A DNA stretch of 64,000 nucleotides, from NCBI GenBank assembly GCA_951406725.2, contig OX597820.1:111476001-111540000 (forward strand). The letters are read 5' to 3'. Position numbers and translations under genes: made by a program. Of this stretch, positions 1-64,000 are shown in pieces. The notes below the pieces were generated by a model. That model was not told the origin of the DNA. It saw only the letters and a program-made list of their open reading frames with translations, and did no database searches. Origin of the DNA: Octopus vulgaris. Taxonomy: Eukaryota. Within the stretch, counting starts at the first letter, position 1. The number at the start of each line of letters is the position of its first letter.

Positions 1-679
1 CTACGGACGGATGAGGAGAGATGTGTGAAGAAGTACCTGTCCCAAACAGTTGAAGGAATCCGGGGTAGAGGTAGACCCAGGAAGACATGGCCTTCAAATG
101 TTGGGTCTCACAGAGGCAATGACGAAAGACCAAGACCTCTAGAGATATGCTGTGACTGCGAAGACCCAACAAATAACGTGAGTTCATGGCTGTTTCCTAC
201 ACCAGCTTCACGTAGAAGCCCCAGCCCATCCAAAGTGCCTTGGATCGCAGGACGGACTGCTGTGCTTACCTTGGATCATAGGGTGACCTGCTGTGCTTCA
301 GGAGACCTATTGAGTCAAGTACATCAATATCAAAAAATCAAATGGAAATTGTAGTTGTGATACCTGTACCGGTGACATGTAAAAAGCACCATCCGAATGT
401 GGCCAATGCCAGCACCATCTTGACTGGCTTCTGTGCCTGTGGCACGTAAAAAGCACCAACCGATCGTGGCCATTGCTAGCCTCACCTGGCATGTGTTGGC
501 TCGTAAAAAGCACCCACTACACTCACGGAGTGGTTGGCATTAGAAAGAGCATCCAGCTGTAGAAACACTGCCTGATCAGACTGGAGCCTGGCGCAGCCTC
601 CTGGCTTCCCACACCCTGGTCAAACCGTCCAACCCATGCTAGCATGGAAAACGGACGTTAAACAATGATGATGATGATA
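1..679 (+). mobile_element. 3' end of an RTE-clade LINE or derived retroposon (decayed)
   Basis: Reads ..VKKYLSQTVEGIRGRGRPRKTW, an RTE RT C-terminal motif. The 3' UTR ends CCATGCTAGCATGGAAAACGGACGTTAAAC + (GAT)n. The same tail recurs at 10268-10546 and 22243-22800. Confidence 0.75.
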
Positions 680-1022
680 TACATGTATGTGTGTGTGCAT
701 GCATGGTTGTGTCCTTTTGTCTTGACATCATGTGATTGTTGTAAACAAGTGTTACCATCATATAAGCAGTGTTCCTCATTTTCAATCTTTTATGAAAACA
801 TACCTGATCACGGAATATACATTGCTTGGAAACAGGTGAGGCAGGAAGGGCATCTGGCTGTTGAAAATCTGCCTCAAAAAATTCCATTCAACTCACATGA
901 GTTATGGACTTTAAAACAATGACAATGATGTTGATGATGATACCTATGTATGTGTGTACATCACACACACACACATGTATGTGCATCACACATACATACA
1001 TTTTTATAAATGTATGCATGTA

Positions 1023-2329
1023 CAGGGTGTGGGGGGTAAATTGTTGCCATTTTATATTTTTAATTTCTCGCATGCACATTGTTTGTTTTTGATTTTGTTG
1101 ACTACACAGTATAGTAGGGTCAGTTGAGCACAGTCTGTGAGAAAAACAGCACCATGACACAATTCACTCTGCCAGAAATTTGGAAACAAAATGCTACACT
1201 GCTTGGCATTCATGCCAGAAGCACCAATACAAATGTTTCAGAGTGTTTGGGTGTGAATCTGAGGACGGTGCAGAGGATTCGGAAAGAGCTGGATGAGTCT
1301 AATGCTGATTATGAAGGTATGGCAGCTTGGAAAACTCACTCTGATTGTTCTGATAAGAAAAGAACTCCTGAATTTGTTGGTGAGATCCAGGCCATGATTG
1401 ACAATGATCCTTCCAAGTCAGTCAGGTCCATTGACAGGGACATGAGAGTGTCTGAGTTTCTTATCAGGCAGGTAGTGCATGAAGACATTTGGCATTCCTC
1501 ACACAAGATGAGAAGAGGCCAATTTTTATCCCAAGCCATCAAGGACAAGAGGAAAGATTGTGCTATGAAGCTTTTGAGCAAACTTAAGTATCCCCTTCAA
1601 CCGAACGTGCTTTGGTTTTTCTCAGACAAGAAAAATTTCTGCCAGGATCAGATGGTGAACACACAGAACAACCATTGGTTTGCTGTGTCCCTAAAACATG
1701 TACCAAGAGTGATAACAAATCAAACATGCAGTCAACATCATGGCGTTTGGAGTGATCACCTGTGATGGCAACGTTATGCCTCCATTCATCTTCCCACACG
1801 GCCTCAGACTTAACATGGAGGCCTACATCCAGTGCCTGGAGGAAGTAGTGCTGTCTTGAGTCAAGAGGGTGGCTGCTGGAAGACCCCCATGTCTAGTAAC
1901 AGGACTCTGTACCTTGCCACACAAGCAGGAGAACCCAGTCATAGCTGTCAGACAATTTCTACGACCACATCACCCCTAACATCTGGCCAACTAACTCCCC
2001 AGACTGCAACGCCCTTGGTTATTATGTGTGGGGAACATATGAGCAAGAGATCAACAAAACTTCTTGTAACACCAAAGTTAAACTGAAGGCAAGGATTATG
2101 GTAGCATTCACCAACTTAAACAAGGAGATCATCCAGAAGAGTTGCTGGAAATTCTGGAGGCTGTGATTGAAGCCAATGGCGATTTTAGTGAATAAATTTA
2201 CCCTTTGGTATTTCAAGATATTTTTATGTAATTTTTGTAAATATATGTTATATAAAATGTGAGGTCAGTATTATTTTCATTTTTTGCATAATTTAAACAA
2301 CAATACAACAATATATTCACTGCACCCTG
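1023..2329 (+). mobile_element. Tc1/mariner-superfamily DNA transposon, maT (DD37D) type, defective
   Basis: TA|CAGGGTG ... CACCCTG|TA ends. ORF 1124-1765 (HTH, FFSDKKNF) continues after frameshifts to QDSVPCHT..WPTNSPDCNALGYYVW, with 37 residues between the 2nd and 3rd catalytic positions. The 3rd D is mutated to G and there is an internal stop. Confidence 0.85.
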
Positions 2330-2353
2330 TATATGCATCATACATACATACAT

Positions 2354-2408
<55 letters not shown>

Positions 2409-3301
2409 TACATAATTTCTGTATCTTTGTATAAGCTGACTATTCATCTCAATAAAAAAACCTCTTAAAAATAGATTGTTTAACTGAGATAAAAAAGATC
2501 AACAGGCATTAACCATAAAAGACATTCTGTCCTGTGACTCTGTTTTATATTCCAGATATGTAATGTCCATATCACATGCCTAACCTATTCATTAGTCTTA
2601 TTAGTCACATGACTTCTTAATAAAAGAGTTAACATACTAATCACTGAACTCTTTTCTTCTTTCCACCTCCACCCCACTCTTTGGTCATAACTTCAATACA
2701 CTTTTGAAAAATTTGTTTTAACTTTTCTTTTGTTGTTCTTGCTTTACCTCATTTGAGAATATTTTTATATTTTAACTGTTTTGTTACCAAATTTTTGTTG
2801 AAATAGTTTGCCTTTGTTTCAATTAAGTTAGAACTTAGTCAAATAGTTTTGTCAGTATTAAGCTGATGTTTGGAGCATAAAGTAGTATGAAATTTCGATG
2901 GAAAGTTTTAATTTAAATCACTTTAAACCTTTTGTAATCATATTTCTGTTGAAGTACACTGCCTTTGTTCCAGTTAATTTCAAGAATAATGAAGAATTTA
3001 GTAAAATAACTTTGTCAGTATTAAGCTAATGTTTGGATCAGAAATTAACATGAAATTTTGACAGGAGATTTTAATTTAGATCATTTTAAACAGAAAGTTT
3101 GACAGAACCACTAAAGGCTTCGAGCAGATTAGTATCAAAAGGGTTCAAGACAAAGTTCTCCTCGGCAGGATTTGAAATCAGAATGTAAATAGGTACCAGA
3201 CACATTTGATCCCACATGTGTCCATGGCCAATATACATCCTGGTACCAAGCCAGGAATTAATTTTGAAAATAACAAAGAATTTTGATAAAACAACTTTGT
3301 T

Positions 3302-3783
3302 ATTTACATTATTTACAATTGACAGATATTTGTCCTCACCTTGTTTGTTGTTAACACAACGTTTTGGCAGATTATACCCTCCAGCCTTCATCAATTTTGA
3401 ACCTGGGTTCTCATTCCTAAGGTATTTTTTGATGTTGTTATTATTATTATTATTCAGGTCACTGTCTGGAATCGAACTCAGAATCTTGGGGTTAGAAGCC
3501 ATGGGCATATGGTGGAGTGGTTAAGAGCACGGGCTACTAACCCCAAGATTCCGAGTTCGATTCCAGACAATGACCTGAATAATAATAATAATAATAATAA
3601 TATTAACAACATCAAAAAATACCTTAGGAATGAGAACCCAGGTTCGAAATTTCCCCAAGACACCTGATGAAGGCTGGAGGGTATATCAGCGGAAACGTTG
3701 TGTTAACAACAGACAAGATGAGGACAAATATCTGTTGAATGTAAATAATGTACATAATTCCACATCTCTTAAATATAAAACTG
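3302..3783. mobile_element. Head-to-head inverted pair of a tRNA-headed, hammerhead-containing Penelope-type terminal repeat (non-autonomous)
   Basis: + copy ~3505-3783 has an A box TGGTGGAGTGG (3510-3520), a B box GAGTTCGATTCC (3553-3564), (AAT)n and a hammerhead. An inverted truncated copy spans 3302-3500. Near-duplicate flanks AACAACTTTGTT (3290-3301) and AACAGCTTTGTT (3784-3795) look like a TSD. Confidence 0.75.
3659..3704 (+). ncRNA. Minimal type I hammerhead ribozyme motif (PLE-type)
   Basis: GACAC-CTGATGA-[AG GCTG..CAGC G]-GAAAC-GTT-GTGTT. Stem I is GACAC/GTGTT. Stem III is reduced to the palindrome AACGTT. The closing pair of stem II is mutated in this copy. Confidence 0.7.
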
Positions 3784-4429
3784 AACAGCTTTGTTGTTAT
3801 TAACCCTTTTGTTATAACTTTGTCAGTATTAAGCTAAAGTTTACACCATAAACTAACGCAATATTTTTATGGAAGGTTTTAATTTAGATCACTTTGAAAC
3901 AGAAAGTTTATAATATAGAACCAGGGGCAGTCTCAGGAAGAATGTTATCAAAAGAGTTAATATATTATTTCATTTATACTTGAGGAATATTGTGTTCTAT
4001 ATATTGTGAATGAAGTGATGAGAAAGACTCTCACAAAATGTGGAGATTGTATGTGTGAGAGAGAGTGAAAGGAAAATATGGCTAAGATAACACATAATAC
4101 ATACACTCAGTCTAACATCTCATGATAGTGCAAGATCCTGTGCAGACTCACATAGTTGGAAAAAAGTGGGTTTGTAGATGCAGAGGTTCCCAACCTTTAT
4201 TCTGCCCTGCACCCCTAAGAAATGCTTATTTAATTTTTACAAACCCAACAAAAGAAATACCACATTTGAAGTTGAAAAAGTTAATTTTCTAGTGACTAAT
4301 TTTTTAAAAATGAACTCCATACAAAAGTGAGGAAAATGATAAAATTCATGGTATAATTTAATGAACAGAGTTCTTTTAAGCATTAATTATTTTATTCTGA
4401 GAAGCAATTTTTATGAACTACATACTGCA

Positions 4430-4770
4430 TAGCTATATGGTTAAGGAGTTATTTTTCAACTTCATGGTTTAGGTTCAACTCCAGTGCAAGGCACCTTTGG
4501 TAAGTGTCTTCTACTATAGCACCAAGTTAACCAAAGCCTTGTGAGTGGATTTGGTAGATGGAAACAGAAAGAAGCTTGTTGCATTTGTGTGTGTGTGATT
4601 ATGTCCCCTCGTCTTGACATCATGTATGTTTTCTGTGAAAACATGTCTGGCCACGAGGAAATAAAAACCTTCTTGGAAGTAGTGAGGACATCTCATCATA
4701 GAAAATCTACTTCAATGAACTCCATCTGGTTCAGGTAATCTTGGAAGAGTGGATGTTAAAATAGTGGTAG
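4430..4770 (+). mobile_element. tRNA-derived SINE (abundant family with a CCTTGGGCAAGTGTCTT-type core), decayed
   Basis: GGTTCAACTCC B-box-like motif, then GGCACCTTTGGTAAGTGTCTTCTACTATAGC..GTGAGTGGATTTGGTAGATGGAAAC. The family has many other copies in the window. Confidence 0.6.
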
Positions 4771-4999
4771 AGCATTCGTTTACAACAATTATGCAGGAGA
4801 CACACTCACATGTTCACACGTACACTAACACACATACACACATACATAGATATATACAACAGGCTTCTTTAAGTTTCAATTTACCAAATCCACTCACAAG
4901 GCCCAGGGCTACAGTAGAAGAGACTTATTCAAGGTGCCACACAGCAGGACTGAACCCAAAACCACATGGGTGGAAAGCAAACTTCTTAACCACACTTGC

Positions 5000-5840
5000 A
5001 TTTTCCTATGCTTGCATGGGTTAGATGGGCATTCTGCAGCATGGCATCTTACTCCTCAATGCATTCTCTTATCTCCTTAGCCTTTTGGTATCGGCATTCA
5101 CCACTTTTGCTTATAACTTTCTTGTCTTCTCCAAAGGTTCCTTTCACTTAGATTCCTTGGTGTTTCTGTATCCAAATACCATACTTCACATGCATCACAT
5201 GTTTATACTAGCACAATCTCTTCTCTTCTCTTCTACACTACATCTGATTCCTCTTGTATCCAATTTTTCTCTTAATTCATTTGTGATCCAATATTCGTTC
5301 ATACTAACATTACACACCCAGTAAAGCATGCTTGCTTCATTTATTTTTAGCCATTACACATTCTCTACATTTAATATTATCTATATTTCACTACAATACA
5401 GCACTGCATATTGTATTCAAGCATTATATACTTTGCCTTTCGCTAAAAGAGGGATTCCTTTTGCTGCTGACTGAATTGATGGCTTTCTAAACTTTCTTCT
5501 CCTATTCTTACTCAGGCCATTATGTTATCAGAGCTCCTGCCAGCCACTACGAATTTTGGCCCCATAAGCAACTGAAGCTATCTATTCCTTCTTTGGAGTA
5601 TACTGAGAATTGGAAAGAATTTGGGTATCCATAGTGTGCAATGGGTATACTCTATGGAATTCCCACTTACCCCCTTTCTTCATATCCACCATGACCACTA
5701 CTCTGATGGTAGAAGAGTTCTATTTTTTTTCCTTCTGCAACTGTTGCCTTGGAGAGATTTATTTTGAGGTCCCTTAATTCTACAACTTGCTTCCTTGTTT
5801 TTAATTGCATCTCTAAATCTTCAACTGATTTGGTATTGAT
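5000..5840 (-). mobile_element. RTE LINE RT C-terminal fragment, heavily decayed
   Basis: Minus-strand SVEDLEMQLKTRKQVVELRDLKINLSKAT resembles the RTE region after YADD (GLxVNLxKTK). Many stops follow. Confidence 0.55.
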
Positions 5841-5847
5841 AACTCTA

Positions 5848-6040
5848 GGCACAGGTATAGCTGTGTCATTAAGATGCTTGATTTCCTACCATGTAGTCTT
5901 AGGTTCCATTCCACTTCATGCCACCATGGACAAGAGTCTTCTATGATTACCCCAAGCTGACTAAAGTCATGTAAATGGATTTGATAGATGGAAACTGGAA
6001 GAAGCCTGTCATGTGTGAGAGAGAGAGAGAGAGAGAGAAT

Positions 6041-6095
<55 letters not shown>

Positions 6096-6335
6096 TGTGT
6101 GTGTGCATGTGCATACATTGTGTTGTCTTAACATTGTGGTCATTGTAAATAATCATCATCATACAAGTAATGCCATTCATTTCCAATCTTCCATGAAAAA
6201 CATGGGGAAATATTACCTTGCTTGGAAACAAGTGAGGCTTGGCAGCAGGAAGGGCGTTTGGCCATAGAAAATTTGCTTCATTGAATTTCATCTGATCTAT
6301 GCAAGCATAGAAAAATGGACAAAAGTGATAATGAG
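5848..6335 (+). mobile_element. tRNA-derived SINE with internal (GA)n(GT)n
   Basis: GGCACAGGTATAGCTGTG head, GGTTCCATTCC, same core as other copies, (GAT)-type tail. Confidence 0.55.
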
Positions 6336-7039
6336 GTGTGTGTAAGTCAAGGGAAATTAGGTTACTATTTCTAGCAGGTTACATTGAGTCTCTTTCATCA
6401 GCTTGATGTGTATGTGCTTATATGTGTGAATGTGAATAACAGTGACTATGCTGTCACTGTAGTCATTGGTTTGTCATTAGTGGTCAATAATTGATAGTGA
6501 CGTTAGTGATGACTGGTACAGATGGTCTTCATGGCAATGACAAAAGGATGGTTGCAATGATGATGATGAATGTTGGTGTTAGTGGTTATATAATGTTAAT
6601 AATGGTTTCTGATCTAAGTACAAGACCAACAGTTTTGAGGGGAGGGGCTTAGTCAATACCATCAATTCCAGTATTCGACTAGTACTTTACATTATTGACT
6701 TTGAAAGGATGACATGCAAAATTGACCATAGCAGGATTTAAACTCAGAATGTAAACAGCCAGAAGAAGTACTGCTTAGCATTTTGTCCAATACATTAATG
6801 ATTCTTCCAGAATGGTTATGAGGGTGATAGTTATGATGCTGTTTATGATGCTGATAGTGAAAATGGTTTCATTTCAGTGCTCACCCCAAATGCTTGTGAT
6901 CAAAAGTGTTCCATCCAGGACCATTCCATCTATTGATATATCTTACACTACATTGACCAGTGTGTCATTCCATTTGTTCTTCAGTCTATGTTTGATTTGA
7001 GAAAGATTGGCTGCTATTTTTAGCAGAGTTAGGTAAATG

Positions 7040-7460
7040 TGAGGGTGGTGGTATGGTTGTGGTGTGGTAGTAGTGATGGTGGTGGATGCGGAAGTGACAC
7101 TGATGATGATGATGATGATGATGAAGATGGTGGTGGTAGCAGTGATGACGAGAAGATGGAAGGGGGACGACGATGACAATAACGATAACGACAACGATGG
7201 TGTAATGGTGATGATGAATAAGTAATGATGATGATGGTAATGGTTATGATAACGATGATGGTGTTGATGGTGATGGTGATGAGGATGAGGAGGCTGTGAT
7301 AATGATGATGGTAGTGGTTGTAGCATTGATGTTAATTATAATGATGATGATGGTGGTGGTGGTCGAGGTCGTGGTGATGATGAGGAAGAGGAAGGGGGAC
7401 GATGATAACAATGATGATGATGATGATGATGATGGGTGATGGTGATGAAAAGTGATGGCA
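7040..7460. repeat. Imperfect (GAT/GGT)n trinucleotide region
   Basis: Visible directly; it produces the spurious His/Ile/Ser-rich ORFs. Confidence 0.9.
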
Positions 7461-8663
7461 ACAATAATAGACAAGAGAAGCATGAGAAGCAGGCAAGTAT
7501 GAAATTCAGTTTTGTTTGGGGTTTGTGTACACAATAGCAATGTGTGGGATGTTGGACAATAGATGGGGTATTGTTGTTATTGGACTGGAGGGAGAAGGAA
7601 CTGGAGGAGTCAGAAAGAAATGGAGGGGGGGAGTTGAGGGTGAGTGTGATGGAGCTATGGAGTAAGAAGACTAGGAAAGAATGAGATTGATGGGAGGAGA
7701 GGAGAGATCAGAAGCGGGTGAGAAGTGGAATATATGTGTGTGTGGGTGTGTGTGTAAATATAGATATATGTGTGTGTGTGTGTGTGTAAATATATATGTG
7801 TGTGTGTGTAAATATATATATGTGTGTGTGTGTGTAAATATATATATATATGTGTGTGTGTGTGTAAATATATATGTGTGTGTGTATAATACATATCTGT
7901 GTATTTATGCATGAGTGTGTGTGTATGTCTGTGGGGGAGAGTGAGTAAACAGAGAGAAAGGAGGAAAAGAAAAAAAGAAAGGCAAGAGAACAAGGAGGAG
8001 GAGAGAGAGGTGAATTATTATAGGGTTGAATACCATTGTTTTGTATTGATTATATACACCGATTTCTATATATAGTTGATCTAGTAAACACAAATCTGTT
8101 TAAAAGCACATACACACACAAACACACTTATATACACACACATACATACATATATACATGCATGCATACATACATACATACATACATACATACATACACA
8201 CACACACATACATACATACATACATACATACATACATACATACCTATTGTTATAGGTGTTAGGCTATGTACCTACAAATTTACACAAAAACCTAGAAATA
8301 CTAGATTTTTCAAAGAAAACGCAATAGAAACTGATTGACACAGGTTCTCCAAATCCAATCTAATAGTGGCATGGTGAAAATTTCAAAGAAATTCCAAAGA
8401 TTCTTCATTGGGAGTTCTTTAGGTGAATAGATGCACAAGTATGCACATCTATTCCCCTAAATACATCAACTCAACTACGCATTTACAAACACTGAGAACA
8501 CTCTTAACTCAAAATGTCTTGTCACATTCTAATTGACCAGCTTGGACTCTCTCAAGAACCTAAATAAGACTCAAAAAAATCATACATACATACACATATA
8601 TAGGTCCAACCCATGCCAGCATGGAAGGCAGACATTAACTGAAATGATATATATATATATATA

Positions 8664-8732
8664 TACTAATACATTTGTTTATTTGTACTCCACCTGCCTT
8701 CGTCTTTTGTTTATTTTCGTAAACTTTCCCTT

Positions 8733-8807
<75 letters not shown>

Positions 8808-8887
8808 TATATATGTGTGAAATTTGATTTAGTATTTCTAAATTGAATTTTTTCCCTGTAAGTTAGAATTAATATTCCCTCAAATAA

Positions 8888-8933
<46 letters not shown>

Positions 8934-9011
8934 TGTGTGAAATTTGATTTAGTATTTCTAAATTGAATTTTTTCCCTGTAAGTTAGAATTAATATTCCCT
9001 CAAATAATTAT

Positions 9012-9013
<2 letters not shown>
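8664..9013. repeat. Short retroelement tails embedded in (TA)n, including an ~80-bp direct duplicate
   Basis: TGTGTGAAATTTGATTTAGTATTTCTAAATTGAATTTTTTCCCTGTAAGTTAGAATTAATATTCCCTCAAATAAT occurs at ~8814 and ~8934, separated by (TA)n. Confidence 0.75.
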
Positions 9014-9042
<29 letters not shown>

Positions 9043-9782
9043 GTATAGAGAGAGAGAGAGAGACTCACACACACTTACATATGAGCACATAGCTGCAAAA
9101 TGTGTTGGAAAAAATAGTACTCAAATACCAAAGGTAGTGTGAGGTGAAAAGACTTCACAAAATATTACTCTGGGTTTCATGTAACTGATCATCAGACAGT
9201 TGTGAGTAGGAGTACTTAGAACAATGCAATGGTTTAGACCATTGCATTGTGAATTGTTATCAGATTGTAAAATTCTTTTCAGCTCCAATAGAATATTACA
9301 TGCACACGCGCGCACGCACACACACACATACATGCACATAAATACATATATATGTATACATATGAATATATATATATATTATATACATATATACATATGC
9401 ATTTACATACACACACACACACACACACACACATATATTTATATATATATATATACAGATATCTATATACATACATGCACACAACACATATGTGCCTGTA
9501 TGTTTATGTGTACATGTATGCACAACAATGTGCAATGTACAAGAATGAATGCTTGCGTATGTGTGGGTTTCTTTGTGTGTGTGTGTGAAAGACATTAAGA
9601 AATATACACCATTCACCCAGAGTCCTGAACAGGCTCTAAACAATGGATTGCTGTTTTCCACCATACTTACCAAAACATCAATACATACTCAAGGCAAATA
9701 TGTGTTTTTCTTTGTATTGTTATGTATTGTCTTGAAGATGTGGATGTTTGCACATGAGCTATAAATGTGAGTCAGAGACAGC

Positions 9783-10150
9783 GGTGGTGGTAGTAGTGGC
9801 AGTGTTGGAGGTGGTAGCGGCAGTGACAGTGGTGCTGGTGGTGGCAGGTGGTGGCAGCAGGCAGAGGCAGTGGTGGCAGCAGTGGTAGAGGTAGGGAAAG
9901 TAGGTGGTGGTGGTGATGGTGGTGGTGTCAGCAGCGGCAGTGGTGGAGGTGTTGGAGGCAGCAATGGTAGAAGTGGTAGTGGTGGTGGTGCTGGTGGTGG
10001 CAATGGTGGTGGCAGCAGAGGCAGAGGCAGTGGTAGCAGTGGTAGAGGTAGGGAAAGTAGGTGGTGGTGGTGGTGTCAGCAGCGGCAGTGGTGGAGGTGT
10101 TGGAGGCAGCGATGGTAGAAGTGGTAGTGGTGGTGGTGGTGGTGGTGGTT
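9783..10150. repeat. G-rich (GGT/GGC/AGT) low-complexity tract with an internal tandem duplication
   Basis: The block GGTAGAGGTAGGGAAAGTAGGTGGTGG..GGTGTCAGCAGCGGCAGTGGTGGAGGTGTTGGAGGCAGC occurs twice. Confidence 0.85.
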
Positions 10151-10267
10151 TCTCTGTTTCATTAAAACTTTATTAGTATGGCTGAAACTAGATTCAACAT
10201 TTTACAACCTGGGAAATGTAAGCAAAAACGGGTCAACCACTGAACTAAGCTTGAATTTATTTGATAG

Positions 10268-10546
10268 CATCATCATCATCATCATCATCATTTAGCGTCC
10301 ACTTTCCATGCTAGCATGGGTTGGACGGTTCAACTAGGGTCTGGGAAGCCAGAAGGCTGCACCAGGCCCAGTCTGATCTGGCAATGTTTCTACGGCTGGA
10401 TGCCCTTCCTAACGCCAACCACTCCGTGAGTGTAGTGGGTGCTTTTTACGTGCCACCGGCACAGGTGCCGGATGGGGCTGGCAAATGGCCACAGTCGGAT
10501 GGTGCTTTTTACGTGCCACCGGCACGGGGGCCAGGCGAGGCTGGCA
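10268..10546 (-). mobile_element. RTE-tail retroposon (same family as ~330-679)
   Basis: (CAT)n-TTTAGCGTCCACTTTCCATGCTAGCATGGGTTGGACGG..GGTGCTTTTTACGTGCCACCGGCAC. Confidence 0.75.
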
Positions 10547-10739
10547 TCATTTACATTTATATATACTGCAATGGTCACTGATTATTTTACTTTCAAATAA
10601 TGATTTAGCAACAAGTTCCACACACACATATCGAAGAGTTATGTAAGAGTCAATGTCTGCCTTTTCAATTTTGAAATCACATCATGTCAACAATCCTATT
10701 CAGTCCAGTCAGGTATTCTTTTTTCTTTTCTTTTTTGAT

Positions 10740-11105
10740 CTGTTTCAGTCATTTTGACTGCGGCCATGCTGGAGCATCATCTTTAGTCAAACAAATCGAA
10801 CCCAGGACTTATTCTTTGTAAGCCTAGTACTTATTCTATTGGTCTCTTTTTGCTGAACCGCTAAGTTACAGGGACATAAACACACCAGCATCAGTTGTCA
10901 AACGATGGTGGAGGAACAAACACAGACACACAAACATATACATACATGCATACATACATGCATACATACATACATATATACATACATACATACGTATGTA
11001 TATATATATATATATATATACACACAATGGGCTTCTTTCAGTTTCCGTCTACCAAATCTACTCACAAGGCTTTGGTTGACCTGAGACTATAGTAGAAGAC
11101 ACTTG
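10740..11105 (-). mobile_element. tRNA-derived SINE, head missing next to the mariner insertion
   Basis: TGTTTCAGTCATTTTGACTGCGGCCATGCTGGAGCA..GGGCTTCTTTCAGTTTCCGTCTACCAAAT; matches the full copy at 23737-24148. Confidence 0.75.
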
Positions 11106-11144
11106 TAGTTGAAGGCATCTTGATCAGGACAGATTTCTGTATTA

Positions 11145-12406
11145 TTGGGTTGGCAACTAAGTTCCTGCCGTTTTTTTTAAATTTTGGAGTTTATTGCATT
11201 TTTAAATTTTGGAATCTATTTTTTTCCAGAATTCTATTTTTGAATCATTTTGGAATCTATTTTCTTTTTTTCTAGTTAATTTTTCTTTATTTTCAGATCA
11301 TTAAAATGGAATGTCAAGTTAAGGAAAATGAGCATTTTCGATACCTTATTCTTTTTGCTTTTAATCAAGGTTCTAAGGCCGCAAAAGCTGCTCACAGCAT
11401 TTGTGCTGTGTATGGAAAGGGTGCTGTAGCTGAAAGAACCGCTTGTGATTGGTATGCCGAGTTCAAAAATGAAAATTTTGGCCTCAAAAGATGCACCTCA
11501 TTCTGGCCGTCTAGTTAAGTTCAATGAAGAACAATTAAACCAACTTTTGCATGAAAATTCAAACGACACGGGAACTGGCAGAGAAAATGGAATGCTTCCA
11601 CACTGCTATAGAGAAGAATTTTCACTCGATGGGAAAGGTTCAGAAGTATGGAGCATGGGTTCTGCATGCTTTAAGTGACAACAACAAAAATCAATGAGCC
11701 ACAATCTCTACTGGTTTGCTTGCTTGTCACCATTCAACTCATTGATACAAGCAACGATTTCTTTACCGAATTGTTACTGGAAACGAAAAATGGTGCCTGT
11801 ACATCAATATGAAGCAGCATAAGGAATGGAATAGCTCTAGTAAACAAGTGACACTATGCATGAAACAAGATCTTCATCCGCGTAAAACGATGTGCATATG
11901 GTGGGACTGGGAAGGGAATATCCATTATGAATTGCTTAAACGGAACCAAATGGTCATCACAGAACTCTATGTTCAACAGATGGGATGACTCAACACAGCT
12001 ATTCAAGAGAAAAGACATAATCGTCAGCATGGAGTTCTTCTGCTGCACGACAAAGCCCACCCTCATATGACCAATATGACCAAGGAAGCCATTCAAACGC
12101 ATGGCTGGGAAGTGCTGCCACACCTGCTGTACTCTCTTGATTTGGCACCAATGGATTTCCACCTCTTTCGATCCCTTTTAAATGCTATGTGCAGAGTTTC
12201 ATTCAATACTGATACAGAATCGAGAGCTTGGTTGGATCAATTTTTTGAGTTGAGATTGGGTGATTTCTACAAACAAGGTATTGAAAATCTTGTTGAATGT
12301 TGGGAAGAAGTTGTAAACAACAAGGGTGAATACATTATTGATTAATTAGTTGTTATTTTTTATTAAACCTTTTAAAAAAATGGCAGGAACTTAGCTGCCA
12401 ACCTAA
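11145..12406 (+). mobile_element. mariner (DD34D) DNA transposon, full length but defective
   Basis: TA-flanked ~26-bp TIRs TTGGGTTGGCAACTAAGTTCCTGCCG and TGGCAGGAACTTAGCTGCCAACCTAA. Transposase pieces: WVLHAL (WVPHEL), IVTGNEKW, LHDKAHPH, HLLYSLDLAPMDFHLF. Contains frameshifts and stops. Confidence 0.9.
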
Positions 12407-12736
12407 TATCTGGGGCAATTTATAATGTATAGATAAACTAAGTTTTGTTTGTCTATTTGATGCATAGATGTAAAGATTTTTCTTAGCTCACTTCTGATGC
12501 TTTGTGAGGGCCATTTGACTCTGTCACCCCACTGAATTTCATAACCCACGTGCATACACACACACACACATGCACACACACAGTGTGAGTGATATATATA
12601 TATATATATTATATAGAGGGCACTATTACACATAGATGCCGCATGCTGGGAGGGACTCTTAAAGTCAAAACTACTAAAATAACCACGTCGTACTGAAACA
12701 ATTCTCAAAGCAGATAATTTAAAAACAGAATTTAGC

Positions 12737-12798
12737 CACATATCACACTGTGATTTCGTAATCGGTGCAGTATTATGCACTCTTTACTCTTCAGTATA
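12737..12798 (-). ncRNA. Type I hammerhead ribozyme motif in a short (TA)n-flanked PLE-type tail
   Basis: Minus strand: TATA-CTGAAGA-GTAA[..GTGCA TAATAC TGCAC..]TTAC-GAAA-TCAC AGT GTGA-TA-TGTG. Core intact, 5-bp stem III, AUA cleavage triplet, weak stem I with G.U pairs. Confidence 0.75.
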
Positions 12799-12879
12799 TG
12801 TATATATATATATATATACACAGAGTGAGAGAGAGTGTGGTAAATGTATAAAAATGGGTTAAGAACTGCCTATATAAAA

Positions 12880-14349
12880 AAAGAAAATTAATGTGTTGGC
12901 TGCCAGAAAATCTATCATAAAGTTTGATAATAAGTTGTGGGTCTGTAAAGACACACCAGATGGTTTTGATGTTACAATGGGAAGTTCTGATTCAGCACAA
13001 GTAGCTGATTTAGTTTGTATATATATATACTTTTTGAAATGGCAGAACAGTTCCCAAACATAAATGGAGGTCTATATCGTGATGATTGTTTACCTTCAAA
13101 ATGTTTCTAACCAAAAAGTACAAAAGGTTAAGAATAGTTTAGTTAAGTTTTTCCATGGAATGGGCTTAGGTATCGTTTTTGATGATAATGTAACAAAAGT
13201 CAACTTTTTAGATATTACACTTAACTTACACAATAATTTGTACTTCCCATACCACAAACCATTGACCAATCTTAAGTACATTAGCAAATTTAGTAATCAT
13301 TCTAGGGCAATTACTAGGAACTTAGTTAAGAATATTTCATTTAGATTGTCTTAGTTATCTGCTAATATTGACATTTTCAATGATAACGCTGAATTTTATA
13401 ACTCTGCCTTACTTAAAGCAGGTTATACAGAGAAAGTTACCTACATTAATTCCATTCATCTTATTCTACCTTTACTAATGGAGACATGAAATCTAGTTGT
13501 AAGGATATAAATGATATCAATTTTAATTTATACGCCAACACCAAACAGAGGAATGGAGATAACCCTTATTTAACCCCCTTTTTTTCATTCTAAAGGTAAA
13601 TCTATGTCTTTCAAAGATAGTTACACTAAAAATAAGGCAACTAATAGTAAAACTATTTGGTTAATTATTCCTTACGGGAGGCAAATTAAATCTAATCTTC
13701 CTTTGCAGTTTTGTGAAGCTATTATTAGGAATTTTCCAAAGAATTCTAGGTATTACTCTATTATCAAATCACAAACAGTTAGGATTGATTTTTCCAACAC
13801 AAAAAATCTCTTACAAATTATCTCCTCACATAATATTAGTCTGTTAAATAGGGATACATTTACTAATACTAACATTAATTTAGCTAATACCATCCATCCC
13901 CCTAGAAATATTAATAACAAGGTTATTGTATCTGAAGTCAATTCCAACAGAATCAAGTTTATGTCAAGTAACTCTAAAATTAAAAATTCTATATACCAGT
14001 GTAAAATTACTTCAGGTAATGATGTAATTTTTATATAGGCAGTTCATCTCCTCAGTTATCTAAAAGAATTTCTAATCATTACTCTACATTGAGGGATAGG
14101 AATAGACATAACAGTTCAGGGCTTAGTAAATTAATTTGGTATCTAAAAGACCACAATAAACAATTTAATTTGGATTGGTTGATTCTCTCAATTTCGATCC
14201 CTTATGATAAAGGCAAGGAATTCTGTCTTCACTGTAATTCTGAACTATTTTTTATTCTTTTTTCTAAAAATCTCCTTGCAAACACGGTTATAGAGTGTGC
14301 ATACCGATGTAAACATTGGCAGAAATATGCCTTTAGTTCATATAAATGA
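12880..14349 (+). mobile_element. Penelope-like retroelement (Naiad-type), 5'-truncated RT + GIY-YIG pseudogene
   Basis: Across frameshifts: FDVTMGSSDSAQVADLV..GGLYRDDCL..VNFLDITLNL..PYHKP..SNH..IISSHN..IYQCKI..IGSS..KRISNH..CLHCNSE..CKH. Motif order and the FDVTMGS/GLYRDD signatures fit Naiad PLEs. Flanked by (TA)n. Confidence 0.8.
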
Positions 14350-14631
14350 TATCTATCATTTTATATAATTTAAACATTAATTTTCTTCTTACATTTCACA
14401 TTCACTAGATATATCTTTTTCTAAGACTTTAGGGTTTTATTTAATTTACACATTGTTATATACTTCTCATTTGGTTTTTTTCTTTCCTTTGCCCCTCCTC
14501 TTTCTCTAGGCTACCTTTGACGTTATATCCTCTAACGTCTTTTTACAAAAACTTAATAGCGTTCAGTTTATCACTATATATATCCATCATATTCTGTTAA
14601 AATGTCTTATTGACAAGTTTCAATTCTTCAT

Positions 14632-14716
14632 TTCCCTGAAGAGAAGATTACATTGTTTTACACCATTTTATTCCTTTGAAATAATATCAGTGATATCTTC
14701 GAAACATGTGTCGGAA
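14632..14716 (+). ncRNA. Type I hammerhead ribozyme in the 3' terminal repeat of the Naiad PLE
   Basis: TTCC-CTGAAGA-GAAGAT[46 nt]ATCTTC-GAAAC-ATGT-GTC-GGAA. Canonical core; predicted GUC cleavage after 14712; palindromic ACATGT at stem III. Confidence 0.85.
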
Positions 14717-14788
14717 GTAAAAGAATTTGAATAACAACTGCGTTTAACTCCATTTATATATATATATAATGATGTGTGTGTGTGTGTA

Positions 14789-14822
<34 letters not shown>

Positions 14823-14879
14823 CATGTATGTATAGATATATATATGCACAATTGTTATTCATTAACAAGAACAGTATTG

Positions 14880-16150
14880 AGAGTGACTTGGAAGTTCTGG
14901 CTAGTTAAACCATCATCAGTCCAAAGGTATTGATTAATCCTTCAGTTTAATGTAAGACTGTTTTTATTATAACATAAAAAGAAATTTGATCCAGAAGTTT
15001 GATTCCTCTAGAGTTGGTTCTCTCTTAAGTATCCCCTTAGCTCTTGTAGCAGTTTATGATGGTACTGCTATGCCAGTCATTGGGTATAACATTCTTCTGA
15101 ATGACTTGATTAACTATCTAGGTGATAATCTTGCACTTCCCCACATATACGAAGTGTCTCTGCAACTATCCCTGACGAACCCACAGCTTTCCCCTTCTTC
15201 ATAACCTTGATCTTTTTATCTAATACACTGCTGTCAACTTGATTTGTTAGCTCCTCTATTGGGTCAGAACAGTGTAAGCCCTGTTTATCTCATGCATTCC
15301 CCACATTCTGTAATCTGCCTTGGTAGCACTTCCATACCAGTCTCTTTCATTCCATATCAATAGAGAGCTTGCTGTCATTATTTCAAACACACTTCTTACC
15401 AATGACACCTTGATAACAATCCTGAATACTTCCAGTCTCTGATCTTCCTGTTACAGGATGTGCAAATCTCTTCTTTTTGCTTCACCTTTAACCAAGTACA
15501 CCTGATGCCTAGATGCCTTTCTTGTCATTAAGTCCCTATCACCATCATTCTTCCAGTTTTCCCACACTTATCTCTTGGCCTTGACTGCCCTATCAACCTT
15601 ATCATTCCACCACTATGCTACTTTTGACTCAGCTGGCACTCTTCTCCAACCACATGTCAGATATGTAACCCATAGCAGATTATCTTATAAAATCTCCAAT
15701 TGATGTCTATGCTACATTTAATTAAATCTTCTCCTTTATAGACATGCACATCACTTAGAATTTCTCTAAACCAGTTCTCAATTGCTGGATCTTTTAATTT
15801 TCAAAGTTTCCTTCTCTGTGCTGGGGTTTTTTTTTTTGTGTCCACTAAGCTCTGGTACAGAAGTCATTAACCTATGCTGCATAGTGCATTCTTTGCTAGG
15901 AAAGGTTTTGTATTCACAATAATAGTTCTATCCTGTTGTCTGATGAGAATGTAATCTATCTGTGTATTCGCCATATTTGTAGGTGATATGGTGGTTGGAT
16001 AGTTCCTTAAAGAGTGCGTTGCAAATTGTTAGAACAGTTGCATCACAAATCTTCAGAAGCTTTATATCTGCCTCATTTCTTAAGCCATGGCCATAGCCTG
16101 CATGTACATCATCAAAGCCATTTAATGTTCATTGATGTCGCCTGTTTTGA
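14880..16150 (-). mobile_element. RTE LINE endonuclease/linker fragment, decayed
   Basis: Minus-strand remnants GDINEH (GDFNGH), GFDDVHAGYGHG, HITYK and TQIDYILIRQQDR. Confidence 0.7.
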
Positions 16151-16153
16151 TAA

Positions 16154-16342
16154 TGTAGTCTCTATGTATAAGGCGGAGTGCATTGTGACCGAACCAGAGA
16201 TGAACAGAAGAAAGTGTTAAGAAAGAAATTTAAATGTGTCAACAGCTAAGGAAGGAAAGAGAAAGAAAAGCCAAATATTTCATTAAAGTGGGAGTGGAGT
16301 TGACGTTTGTGCAGACAACTCCAGGCACTTGGAAACACTACA
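16154..16342 (+). mobile_element. Possible LTR remnant
   Basis: TGTAGT...ACTACA inverted ends, internal ATTAAA, followed by TGATGCT (degenerate PBS-like). No partner LTR was seen. Confidence 0.25.
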
Positions 16343-17648
16343 TGATGCTCCACAAATAGTTTTCTACATTCACAGAGCAGTTTATCTCTCTTCCCAGGTG
16401 GAAATTATCAATATTGTTCACTGTAAATTGCCAACATCAAATATATTATGTCCAGGAATAAATATTACAGTTAAGTGTTCATGAGTTTGCTCCAGTTTTT
16501 ATTCATGCAACCAGCAACCACTTTCCACATGTACACAACAGCAATGTTGAGATAATGTTCATACAACAATGATAATTAAGTCATCTACTTTGACAATGGT
16601 GACTCAGACATTTGAAGTATATCATCATTAACCAGTTCAACTCAAGCAACAAGCAAACCACATGACTCAAGAAAAGGCCAGTAAAATCACAATACTGGTG
16701 ACAACTGACATTCATCTTCTTGACATTTGCTGCTGTCCAGACACAAGAAAAGGCCAACAAAAACCGTGGCAATAGTGATCTGATTCATCAACCTCAAGAA
16801 CATCAAATCATTCCTACCACTACCAACAATAGTGTATAAAGATCAAATGAGCAGATGTCAAAAGCTAATAACTTTATCACCACAATACCTACCTCTTTAA
16901 GGTATAATACTGATTGCATCTAGTAATGGCTTAGCTGTATTTTTACATGCATTGAATACAGAATAAATACTGAAAGAATGTCTATGTAACAATGATAAGT
17001 TCGTAAAATATGCAGTTTTCTGCATAGTGAGAGGTGAGGTGCATAAATCAATTTGCTGCCCTCAACACTCTGTGATGAGTTAAGTGCCAAATTGTTTTTA
17101 TAAGGTGTTAAGGGGCCAAATTCTAGAACATCTGAGAAAGGTGTATCATGCCACAGCTTCATGCCGATTGATTGATTTCTAGATCAATCATGTGAAACTG
17201 TGGTGGTTTTCTTATAAGGCCTAACTGATTGTCTAGCAGTTAGGGTTTGAATCACCTCTATACTATTAGTCATAATACTAACATTAAGTGAATGAATAAA
17301 AGAATAGATGAAAATTTTAATTGTAGGGAAAAGCTACATATTGTATCTTATCTGTAAGAGTCCATCATTGAATGAGTATTCATACAAGCCATGTAACAGA
17401 GTTTGAAAAGTAATAAGACAAAGAGTTTAGCATATGTATTATGGAGGTACAAAAATCAAACTATATGTATATACTTATATATGATGGTTCATTTCAGATT
17501 CTTTCTACTAAATCCACTAACAAGGCTTTGGTTGGCTTATGGCTGTAGTACAAAACATTTGCCTAAGATGCCACACAGTGGATTGAACTCAAAATTACAT
17601 GGTTGGAAATCAAACTTCTCAACCACACATCCCTGCCTGTGCCTGTGC

Positions 17649-17695
<47 letters not shown>

Positions 17696-18813
17696 TGTGT
17701 GTGTGAGAGAGAGAGATCTTTAATATATTTATGATTTGCTTGATTGACTTTGCAGTCACTGACTATTTTTACCCTCCCCCCTCCTCTTTTTTTTTCCTCC
17801 TCTGTTGTTGTCTTGTGTATCCTATTGTCTTTCATATCTCACACCATTCAGCTATTGCTCTTATTGCTGCTAACAGAGATATTGTTTTTTTTCTTCTAAA
17901 GAATGTTTGATGTTTGTGAAATGTGTCATAGTGTCTGTATCTGCTTTATATAATTCTAGATCAATGAGCCCATATATTGATAGTCAAAGCATATGTCATA
18001 CTTGAAAATGAAGCCTAAAGCCAACCCAGAATATTTGAAAATGTTACAAGGCTACAATGTCAATGATGAATAATATAGTTAATTTGTCTATTGATGATTA
18101 AAAAACAATTAGAGCATATAAGTGAAGAAAATGTAAGTTAATTCCTCAATTCATCTATGTGGAAACAGTGATCACATACAACTATGCTGAATTGCGATCT
18201 CAACCAATGACAAATCATAATAATTGAATTATGTTTTAAGAAATAACATTAAACAGGAGATAAACTCTCTGTATAGATAAATCAACATTAATTACACATA
18301 AATCAACATTACAATAATGTATTTTAGTCATTCTTAATGTGTTCTGGCAGATTCAAACATAAATATGCTGATCACTGTTGTATTTTATCATCGGCAATGT
18401 GACACATGATTCAGTTTCTCTCAACCACGTCTGCCCACAAGGCTTTGTCAATTCAAAGCTATAGCATGAGGTACTAACCCAAGATGGTGCACAATCAGAC
18501 TCATGAATTCTGAGTATTTATCGATTCCAAAGACAACCTCATTTGAACCTTTGGGGTGGTATCCAGCAATTTGGGAGTCTCTGATTTAGAGTAAAAGGTA
18601 AGATTTAGATTCCATGGAACAAACTTCAGAATTTGGACTCAAGTTCTAGTTAATTTCTTTTTACTCCCTTCATCTATTTAGATACTGACAAGTTGGCTCA
18701 GTTGGTTATGGTTCCATGCTAATAATGTACATGTCACAGATTTGTGACACCAAACTGAGAGAGAGAGAGAGAAAGAGAGAAGAATCAATGAATATAATAA
18801 CTAAAGATGCAGT

Positions 18814-19275
18814 ACAGTTCTATATTTAAGAGACGAGGAATTATGTACATTATTTACATTATTTACATTCGACAGATATTTGTCCTCATCTTGTTTGTTG
18901 TTAACACAATGTTTTAGCTGATATACCCTCCAGCCTTCTTCGGGTGTCTTGGGGGAAATTTTGAACCTGGGTTTTCATTCCTAAGGTATTTTTCGGTGTT
19001 ATTATTATTATTGTTGTTGTTGTTGTTGTTCAGGTCACTGCTTGGAATTGAACTCAGAATCTTGGGGTTAGTAGCCCGCACTCTTAACCACTACACCACT
19101 CTGAAAAGATACAAAAGATATGTGGCCCATACGACATCAGGACAGTATTCAAGAGTAATACAACACTTCGCAAATATATCCTTTGAGTAAAACCAATAGA
19201 AAAGAATATGACCAAAGACTGCATGTATTCTATCCCATGCAGCTGTGGACAAATATCCATCGAATGTAAATAATG
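18814..19275. mobile_element. Poseidon-like PLE insertion: inverted tRNA-headed terminal repeat + GIY-YIG ORF fragment + terminal-repeat 3' piece
   Basis: 18814-19098 is a minus copy of the 3505-3783 unit. 19100-19250 (+) reads SEKIQKICGPYDIRTVFKSNTTLRKYIL*VKPIEKNMTKDCMYSIPCSCG. A perfect 12-bp direct repeat TAAAGATGCAGT lies at 18802-18813 and 19276-19287. Confidence 0.8.
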
Positions 19276-19667
19276 TAAAGATGCAGTGTTGTCACAATCT
19301 TTGCAACAATTTATATTGTTCTTTCTCCCTTCCATCTCCATATCACTCTCACCCTCTCAACTTTCTAGTCTTTCTCTTGCATGTTAACATTAACACCCAC
19401 TCTTACTCAGCCTCTCACCTCTCAGAACCTTCTGCCTTACAATCTGTCTCTCTTTCTCTCTCTCTCACCCATTACAACTCCAAGTTAGCTTCATCTCACT
19501 CATATTTCATTCCTACTCTCTGATATTTCAGTATAAACTTCATCGTCACAAGTACCAACACCATTAACCACTACCATCTCTTATTTTTATTTTCTTTAAC
19601 TTTCTCCACTTGCTATTATCTTGACCATAGTTGTGTATTCAATTTAACACATAAAAAAGAATGTTCT

Positions 19668-19705
<38 letters not shown>

Positions 19706-22242
19706 GAGATTCTGTCTGTTTGTTTGTACTACAAAATGAAAGTAAATGGTTCAGGGGAAGCTATTATGCTTTTTATATATATATGAAATCGAAATTCTGT
19801 CTCTTTCTCTGGCAAAATGTAAGTAACTAGTTCAGGGGAAGCTATTATGCTCTTGCCTAATTTATCTCAACAAAAATTATGCAATGGTACAACCCTAATT
19901 GTGCACAAACATATGAGGAAGTGCACTAAGGCAAATGCACCCTGAAATAAAACAAAAAACATTGTTTATAAAGAAATTTTCACTTTTAATGCAACATGAA
20001 TACTTCAATAACTAAATTTGCCATTACTATCATTACATTCAAGAATGACTAAATTACCTATTTAAATAAACTGAAGAGTGTAGACTCGAAGCGTAAAAGA
20101 CTTTCTCACTTTCCCGAATGTCAAACTAATACACCTGCTTGTTGTTATATAAATATGTATTAGGACATATATATATGCAGAGTTGGGTATAAGTCTGTTA
20201 ATCTGTTAATCCTTAATTAATGAAGTTAACATTTTCGTTAATGATTTAACTTTTTAAGTTAACTTCAAAAATCATTATCAGACTAATTAACTTCCATTAT
20301 ATCTAGCTTCCTTAAATCAAGTTCGTTAACCCCAAAATTTCATAAAAACCAGTAAACATTTAAAAGATGCTATTGTTTTCAGATTGTCTTAGCATATTTA
20401 ATTATCCCATCTGGGATAATCAAACAGGTAAGATGCATTAAGAATTTCAATTTTAGTTTTTATCCATAGAGTTATTGCTTTTACACCTGTTAATTAAATT
20501 TACCTGCTCCTAAAAGTTAAATTTTCACACCAAGATCAGCAAAAATTACATAACTATAAACCAGTGGTATATAAAGCATCCACTGACAAGATTTCAAATC
20601 TGTATGTAAAAAATTTACAAAGTTACAAGCAAATATTGTGGATACCTGAATAATTCAAAATAATGTGACAGATTAATATGAACACTAAAGATGTTTTAAG
20701 GTGTTTTTTTTTCTTACACCTACACATAACATGGCCTTGCTTTGTTAGGATTACATGTGTGTTACTTTGACATCATCATTCCATAAAATTTATTTATGGG
20801 GAGAAAAATATTGAAAAATATCAATAGATGTGTGAGTGAGAAAGATACGAGGAGGGAGGTTTTGGGATGTGCTAGAAATAACAGCCAGATCTCCCTTAAA
20901 TCCCACATTTTCCTCTGAAATTATTAACAATATTTTTAAAAACAAAAAATATTTTTCTCATAGGTTTTAAGTGCATAGTGAAAAAAAATATGGCCAAAAT
21001 CATTTCAGACTAGGGTGGTGAGGGGGTGGCGGGAGTGAAATAAATAAATTTTCAAAATTTGCTTCTGTTTTTTTTTGTTCGTGAAAAGATGCCTCCCATC
21101 ATTCTGAAGACTTTGGTGAAAAACATTGAAAAAATTCCCATCAAAACGGAGAAATCCCAACTTATGTGGGCCATCTGATCCGAAACTCTGTTTTCCAGGA
21201 ACTCCCCTTCCCTGCCCCCTCCCCAAAATTTTGCCTACTGATTTCTTTGTAATCGTAAAGGTATTTGTATAAAATTTCATTAAAAAAATACCTATTTTCC
21301 AGAAAGTTATGGGGGGTGGGGAAATAATTGAACTATTCACACATATTGATATAATTCTGATAATAGATAAAGGTATTGTCAAAATTGCAGAAAGTAGGCA
21401 GAAGTATACATGCAAACACACAATTACACAATCTATGTAGTTACATATAAACATTTAGGTACATTTCATATACTTTCACTTCAAATCAAAACAGGAGGGT
21501 GAGTCATTGTAAAATGAATTTGAAGTAGTCATATTCACATGAATCTACAATGCAAATTATTATTTATGAAAAGGTGTTGCTTGCCAACTGCATGTCAGGT
21601 GTACAAGAAAACGGAATAGTTTAGTTGGTTATGATTATTTTAAAATTACAGTGCCTTACAGACCTTGTGTACCCCTGCAATTTCTCTTGCATATCCTTAG
21701 GGGTACATGTACCCTGATCCCAGAACATCTGTGTTAATATTTTATTGTTATATTGACATTTTTTTAACAAGAATGCATTGTGTATTAATAAGAGGTGTAA
21801 TAAATGTGTTTTCATTTTAAATATGGCATTTTAAAGGGCACTGAATAATAGTTTCTGATTTAGGCACAAGGCCAACAATTTTGTGGAGATGGAATTTATT
21901 TGATATTTTCAATTCCTGTATTTAACTGGTACCTTATTTTATTGACCTTGAAAGGACAAAAAGGCAAAATTAACCTCAACCAGATTTGAACTCAGAATTT
22001 AGAGTTGGAACAAATACTGCAAAGCATTTTATCGCATGTGATAATGATTCTGCCAGCACACTGCCCTTATAGCAAGCCCTGTCACTAAGGGGGTGCACTG
22101 GATGGCACTGCACCCTCACTATTCAATGGTGCACCCTCAGATTTAGTGATACACTTATTTCAAAACTCTACTTTAGCATTATTACAAATTAGTGCCCACA
22201 CAGAATTTTCTGAAGCACCTACTGGTGACAGGCCTACTTTAT

Positions 22243-22800
22243 ATCATCATCATCGTTTAATGTCCGCTTTCCATGCTAGCATAGGTTGGACGATTTTGAC
22301 TGAGGGCTGGTGAACCAGATGGCCGCACTAGGCTCCAATCTTGATTTGGCAGAGTTTCTACAGCTGGATGCCGTTCCTAACGCCAACCACACCGAGAGTG
22401 TAGTGGGTGCTTTTTATGTGTCACTGGCACGGGGCCAGTCAAGCAGTACTGGCAACAACCTCGCTCGAATCCTTTTACACATGCCACCAGCACAGGTGTC
22501 AGTAAGGTGACATTAGTAATGATCACGCTTGAATGGTGCCCTTTTACGTGCCACTGGCATGGAATCAGTTGGCTGCTCTGGCAATGATCATGCTCGGATG
22601 GTGCTCTTGGCACCCTACTAGCACAGGTACAAGTGCCAGTAAGGCGACGCTGGTAACAATCACGCTCGAATGGTGCCCTTTTACGTGCCACTGGCACAGA
22701 AGCCGGTTAGCCGCTCAGTCAATGATCACGCTAGTATGGTGCTCTTTGCACCCTGCTAGCACAGATGCCAGTCATCGAATTTGATTTTGATTTTGCTTTT
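22243..22800 (-). mobile_element. RTE-tail retroposon with an internal tandem duplication
   Basis: (CAT)n-CGTTTAATGTCCGCTTTCCATGCTAGC..; internal ATCACGCT(T/C)GAATGGTGCCCTTTTACGTGCCACTGGCA is repeated. Confidence 0.75.
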
Positions 22801-22984
22801 GATTTTGATTGATTTATAGTTACTGTAAAGTTGTTTCAAATAATGGTACAAGGCCTGCAATTTTTAGGTAGAGGAGATTAGTCAGTACTGTTGACTCCAG
22901 TCTGGTATTTTATTTTATCGACCCCCAAAAAGACAAGGGGCAAACTGAATATCAATGAGATTTTCACTTAGAACGTAAGGAGCC

Positions 22985-23520
22985 TGAAGAAATGCTACTA
23001 CATTTGTAATTATTTCTGTCTAAGGCATCACCTATACCTTTGTAGTAGTTGACAATAATGTTGCTACACCAGTCATTGGGTATGACTCTCTCATGGACAA
23101 CCTGGTTCATTATACCGTCCATATCCCACTTTGTGAGATATTTTAAGCATTTCAACAGTGATTCCTGTTGAGTCAGGCGTTTTCTCTGTCTTATCTTTAA
23201 TTGCTTTATCTACCAAGCTATTGTTAATTTGGATAGCTGTTGGATCCACATTATGTAGATTTAACTTCTCCCATGAGTTCTTCACATTTAGCAGCCTTTC
23301 ATAGTAGCACTTTGAAGTTTCTTTCTTTGCAGAATCATTAAGTGCAAGTGAACCATTATCAATGAGAACGCACTTCTCTTCAACATAATTTTCTCTGACA
23401 CAGTCTTGAAACATTTCAGGCCTCTAATCCTCATGCCACAGAATATTGGCAAACTTCTACCTTTCTGCTTCTCCCCTAGCTAAATATACATGTCTCCTAG
23501 CCCTTCTAGCTACCTGATAT
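22985..23520 (-). mobile_element. RTE LINE fragment (pre-RT region)
   Basis: EKCVLIDNGSLALNDSAKKE..YYERLLNV..IPNDWCSNIIVNYYKGIGDALDRNNY. Confidence 0.75.
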
Positions 23521-23736
23521 ATTTATTATTATAAATATAAATACTGCTGATGTCATAAGAATTCATAAATTTTTGAGAGAATGTGAAATAATTTTTTTAT
23601 GGAACTAAGTCTCAAAGCACATAAAGTTACAAATAATAGCATGTAAATATTAGGTTGAAAAATTCTTTTGGACATGTTTACAGATGTGAGTTCAAATCCT
23701 GCAGGGATCTTTTTCAATCCATTCATAGGTTTATAT

Positions 23737-23953
23737 ACTCTTTTACTTGTTTCAGTCATTTGACTTCGGCCATGCTGGAGCACCGCCTTTAGTCGAGCAA
23801 ATCGACCCCGGGACTTATTCTTAGTAAGCCCAGTATTTATTCTATCGGCCTCTTTTGCCGAACCGCTAAGTGACGGGGACGTAAACACACCAGCATCGGT
23901 TGTCAAGCAATGCTAGGGGGATAAACACAGACACACAAACATATACACACACA

Positions 23954-23988
<35 letters not shown>

Positions 23989-24148
23989 GACAGGCTTCTT
24001 TCAGTTTCCGTCTACCAAATCCACTCACAAGGCATTGGTCAGCCTGGGGCTATAGCAGAAGACACTCGCCCAAGATGCCACGCAGTGGGACTGAACCCGG
24101 AACCATGTGGTTGGTTAGCAAGCTACTTACCACACAGCCACTCCTGCA
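23737..24148 (-). mobile_element. Young full-length tRNA-derived SINE
   Basis: Minus strand: GCAGGAGTGGCTGTGTGGTAAGTAGC (A box), GGTTCAGTCCC (B box), core, internal (TA)n, tail ..GAAACAAGTAAAAGAGT. CpGs are retained. Confidence 0.85.
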
Positions 24149-24364
24149 GCCCATCTTAAATTCCTACACAGACACACACATATATATATATAAATATATA
24201 TATGTATACGATGGGCTTCTTTCAGTTTCCGTCTACCAAATCCACACACAAGGCTTTGGTCAGCCCAAGGCTATAGTAGAAGACACTCGCCCAAGGTGCC
24301 ACACAGTGGGACTGAACCCGGAACCATGTAATTGGTAAGCAAGCTACTTATTCTATTCTGAACT

Positions 24365-24636
24365 TTGCCCAGTCTATCCTTATCTATCTATGCTCTCACC
24401 AACCTCTCATCTATCCTTAGTTTCCACATTGACCACCAGATAAGGGAGCGGAGGACCCTGTCAAAAGCCTTCTCCATGTCAACAAAAGCCAAGTGCAAAA
24501 ATTTATTTTTGGCTAGGTACTTCTGCAGCTGTCTCACCAGAAATATAGCATTAGTGGTGCTTCTCTCTGATACAAAACCAAACTGCATCTCATCTAGACT
24601 ATCTTCCTAATTAGTTGGGCTATGACCCTCACTGTA
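24365..24636 (-). mobile_element. RTE LINE RT fragment
   Basis: MQFGFVSERSTTNAIFLVRQLQKYLAKNKFLHLAFVDMEKAFDRV. Confidence 0.85.
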
Positions 24637-26169
24637 ACACACACGCACACACTTGTTAACATCATACAAATTTGATTAACTTTAGAGAGAATGTGAAATA
24701 ATTCTTTTTTGGAATAATGAATCTGAAAGCAAACATAAAGCTATGCACAGTAGCATGTAAATATTGAGTACTGAACTTAAAACCATGTGGTTGGGAAGCA
24801 AACTTCTTAACATGAGATTTGGCTGCTATTTCTAGCAGGCTAAGCGACCATGTAGTGTAGAAGATCTCAAATGTTGTGCTGCAGTGGGTATCTAGATATA
24901 CTGGGAATTTAAAAAAATATAATTCTAGACTATCCACACTAATGATTGTGTATCAATATGTAGAACTATGTAAGTCATAATTTTGTAATATACAACTAGA
25001 GAGCCGCAGCCATCACCAGTGAACAAGTTATGGTTTGGTAACATGTATGACGCTTTCATGAATTATTTTAGGTGCCTATATGGTTGTGAGCAGACATAGG
25101 CACCCCCTTATTCTCCTAATCTTTGACCATTCAAAGAAAATGGTGGGTGGTTAAGAAGTTTACTTCTCAACTATATAGTTTCTGGCTCAGTCCCATTTGA
25201 GCAAGAGTCTTCTACTGCAACCCCAAGCTGACAAAAAAAGCCTTGTGAGTGGATTTCGAAAGCAGAAACTGAAAGACATCTGTCGTGTGTGTGTGTGTGT
25301 GTGTGTGTGCATGTGTGCATGCGTGCACGTGTTTGCATCTCCTTTTCATGGCATCACATGATAGTTATAAATGAACATCACCATCATACAAATAGTTTCC
25401 CTTGTTTCCAGATTGGAGTAGATTTACTAAGTTTGGAATGAAAAGAAAATGTTTGAGGCAAACTTGAATTTTTTTACAGTCAGACTTTTGCTCAAAGAAG
25501 ACAAAAATTGGCTCAATTGTGAAGAACTTGGATTGAAGACATTGACAAGAATAGGAAAGAAGGATGAATTTTGTAGAGAGGATTCAAGTTAAGCTTGGTT
25601 GAACAGACCTATAGCATGCTTCTGCAGCAATACAAAGATGTATTATTCCAGATATACCATGCCTTTTCCTACTTGATGACCATACTGTACAGTTGTTAAG
25701 AGTATGGGATGCAGTTTGACTATCTGAACGTATTGGATTCTCCCCAGTATCCTGTCTATTTCTATAGATATTTTATTTAGCTTTAGGTCAGATGTTATGT
25801 AGCAGATCTATGTTCAAAGTTGTATGTCAGGGGTTACATTGTCTAATCCTTATATTTTAGACAATAGGATGTAACGTAGTTGAGATTTGGCAACAATCTA
25901 TAGTGTGATGCAGTGGACTAGCAGTGTTGTGTTGTATAGTGTGATGCAGTAGTGTAGAAGTGTAAGGTTGTATAGTGTGATGCACTAGTATAGTAGTGTA
26001 GCGCGGGCGGTATTGTGTGAAAGACAGGAAATGTAGTAGTGTCACGCAGTATGTGATGCAGTAGTAGTATAGATGATGCAGCAGTGTAGCTTTGCACTAT
26101 GATGCAGTAGTGTAGCAGAAATATAGTATATTGAGAAGCAATAGAGTTGCAGTATTTTTTTTTACATAA

Positions 26170-27503
26170 TAAATTAGTGAGAAGAGAAAGGGATGGACCT
26201 CCTAGACGAGCGAGATCGATGAACCTTAAACCTTTTCGACAGGTCAAGGTCATGATACGAACTGTGCACTTTTTAGCTGATTGTCTGGTACCCAATCCTT
26301 TGGGTCTTCTTTCGCGTTGTAAGCTTTGTGCGTGTGTTTGTATGTGAGCGTGAAAGGGAGGGAGGGAGAGAGAGAGAGAGAGGGTTGGGACTTGAGCATT
26401 GACACAATTTAAATATTTTATTTTCTTTTTTCTAATGTGCAGAAGTGCTGAAGATTACAGCCCTATACAATAGAAAAGTGCTAGCGAGCAATGTGCTAGG
26501 AATTGTTCAAATATTTCCCTCCCAGTGGGCATCAATTTATGCTTCAAGGACTCAAATTATTCAAAAATTTACATAACTGTTTAATTTGTTCTTTTCGTCT
26601 GTCGAAGTAGGAACACAGTCTGCAGCTGTGTATGTATCTCCTAATTGTCATGTGCGTGTTATTAAGGCATGTATGAGTGTGCATTCTGAGTATATATGAG
26701 TTGCGTTTGTGTGTTGTCTATTTATATATTATTCAAGGCAATACACAACCGGCATTATTGAGAGTAAACCATGAACAAGCTTCGCAATCGCCCACGACGA
26801 AAGTGTGAAGTAGTGAGGTGTGTGCGGGAACTATAGTGACAGAGAGAGTGAGAGAACGAGAGAATGAGGTAGGGAGACTGATATAAAAGTTATGAAGACG
26901 GTGGAGACGGATGTTGTGTCTAGTTTTTCCCGTTTCGTTTTGCTCGACTTTTTATTTAGAATTTTTGTTCCGCGTCAATACGCCGACGCACCCTCCTCAC
27001 CTTCCCTCACTACTTTGGCGTTGCTTATTCATTCGTTACCCCACTCTGATTTAAGTATAGCCTTTCACTCACACCTTTACCTCCCCTTCCTCCTATATTT
27101 TACTGTATTACTTCAGTCAACAAACCTCATACTACTACTCCCTTTCTCTCTCGCTATTACTCTTTCTCCCCCCCCCGTTTTAATTTCTACATAATACACC
27201 TCCTACTCCGCTACCTAATCAGCACCTCCCGTTCATGTCTTTGTTATCTCCTTCTTTTGTCGTTGTAACACTTCCTCCCCTTCTCATAATCCGAGTACAC
27301 CATGAGAGTGCGTGTCTCTATATTTGTTATGTGTGGCCGTGACGTTTTCCGATTATGTGCGTGTCCATACGTCTGAGCTAGCTCTTTAAACGTTACGCAT
27401 ACGAATAAACATACCTTTTCATTTGTGTTTGAATCTATATTTTTTGTCCCGATCACTCAGTGTGCGTACGTATACGGTAGCACAGATTTCGCAATATAAA
27501 TTT

Positions 27504-27536
<33 letters not shown>

Positions 27537-28246
27537 CTATATAAATACACACACACAAACACGCATGCATACGAGTGATACCTCCTTGTGTGTCCCTGTC
27601 TATTTGAATTTATGTGCTTTTTCGCATATATACGTGAATAGTTGTATATATATATATTCAATCCCTACATTTGCACAGCAGTTATTGTGTTTATAATTAC
27701 AAAAAAATTATACAAACATAGTACTGCACATAAAATATATTTGTGAGTGAGTGCTTGTACTCAACCGTCCATTTCTCTTTGTGTTCGAGTTCATCGTCTC
27801 TTCCTTCTAACCGAAAATCTCGTGAGATTGCAATTATGTTAATGAGCTCGTTTCTCTGTTTCAGCCAATCAGAATCAAACTATTTGAGTTTAGCTGCAAG
27901 AATCGCATTTAGGATTTTTTCTTTTACTGTAGACACGACATTGTCAGCGCTAAGCACGCTGCCAAAGGTCTCTATTTTTTTAGGGGCTTAGCTTAATTTT
28001 TTTTAGGGATTTTAAACCATTTTTTTTATATATTTATATACATTTGAACACCAACGTACAGGAAGACAGTGTTTGACTTTTTTTTAATCTCTTTTTGCTA
28101 CCTTTCTCGTGAGTGTCGTAAGTTTTTTTGTCCCCCCCCACTTTCATCTAAAGATTAAATCTATATCATATAGAGATCCTTTCACTAAATATATAATATA
28201 GATAGATAACTTTAGATACACATTTACACAAATATATACACATATA
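26170..28246. promoter_or_regulatory. CpG-retaining, TE-poor promoter / 5' UTR region of the hnRNP gene
   Basis: CpG density rises abruptly. NF-Y-type AGCCAATCAG at 27863-27872; palindrome AATCTCGTGAGATT at 27816-27829 (TCTCGCGAGA-like). The TSS cannot be placed. Confidence 0.5.
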
Positions 28247-28413
28247 ATGGCAGAATTCCAGACTGACACTGTGGAGATGGACGGAGAAAATGGAGCTAAC
28301 AACATTGATGGCCACGAAAATGTGGAGAAAGCCGTCGCTACTTTTGAGGAGTCGGCTGCAATGGAGACAGTTGATGGAGAGGAAAGTAAAGGCAGTGATG
28401 ATGAAGATAGTAG
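28247..28413 (+). CDS. sqd: hnRNP A/B-D coding exon 1 (acidic N-terminus)
   Basis: ATAATGG start; [22 protein letters not shown]; donor AG|GTGAGA in phase 2. Confidence 0.8.
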
Positions 28414-31400
28414 GTGAGATGTATTTTTGATTTCTTCTTTTTATTATTATTGACAATATTACGATTTATTTAAACGTAGCATCACAGTTTTAAATCTCCC
28501 ACTTCTTTGTACATCTGAATCCTTAAAGGAGTTCAATATGAAGCTGTCCCAATCCGTGACCCGGTTTCGATTCCATCTTGTAATACTTTCACTTCACTTA
28601 ATTTGTCTCAGCTGTTCTTTACAATAGAATGAACATCACATACCCATTCGCCGCTTCCTTTCTGGATGGCTTTTACCGATCACTGTTCACGATCACATTT
28701 TCACTCCTATTACCAATTTTCTCTCTATTCGTATTGGGAAGTATATTCCTATGCAAGAATTTACCAGTATTGGGTTCTTTAGAAAAGGTTTGAATATTGT
28801 AAGAAACATTTTTCCAAGCATATATGTATAAAAGACATCGGTTTTGTGTGAACTGAAAAGCGTTATTAATAAACATGGAGTCCATGTCTCGGTTTCGATT
28901 CTCAATTAAAATTGCTTTACTTCTACATCGCAAAAAGTTCTTTCCACTTCACATTATGAAGAACTATTAATAGGTGTATGGTTGTTGCCACAATGGAACA
29001 TCGAATTTGGCAGAAATGTTGGGAAAACAACGTAATTTGACTGCTGTATTCAAGTTCAGTGTGATCCAGGAAAGCGGGAGCATCTCCGGAAATGTTTGGC
29101 ACAGAGGAAAATAGTTGTTGCAATAAAGGAAGTATTATTGTTGCGGCGTAAAAAAAAACGGAAAATTTTTACAACTTCTAAAAATTTACCTACAATAACA
29201 AAAGTAAATCTGTTTTATAGTTTGTCTCTTCGTCACGGTATATTGTCTTTCATCTCCCCGGGGGTCCTTCAACCTTTACTAAAATTGCTGTGTCTTGTAG
29301 AAATTGTGGATAAATAGTTGAGGCTCTCAAAATTATAGTAGTGGATCTTGATTTATAAGAAATAATATATTCTTTTCTACTCTAGGCACAAGGCCCGAAA
29401 TTTGAGGGGAGGGGGCCAATCAATTAGATCGACTCCAGTACTTAACTGGTACTTAATATATCGACCTCGAAAGGATGAAAGGCAAAATAAATAATATATG
29501 ACGGTTTTTAGAATGTAATGGCAGATCCAAAGTTTTAAGAATCCAGAATGTGGTGGTAGACCCAAATAAGTTGATAACGTGCCTGTATTTTGTTGTGTCC
29601 CTTGGCAAGATACATAACTCCACTTGCCTTTAATTGCATGTAAAAGAGATGATTGTACGACGCACTGGTTGGTTTTAGGGTAACTAGTGTAACAGAAAGG
29701 CACTGTTCCAAGTTCGATTATCAAAGAGATTTCTTCGAAGCTAGATGAAATAAGTACCAGTAATATAATGTGATCGATTCTGTCGTTTCTATACTGCAAA
29801 CCTGTCTAAATTGGCGTTGATGTTGATTGAACGAATGTCTCACTAAATATATTTGATGTGCTTGCTTTTTGCCCAGTTCCGAGTTCAAATTCGGTCGGAA
29901 TTGGTTTAATGTTTCATTTCGAAGCAGTAGTAGCTAAACAGAATCAAACAACAGAACTTAGCAGAATCTAGCGATGGAAAAACATTCTACGTTAATAATA
30001 TAGATGATAGGCAAGAGGAAATATATTTTATTATTTCATAAAAAAGGAGGTATTTTAGCTACGTTTCTCTCTATTCTGAAGTAAAATAGTAGTGACATGG
30101 ACTGGGTCGATATCATCGACTATTCTTTGTAATAATCAATGATGTATTTAACCTAGTTGTATCGTAACCTGCCAAGAAAATGTGTCTATAACATGAAAAT
30201 GTTTGCCCAATTTCATTTGAAGAAACTAATGATGCTGGCTTGTAGTAGTATTAATGATATCTAGTTAAATAGTGATAATTGCATATCGCTGTAGTATGTC
30301 AGTAGTAGTAGTAATAAATTCAAATTTTGGCACAAGACCAGTAATTTAGGGGTAGGAGGTCATGTCAATTATATCAACCCCAGTGTTCTACTGGTACATA
30401 TTTGATCGACCCCGAAAGGAAGAAAGGCAAAGTCGACTCTGGCGGCATTTGAACTCAGAATGTAAAGTCGGAAGAAATACTGCTAAGCCGGCATGCTAAC
30501 GATTCGCCTGCTCGCTGCCTTAATAAATTTCAAATTTTTGGCATACGGTCAACAAATTTACAGGAGAGGGTAAGTCAATTACATCGTCTTGATTGGTACT
30601 TAAATTTTATAGATTACGAAAAGGATGAAAGGACCAAATTTACCCCGTCGAAATTTGAACTCAATATAAAGCACTGGAAGAAATGCCGCTAACCATTTTC
30701 CCGGCGCGCTGACGATTCTGCCAACCCCGTCGTCTTAATAATTCCTCCTAATTTTGGCACAAGGGCAGCAATTTTCATGAGGGGGAAATTAATTACATCG
30801 ACCCCGAAAAGATGAAAAGTAAAGTCGGCAACATTTGAACCCAGAACGTTAAGAGCAATAACGATATAAGAAATTCTGTGGTTTTTAGGAAGTAGAAGTA
30901 CAGAAACTGATACAACAACCCAGTAAATGAAAGCTTGAAGAAATTTCTGGTGATTTTCTTTCTGCAAAATTCATTTAGTACTAAAATTAGCAAATGGGGC
31001 TGAGTTCATATTCTGCGACGAGAGGTGGTGTGATGGTTCGCTCGTTGTTTGGTATAATTATAATATAGGAGGAGAATAGCGATAATGCCGCAATAGCAAT
31101 CTCGTACTGCGGAAATAACGATCTAAAGGGGTTGTTATTTAACCCTTAGACACTCCTGATGAGCATGTTTTTCAGCCTTTAAAATAGGACTACAGTATTC
31201 ACTGTACCCATTTTTTTTTAAAAGATGGGGTGATTTGGGTAAAGGTGGGGAGGAGACTGCTGTTTCTAGCCCTATTGTTGGTTCGAACTACAGTGGAATA
31301 TAGTTACTGTGATCACTGGGATTGAATCATAAACATTGAATGTAAAGATATCCTGGTCTTTATTTTTAGGGCCCCACTTATTTTGATAAGGTTATCATTG

Positions 31401-32006
31401 ATTATTTAGCGACTTTCACTGTATTGTAGTTACATAGAAGCTTTAGTAATAATTGGCAAAGTAGTAATGGAAGTAGTTGAATAACGAGGAAAATGGTTTA
31501 TTTTACTGATAGAATCGCTTAGAATCCGATTTCTATGGTGCGAGAGACGTTTTTCCATTCTTCAGATTACACATATTTGTAAATATGTATATCAGATGCT
31601 GTGCACATTATCTGTGTTAAATTATTAACTCATCTCTTTCTTTTTTTCACTTCCTGGTCTCTAAAAAAATTATATCTTTAGCACATACCTTAACTTCAGG
31701 AACATGTATATGTGTATAATTCTACAGATTCATATACACTAGTACTTATCGGTTCTTTCTGATATTTTAATTACATTATACCAGGTAATCAATGTATCTG
31801 GTCTAGGCAATTGAACACTGCTCAACAATATTATTGATGTTTTTGTTTTGTTTTAAACTCTTAAAATGGTTTATCTCACACAAGTGTGTGTGTCTTGGAA
31901 TTCCTTGATATTTTAGTTGGCAAGCACGGAGGAATTTCAGTTGCGATCAGGTGTTGTACAAACAGGATGTATTTGCTGCATCGCCACAGCAGTCCTATTT
32001 CTCTCT

Positions 32007-32064
<58 letters not shown>

Positions 32065-33318
32065 GTATATATATATACACACACACATTCTTTTACTCAT
32101 TTCAGCCATGCGGCTTATTCACCGTTCTTTCCAACATCACTCCGTTATTGATAAACAAAAATATTTTGATGCAATTAAATTGTTTTAAAAACATCTTAGG
32201 CATATTTGAAATGTTCCTTTTCTTTTTCTTTTTTGTTTTCTCGTTCACTTGCTCTGCTAAATAAATATGGAATTCCCCAGATGGCCGTGTACTAGATAAT
32301 AAAGCATTTTATAACCGTTGTTTCATGTCACTTTTGGACAACGAATCTAACTCTCTCATAACCTCAGCGAAAATGTCTCGGCTAAGACTTGAACTTTTGG
32401 CAGACTTCTCTTCTCGAAAACTTAGTATGAGTCTGGTGTGTAGACAATGATTCAGTAGCTTATCTAATTTTTTATTTTTCGTGTGAGAGATGTTCTGTAA
32501 TGGTCGACAAATAGATCTATATTATCTTAGTAATGATTTCGAAAATATATTTTTGAGGTGAAAATTTCAAAAACATAAACATGAAATATAATTATGGCTT
32601 TTGCTTGCAATTTCTATGGTTGTAGTGGTGCTATTTTCTCGTAGAAACAAAGAAAAAAAAATTAGATCTTCATACTGTGGCAAGATGAATTAGAAACGGA
32701 TGTATGAAGTTCACACGTCAAAATGTATTGGGGAAAAAATTCTATTTGAAATAATTGCCCGATTTTGTGGCCGTCCACCTTAACGCCGGTTCTTATCAAA
32801 GATGGCTTCCTTTGTAGCTTTTTCTTCTCCTTTTCTGTTAAAGAAAGACTTAATTGACAGAATATCCGTCTTCTCTTCACGTTATTTTATTGGATTTCGT
32901 ATATTAAAAGTGTACATAATTCTCTCTGTGTGTGTGCGTATAAAATATACACATGCATCATTTAACGTACAAGTTCCATGCTGACATGCATAAATATATG
33001 TATACTTACAGATATCATATACACATTAACATTATATATAAAAGACGTAGGGACACAATTGGTGCTTTAAAACCACAATAGTTAAGTTTCCATTAATTAT
33101 ACTTATCTTCTACAAATGCTTGTTTATAAAAGATATTCATATTTACATAATTACATTTAGATGTATAAAACCTGACCCATCACCCCTAAGTGTTTTCAGT
33201 GTTGTTTTACTGAATAAATTGTAAATTTTCTGTTATTATAACTGATTTTATTTGTTTTACAGAAAACTGTTTGTTGGAGGATTAAGTTGGGAGACAACTG
33301 CCAGTAAGTAATACATGA

Positions 33319-33373
<55 letters not shown>

Positions 33374-35991
33374 CACCTTACACTTTCACATGTGTGTGTA
33401 TGTATATATATATAAATAAACAAACAAACACACATACGCAGGCATATATGTAGCTATAAATAACTGAGCACAAACACTGATGACTATATTAAGCATATAC
33501 ACACGCACATTTATGTATTCTTAACAATAATAGTTATATATAATTACATATGCAGATCTGACTTCACTGCTAAACCCGTCTTTCTCTCTCTAAAACATTA
33601 ATCCCCCCACCACTACTATCTCTTTCTTCATTGCACCCCCCCCCATCTTTTAAGCATAATTTATTCACTTTTGTAGTAATTTTTTACGATCACACATTTC
33701 TATGGTTTAATTCTTTCTCCAAGACAAATCGCTGTTTCAATTCATTTCATTCTTCCACACATGAACAGCTCTTGTATAGTAGTAGTATCAGCTACAGTTG
33801 AAGCAGCAGTAGTAGTAGTAGTCCCACTACCAGCTGTAGTAGAAGCAGTAATAGCAGCAACATTGAGACTGGTTAAAGTAGTAGTTAGCTATAGCAGAAG
33901 CAGTAATAACAGCAGCAGCAGTGATGTTGCTGGTTATAGTAAGAGTAGTAGTAACGATAGCAGTAGTAATTGTGTGTCATCCGCTCCTATATTCGATCTC
34001 AGTGTCTTCCTCCTCCCTACGAAACGGGTTGTTTGTGTGATACCGTGTGAATGTGTAAAATAATGAAAACGTTGTTTAAAATTTCCTTGGAAATTATGAG
34101 GATTAAATTAGGGAATGGTTTCATGTTGACTATGATCCATGGTCTCTTGTACATCACAATATTTTCGGTTTCGTATCTATGAAAGAACTTCAACCAGCGT
34201 GTCTGAAACTGTGCACCTGCCAAGACCCCTTCTCCGTCGGGCACTGGTTGTTAGATACGATTGTTCATGGATGTTTGTCCCTTAGTAATTTATTATACAT
34301 GTTCTCAAGCTTACACTTCTATTAAAAATGTTCCTGCATAAATATATATAATCTCTGACACATATGTGCGTGTGTGTATATTTGCGCGCACACACACGCG
34401 CAACCGATATACAAGTATTTACAGAGCAGTGTAGTCGCTCACACTGACAGCAATGCAGAACGTGATGTCTCACATAAATTCTAAAGCAGTCTTCCATAAT
34501 AGCATCAGCAGTACACATATACTCAGGTTCTAGTCCTCCCCCCCTCTCTCTCTCTTTTTCGCGGGTTTACCTTCTAAGATCACCACCGCCAATCTTTCTC
34601 TTCCCCTCCCACAGTCGTCAGCCTTCCTTCCTTCTCCATTTTTACACCATGGGACTAATTTTGTTCTCTCATTACTGCTTATTATTCTTAATGTTACCAT
34701 TAATGCACTTTTGCAGCTTCACCACCATCAGTCGATCACTTCAGCTCTGTGACGGCTACAAACAGAGGAGTGTATATATCTAGGCTGTTGTTGATTTAAC
34801 GACTGTATATGTCTGTAGGAGCGTGTATATTGAATAAACAATAGAATGAATAGACATTCTGTGTATGCAATCCGAAGTTGTGTATATATAGTTATGTTAC
34901 CTGTGGTAGTGCATCTCTGGTTGATTATGTGTGTGTGTGTGTGTGTGTGTGTGTCTATATCCAAATCTGTTTGAAATGTGTACTTAGTTATGGCGATGGT
35001 TTGTTAGATGATGACAGCAGGAGGAGTATCCCTTTAAAAGGAGAGCAGTTGCAGCAGTCACAGCAATTTTTAATCGGCTTTGCCATTTAATTATTCAACC
35101 TTAACTTTTTATCTCCCCATTACCGAAATAATTAGCTGTAATCTCGATTGTACCCCCCCCCCCCCGCATAATTGTCGCCTAAATCACACTCACACACATG
35201 ATATTCTTATTGATTCGTTATAGTTTGGCATTTATTGATGATGTCTCGTTAATAAATAAATTATTTAATAGTGATAACTCCAGTAATGCTTTAATTAGTA
35301 CAAGCATATAGAGTAGGACCTGATTCGGTATGTGGATTAAGACAGCTAGAAATCAGTCGCAGATTAAATGACTTAAAATTTTTGTCTTTCTGGCTTGGAT
35401 AAAACTAGTGACTCCCTCCTCTAAAATAACCGGTTATCGTCGTCGATAACAAAGAAAAGCCGATTGTTATGTATATTAATTTTTAGACTGTGTAGTTATA
35501 AAAATAAATTATAATTGTAGAGGAGTTAGTAGTAGTAATCTGCTGCGAAAGTGTTTAAATTGTAATAACTAACGATAAACAGCCGGTGCTTGTAAAAAGA
35601 AGATAAAAAAAAGAACCATGTTTAATTAGCTTTGTGACGCTGGACTAATTATAATCCTTCACTCCTTTCTCATCTCGAATTATTTTTTCTCGTCATTTTT
35701 CCTATTTTTCCCCTTTCAATATTTCTATATCGTCCTTCATATCCTCATCTCCCCATCGTTCATGTTCAATTAAAAATATCCATCCTAAACATTTTAAAAC
35801 CGGGAGACAAACTATTCCTTTCTCAAACTACGTGTCTCCTCATCCTGGCTGACTACATTTATCTAATCTATGTATTTTACTCTTCTTGCCCAAAATTACC
35901 AGTTGTTCTATTTCCGTGACACCCATCGTAATTCTTTCTCCTCAGATACATTATTTACACGCACGCACACGTGTATATAAGTGTGTGTGTG

Positions 35992-36027
<36 letters not shown>

Positions 36028-39000
36028 AACACACACACACCATGGTCAACCGCTGAACCCTCATTCATTGTTCTTTCCATCTTCCTTCACTTTTCTCATA
36101 TAAGAAAACCATTCATCTCATTATTATTTCACTCATTAAATTAAAAAAAAAATTTCGTCTAATATACTTAATAAATAAAGAAAAGAGAATTCTAAGAATA
36201 TTAATAATTCTTCTTTTGCTGTTGACTGTTGTATAACCGATGTTTATCCAAATAACGGTATGCCAAATTTATATATATATATATATATATATATAAAAAC
36301 AATAGAGTGAAGTATTCACTATGTGTAGAATACCTCAAGCCGTTTAATGCCGTATCTTGAGTTTCCACGTACGTGCATTAAGGCTTTTCCGGAATATGCC
36401 CCCCCCCATATATATATATATAGCCGACAAGAGAAGCGTTAATACTCGTATGCAGAAACTCTGAGAAACGGCTTGAGGCAGTTCAATTTATACTTTTCAA
36501 CATAAGGCATACTCCTATACTTCTTTCAGTTTTCTATATTCGGTCATTGACACCGAGCATCTAAATCTTCATATTCAGTTTAAATTAAATGTTAAAAATC
36601 AAACGAGGTTTTTTTTCTGTTTTACAAATTCTGTTTACGAAGACAAATTAGACAAATAAAACTTTTTTTCTCTTAATGCCTGGTTACTTTGGGTGATAAC
36701 TCTGAGCATTTTTATTAGATTTCGAATTCTCAATCTCTCTCTTCCTTCCTTCCTTCCTCATCGTCAGAATTAGGAGAGAGAGCAGCTGCAAGATGATGAC
36801 AAGAATCGTCATTGTTGCCATCTTTCGTGTCAATAGTTCTGCTGCTATACGCTCTGAACAGTTGGCTACTTTTTGCACCAGTGATCTTGCCTCCTTTTAT
36901 GGCGCTGTCTGTTGCACTCTCAGTGCACATCGACTTGATTCTTTCTCTTCTAAGTATTTATTTCAGTTCACCCCACCTCTCTCTCTCTCTCTGGTTTTCT
37001 TGCTAGATCTAAACTAACTGCCTTACTTCCTTTCTCATCTGTTTTGTCTGCAATCTCAGATATTTAGTTGGCGAATTTTTACTTTTTTTTTTTTTTAAGT
37101 AAAAAAAAGAAAGAAAATTGTTTGGTGTGACTAAAATGTTGATTGTTTTTAAGTTTTTCTCTATAATAACTGGTGCATTCCTACATAAAAATATAAAAGC
37201 AATTTTTTTCAATTTCACTTTTTATTACTAGCAAGTGATTGCTTTATTTTGTATTCATTAAAAGTAATAATTACTTAACATTACGCCGGTGTATTTAGAT
37301 GTTTAAATGTCAAGGGATTTTTTTTTGTTTTTTTGGTAGATAGTAAATTAAATATTTTTGTATAATAAACCATCTTTTAAATTAATATGTATATTATTTG
37401 TATGCTTAAAACACGGCGGTTTAAATTAAAAGAATTTTATTTAGCAGGTAATTTTAAGCTCTTTAATGACTTGATTTCATTAGTGGAAACATTCAATTGC
37501 TGTGTGAAAATGTTTCATGCGAAAGTTGATCTTTTTCAGCTATCCAGTAGGAAATACTAGACTTGGTCTATGGACGTGGTATGTGATTTCACTCTGGGAT
37601 TTCTCCCATTTTGATTTACCTCCTTTTCCAATTGTATAATTCTCAGTTTCAGTACATGCTACAGACTAAGACTTTGGCTTTTCATACCTAATAAAAATCA
37701 TTTGCACCAAGGATAAATTAAATGCTGGTTTTTAAGTGATATCTAGAAATATATCTTCTCTCTAATCAATTTTGAGTTTTTCCAATTTAAATTCCAGTTA
37801 AGTTTCAACTTGGATAATTTAAACTAAGATTACAATTCCTCTTTCAGATTTCAAAAACTGTACTTAAGTGATTTTTCTTTTTCACCCCTGTCTCTCTTCA
37901 GAGGACTTAAGAGAATATTTCTCTAAATTTGGGGAAGTAGAACATTGTAATCTAAAAACAGACCCTGTTACAAAGAGATCCAGAGGTTTTGGCTTCGTCC
38001 TTTTCAAAGAAGAACAGACAGTAGATAAGGTAAGAATAATTTGGTAAAATGTTTCCTTTTTATCTTCAAAAGGAGTGACAGCTGTGTGATATTTGCTATT
38101 AAGGTGATGGGTGAGGAGGGGGGGAGTAGCAAACTATATGCCCACCCTGCAATATTCTAGCTGCAGCCATCTGTTGTAAGTTCGATTGGACCAAGATAGA
38201 TAAAACTCTACCAACTGTGTACTTGTTTTGACTGGAGGAAACCAGAGCCTGTTCCTTAGATTTTATGACCTTGTCAGAATTAAATGATAGACAGAATGCC
38301 TTGTATTTTGTTACTGGTTCAATAAAATTATTGTCATCCAAATACTGATTGGTTTTAATATCTGCTTTCAAGGCTGGCATAAGTTAAACAGGTCGTCAGT
38401 TGGCCTTCTTGTTGCCAAATTTTACAGCATTTTATCTAGCACCAGTACCACCCTCCTCTTAAATTTATGGCCTTGTGCCTTGGTCATCTCTACCCCTTAT
38501 CCACTATTCACTAAGTCTTCCCCCTCAACACTTGTTTTTTATTTTATTCTCTCTCCTCACTCTCTTACACATCTCACTCTCTTACACACTCTTGCAATCT
38601 CTACCCACTCACACTTGGTTCTTCTGTACTACATCCTGCACATACTTCTGCTCATCTTGTATCTTGAGTGTTCACCTAGACACCTCTTTACCACAAATGT
38701 ATATAGCCATACTGCTAGAAATCTTTTCTTCTCTGCCATCATCTATTATAAAGTCACCTATCTTAGGATTTTTAGCTTTGCAAGCTTCATAATGACCTCA
38801 CTAGAGTTGGTGGGATGGAAAAGGCACCAGTACACACTAAAATGGTTGCCATTGGGAAGAGCATTCAACTGTAGAAACCATGCCAAAGTAGACAGTGGAA
38901 TGCAGTGCAGTCCTTGGGCCTGTCGGACCCTGTCAAGCCCATGCAGGCTTTGAACATGGATTTTAGATGATGATGTACCCGTGTTAGAAATCCTTGTGAG

Positions 39001-42000
39001 ATGGCTGTGTGAAAGAATGTAACAAACACATTTAATAAAAGGGCTCTAACCACATTGGAGTATTGAAATAGATTTTTAAACCTCAAAGAGCTAAAGCAGA
39101 AATAGAAAATGTATTGGATAACAGTAAAAATAAAGTCTCACTTTCTTTGTGATTAATAGCTTTTGGATTTTTTTTTCTATGATGGTGAGCTCATACGGCT
39201 TACTTTTGTCATTGTGCCCATTTTCTTTTCGCGTTTGATAGATTAACATTAATACAGATGCTTATGTCTGCTATTAACAATTTAGCTGTTAACATAAGAA
39301 CATGTTAGAGCAGTGGATTGGCAGACAAAATTGCTTTTGGTATTGTGACTGAAGCTAACTTTGACTTACATCTTCTGAGTTTGATAAACTGACAGTTAAT
39401 TAAAACTGGCTTACATAATCATAGAAATCAATATAAGGATATATTAACAGGTGACTGATATGTAAAATACATTGTTCAGTGAAAGCCTTTTACTGTATGT
39501 TCAAAACTTTCTAGTTTTGCTTTTACTTTGAACCATCTGTAGTCTACAGTCTAGTACCAGTAATATACTGCACATTAGTTGCTGATAGCTGTGAATACTG
39601 AAATGATTTCTGTATTCATGTAAATACAAACTTCCCAGATTTTAAAAACTTAAATTAAGCTTATGCATTATACATGAAAAAAGTTATCTATTTCCCCATT
39701 ATTCTCTATGGGAGTGGCAATATTTAGATTGGTGATAGCTGATGTGCAATAGAGTTTAAATTATGTATAGTAATGTTCCATTTTCTATGATAGCATCATC
39801 AATTAATGCATGCCTTCCAAACTAGCTTGGGTTGAACAGTTTTCAACAGGATCCAATGAGCCAGGAGATTGTGTCAAGCTGTCTGCTTTGACACAATTTC
39901 TACAGCTGGATGCCCTTCTTAATGTCATCCATCTTAACAGTGTGTATTGGATACTACATAAAGTGCTGATAGCTTAAGCTAGATGGAATTTGTGGGAGAG
40001 GGAGACTCAGGAAGATGTGGGACAAAGTAATAAAAACTGACCTCAGGAGATGACAAAGGACCAAGGTGATTGGCAAGTTACTGTGCTCTAGAAAACTCAG
40101 CAAAAAATGAAGTCCTAAAAGCATATGTCTATGCCTTTGCATCCAATCTGTCCCTCTCAAGCCATCCCTACAACTTTTCTTCCTAATACTCATATCCCGC
40201 CATCACTCTTCTAACCACAGCACTATTTGCTCAGCTGCTGTAATTATGGGAGCAGAACTCTCTCATTTGTACTTACTACTAGTTATCTTTCTCCATGGAA
40301 AAGGCTTCCCTTGTCAGTCAGCCCTCATTGTTAGACTCTCCCCTTACCACTTTATTTTCCTTTGACAAACCCTGAACACTTTCATATCTGCCTTAGATGT
40401 ATTTCCCCACCTCCTTTCTCATTATATTCACTACTATGTACTTTTGACCTCTGTCACTGTACATCCCCTCCTCTCTCCTCATTCACTTCACATCTCACCC
40501 CACTTATGTTCTGCCACCTCTGCTCCTCTCCACCCTTTATGCATTCATCCCTATCCCTCATCTCTAACCATCTGTCAGTCTCCTTTCACACTGTTGCAAA
40601 CTTGCCTGCTCACTCTTCCTGATCTCACCCTATACTTTTATATATGCTTTCTTGTGCCTGACACTCCATCACTGCTGGCTGTTTCTCTGTTTCAAACTGC
40701 AGTAGCCTTGTATCTTTTTAACACCAAGAGACCTTGTCCCTCTATCATACTTTAGTCCCTCAACACCTGACATAAAGCTACTTTGCAATATTACATCCAC
40801 ACTCAGTTGAGTTATTGGGTAAGCTCACTTGTGCTGGTGCTACAAAAATAAAAAAAAGCACTCAGTACTGTAAAGTGATTGGCATTAGGAAGGGTATCTA
40901 GCTGTAGTAACCATGCTAAAATAGGCATTGGAACTCAATGTAGTTCTCTGGCTCATTGGATCTTGTCAAACTGTCCAATCCATGCCAGCATGGAGAAAGG
41001 ACATTAAATGTTGATGATGATCATGTCAAGTGATAAATACTTTGGTCCTTGGTGACAACATGACCACCTGTGCTTCCTTGTGCAAACAATAGCAAAATTT
41101 TGTCGTGATCAAAATCAAATTGATTTCCAGTGTTCAATTTATAGCTTGTGTACTTTTATGACCTATGCCAGTGAAGTTTGAAGGTCACTTTCGTAATTGA
41201 ATTGTATTTCGTTTAGGATTTGTGTACTTCTGTGTTTTATATAGCAATTACACTAAATCTGACTAGACTTCTTTTTCTATATATCATAATAAAGAAACAT
41301 CAGTGTATATCCTACATGAGATTTTTTCTGAGATTTTAATACCCTTTTAGTGAACAGAAAAAAATTTTATGATTACTTGTAATTTATCAAATAATATGAA
41401 ATTACTGTAGGAAGTTCTTTATGGCTATAGTGATGTTGGTAGGAATAAGGTTATGTTTGATGAAACTGTTACAGTCATCCATTAGCTGCTATGTTCTGAA
41501 ATTCATGAAGTGTTTGTTCCTCTTGACATTTGAAGTGAATGCCTTGCTACCTTATATAATGATAAACTAACATCAATTTTCAGGCTTTGGTGGAAAAAGA
41601 GCACAAACTTCATGGTAGAAACATTGATCCCAAGCGAGCAAATCCACGAGAACCGATTAGGAAAGTCTTCGTTAGAAACCTCGACCAGAACTTGACAGAA
41701 AATGAAATTCGTGAATATTTTGGTAAATTTGGAAAGGTTTGTTTGTCAGTTTCACTTGATTAATTTATTATTTTGAAAATGGTTTGTACTGTAAGATTTG
41801 AAGTAAAGAGTATTTGCATAAGTGTCTTGTAAGAGCAGTAACTTGTATTTTAGATATAAATAGGAAAAAATAAAACTATAGATTAAATTTATATTTCTGT
41901 TAAGCTACATTGTCTGCTTCAGTTAATTTTGAAAATAATAAAAGATTTAAATTAATTTTAATTTTTTATTAGCTGGTCAATCTAGGTCTACAGTAGAAAG

Positions 42001-43819
42001 TGCTAGCAAAATGAAATTAACAATAGATTTTCTTGGTAGGTTTTAAGTAACCGTAAAACAGGAAGTTTGTATCATAGAATTTGGGGTGGTCTCAGGTAGG
42101 TTGGTATCAAATATATGGAATCTTGCCTAGTTCCTTTCAACAATTGTTAGACTGAGCTATATTGAAATGGTAGTAGATTTTAGTTTGTGTTTTTAACTGT
42201 GAGCTTCAAAACAGGTTTACAGCATTAATATATGTTTGGTGTTGATGGATTGATATACTTAAAATATTGAGAAAAATTAACTGAAGAATTATTGATCTTG
42301 CAATTTTTTGAAATATTTATGGAGGAAGGTTTTTTTGTTTTATGATATGCAGTATTTTCAAAGATAGCTTTCATTTGTATCTTCTTCATATATAATTACT
42401 TCATTGCTTGACAAATTAGAAAATTTAATAGAATTGTTAGTGATTTGCTCTTCAACCATTACAATTCAACTATGGTTGTAATACTCTCTACAATCTCAGC
42501 ATAAATATTCATTGAGCTTCATTTAGATCCTTCTCCTTTCTAGGTCAGGCAGATCATGTAGCTACCTTCTCAGATTAATACACATTAGTTAGATTTTGAT
42601 TTAACAGAATTGAATAGGGTGTGTGTAGATTAGAGCTAACATAGATTTCATATCACTTAATTTTTAGAATCTTTGTTTTTTCTTTCCAACAACTAAGACA
42701 GTTGAAGAAATTTTAGATTATTTTTTTCTATTTTCAGATAGTCAAACTGGAATTACCATATGATAAAATGAGAAATCAGCGACGTAATTATTGTTTCATA
42801 GAATTTGAATCTGAGGATGCAGTTGATAAAATCTGTGAAAATGCAGGTCATCAGATCGGTTCCAGAGAGGTAAGGACTCTAAATGTTCTGCTACTTTAAA
42901 ACCCTTTTTTTAATTACTTTAACTTAAGCTCTAAAAAGTACTTTTATCCATTAATTAAACTTTATTTTATTCTAAAATAAAGTCTAGTTATTGTAATAAG
43001 TTGGGTACTTTCCAATTTTTCTTATTCCAGGTAATGCTGTAAACTCATCATTTTAACTTGTTAATCGTTGCATCCTAATTAATGGAACATTTAAGTGGTA
43101 ACAGCAGAGTTCCATATACTACCAACTTTATTTGCATCCATCCTCTAGGAATGATTGAGGCTTACTTCTACTTCCCTGACTAGAAGATAGATTTTCTTAA
43201 AATCCATTATATCTAAACAGTAAAGGGCTTCAAGGTTAATACTACGTAAGTTATCCCTAGCTGGTATAAGTGCCATATTGATGTCTACTACGAAGGTTAT
43301 AGCTGGTTTGTGCTGATTGCATTACCAATGATTACTCCTTTTGTTCCACTTCCAGCTGCGGGGGCGCTAGTTCATGTGAATATACTGGACAAAGGAGACC
43401 CTGAATACTACTCTCGAGTTGTGGTGGTGGTCAGTACTTCGAGATACCGCAGCCACATGTGACTACACCTACTACTAGGCCTATGCAATGGTTAGAAGTT
43501 GTTAAACCAAATAATATTCTGCACTAACTGTTAATTGCCTTCTTATAGGTGACATTGTTTAAAAAATCTATCTTAGTAAAGTCTTAGTTAATGCTATAAT
43601 AAATTTATTTACAGTTTCATTTAGAAATCGTAACGACAATCAAGCTTGTCAGTAAGAGGATATCAACTGTTAAATTGTAAGTCTCGCTGTAGTAAGTCTA
43701 CTGACACAAGTTGGTAGTTTTGTTTTGACTTTTTTTTTTCTAAAGATGCTTTCCTCTTCCATTTCTCATTATTTTCATTAAAGTAGTTTCTCCCATCCCA
43801 CATTTTATATATATATATA

Positions 43820-43864
<45 letters not shown>

Positions 43865-46800
43865 ATATATATTTATATTCTCTTACTGCATTTTTCCCAT
43901 TTCTACTCTAGTGAATAATAACATTATGGGTAAAGTACTAAGTCTTTGGGGCCCTACAAGCTGGCAGATGGTAGTCTGTGGCAGTCATTTTCATTGGTTT
44001 AATTCTTTTTCATTAAGCTATTTAAGGTTAAAGATCAATTTAAAAAAAGAAATGTCAATGACTGCCATTAGATTAAAATTCAATCACTTATTGATGATTT
44101 TGATTTGAACTGATGGTGGCATATTATCAATTTTGTAGGCCCAGGTGAAGAAAGCAACTCCAGTTGCAAACCAGAGAGGAAGAGGCCGAGGAGGTATGAA
44201 CTATGGCTTTGGTGATCTAACAGAAGGCATGTGCTTTGGAGATGTTTTAATACTATTGTTAAATGAAAACTGCAAAAAGCAGCAGCTGTTGCAGTTGATT
44301 TGAAAAATGTTTTAGTATGGTGTTAGAACAATGTTTATTAATTAAGGTCAAATTGACTTGTTGAAAATGTAGTTTTAGTTTTAATGATAACAATAAATTT
44401 GGCTTTGCCATCATGTATATTCTTTATAACAAATAGTATGTATATTGACTGGTTCTTAATATTTTTTTCTGACGTGTCATGTAATTGCAAAAATGTGTTG
44501 ATTATAGGTTTCCAGTGGACCAACATTCAGTGTTTAACTCATCAAATGACTTTTTTTTTGTGCTAAAAGCATTTGCTATAGGTTGTATATCATGTCTGTC
44601 TTAACGTCATTAGGTTAGTAACATAAAACCTATTGATGATGTTTATAATGTATATGTACATTGTTTCATCATAGCACTACCAAACTCTCTGGTTGTAAAA
44701 TGCTCTTGTGCCTCGTGTCATACTTTCATCTGTGATATCTATTATTGACTTGTTCGTAGACCTAGCACTAATGACACACAAAGTGGAAATCCCATTGATT
44801 CTTCATCTCGTTTCCCACAACACAGTGTCTAATATATTGCCATACTTTGTGGGCAATTTGTTCTTTACTGTTAGATTTACAGGTGGCTATACAAAATCTG
44901 AAGAGTAATTGGGGACCAGTGGTTATTAAATTTTTCCTGACAGATGTAAATAATTGTATATGGCCAAATCTGATATATTTAACTATGGATAATGATTTCC
45001 TATGCTGACAACCAAAAAACTAACCAACTGAACATCTATTTCATTAAAAATGGAATAACCAACCTATATCTGCATTGTTTGTTGCCTGTGATTTAAAAAT
45101 TACAACTGTGATGTTCCTCTTGTAGCTTAAGATTTGATAAATATTTATTCAGACTCTCCTATTGCATCCCTGTGAATAGAACATCGATGCTTTTATAGAA
45201 ATATAATAATATATTGTCATTTTGATTATTTCTTTTCAATTGTAATGGCCTGGCTCTGCTGTTTACAAATGTTGCAGCTGATTCGATCAACTGAACAGTT
45301 TGCTCATGAAATTAACGTGCAAGTAGTGGAGCACGCCACAGATGTTTACTCTTAATGTTGTTACTGGGAGATTCAGCGCGTCACAGTGTGTGATAAGGCT
45401 AGCCCATTGAATTACATGTACATCTCATTTTTGCCAGCTGAATGAATTGGCACAACGTGTCTTGTTCAAGGACTCAATGCACCTCTTGGAATCAAACTTA
45501 GGACCATACGATTGTGAGCCAAACACCCTATATAAGTATTAGAATAGTGTTCCTTGTAAACCTACAAAGTCATTTGTAATTTCATTATCTCATTGTTATC
45601 TCACTTGAATGTTAACTTGTACCAGTTTCACTTTAATAATCCATTAGACTACCTGCTTTCTGTTTACTTTGTTGATGAATGATCTACAAAGTGTGACTTA
45701 AGGTACCTTTTCAAGTTAAATACTAAGCCTAGCTATATTCTCAATATCTGGTATCTTTATTTTCACAATTAGGTGGGCTCTGAGTTGACTGTCCAGTTCA
45801 GAAACAAAATGAAATATTTGTAGCAGAGTAGTTGAACTGATACAATAGCTAACTCCTTATGAAACTGACATAAGTACACACACACACACACACACGACTG
45901 AATTCTGCAGTTTCCATCTACTAGATTCTAATTCAAGATATTTGGTCAATCCAGGTCTACAGTAGAAAGTGCTAGCAAGATGAAATTAATTGCAGGCTGG
46001 TGTTACAATGTCTGGCTGTTTTGTTTAGCAATTACCTAAAGTTAAGTTGACATTAAAGTAACAGTTCAATTTAAAATCCACTACAACAGTGATGTTAACG
46101 TAGCAGTTTGACTTTAGTCACCTTATTCTGTACTTCATATATGATTGGTGTTGTTAGTCAATGTTATGGTTTAATGTCTGTTTCGTAGGTGGCTGGAACC
46201 AAGGTGGTTGGAACCAGGGCTACAATCAGGGCTACAACAACTATTACAACCAAGGCTACTGTGGTTATGGTGGTTATGGCGGCTATGGTGGTTATGACTA
46301 CAGTTACAATTATAACCAGGGTGCTTATGGTGGATGGGGAGACTATGGGCAAAACTATGGATATGGATATGGTAAGTAAACATTTATTATTTCATAAAGT
46401 TGTACTGGATTTGTAGTTAGAAGTATATATGATAAAATTTTGAATTGGAGAAAAAACCTACGGAAATTGACTTGTAACTGAAAAATGACATTAACTAGCA
46501 GTTGCATTGCTCTCTGGGTGATTTTCTGCTACTTTGTTTCAGGATTGTTTGTACAAAACTTTGATGTGCATATCTGCCACTACACACACACACGTTTTAT
46601 TTTTGCATATATCAGACATTAATGATCAAAGTAGTTCTGAGATTTGAGTAAAAGATGGAAATTTATATAATAATTGATTCCATTGGAACATTGTATGTTC
46701 AACAATGTGAATTAGAGGGTTTGTCAATTTTGTTAGTATGCAGATCAATATCGAAATCTTATAGAGCTTCTATTTCAATAGCTGCTCTGAAACTATATAT

Positions 46801-49800
46801 ATTATGTATTGTATTGGTGCAAGTCATCTTTTATGGCTTTCAAAATCTCACCACTTAAATTTGTATAACACAGACAGTTCTGAAGTTCATTGAACAAATT
46901 TTGGATGGGTGTTGTCATATGACAAACTTTTCACTGCTGCTTAACTCTAGGGCTTTCCTGAGGTCTGATTTCTCTGCAACACAGAGAAACCAATGTGAGC
47001 ACATTGGTATATGAACATATCAAAGAATACTTGGTTAAGGAGAATGCAGTTTGTCCAGTTTTGCTTTCTCTTCAAAGCAACATTGATTTCAAATCCGCCA
47101 TTTGTAAGCTTTGTAATGTTAGCAAACATTGTCTAAGAAATACCCTGTATTACATTGGTGCTTAACAGATAGGACAGTCTGTTCTTGAAAGTCATTGAAA
47201 TTGGTTCCTAGTTTAAAAGTTTTCTGATTGTTTAGTCCCCTGGCATCCTGTTTATTTGAACTGCTGTTACTGTTTATATCTCACATCCATTTGTCTTCTT
47301 ATCCTGTCAGTTTGATAAAGATTATCAACTGGTATCAGAATATTTGCTGCCTGTGAAAGCTGGCTCAGTGTATTGTTGTGAAGTAGCTTATTCTCTTCAT
47401 GAAATACCCTAGCCAGTCTGCTTTCTTTTAGTAAAAGTTACACACTCATTACTGATTAATAATCAGCTTTTTTTTTTTTATAGTATAGATGACAAGAAAA
47501 AAAATTAACCAAATTGTAAGAAAACTAGAAATGTGTTTGGTGTTAAATGAACAAACTTATTTATATCAAACTAATTTGTTTATGTAATTAACCTTAGTTC
47601 ATTGTCCCATTTTCAATCACTCATTTGGAAGTTTACTTGTAGGCGCATTAGTTTACAAATGTGAGGATGTCAAGTATATGACCATTGTATTTGGGTGAGT
47701 GCTATAGTAAAGTGGGTCAAGTGAATCTGAGATGCCAGTTGTATTTAAGCTGTGTACTGTTGCCTTTAAGATATTACATCACCAATATTTGCCTCACTTT
47801 CTGAAATCATTAGGACCCTCTATTGATGGGTTTTGGTGTTGAAAGATTTAGTACTCAGTTTCATTGCTTTTGCTGTTTTAATGTAATGAAGATTTTTTTT
47901 CAGCTACATCATTGTAGTGTATCCTTATATGAAGATTAGTCAGAGAGAGAAAGTACCTAGACCATGTAACAAATAACTTGTGTTGAGAAATATATTTAGA
48001 ATGTCATCATGTTGGTTCTAATATTACTGGTGTTTAATTTAAGATGGTGGATTTAGATTTAACCTTTAAATCAAGACAGGAGATCGATATTGATAGTGTT
48101 CAAATATATTATAAACTTACTATTTTAAATCATCTACATTGTTAGGATCTGATAATTGTTTAGTTTAATCCTTTAGATACTAACCCACCTGATACTGTCT
48201 CTTGTTCTATAATACAAATTTCCTATTTGATTTAAATTAAACCTGCCATCAAAATGCCGTGTTGGTTTATTTTCCAAATACCAGCTTTATTAATGACAAG
48301 GTTATTTTAATAACTTCATTTCATTCAAAGTTTATTGAAACAAAGGCTGTAAATTTTAATCAAAATGTGGAAACAAAAGGTTAAGTGTTCTGTTCTCTGT
48401 TAGTTTCACTGTATTTTGACAATAGTTAGTGAAAACAAGACTTTTTTAGATGTAAATATAAAAACTGTTTACTCATAATAGTTTTGTAATGTATTCTCAC
48501 TGCTGTATAGAGTTGTGCCTGTGTCTTGGCATCATATGATTGTTGTAAATGACATCACCATCATACAATTGCTGTTTGTTTCTAGTCTTCTGTGAAAAAC
48601 CTGTTTGGCTGTTGGGCAATATAACCTCGCTTGGACAGGTGAGGTTTGGTAACAAGGACATCTCACTATCTCACTATAGCATTTGTCAGAATTTGTCTCA
48701 AAAATTCTGTCTGTTGCATGCAAGCATGGGAAGTGGACATTAATGGTATAATATTTTGGGCAGTTAACCTTTTGTTACCATATTTCTGTTGGAATGCTTC
48801 GCCTTTGTTTCAGTTATTTTTGAAAATAAAGAATCTAGTAAAATAACTTAGTCATTATTAAACTGGTGTTTGGAACTTAAATTGAATTTAGATGGAGGGT
48901 TTTAATTTAGATCACTTTTAAAATGTAATGTGTATCATAGAAATGGGCTGTTCTATGTGGATTGATGTCAAAAAGGTTACTACAAGCTTTATCATGTTAC
49001 AACATCTTTTAACTTCAACTCCCAGATGTGTTTTGGCTATTCGACATCCTTCTGCTCTATTGTGGTTGTAGATTTCCCACATACCTCTCTGTTGTTAATC
49101 TTAATTTCTACATATACATTACATGATCTTTCAATAATTCCAGGATATGATTATGGTAGTTGGAGTGGCTATGGACAAGATCAGGGTAAGTAATGTGACA
49201 TTTTTTCCTTTTTAAATTATTTCCTTTATTTAATTTTTTTTCTCTTATATTTGAAACTTAAAACGTCCTTCTGCATGCTAACGTTTAATGAAATGGTGAG
49301 CATTTGCACCAATCTTTCCCTCAGCATAATGTGATCTAGAAGATTTCTGTAACCCAAGCTTTATTTATTTTCTGAAACTGACTGGCTTTTTTAACATTTA
49401 AAAAATTTTTATTTTTTTCTTTTCCTTTTTAAATTATCACTTCTTCAGCTTGAATACTAATGTTGCTGCATGTCTCTTTACTAGGGAACTTCCTAGCTGG
49501 CTGCTTTTCATACAGCCTAGTTGGGTTAGGGTGGGGATGATTTAAAAGGAAGTTTCACTTTTAACCAACCTAAGAAACTAGTGATTAGATAATTTTATTT
49601 TGAGAAGTATAAATTTTTCTCTTTTGTTAAAGCAGTTAATTCAATGAAATACGACATTTTTTTAAAAATCTTTAAATATTTAAGTTGTAGATATTTCTAA
49701 AATGTTTTCTTCAAAAATATATTCTAGATATATGGCACATGCTTTCCATCTAGTTTTCCTTTTTGTAGATGTAGAGGCTTGGAACTATCCCTTTATTATT

Positions 49801-50568
49801 ATTATTATTATTATTTAATTATTTTTTTTAGCTGTTTTATCACTTCAACCATAGTCTTGCATGCCAGTAGATTCCCCCTACATTGTTGCTACTGCCGTAT
49901 GAGGGCTGTTCCAGTAATTTGCTCATGATTTTGGAAGGCAGCTTTGTCATCTTCAGCTTATTGGCTTTGCTATAAAGTTTTACATTTGACTGCAAAGAAA
50001 AAAAGGAAGAAAAAACAAAACAGGGTTAAAAATACCATACAAAAAAGTATTTTAAGAAAAATCAGTTTTATAGAAATTTACTATTGCAAACTAACTTGAT
50101 GTCCAGGCCTTCCAATCCATGTTCTCAGTAGGAACAGCCCTTTGTTATTTTCTCTCTTAGATAATCCCTGTTAATTAGGAACAGTTAAATTATAGTTTTC
50201 AGGCCCCAACCCCCTGTGAATTTCACTTGTTATTTTGTGTATTTGTGACAATGCTACCGTTCCTCTTTCTTCACTTGTGTTAAACAGAAGCAGTCATGAT
50301 GCTCTAATGGAGTGTGAATCCTCACCTCTGTACTTCTCATATCTGACGATACTGTTTTGAGCAGACTTGCCACAAGTGTTGCCATCCCATCAGTTGGCAT
50401 TGTTGTTGTGCTGGCAGAAAAGTGCTGTTCTGTATTGTTTACAGCATAACTTTAATAACAATCTTGATCTCCATGTCGCCTTTTTTGGTAGGTCAACAAG
50501 CCGGCGGCTATTCTGGCAAAGCTGCAAAGAGTAGAGGACATTCTGGCTATCACCCTTACAGTCGCTGA
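28247..50568 (+). CDS. sqd: hnRNP A/B-D family RNA-binding protein (Squid/AUF1-like), 9 coding exons, 325 aa
   Basis: join(28247-28413,33263-33303,37902-38029,41584-41736,42738-42869,44139-44193,46189-46371,49144-49185,50492-50568) = 978 nt. All introns are GT-AG with consistent phases. RRM1 [18 protein letters not shown]2, RG repeat, G/Y-rich tail, C-terminal ..[15 protein letters not shown]. Confidence 0.92.
30318..30870 (-). mobile_element. Tandem cluster of 3-4 decayed tRNA-SINE copies with a GCCTTTCATCCTTTCGGGGTCGAT-type central domain
   Basis: Repeated TTTTGGCACAAG..ATCGACCCCGAAAGGATGAAAGGCAAAGTCGAC..TTTGAACTCAGAA units. Other copies near 6605, 21850, 22845 and 29377. Confidence 0.7.
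33263..33303 (+). CDS. sqd: hnRNP A/B-D exon 2 (RRM1 RNP2)
   Basis: ttttacag|(R)[13 protein letters not shown]|gtaagt. Confidence 0.93.
37902..38029 (+). CDS. sqd: hnRNP A/B-D exon 3 (RRM1 RNP1)
   Basis: cttcag|[43 protein letters not shown]|gtaaga. Confidence 0.95.
41584..41736 (+). CDS. sqd: hnRNP A/B-D exon 4
   Basis: tttcag|[51 protein letters not shown]|gtttgt. Confidence 0.95.
42738..42869 (+). CDS. sqd: hnRNP A/B-D exon 5 (RRM2 RNP1)
   Basis: tttcag|[44 protein letters not shown]|gtaagg. Confidence 0.95.
43356..43429 (+). other. Candidate poison (PTC) cassette exon in intron 5
   Basis: ctccttttgttccacttccag|CTG CGG GGG CGC TAG ... GTG|gtcagt. A GC-rich unique island inside an AT-rich intron. 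Confidence 0.5.
44139..44193 (+). CDS. sqd: hnRNP A/B-D exon 6
   Basis: ttgtag|[18 protein letters not shown]|gtatga. Confidence 0.9.
45247..45530 (-). mobile_element. tRNA-derived SINE (third family), decayed
   Basis: GTGTCTTGTTCAAGGACTCAATGC..GGAATCAAAC..CGATTGTGAGCCAAACACCCTA is the reverse complement of a tRNA-like head. Confidence 0.55.
46189..46371 (+). CDS. sqd: hnRNP A/B-D exon 7 (Gly/Tyr-rich low-complexity domain)
   Basis: tcgtag|[28 protein letters not shown]|gtaagt; 183 nt, phase 1-1. Confidence 0.93.
49144..49185 (+). CDS. sqd: hnRNP A/B-D exon 8 (42 nt, likely a cassette exon)
   Basis: ttccag|[14 protein letters not shown]|gtaagt; phase 1-1. Confidence 0.85.
50492..50568 (+). 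CDS. sqd: hnRNP A/B-D last coding exon (PY-NLS, stop)
   Basis: ttggtag|[25 protein letters not shown]. Confidence 0.9.
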
Positions 50569-50814
50569 TTCCTTTCAAGTGTAGGTGTGTATCCCATTCA
50601 TTCGTTCCTTAATTTACTATATTTTATCGATGCCTTGAGGGCTATTCCAGAATGATACTGGTGAAAGAAGTTGCTGGGACGTCCTAATTTTTTTTTACAC
50701 CCTGCTCCCTTTTTTTTAACACTTCTATATTCTTGAAGATTTTTTTTTCTCTATTTCCTTTTTTATTCCCTTTGGTCAAACATGATTTTATGTATATATA
50801 TGTATATATGTGTG

Positions 50815-50851
<37 letters not shown>

Positions 50852-51023
50852 GAGGGATCAATGCTAGGGGTACTGTGATTAATAAATTCTCATATATATG
50901 TATATACATGTATATATACACACATATTTGTATACATGTATATATATATATATATGTATATATGTACCTATATACGTGTATATATGTCTATGTATATCGA
51001 CGTATATACATATGTGTATATAA

Positions 51024-51285
51024 TAGGCACAGGTGTGGCTGTATGGTAAGTAACTTGCTTGCCAGTGGCACCTTGGGTATGTGTCTTCTACTATAGCCTC
51101 AGACTGACAAACGCCTTGCAAGTGGACTTGGTAGGCAGAAATATCAAAGAAGACTGTTCTGTGTGTGTATGTGTGTCTGTTTTGTGCCCCCACCATCACT
51201 TAGCAACCGATGTTGGTGTGTTTATGTTGGTTCGGAAAGAGACACTGGTATAATAGGTGTAACATTGTATATATATCTACATGTA

Positions 51286-51327
<42 letters not shown>

Positions 51328-51410
51328 ACACACACAGAGAATAAGCCCTGGGGTCAATTTGTTTTAACTAAAGGCAGTGCTCGAGCATGACCACAGTTAA
51401 ATTACTGCAA
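51024..51410 (+). mobile_element. tRNA-derived SINE (same family as 23737-24148)
   Basis: GGCACAGGTGTGGCTGTATGGTAAG..GGCACCTTGGGTATGTGTCTTCTACTATAGC..GGGGTCAATTTG. Confidence 0.7.
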
Positions 51411-51431
51411 TAGAATATATGCTTGTGTGTG

Positions 51432-52119
<688 letters not shown>

Positions 52120-52282
52120 ATATATATATATGAATATATATGTATGTTATATATATATATACATACATACGTGTGTGTATATGTATATTTATATATATAT
52201 ATGTATATGTATATTTATATATACATATATACATATGTGTATATTTATATATATATATTTATACACACACACACACACACAC

Positions 52283-52309
<27 letters not shown>

Positions 52310-52313
<4 letters not shown>

Positions 52314-52722
52314 AATAATTTACAATATAAGGGCAAAAGAAAAATTCTAATGCCAAATATGCCGAAAAAAAGACAAAAATTGTCAATTAACCATTATAAT
52401 TTATGCGTCTCGAAACAAACCGATAGATATTTCTAAAAAAATTTGCTATTACCGTATTGGACCAATTTCTGGTGTTTGCTTTTTCCATGGGTATGAGTAA
52501 GTATTTCACTTATATCTCGCGTATTTGCCGCTGAAGAGGAGAAAATTCTTATGAATATATCCGAAATTGGTCCAATACGGTAATAGCAAATTTTTTTAGA
52601 AATATCTATCGGTTTGTTTCGAGACGCATAAATTATAATGGTTAATTGACAATTTTTGTCTTTTTTTCGGCATATTTGGCATTAGAATTTTTCTTTTGCC
52701 CTTATATTGTAAATTATTTATA
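52310..52722. repeat. Perfect 160-bp inverted repeat (inverted PLE-type terminal repeat) with a 93-nt spacer
   Basis: 52310-52469 is the reverse complement of 52563-52722, with no mismatch or indel seen. Confidence 0.9.
52525..52583 (+). ncRNA. Type I hammerhead ribozyme motif
   Basis: TTGCCG-CTGAAGA-GGA[..ATTC TTAT GAAT..]TCC-GAAA-TTGG T CCAA-TA-CGGTAA. Intact core, AUA triplet, near-palindromic stem III. Confidence 0.8.
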
Positions 52723-53239
52723 AATTTAACCTTTAAAGGTGTTTTTTGATATGCTTGGCCATTGATGAAATTCTTTTCCCGAAAAAATTTTTATCCTACA
52801 TTAGTTATATATATATATATATATTCAAATTTATAATTCTCGAAATATTATGTTGATAAAAGAAATGAATTTTTATAGTTCTAATCCAGAAACACGTCCA
52901 TAATTAATCGATGACTGTTTGATTTCGTTTTTTTTTTCTCTTCTTTTTGCCTATGTGAGTTGCAAAGGTATTAGCTGTCTTTGGCTGCTATTTTTAAATT
53001 TTCGGTGTGGTAGAGCAACTTGTTGCTAAAGCCTTAATTATATTTATATTTAAATGTATATACACTTATGTGTATATACATATATGTATATATATATATA
53101 TACATTAGAAGAAATAAGGTACTCAGAAATCTGGATGGTTTTATATTTACAGGCATTTATTAGTATGTCCCATGTTTTTTTAAATCATATATCATATATT
53201 AGTGCTTTCGTCCACTCTAGTGGAGTTTTCAAATTGAAC

Positions 53240-54575
<1,336 letters not shown>

Positions 54576-54692
54576 GTTATATTTCGGAATGGTCATATTG
54601 CCAGTTTAGCCAATAAAAACACACGCACTATATATTTGGTGTTATTTTGCTTCAGTGATATTTATTTTTTACATTAATCTTAATCTTATTTC

Positions 54693-54737
54693 GGCCAAAG
54701 TTCTTTCGTCACACTCCTGTGACCGCATCAGTGGTCC
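54693..54737 (-). ncRNA. Variant minimal hammerhead motif
   Basis: Minus strand: GGACCA-CTGATGC-G-GTCACA GGAG TGTGAC-GAAA-G AA C-TT-TGGCC. A9 is replaced by C. Confidence 0.5.
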
Positions 54738-54805
54738 TTTGTTTTCTTCTCACTTACATATATATATACATACACATATATATACATATATATATATATA
54801 CATAC

Positions 54806-54837
<32 letters not shown>

Positions 54838-54864
54838 ATGTATGTATGTATACATATATATGTA

Positions 54865-55118
54865 GGCGCAATGGCTCAGTGGTTAGGGCAGCGGACTCGT
54901 GGTTTCGATTCCCAAACCGGACGAGAACCATGAGGCTCCAGCAGGGGGTAGTGGCGATTCCTGCTGTACTCTTTCGCCACAACTTTCTCTCATTCTCTCT
55001 TCTGTTGACCTGCTCGCTTAGCCAGTGGGGTAGCGCCATTTAAAGGCTAAAACAATGCGAAACGCAGTGTGACCAGCGATGTGTAGCAACATCTGATAGC
55101 CTGGTCAGTCACGGTGAT
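54865..55118 (+). mobile_element. tRNA-derived SINE with an internal deletion
   Basis: GGCGCAATGGCTCAGTGGTTAGGGCAGCGGACTC (A box), GTTTCGATTCCC (B box), unique body, inserted in (TA)n. Confidence 0.7.
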
Positions 55119-55131
55119 GTATATATATACA

Positions 55132-55180
<49 letters not shown>

Positions 55181-55907
55181 GTATTACATATGTGCATATG
55201 TATCATTATATTTATTGATATACGTACATGTATGCATATGTGTATATATGTATATTTATATATATGTATTGATATATATATATGTTTCAATGTACACTCA
55301 TTTTATATGATTAATATATAGTCTATTGACTTTGCTGCATGCTAGGCCACTAGTAGAAAAACATTTCTATAATTTTTTTACCCTGTATATTTTTCCTTAT
55401 ATGTATGTATATATATATATATATATATACACACACATATGTGTAAATATATGTATATGTATGTATATATATATGTGTGTGTGTGTATATGTATACATAT
55501 ATATATATATATACATATGTGTAAATATATGTATATATATACATATATATATATATACATACATATATGTGTAAATATATGTATATATATGTATGTATAT
55601 ATATATGTGTGTGTATATATACATATATATATACATACATATATGTATATGTAAATATATATATGTGTGTGTGTGTGTGTATATATATACATATATGTAT
55701 ATATGTGTGTGTGTGTATATATACATATATGTATATATGTGTGTGTGTATATATATATACATATATATATGTATATATATGTGTATATGTATATATATAT
55801 GTATATGTATATATATATGTATATATATGTGTATATGTATATGTATATATATGTGTATATGTATATATATGTGTATATGTATATGTATGCATTTATATAT
55901 ATGTATT

Positions 55908-56080
55908 TTGTATGGTGAGTTTCAAGGGGAGAAACACTATCAGCATAAACTTGAAAAAAGTTTTAAGGATGGCATAAGGAGTACTATGAAGTCACCTGGA
56001 ATGGAAACAGAAGACATAGAAAGCCTTGCATTAGACAGTCGAATGGCAAACAAAAGTGTAGTGTGTGGATTGAGAGTATG
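55908..56080 (+). mobile_element. LINE (RTE-like) ORF C-terminal remnant
   Basis: [37 protein letters not shown] resembles the LYGEL..KRFKD..LA.DR motif. Confidence 0.5.
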
Positions 56081-58487
56081 AATGACAATGACCCTTTTTT
56101 TTTGTTGTACAGTTTGTAACAGCCCCTGCCTTTCTTTCACTGGGCTGCAATGTCGTTTCTGAGCTGATGGAAAAGAACTTCTGCCAACCATCCTGATTAT
56201 ATGTCTGTGCACACCTTTGAATGCAGTGTATGCCAGAAGGTTTGCAACTCTAACGGATGCCTCAGAAGACATTTTAAGATTCACAACTTATGTGTAGCTC
56301 TTGTTCGTCCCAATCTGATGAACAATCTGTGTGGGTGACTTTTTTCAGAACATTGGTTTAAACAGCTACATCAGATGCCATGATGGGTTTCACTTTTAAG
56401 TGCAGGAGGCAGTCAAACTCTGCATAAGGAGTTGACAACCACCATATATGTATATATATGTATGTATGTATATATATATATATATGCATATATACATATG
56501 TGTATGTTTATATGTATGTATATGTGTATTTACATATTTGTATATATGTATAAATATCTATGTATGTGGGTGTACATGTGTGTGTATGTATGTATGTGAA
56601 TGTGTGTGTACATATGTGTATATATATATATATGTACATATATGCATGTATATATATATATATATAAAAATATATATGTACAAAATCACTAAAACAGTCT
56701 GTCGTTTTCTTCAACTTGAGTGTGGCAAGTCCTGCTGTATTGATGGTACCAAGCTGTATTGGTTCATACCATTTCTATGAATTGTGTGGACACATCATAA
56801 CTGAAGTTTTAATAAGTCCTGAAATCAGCAGGTCCTGGTTTGATTCCACTCACTGCAAGGCATTTTGGGCCTATATTATTTACTTAAGCCTTTGATTGAC
56901 CTACCTTGTGAATGAAATTTGGTAGACAGTACCTTTGGATGGATTGCACCTGTAATTTAAAGGTCCAAACTTTTTCACCAAGTCTGAGAACTACTTCCAG
57001 GGTACGTGTGTCTGTGGTATTCACAGCTACCTATATTTAATTCAGTGAGTAGGTTAGTTTACTAAATAACAGAAACTCATTCAGTTACTTTTATATCTAT
57101 GTCTTGAATAATGAATATTGTTTTTGGCTATTCCTCGACTCCGTTTGTCTTTTTTTTTTTTGACTTTCCAATTCTCTTAACCCCATTTCCCCCTCAGTTC
57201 TCGTCTCTGGAATGGCTCTTCAAGACTGGGGTCATATTATTAAATTGTGTAGTGGATCATGTGTATTTTACCTATTACCTAACACATTTTTAACCTGGGG
57301 AAAATTTGCATGAGTTTCCTCTTCTATCCACCAGTTTGTTTTTTTTTTTTTTTTTCCCCCTCTTATTTTATTGAAAGAAGGAAATAACTTCCTTTTTGCC
57401 CTATTGTCTACAGCCCTCCTTGTCTTGGCATCTAGCTTAGGTTACAGGCTTGAAATTGAAAATATGTATCTATATATCTATACTGTAACTTTTTCCATTT
57501 CTTCTATCTCTCCATCTTCCACTCAGTGCTGCTCTATTCTTTTCCTCCTGTTTTGAATTGGATAGTTTTGGGACGAATGAAAACAAAATGTAGTAAACAG
57601 GGGTTTGCGGCACAGTTGACTTCTGAGCCTCCAAGACAATTGGTATTGTGTGTAATTCTGCTGCTGCTGCTGCTGGCATGTCTGGGTGTTGTTTCCAGTG
57701 CCAGTGTCAGAAACCTAATGTAGGCCTGGCACAACTTGAAATTTATTTTTCTTTTATACATTTTAACTTAAAAGTGAAATTTGGTTGGCTTTTCAGTTTT
57801 CTTTAACTTTCATTGCTTAAATGCATTTATACCTTCCCCTTCTAAAACATAAAAAAACCCTTCCCCACTACAGTGACTTTCTTTGTATTTGCTTTTTCTT
57901 CTTTGTTTGGCTCCAAATCAACTGCACCAAATGGTTAGCTCTTTGTGCTATTACAGACACACATGATGCTGTGTGAATGTGAAATAATGCTGTTGCAAAT
58001 TCTTGCCCCTGCCTAGAGTCTCTTCAACTAACTGTCTGTACAAATTCAGCAACTCCATTTGTTTGGAAGTTTGTTTCAGACACATGGGTGGTTTCTATTA
58101 ATTCTCAACATTGTTGAATACCCATCCAAATCTTCAGTCTCCACCCACCGACATATTAAATATGAAATGTTAAGACTGGTGGTCATGGCTGAAATAGAAC
58201 TGGATTTTATATTTTCAACACTAAGGCACTTAGTTTTTAAAATGCTATCAGGTGGTGGGGGTCAATATATTATGTACCAGTAACATACTAGGGTTTGTAT
58301 ATATCCCTCTCTGTTAGTGCCTCATCCAAAAAATGTGAATTTTTTTCCAATTTTTCATGTTAAATAAATTAATTTTAAATGCAAGTTAAATTTTACAAAC
58401 ATTTAAGAGTGTGAGAGATTACAAAATTAGTGTTTTGCTTGGTTCTTTTCCCTATTTAATCTTGTTTCTTGTAATTTTTTTTTTCAG

Positions 58488-58640
58488 ATTGGAGTCATAG
58501 CACCCTGACGAAACCTTAAGTCTATGTACAGTCATCCAACATCAGATCATCATGAAGTAGTAATCACTTCCCATTTCCGGCTGGACTTTATTCTGCAGCA
58601 ACACTACTGCTTCTCATAATAAAAATGTTTTACAGAACTC
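58488..58640 (+). other. Probable non-coding terminal 3' UTR exon of the hnRNP gene with poly(A) signal
   Basis: Very strong acceptor (T)n-CAG at 58487, AATAAA at 58618-58623, U-rich downstream element. A matching donor AG|GTGTGT lies at 50584/50585, 16 nt after the stop. Confidence 0.6.
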
Positions 58641-59751
58641 TTTTTTTTTATTATTTATTTATTTTCCACTTTGAGGCCTGGATATGGTTTCTAACCCCTT
58701 GCATATTTTGACAGATTTATTTCTTAACTGCTCTTTCCAGAAATATAGCTAGAAATAATTTTAATAAAATAAAAACCTGAAATTTTATTAAAATTTTTAT
58801 TGGCTAAATAACTAAAGTTACAAATTGAGTGTTAAAAAAAAGAGAGAGAGAGAAATAGCAATGTGTGGAAGTTTAGGCAAATATTGATAAAAGTAAGTAA
58901 AATGCCCACTAAAACTGTTGGTGGGTGGAAGATAACATGAAAGAAAATCAAGTAAAATGTAAAGATATAAAGCTGTTTGTTGGTTTGGAGATTTCCAAAC
59001 CAGACATGCTCTGCCTCTCTTTACAAATAAAGCAGTAGCGTGAAGAGGCAGGCTGACACCAGCTTAAAAGAAAGGGATTCTCAGGGTTAAGTGAAACTAG
59101 CAGGAGGAAAGAAAGTAAAATCTAAAATATGTGCAAACTGTACTGAAAGTTTCTAGGGTCTTCAAATTCATAGATTTAAAGTTTTTTTATTTTTTATTTA
59201 GTCTTCATAGATATGCAGCACTTAGCTGCTAGTAGCTTTTTTGAGGTGTAGTACTAGTTGGGCTAGGTACTCCTCGCAAATTTAGCATGTTGATCAGCTT
59301 CATTACTCAAAAGCAAATGACTTTATATTAAGAGGCCCTTCGGCCGGGCCTGCTTTCTTGGGATGGGTTTGCTCTTGCCATTTTTGTTTTATATTTTTCT
59401 ATTTCTGATGGTTACACGTGATGAGACTTCGTAATAGGGCATGCAGCATCACAAGAAGGCCATAGACCAATTTGGTGAGTCTATAGCTGTCATGCATTAG
59501 CATAATCTTTCTTCATCAGAGGGAGTAGTGTCTCTCTTAAACCCAATGCCGCTTCTGCATTCAGTGGTACGTACTTTGCACACACTCTCAGACACACATA
59601 CACACACGTGGTGTTGGTAGGTACTCTGCTGATGCTTCCAGTGGAAATCACACTGTTACGGCAGCACACTGATGCGGTGGGATTCAGGACACTTGAGGAT
59701 ACTGCTTCGATGAGTTGAAATCAAATAGAGGCAATGCGTGAAGTTCCAAGT

Positions 59752-59898
<147 letters not shown>

Positions 59899-62800
59899 TT
59901 AAAAGCACTGGTTATATACACAACAAATATTTTCAATCATAATCATTTTAACATCCACTTTTCCATGGTTGCATGAATTAGACAAAATTTGTTGAGGCAG
60001 ATTTCCTACAGCTAGATGCCCTTGTTGCCAACCCCTACCTGTTTCTAAGGTAATATTTTCCTTTGATTAAATCTGTTTTCACAGGATATTAAAAGTGAAA
60101 GCTTTAGCATAATTGTGACACATGTATATAAACACAATAGGCTATTTCACTTGCTACCTATCAAATCCTGTCACAAGGCCTTGGTTGACTGGAGGCTACA
60201 AAGTACCACTCAGCCACTTCTACACCAATGAATTGCCTTCATCCAACCTAATTTAAAAATTTCTTGTTTGATGGGATGAGGCATTATAGCTTATTTCAAT
60301 TATTACTGTCAGCTATTAAGTTGGAGCACTGCAAGGTGTAGTTAAGGCAAAACTAATTTAGTTGCATTTCCCAATAGCTACTTTCAATTCTTTGCTGGAA
60401 CCAACTTTGAGACATGTACATCACATTGTGCTCCCCAATTATCTAGCCTTTCCTGCAACCCCCACTCTAACCAAGTTTAAAGAATAAACTTGACTAAAAT
60501 AATTTTGATTCGCTGGGGAAGAAGGTATTTTTTTTATTTATCAGTTTTATATAAATGCAGTTTACAATGATTTCAATTCCTTTCTATTTTAAATGCAATT
60601 CTACATCATTTATTGCCTGTTTTCCATGCTGGCATGGGTTGGACAGTAGCTGAAGGACTGTTTTGGCATAATTTCCAAGGCTGGATGCTCTTCCTAACAC
60701 CGACCCTTTTACAGAGTTACTGGGTGCATTTTATGCAGCACCCACACTTATGGGCCTACAAGATTAGGGATGTTCAGCTGGAGAGGGTTGCAAGGGCAAC
60801 CACACTTTTACTTAGCTTGACATGTTTTTTTCAAGCACAGCTAGGAGTCTTGGTCCCGTCATCTCTGAGTCCCAATGTAGATCCTTTCTTACTACTTCAT
60901 CTCACATCTTCCCTCTACAATTAGAGATTGGTAGTTCTTGATGCAACTGTCCTCATTCATACATTATAATAGGCATTGATACATTTTAGACAGTTGGCAA
61001 TTCATTTGCAGTATGTTTTACCTCAACCATTTTTTTACCTATGGAATCCTTTGATTTCTATTTTACTATATTGAACCCCTAGCCATTTGATGTTTAAAAA
61101 ACCCTATTTTTGTAATTGTATAAAAAAATTGCCCAAACTATTTTGTGTATTGCAGAAGTATAACCAATTTATTGTACATAAAATTTTAACAAAATCTTTT
61201 TATAAACCCACAAAGGCCAAGTGGACCCTTGTTCAGAACTACTGTTATGACCTGATAAGATTGAAGTGTTTTTTTTAAGGAATGTAAACAAAATGTTTTT
61301 CAAATATTTTAGCACAAATCACAACTGTATGTCTACATTGCCATAAAACTAGTTGGTTCAACAAAATAAGTAGAAATGAGCTCAAACTTAGCAAGATGAA
61401 ATATTGGCATTTAGTTCATTTCATTGCTTTACTGTTTCTGCCATGTACAACAATGGTTTCTAACAGTAGCATGAGGTCACATTTATCAGAAAGGACTCTC
61501 TACATTTCCTACTTACCTTGTACCTCGAGGGTCCACACAAAATACCTCATTGACTCTTTTTACTTCTTCCCAGCTCCTACACTGATCATTTCCCACTCTC
61601 TTCTAAACTGTGATTAGCTATGTGAACCCTCTACAGCCAGAAACCTCTTCTGCTCTGGCTGCTCCTTAGATGCTTTTAATCCTGCTCTTCTAACAAAGCC
61701 ACCTCTTGGAGGCAATCTCACAATAGTGCCTTTGACATGAAAGAAAGCACCCAGTATATGCTGGAAAGTGGTTGACATTAGGAAGGGCAAGTGGACATCG
61801 GAGCATGAAACTTGGACATTAAATGTTGATAGTGATTTAATCCACTTCAATATTTAAGAGGTCGTTATTTTACTGGCTCAAGGTGTCACCTAAAAATGTT
61901 TTCTAACATCAACACACAAACAATAATATTCTTAGAATTATGAAGTTGACTGAATCAGCTCTTCTGTTCTTTGACATGTAATTTCATAGTAACAAGATTC
62001 TATTGCAATAGAAGTGGGGTCCATGTCTCTGTAATTGAAATTTCGCTGACCAAATGAACCCTTCTGATACCAGCCTGCCAAAGACTCCCTGCTTCTATGA
62101 CAGTAGCTTTTTATATAAAGGGATCTACATTAAAATTCCATGTTAATTTATGTCCCCAATTATCAGCTCAGTAAGATATTTTAGTAAATTCTTTATTTTC
62201 AAAATTAATTGAAATAAAGAGTGTGTAGATAATCAGAAATACAGTAACAAGAGGATTAAATAAACTTTACTTTTGTTTTAACATCTAAGTTTTTGTTTTC
62301 TTAAGCAAAATGGTTTGAGAAATTGTTTTTACAGCTGGATGCCCTTCCTATTTGCTAACTACTCAAGCACGGAATGGAACTTAGTTTTTGTCTTGTCATG
62401 CAAAATTAAGTAAACAGAGCTTGGAGATTGTCTCAACACAAGATAATGCATGATTAATTCAAAACAATGTGAACAAACAAGTATCAAGTTTGATAGAATT
62501 TGAATGCTAAAGGGTTAGACATGTTAAATTTCTAGAAAGTTAAATCTATGATTCTTTTTATTCTTTATAGTCTGGGAATTTGAACAGTTAGTAATCTAGG
62601 AATGAATTGGTTCTACCAGGTTGACTTGTCTTTATACATTTCAGGAAAATCAGACCATTGATAAACTAAGAAAGCTTCTAGATGGTTGTTCAAATTGTTG
62701 GAAATCTCACTAAATCCCATTCTTCTATCTGAAAAGCAGGAGGACAGAAAGTAGTCTCGTATATAACCATCATTGTCATTGTTTTAATGCCTGTTTTCCC

Positions 62801-63641
62801 ATGCTTGCATGGGTCAGATGGAAATTCTATGGCTGGATGTTCTTTCTGCTGCCAACCCTCACCTATTTCCAAGTATGGTGGTATTTCCGCTCCAGGGCCA
62901 GACATGTTTTCATGGAATATCAGAAACGAAAGATACCACTCGTATGACAGTGACTCATTTGCAACTATCACATGACAACACTAACACACATGTGACAGGT
63001 TTCTTTCATATTCTGTCAACCAAATCCACTCTCAAGGCTTTTAGTTAACCTGAAACTGTAGAAGGAGACACTTGTGCAAAGTGCCAAGCAGTGAGACTGA
63101 ACCTGAAACCATGTGGCTGGGGAAGCAAATTTCTTAACCACACAGCCAAGCGTGCACCCTTACTGTTCCTGAAAAATAAAATGGAAACGTTATGGCTGGT
63201 ATGCCTTTGATTGTAAGCCTGCTCGATCACTACTAAGCAACAACAAAGATCTTGATAACTATTCTTTAAGGATCTTGGCCAGTTTTCATAGTCAATGAGA
63301 GATAATTTAAGCCAGGCAGAACAGAGCAAAATTATATCAAAAGGAAACAAGTGGGTGAGGTAGGGGGGGGGTTATTTTGACAACAAAGATATTTTGTTGG
63401 AAAGAATAATCAAAGAACATGCAGTATAATAGGTAAATAAACTGGGTTGCTTACCAGGCAGTCTGGGTTCTAATTCCATCAGGTGCTTATTTTACCAAAT
63501 TTAAATCCAGACCCTATTTTAACCTTAAACTGGTCCACAACCCATCTACCTTCGTTTACTACCCATAGACACCTCTCTACCGTAAAGTTTAATCATCAGT
63601 CACAGTTACACACAACTGCCTTCTTTAAACAGTTTCTTTCA

Positions 63642-63884
<243 letters not shown>

Positions 63885-64000
63885 CTACTCTTGTAATATC
63901 TAATGAAATTTTACAGTGAAAATTTTAATTTGTTATTTCTTCACATAAGAATCAAATCAAGGTGGATCATTTTACTGTATAGGACATTTGTGCATGTGTA

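What the first reader, a model, noticed from the sequence alone, without database searches (positions are those of the whole stretch)
18802..19287. The tRNA+hammerhead unit appears to be the terminal repeat of a Poseidon-like Penelope element
Seen: one perfect 12-bp direct repeat (TAAAGATGCAGT) encloses three parts. These are a full inverted copy of the tRNA/hammerhead unit, a + strand fragment reading ..VFKSNTTLRK..MYSIPCSCG (the start of a PLE GIY-YIG domain), and the unit's own 3' tail in + orientation. This matches the inverted-repeat / truncated ORF / direct-repeat layout of PLE insertions. Inference: the autonomous partner is a PLE whose terminal repeat contains a captured tRNA-type internal promoter. 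I do not know this architecture as typical for PLEs.
Basis: partly seen in the sequence, partly recalled or inferred. Interest (0 to 1): 0.8.

Follow-up and report, generated by a model that had tools for sequence, protein, structure and literature searches.

The report
tRNA-headed short element riding Penelope machinery
A repeat shared with octopus genomes joins a tRNA-like head to the start of a Penelope-type retrotransposon gene, with its predicted hammerhead ribozyme, and sits in Penelope's inverted insertion pattern, so it is likely a SINE-like parasite copied by Penelope enzymes instead of the usual LINE enzymes.

Summary
The layout is real. A unique 12-bp direct repeat (18802, 19276) encloses an inverted unit (18814-19098), a 149-bp piece of a Penelope/Poseidon-type ORF (74% to an RT+GIY-YIG protein) and 33 bp of the unit's 3' part. 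New here: the unit's 3' half translates to the first ~50 codons of such an ORF, with a minimal hammerhead, so that half is pseudo-LTR sequence. A second locus (3290-3795) and read data show the same head-to-head insertions with two 3' ends about 40 nt apart, the Penelope 'tail' signature; two independent contigs join unit ends to the same ORF family. Mobilisation by a Penelope element is therefore well supported (~0.9). I favour a SINE-like non-autonomous element (0.5) over a head inside the autonomous repeat (0.38). Close precedents exist (schistosome SM-alpha, retrozymes, TRIMp3); I found no description of this combination, but Repbase and Dfam were not searchable.

The parts
18802..18813 (+). 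target-site duplication, left copy
18814..19098 (-). inverted arm: the unit from tRNA position 8 to the end of the tail
   Evidence: family 3' ends at 18813/18815
19031..19098 (-). tRNA-like head: A box 19098-19088, anticodon-like loop 19074-19068, B box 19053-19044
18998..19030 (-). (AAC/AAT)n linker
18814..18978 (-). first ~50 codons of a Penelope-type ORF (ATG at 18978-18976; this copy has a 1-base insertion near 18951)
18903..18948 (-). minimal type I hammerhead, degenerate in this copy; predicted cut between 18908 and 18907
   Evidence: motif as in PMC4209133
18814..18856 (-). Penelope 'tail': stretch between the two family 3' ends (18849-18856 and 18813-18815)
   Evidence: table 7; PMC11167929
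19100..19248 (+). ORF piece: end of RT-EN linker and first motif of the GIY-YIG domain; one in-frame stop
19247..19279 (+). tail-less 3' end of the unit, joined to the ORF piece at a 2-base overlap
19276..19287 (+). target-site duplication, right copy (first 4 letters shared with the unit)
3290..3301 (+). second locus: left copy of an 11-of-12 direct repeat
3300..3502 (-). second locus: inverted, 5'-truncated, tail-less copy of the unit
3503..3783 (+). second locus: complete unit with tail (A box 3510, B box 3555, ATG 3630, hammerhead 3659-3704)
3784..3795 (+). second locus: right copy of the direct repeat

Best explanation
The unit is a ~280-bp fusion of a tRNA-like head to the first ~50 codons of a Penelope/Poseidon-type ORF, and is likely a SINE-like non-autonomous element that RNA polymerase III would transcribe and the partner element's RT/endonuclease would insert. 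Steps: (1) shown: A and B boxes at tRNA spacing, an (AAT)n linker, then ATG, minimal hammerhead and tail. (2) Inferred: Pol III makes a short RNA starting at or just before the head. (3) Inferred from PAc (PMC11167929): the partner protein binds the ORF-start sequence, cuts both strands at an AT-rich site and starts reverse transcription on each strand at one of two internal sites. (4) Shown as outcome: head-to-head arms, tail on one arm only, 12-bp duplication. (5) Inferred: at 18.8 kb one arm copied the short RNA and stopped at the foot of the 5' palindrome; the other started at the tail-less site, jumped after ~30 nt into the endonuclease region of the partner's mRNA and copied 149 nt. In this reading the partner shares the hammerhead/ORF-start half but not the head. 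The ribozyme is probably a passenger of the binding region.
For: Unit 3' half aligns with the N-terminus of full-length proteins P0012 and P0238 (0 and 1 of 5000 shuffles; after-hammerhead part alone 31 and 85 of 5000; tblastn E 8e-5). A+B box pattern: 2 hits in the window, both unit copies, 0 in 20 shuffled windows. Second locus has the same layout. In 4 runs the commonest 3' loose ends are 18813/18815 and 18849-18856; joints 19093-19098 to 19250-19253 show the inverted layout without ORF at other loci in X1 and X3; two X3 contigs join unit ends to this ORF family (18873 to 19194, 18914 to 19207). Head bin against ORF bin depth: 9.0 (X3), 9.1 (X1), 8.3 (X23 raw reads), 24 (X16); loose ends upstream of the head (151, 285, 851, 25 records) give a palindrome, no ORF end. 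None of the proteins fetched reads from an ORF end into the head.
Against: The 18.8 kb locus has a head-bearing arm and an ORF arm inside one duplication, which one RNA carrying both explains more simply; this reading needs two RNAs or a template switch. Discrete 5' ends with palindromes are known for pseudo-LTRs of autonomous elements (PMC3846280), so they do not single out a SINE. PAc needs RNA beyond its start sites (first 172 nt of the ORF), so solo copies ending at the tail may be poor masters. A 1-in-9 ORF-linked minority would be hidden in the loose-end consensus, and the tool cut reads at the linker (18991-19038). Summed contig depth is no copy number (tool's warning). Pol III transcription is not shown: RNA reads are unstranded and show no shared start or end (table 6); absence of T4 runs is not significant (964 and 1092 of 2000 shuffles). 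The P0178 N-terminus match is not significant (1418 of 5000).
Confidence: 0.5

Rival explanations
1. One reading: the tRNA head is part of the pseudo-LTR of the autonomous Poseidon-type element, perhaps inside a 5' UTR intron (an AG lies 2 letters before the ATG). Pol II makes the mRNA; Pol III from the upstream repeat makes short RNAs that run into the ORF start and give the many solo units.
For: Head arm and ORF arm share one duplication. Unit length (~280 bp), 5' palindrome, inverted copy, tail and microhomology deletion match 181-218-bp pseudo-LTRs in Adineta Penelope (PMC3846280 passages). Templates must extend past the tail in PAc, which an upstream repeat supplies. 5' UTR introns are known in Penelope and Chlamys.
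Against: Only 1 of the 3 ORF-joined loci seen carries the head (this one; the two X3 joints stop at 18873 and 18914). Related subfamilies have ORF-start repeats with different upstream sequence, and read-through of their ORF ends shows no head. The splice site is an untested guess with a weak pyrimidine tract.
Confidence: 0.38
2. An ordinary LINE-driven tRNA SINE that once captured a piece of Penelope; the 18.8 kb locus is a chance nest of fragments.
For: SINEs make up about 11.6% of the O. vulgaris genome and Penelope-like elements 6.83%, so neighbours by chance are common.
Against: One duplication spans all parts; both window loci and several contigs show head-to-head arms; the 3' ends are two fixed sites inside coding sequence, not a simple-repeat tail.
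Confidence: 0.05
3. A non-LTR retrozyme or SM-alpha-like element that spreads as tandem repeats through ribozyme-cut, circular RNA.
For: Minimal hammerhead kept in the family majority; retrozymes derive from pseudo-LTRs (bioRxiv 10.64898/2026.07.22.740005); a sister family's repeat does occur in tandem (P0130-P0135).
Against: Copies here are head-to-head, not head-to-tail; ends are not at the predicted cut site; no pile-up of RNA ends (table 6, one unstranded run, 6% read); minimal hammerheads cleave poorly as monomers.
Confidence: 0.07

Closest known systems
Penelope/Poseidon elements (PAc of Anolis, PMC11167929; Pen2/Pen2a of Adineta vaga, PMC3846280)
   Same: ORF start overlapping a hammerhead, optional 30-40 nt tail, inverted arms, 8-12 bp duplication, 5' palindrome, microhomology deletions; repeats suffice for mobilisation in trans.
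   Different: Their repeats are described with Pol II-type promoter motifs (DPE, TATA/Inr); no tRNA head in the passages seen.
SM-alpha / Sj-alpha of Schistosoma (Ferbeyre 1998, Laha 2000; seen only as cited in PMC6765202 and PMC8490949)
   Same: SINE-like, Pol III promoter plus type I hammerhead.
   Different: Tandem repeats released by an active ribozyme; no partner named in the passages seen; here a minimal PLE hammerhead inside ORF codons, with head-to-head insertions.
Non-LTR retrozymes (PMC7229834; bioRxiv 10.64898/2026.07.22.740005)
   Same: Non-autonomous, hammerhead-bearing, derived from PLE pseudo-LTRs, proposed to use PLE enzymes.
   Different: Defined as tandem repeats; no tRNA head or Pol III promoter in the parts read; octopus not mentioned in PMC7229834 (0 occurrences).
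tRNA SINEs with a partner-derived 3' part (SINEBase, PMC3531059); octopus OK/OR1/OR2 (Ohshima and Okada 1994, title seen only; family names other than OR2 recalled)
   Same: Short, tRNA head plus partner-derived body, high abundance.
   Different: Partner is a PLE, not a LINE; no simple-repeat tail at the 3' end. Identity with OK/OR1/OR2 could not be tested; OR2 is a CORE SINE.
TRIMp3 (Helenus, Ajax, Cassandra; PMC10886601)
   Same: Small-RNA-derived Pol III promoter inside the terminal repeat of a non-autonomous retroelement.
   Different: LTR class, with primer-binding site, polypurine tract and 4-5 bp duplications.
Non-autonomous Chlamys elements such as MRC1 (PMC8557442)
   Same: Non-coding PLE derivatives sharing the 3' end with autonomous families.
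   Different: No tRNA head reported in the passage seen; Chlamys clade lacks canonical hammerheads.

Membership tests
Penelope/Poseidon PLE (partner ORF) | single ORF, RT followed by C-terminal GIY-YIG endonuclease | tested here: met
   In close relatives (P0002, P0012, P0178): RVT_1 E 1.2e-11, DKG and YVDD, then the YxIPC...Y.GET motif. Pfam GIY-YIG itself did not hit. The window holds only 149 bp of the ORF.
Penelope/Poseidon PLE (partner ORF) | no extra Zn-finger motif in the RT-EN linker (separates it from Neptune and Nematis; PMC8557442) | tested here: met
   3-4 scattered Cys in the ~133-residue linker of 6 of 6 relatives examined.
Penelope/Poseidon PLE (partner ORF) | RT phylogeny with named Poseidon references | tested here: inconclusive
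   Fragment falls in a 100/100 clade with 10 unnamed relatives among 22 rows, but no named Poseidon sequence was on hand (PDB none) and the fragment fills 12% of columns.
PLE pseudo-LTR | contains the ORF start, a minimal hammerhead and an optional tail | tested here: met
PLE pseudo-LTR | whole unit, head included, flanks a full-length ORF | not testable with these tools
   No genome held; public prokaryote, viral and metagenome scans gave no family member.
SINE (SINEBase definition) | under 700 bp, non-coding, head from a Pol III RNA | tested here: met
   281-285 bp; A and B boxes; relaxed ARAGORN call. The donor tRNA is not identified.
SINE (SINEBase definition) | transcribed by Pol III from the internal promoter | tested here: inconclusive
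   RNA reads cover it but are unstranded with no shared start.
SINE (SINEBase definition) | depends on a partner LINE; simple-repeat 3' tail | tested here: not met
   3' part and insertion pattern are PLE-type; not filed as a SINE in the strict sense.
Non-LTR retrozyme | head-to-tail tandem units with a hammerhead in each | tested here: not met
   2 of 2 window loci are head-to-head; none of the 15 joints shown (94 not shown) is a tandem return.
Non-LTR retrozyme | self-cleavage and circular RNA | not testable with these tools
   Bench test; no pile-up of ends in one RNA run.

The most novel reading that the evidence does not exclude
An octopus Poseidon element carries a captured tRNA promoter inside its own pseudo-LTR, hidden in a 5' UTR intron, and so acts as a built-in SINE factory: Pol II gives the mRNA, Pol III gives short templates that the same enzyme inserts, making a mass SINE-like family driven by a telomerase-related RT.
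Probability: 0.3. Interest if true: 0.78.

Novelty: new variant of a known kind. Interest (0 to 1): 0.58.

Why it matters
SINEs are defined as depending on LINE enzymes; Pol III-headed parasites of LTR elements were named recently (TRIMp3). A tRNA-headed parasite of Penelope-like elements would complete that set for the third retroelement class. It marks out a natural minimal signal for PLE mobilisation (about 155 nt from the ATG), and the many copies record both RT start sites and the head-to-head joints, which makes the unresolved PLE insertion mechanism testable by counting. It also suggests part of the large 'unclassified SINE' share in octopus is PLE-driven, and raises the question whether SM-alpha is such a case.

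Tried and rejected
No genome was held for the window. Viral contigs: 0 hits for a head 20-mer. Genome contigs: 2 hits, both only 19-20 nt, taken as chance. Metagenome scan with P0002: 9 loci, best segments 30-55% identical, none with the unit. Rfam: no tRNA or hammerhead family; the mir-240 and MIR7723 hits at 3456-3571 are the inverted-repeat hairpin, below gathering score. Minimum-energy folds of head and ribozyme are not better than shuffles (z -0.54 to 1.46, 5 sequences), so folding gives no support; the hammerhead rests on the motif scan (1 hit at 3659, against 1 in 20 shuffled windows) and on majority letters. T4-run absence not significant. Search of the unit peptide for a full-length ORF beginning with it: none among 2 hits or 36 hits. 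Earlier findings: 4 look-ups, nothing. I first suspected the 12-mer was part of the element, because a BLAST hit ran over it; the alignment and family ends show it is flank.

Full report
Origin. The window is an AT-rich, repeat-rich animal sequence. The unit's translation occurs in predicted proteins of Octopus sinensis, O. vulgaris and O. bimaculoides, and 20 of 24 listed runs hold part of the stretch. An octopus origin is inferred, not told. No genome was held.

Observation. The 12-bp repeat is unique and encloses the three parts. The inverted arm runs from tRNA position 8 (19098) to 18814; the ORF piece covers 19100-19248; 19247-19279 repeats the unit's tail-less 3' end (31 of 33 letters). 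The ORF piece is 74% identical to P0002, which has an RT domain and the DKG, YVDD and GIY-YIG-type motifs with no linker Zn finger. In a tree of 22 rows it lies in a 100/100 clade with 10 unnamed relatives in at least three other subfamilies; none is its own subfamily, and no named Poseidon reference was available.

What the unit is. 5' part: seven letters, A box, anticodon-like loop, B box. The A+B pattern hits the two head-bearing copies and nothing in 20 shuffled windows; ARAGORN sees a tRNA only at relaxed thresholds, with different calls for the two copies (Ser at 85%, Pro at 70%), so the donor is unknown. Then (AAT)n, 22 or so letters, and an ATG (3630 in the second locus). The frame from that ATG aligns with the N-terminus of full-length relatives P0012 and P0238 (0 and 1 of 5000 shuffles; 31 and 85 of 5000 for the part after the ribozyme, which is free of the ribozyme's sequence constraint; P0178 not significant). 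The unit stops where those proteins go on into their conserved N-terminal domain. Inside lies a minimal type I hammerhead with a 5-bp helix I, a bulged A, a 5-6-bp helix II and no helix III, as described for animal PLEs (PMC4209133, parts 1-2 of 4 read). All three window copies carry defects; at 18.8 kb the majority letters of all four runs at 18910, 18915, 18916, 18939 and 18942 are the canonical ones.

How it inserts. The second locus (3290-3795) is a head-to-head pair with an 11-of-12 direct repeat and the tail on one arm. Laying four runs on 18700-19400 (24 loose-end rows shown, 1054 not; 15 joints shown, 94 not) gives 3' ends at 18813/18815 and 18849-18856, joints from the head to the unit's 3' part that reproduce the inverted layout without ORF, and two single contigs in X3 that join unit ends to this ORF family; in one, the letters between read as endonuclease codons running straight into the hammerhead. 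ORF-matching pieces end at 19243-19248 in 9 of 9 such records shown, so the jump at 19248 is not family-wide. This matches published PLE behaviour: RT starts at two internal sites in the ORF start, both strands are cut and extended, and the ribozyme is dispensable in vitro (PMC11167929, parts 1-2 of 4); inverted repeats with 8-10-bp duplications, tails, 5' palindromes and microhomology deletions occur in Adineta (PMC3846280, passages; PMC8557442, passages). I put PLE mobilisation at about 0.9.

The open point. Depth at the head exceeds that at the ORF piece 9.0, 9.1, 8.3 and 24 times (X3, X1, X23, X16; bins 19060-19083 and 19132-19155); only X23 is raw reads, it is RNA, and contig depth is no copy number. 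Upstream of the head the consensus is a 16-letter palindrome whose second half is the head's first seven letters, followed by mixed sequence or an inverted head (agreement 0.50-0.84). So most heads begin at a fixed point and are not preceded by an ORF end. That fits a short Pol III template, but it also fits a repeat with a strong RT stop: the 18.8 kb arm ends exactly at the foot of the palindrome. A minority of ORF-linked heads would be invisible. No fetched protein reads from an ORF end into the head, but none is from this subfamily. A simple origin for the best explanation is a 5'-truncated PLE landing in the (AAT)n tail of a tRNA-derived repeat, since PAc prefers ATT sites; this is inference. 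Against it stand the shared duplication at 18.8 kb and PAc's need for RNA past its start sites. Hence 0.5 against 0.38.

Prior art. Ten searches of the held open-access library showed no paper describing a tRNA-headed, PLE-mobilised element; one search gave 0. Seen as passages only: PMC6765202 and PMC8490949 (SM-alpha), PMC7229834, PMC10886601, PMC8967140, PMC13282606 (and its one supplement, searched by term), PMC2377424, PMC8848866, PMC4758252, PMC3531059. bioRxiv 10.64898/2026.07.22.740005: parts 1-3 of 5; its supplements are closed. PMC6685494 mentions 'nonautonomous Penelope' once; seen as a listing only, and it may bear on novelty. Ohshima and Okada 1994, Ferbeyre 1998 and Laha 2000: titles and citing text only.

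Verdict. Observation confirmed, interpretation partly supported. New variant of a known kind; interest 0.58.

Noticed in passing
window 13000-14350 +: Decayed PLE-like remnant of another lineage: RT-thumb region 25-29% to the octopus-type proteins, weak GIY-YIG hit (E 0.011) at 14023-14349.
   Followed up: partly
P0127/P0204/P0206 (LOC115224785, O. sinensis) and P0128 (O. bimaculoides): Predicted host proteins begin with the unit's ATG and first 17-36 codons; either exonisation of the unit or gene-model artefacts.
   Followed up: no
P0130-P0135, P0137, P0143, P0151, P0152: A sister subfamily's ORF-start repeat (about 42 codons) occurs in tandem, retrozyme-like arrays, unlike the head-to-head unit.
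   Followed up: no
P0133, P0138-P0142, P0145-P0147, P0153-P0161: Older, 50-65% identical variants of the unit's ORF start suggest several earlier waves of the same element.
   Followed up: no
window 3496-3509 and loose ends at 19093/19098: The palindrome upstream of the head restores the partner of the tRNA acceptor strand, which is missing at the head's own 3' side; fixed leader or fold-back joint is undecided. A variant head gives 340 RNA reads as a long palindrome.
   Followed up: partly
P0018 cluster: The clade sister to the window's family includes barnacle (Amphibalanus amphitrite) proteins, 58% to P0002; horizontal transfer not tested.
   Followed up: no
window 1118-1765 + and 11989-12345 +: Frames that look like Tc1/mariner transposase remnants (recalled resemblance; only weak HTH Pfam hits for the first, none for the second).
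   Followed up: no
window 4438-5017, 10741-11103, 23879-24350, 62970-63159 and 363-678, 10275-10547, 22243-22433: Two further dispersed repeat families with several copies in the window.
   Followed up: no

Follow-up and report, generated by a model that had tools for sequence, protein, structure and literature searches.

The host gene and its RRM2 intron

The stretch of DNA analysed here (the window, 64,000 nucleotides of the Octopus vulgaris forward strand) carries a two-RRM gene with a glycine/tyrosine tail, for which nine coding exons were mapped from 28247 to about 50568. The initial annotation had taken the host to be an hnRNP gene, and this is borne out by the RRM_1 profile and by the names of the Octopus homologues: the gene is hnRNP D-like/AB (HNRNPABD). 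Its coding exon 5 aligns to positions 25-64 of the 70 in the Pfam RRM_1 profile and is 100% identical to Octopus proteins P0001 and P0002, for which the names given are hnRNP D-like-A or HNRNPABD. The intron that follows (42870-44138, 1269 nucleotides) interrupts RRM2 ahead of its last strand, and the extent of the profile match in exon 5 agrees with the annotated placement of this intron just before the end of RRM2. The two flanking exons are as follows.

42738..42869, + strand: coding exon 5, most of RRM2, with the normal donor GAG|GTAAGG (Pfam, protein identity, RNA joint)
44139..44226, + strand: coding exon 6, the last RRM2 strand and the RGG start; its acceptor is common to both isoforms described below

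Exon 6 has two donors of its own, 33 nt apart (44193|44194 and 44226|44227), one a GT and one a non-standard GC; contigs of two RNA runs (X6 and X20) join the GC donor to the exon that follows, and the named isoforms of the gene vary by the 11 residues between the two sites. A 1706-nt contig of X20, with a depth of 98.5, extends from exon 6 into the following intron (44227-44400 and beyond), possibly representing a second retained-intron isoform.

A second donor and the conservation of the kept stretch

The stretch is present in 20 of 24 listed RNA runs from 9 studies, and splice joints were read from the contigs of four of these runs (from four studies) placed on 42600-44400, bearing in mind that contigs drop rare forms. 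The normal joint, 42869 to 44139, is carried by three of the four, and those runs therefore contain spliced RNA. One of them, X20, derives from organism E and also includes a 679-nt contig (contig 12) that covers 42841-43489 unbroken and then joins 44138, with GT..AG ends; shifting the cut by +1 places the joint at a donor, ATG|GTTAGA at 43490|43491, spliced to the exon 6 acceptor. This alternative joint is seen in a single contig, in one of the three runs with spliced contigs, and is known from organism E alone, a related species distinct from the organisms that match the window in sequence. The extended contig has a depth of 130.6 and the normal joint one of 4318, a ratio of roughly 3%, contig depth being a poor measure of abundance. 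Unspliced intron contigs extending past 43490 are found in X14 and X6; both runs have contig cover in the RRM2 intron and none at the ends of neighbouring introns, the missing cover not being taken as evidence. The features that define the extended isoform are these.

42870..43490, + strand: 621 nt of intron sequence retained by the alternative isoform (X20 contig)
42897..42899, + strand: first in-frame stop of the extended isoform, TAA, 591 nt ahead of the new junction
43483..43501, + strand: alternative donor ATG|GTTAGA (43490|43491), also the 3' arm of a predicted helix (joint seen in X20; helix predicted)

With 591 nt between them, the stop lies more than 50-55 nt upstream of the next junction. 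The donor itself is weak by prediction, with a U1 pairing energy of -4.1 kcal/mol compared with -10.1 kcal/mol for the normal donor, and stronger-looking GT sites within the kept stretch (43031, 43246 and 43430) are not the donor used.

Judged by aligned bases, the kept stretch is highly conserved. Only 2 of its 621 bases differ in organism E (42931 and 43108), whereas the opening 173 bases of the next intron have 9 differences (Fisher p 3e-5, or 0.002 counting just the 6 differences listed by place); those 173 bases are a short neutral control, and the spliced-out half of the RRM2 intron is uncovered in organism E. Organisms B and D have no listed substitutions and are hence uninformative in this respect. 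There is also a deeper comparison, with P0007, a 112-residue read-through protein that continues from the exon into the RRM2 intron. The exon part of P0007 is of squid- or cuttlefish-type sequence, being identical to cuttlefish P0004 at 44 of 44 residues and to the window at 41 of 44. Its intron part matches the translated window at 43009-43053 in 13 of 15 residues, with a score of 65 where the best unrelated window among 3360 scores 48; this is a match between 15-residue translations rather than of DNA, and it stops short of the G+C-richer island discussed below. By eye, the last residues of P0007 resemble 43054-43078 after a frame shift. The octopod and decapodiform lineages split about 270 million years ago. 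A homologue search with the P0007 tail returned P0007 alone, and pattern scans for the conserved block gave four metagenome matches, none with an hnRNP gene, and none in prokaryote genomes or viral contigs.

An alternative explanation is that the junction reflects splicing noise at a cryptic donor, in a sequence whose conservation has another cause, such as enhancer activity of the DNA or an intronic element that assists splicing of the normal exons. Its rarity (one contig, one run) and the weak U1 pairing speak for such noise, but the words enriched in the stretch are strand-specific, the deep match covers a splice-site-like motif, and the stronger-looking GT sites nearby go unused, and we regard this explanation as improbable.

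Internal motifs, repeated words and predicted structure

Several segments of the intron, most of them within the kept stretch, are distinguished by their sequence or predicted pairing.

43009..43053, + strand: deeply conserved block, pyrimidine tract and AG|GT site (P0007 match)
43054..43073, + strand: 5' arm of a 19-pair helix expected to form with the region of the used donor (prediction only)
43117..43475, + strand: TACT-rich stretch with five TACTAC words, at 43117, 43240, 43286, 43406 and 43470 (shuffle test)
43311..43475, + strand: island of higher G+C, in which the AG at 43355 resembles an acceptor and the GT at 43430 a donor (motifs; neither seen in use)
43558..43718, + strand: downstream arms of three nested predicted helices, 43558-43574, 43677-43685 and 43708-43718 (prediction only)

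The sequence TTCCAG|GTAATG at 43030|43031 looks like both an acceptor, with 14 pyrimidines in its 17-base tract, and a donor, with a predicted U1 pairing of -8.1 kcal/mol, and it conforms to the recursive-splicing exon motif of a pyrimidine tract and AG with a donor immediately after. No joint at 43030|43031 occurs among the contigs of the four runs, which drop rare forms. Acceptor-like sites with at least 13 of 17 pyrimidines number three in the 621 nt (43030, 43148 and 43355), with about 0.9 expected from the rate in the host gene (25 of 524 YAG sites, about 1.5 per kb).

These motifs raise the question as to whether the element is a cluster of poison or decoy cassettes, in which an exon would run from an internal acceptor to 43490 (460 nt from 43031, or 135 nt from 43356) and the 621-nt form would be an intermediate or a detained species; the AG|GT site at 43030 could then act as a recursive splice site. 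The three acceptor-like sites are in keeping with this, as are the start of the deep match at the 43030 tract, the early stop that each such cassette contains and the intron-spanning contigs of X14 and X6. The decoy exons of SF3B1 intron 4 are similar in lying in a conserved intron of more than 1 kb that has several internal acceptor- and donor-like sites and intron-containing RNA, and decoy junctions there are rare or undetected without a block of NMD, as described in the available portion of PMC6097662. However, three acceptors against about 0.9 is no clear excess, and the octopus runs differ from the SF3B1 case in that no joint into any internal acceptor is seen in the four of them, the X20 contig being unbroken over all three sites (it is continuous over 43031, 43149, 43356 and 43430). 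The same holds for the likeness to recursive-splicing exons, as the accessible text of PMC6224609 presents them: the AG|GT site after a pyrimidine tract is shared, but the octopus intron is short and no intermediate junction is seen. We consider a cassette cluster unlikely, if by no means negligible.

The initial annotation had centred on the island at 43311-43475, as a GC-rich, structure-caged poison exon with an acceptor at 43355, a donor at 43429|43430 and three complementary pairings acting as a conformational switch. The letters are as it described them: the pyrimidine tract at 43335-43348, the AG ending at 43355 and all three complementary pairs are present, and the in-frame TAG at 43368-43370 does lie 59 nt before the donor GTG|GTCAGT, which exceeds 50-55 nt. 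The qualities attributed to them hold in part. The island has 48% G+C, but 3.6% of the 165-mers in the window reach that value; and the acceptor tract has 15 pyrimidines in 17, but similar AGs make up the 25 of 524 YAG sites in the gene counted above. The segment is conserved, as had been anticipated, with none of the 165 island bases different in organism E (Fisher p 0.004 when set beside the 9 differences in 173 bases of the next intron, or 0.03 with the 6 placed differences).

The RNA departs from the proposal. Neither predicted junction (42869 to 43356, or 43429 to 44139) is seen in any of the four runs, although contigs drop rare forms and a low level is possible; splicing is seen from 43490|43491 in place of 43429, and the first stop of the isoform seen is the TAA at 42897-42899 in place of the TAG at 43368. 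What survives of the expected truncation before the end of RRM2 is that an unproductive isoform containing the island does exist, but with another donor and another stop. The proposed switch fares no better: the fold of the island has a z of +0.83 (154 of 200 shuffles are equally stable), its best sliding-window fold has a z of -1.33, and with flanks the z is +1.15. Perfect helices of at least 7 pairs number two, a count reached by 31 of 300 shuffles, and the best 14x14 duplex is reached by 8 of 60. The sole measure of five to rise above chance is the count of G-U-tolerant helices of at least 7 pairs, 17 compared with 8.5 expected and reached by 1 of 300 shuffles. When 43010-43520 is folded at 10-37 C, the probabilities of the marker pairs are 0.09-0.15 for the tract helix, 0.51-0.65 for the acceptor helix and 0.03-0.06 for the donor helix. 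As a switch, the three helices are mostly at chance level.

In favour of a 74-nt cassette (43356-43429) controlled by three local helices are its splice signals, its stop 59 nt before the donor, the invariance of the island in organism E, an acceptor helix with a pair probability of 0.5-0.8 and the G-U-tolerant helices; against it stand both missing joints, a different donor in use, a fold no more stable than shuffles and the low probability of the named donor helix. As first proposed it is barely credible, and the island is instead the 3' quarter of a larger, 621-base element, the constraint reaching about 300 nt upstream of it. A coding role for a 70-codon open frame at 43250-43459 was considered and set aside: it has no homologue, and its two matches are summed weak repeats whose best single stretches score 5.9 and 8.4 bits.

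The island might also encode a box C/D or H/ACA small RNA, one that could influence in cis which donor is chosen, in the manner of SNORD86 within NOP56. The island has a C-like box at 43328 (one mismatch), a D box at 43401, an H-like box at 43405 and an ACA at 43465, and it lies between two competing donors as a structured segment, much as SNORD86 is placed in the available text of PMC7038934; the octopus sequence is unlike NOP56/SNORD86 in lacking snoRNA architecture. A C/D form would have no terminal stem (+2.4 kcal/mol), and in an H/ACA form 43411-43464 would fold as two small hairpins and not as one with a pocket. Moreover, no Rfam family matches the window at gathering scores, or the island even at an E of up to 10, and the constraint reaches well upstream of the island, making a small RNA very improbable. 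Two other RNA identities were rejected. A U2 pseudouridylation guide would have its U2-complementary words in pockets suitably spaced from an H or ACA box, and by eye they are not so placed; and for a telomerase RNA there is no CTAACCC, CCCTAA or TTAGGG in the intron and no relevant paper was found. ATGATT ... CCCTGA word pairs resembling C/D boxes occur at 43151-43179 and 43328-43404; the first spans only 29 nt with a 5-pair closing stem, like a kink-turn hairpin.

The five TACTAC words compare with 0.39 expected, and none of 1000 shuffles reaches five. The shorter word TACT occurs 12 times in 43031-43490 compared with 5.0 expected (reached by 1 of 1000 shuffles), and the spliced-out half of the RRM2 intron has no TACTAC and 4 TACT compared with 3.8 expected. 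Elsewhere in the window, the top-ranked TACTAC-enriched windows all fall on one opposite-strand stretch, by eye a three-letter repeat tract. The segments 43240-43265 and 43286-43308 look by eye like imperfect copies of one short sequence in tandem; both begin with TACTACG and end with TAGCTGGT, and this duplication (43240-43308) may account for two of the five words.

TACTAC is the exact complement of the U2 sequence GUAGUA. Pieces of a longer U2-complementary motif number 7 compared with 1.3 expected, five of them being the TACTAC words themselves, and just one copy, that at 43117, is spaced from an acceptor as a branch site would be. Efficient splicing requires a bulged nucleotide, according to the available part of PMC6049509. 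The UACUAC words might then be branch sites without a bulged A, catching the U2 snRNP without a branch nucleophile, and together with the AG|GT site and the crossing helices described below they would form an intronic spliceosome trap that stalls normal removal and shifts splicing to a masked donor. We see this as a long shot; if true, it would be a route of splicing regulation not met in the papers searched. No source for UACU binding by this protein family was found in the literature searched, and a full-text search for UACUAC gave nothing relevant among the matches listed.

Around the donor in use, a helix is predicted between 43054-43073 and 43483-43501, with 19 pairs (15 Watson-Crick and 4 G-U) and one bulge. 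Among 1000 shuffled targets 12 equal it, as do 59 of 969 GT sites by energy, 19 of 472 when G+C is matched and 7 of 969 by compact length, a measure picked after the helix had been seen and in which 2 of the 7 are the same helix. The duplex energies of the normal donor (-19.3) and the used donor (-18.7) are similar. The helix is lost when the pair span is limited to 200 nt or when the whole intron is folded with its flanks, and no temperature dependence of its core is predicted from 10 to 37 C. In the whole-intron fold three nested helices form in its place, pairing 43558-43574 with 43184-43200, 43677-43685 with 43157-43165 and 43708-43718 with 43118-43128. Perfect helices of at least 11 pairs number 3 compared with 0.22 expected, a value reached by 1 of 500 shuffles and also by 1 of 63 control windows; whole-region folds are not more stable than shuffles (z +0.86, +1.15 and -0.16). 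Because the donor helix and the nested helices cross, a structural switch between the two predicted sets is conceivable, but overall fold stability lends it no support. The kept stretch also contains a 21-pair A+T-rich hairpin (42949-42993, 86% complementary), the 5' arm of which can alternatively pair over 11 bases with 43076-43086.

Unproductive splicing and its likeness to known systems

Taken together, the locus is a conserved unproductive-splicing element, larger than and spliced differently from that first proposed. The explanation we favour, with a probability of roughly 0.6, is that abundant hnRNP D-like protein, bound to the UACU-rich stretch, raises the use of a second donor that is weak and perhaps masked, the resulting early-stop message being destroyed. 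Use of the donor at 43490|43491 would leave the conserved 621 intron bases in the message, placing a stop 591 bases before the next junction and making the message a likely target of nonsense-mediated decay, and this decay would probably constitute a feedback loop on the level of the hnRNP D-like protein itself. The second donor, with its poor U1 pairing, would normally be held in the 19-pair helix with 43054-43073, as weakly predicted by folding, and might be freed either by protein bound all along the stretch or by formation of the crossing helices to 43558-43718, likewise weakly predicted. Protein made from any message escaping decay would end after residue 207 with 9 new residues, and would lack both the final strand of RRM2 and the glycine/tyrosine tail. 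No paper on the octopus element was found, most subscription papers lying outside the search.

Drosophila squid is an invertebrate gene of the same hnRNP group as the octopus gene. Its isoform RD is NMD-sensitive and of low abundance, as reported in the available text of PMC2689934; the comparison made here covers the gene group and the NMD sensitivity. The human HNRNPD and HNRNPDL genes, which are auto- and cross-regulated, belong to the same protein family by homologue names and likewise have a non-coding element that is conserved and associated with an NMD-type isoform; in the portion of PMC5824352 that describes it, however, that element is a cassette exon in the 3' UTR, whereas the octopus element switches donors in an intron that lies between coding exons and within RRM2, and the two are different elements.

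In its workings the octopus element seems most like the unproductive splicing of Arabidopsis AtGRP7 and AtGRP8, by analogy with the available account in PMC2602770. There too the protein has an RRM and is glycine-rich, and a 5' splice site internal to the intron that interrupts the RRM keeps the conserved 5' half of that intron and brings in an early stop. The Arabidopsis genes are unrelated, though, and encode a single RRM; the part kept in the octopus differs from theirs in its 621-nt length, its UACUAC words and its several internal splice-site-like motifs; and NMD, binding and feedback, which we infer for the octopus, are demonstrated for AtGRP7/AtGRP8 (PMC2602770, as excerpted). Among SR genes, unproductive-splicing events arose independently and repeatedly, according to the part of PMC4379411 that treats them, and the octopus case fits the view that such feedback has been rebuilt again and again. 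As an example of conserved unproductive splicing in a gene for a cephalopod RNA-binding protein it is open to direct testing, and it differs from the vertebrate D/DL genes in both position and route. Its UACUAC cluster is a candidate recognition sequence for an invertebrate hnRNP that has been little studied or, alternatively, an unusual U2 decoy.

Repeats are present in other parts of the host gene. A 47-nt direct repeat, 96% identical, is found at 41974-42020 and 45943-45989 in two different introns, and a later intron contains a 102-nt inverted repeat (48286-48387 and 48761-48862, 74% complementary), which is a possible double-stranded RNA editing substrate. Directly downstream of the gene there is a TA run of about 670 nt, at 51437-52110.
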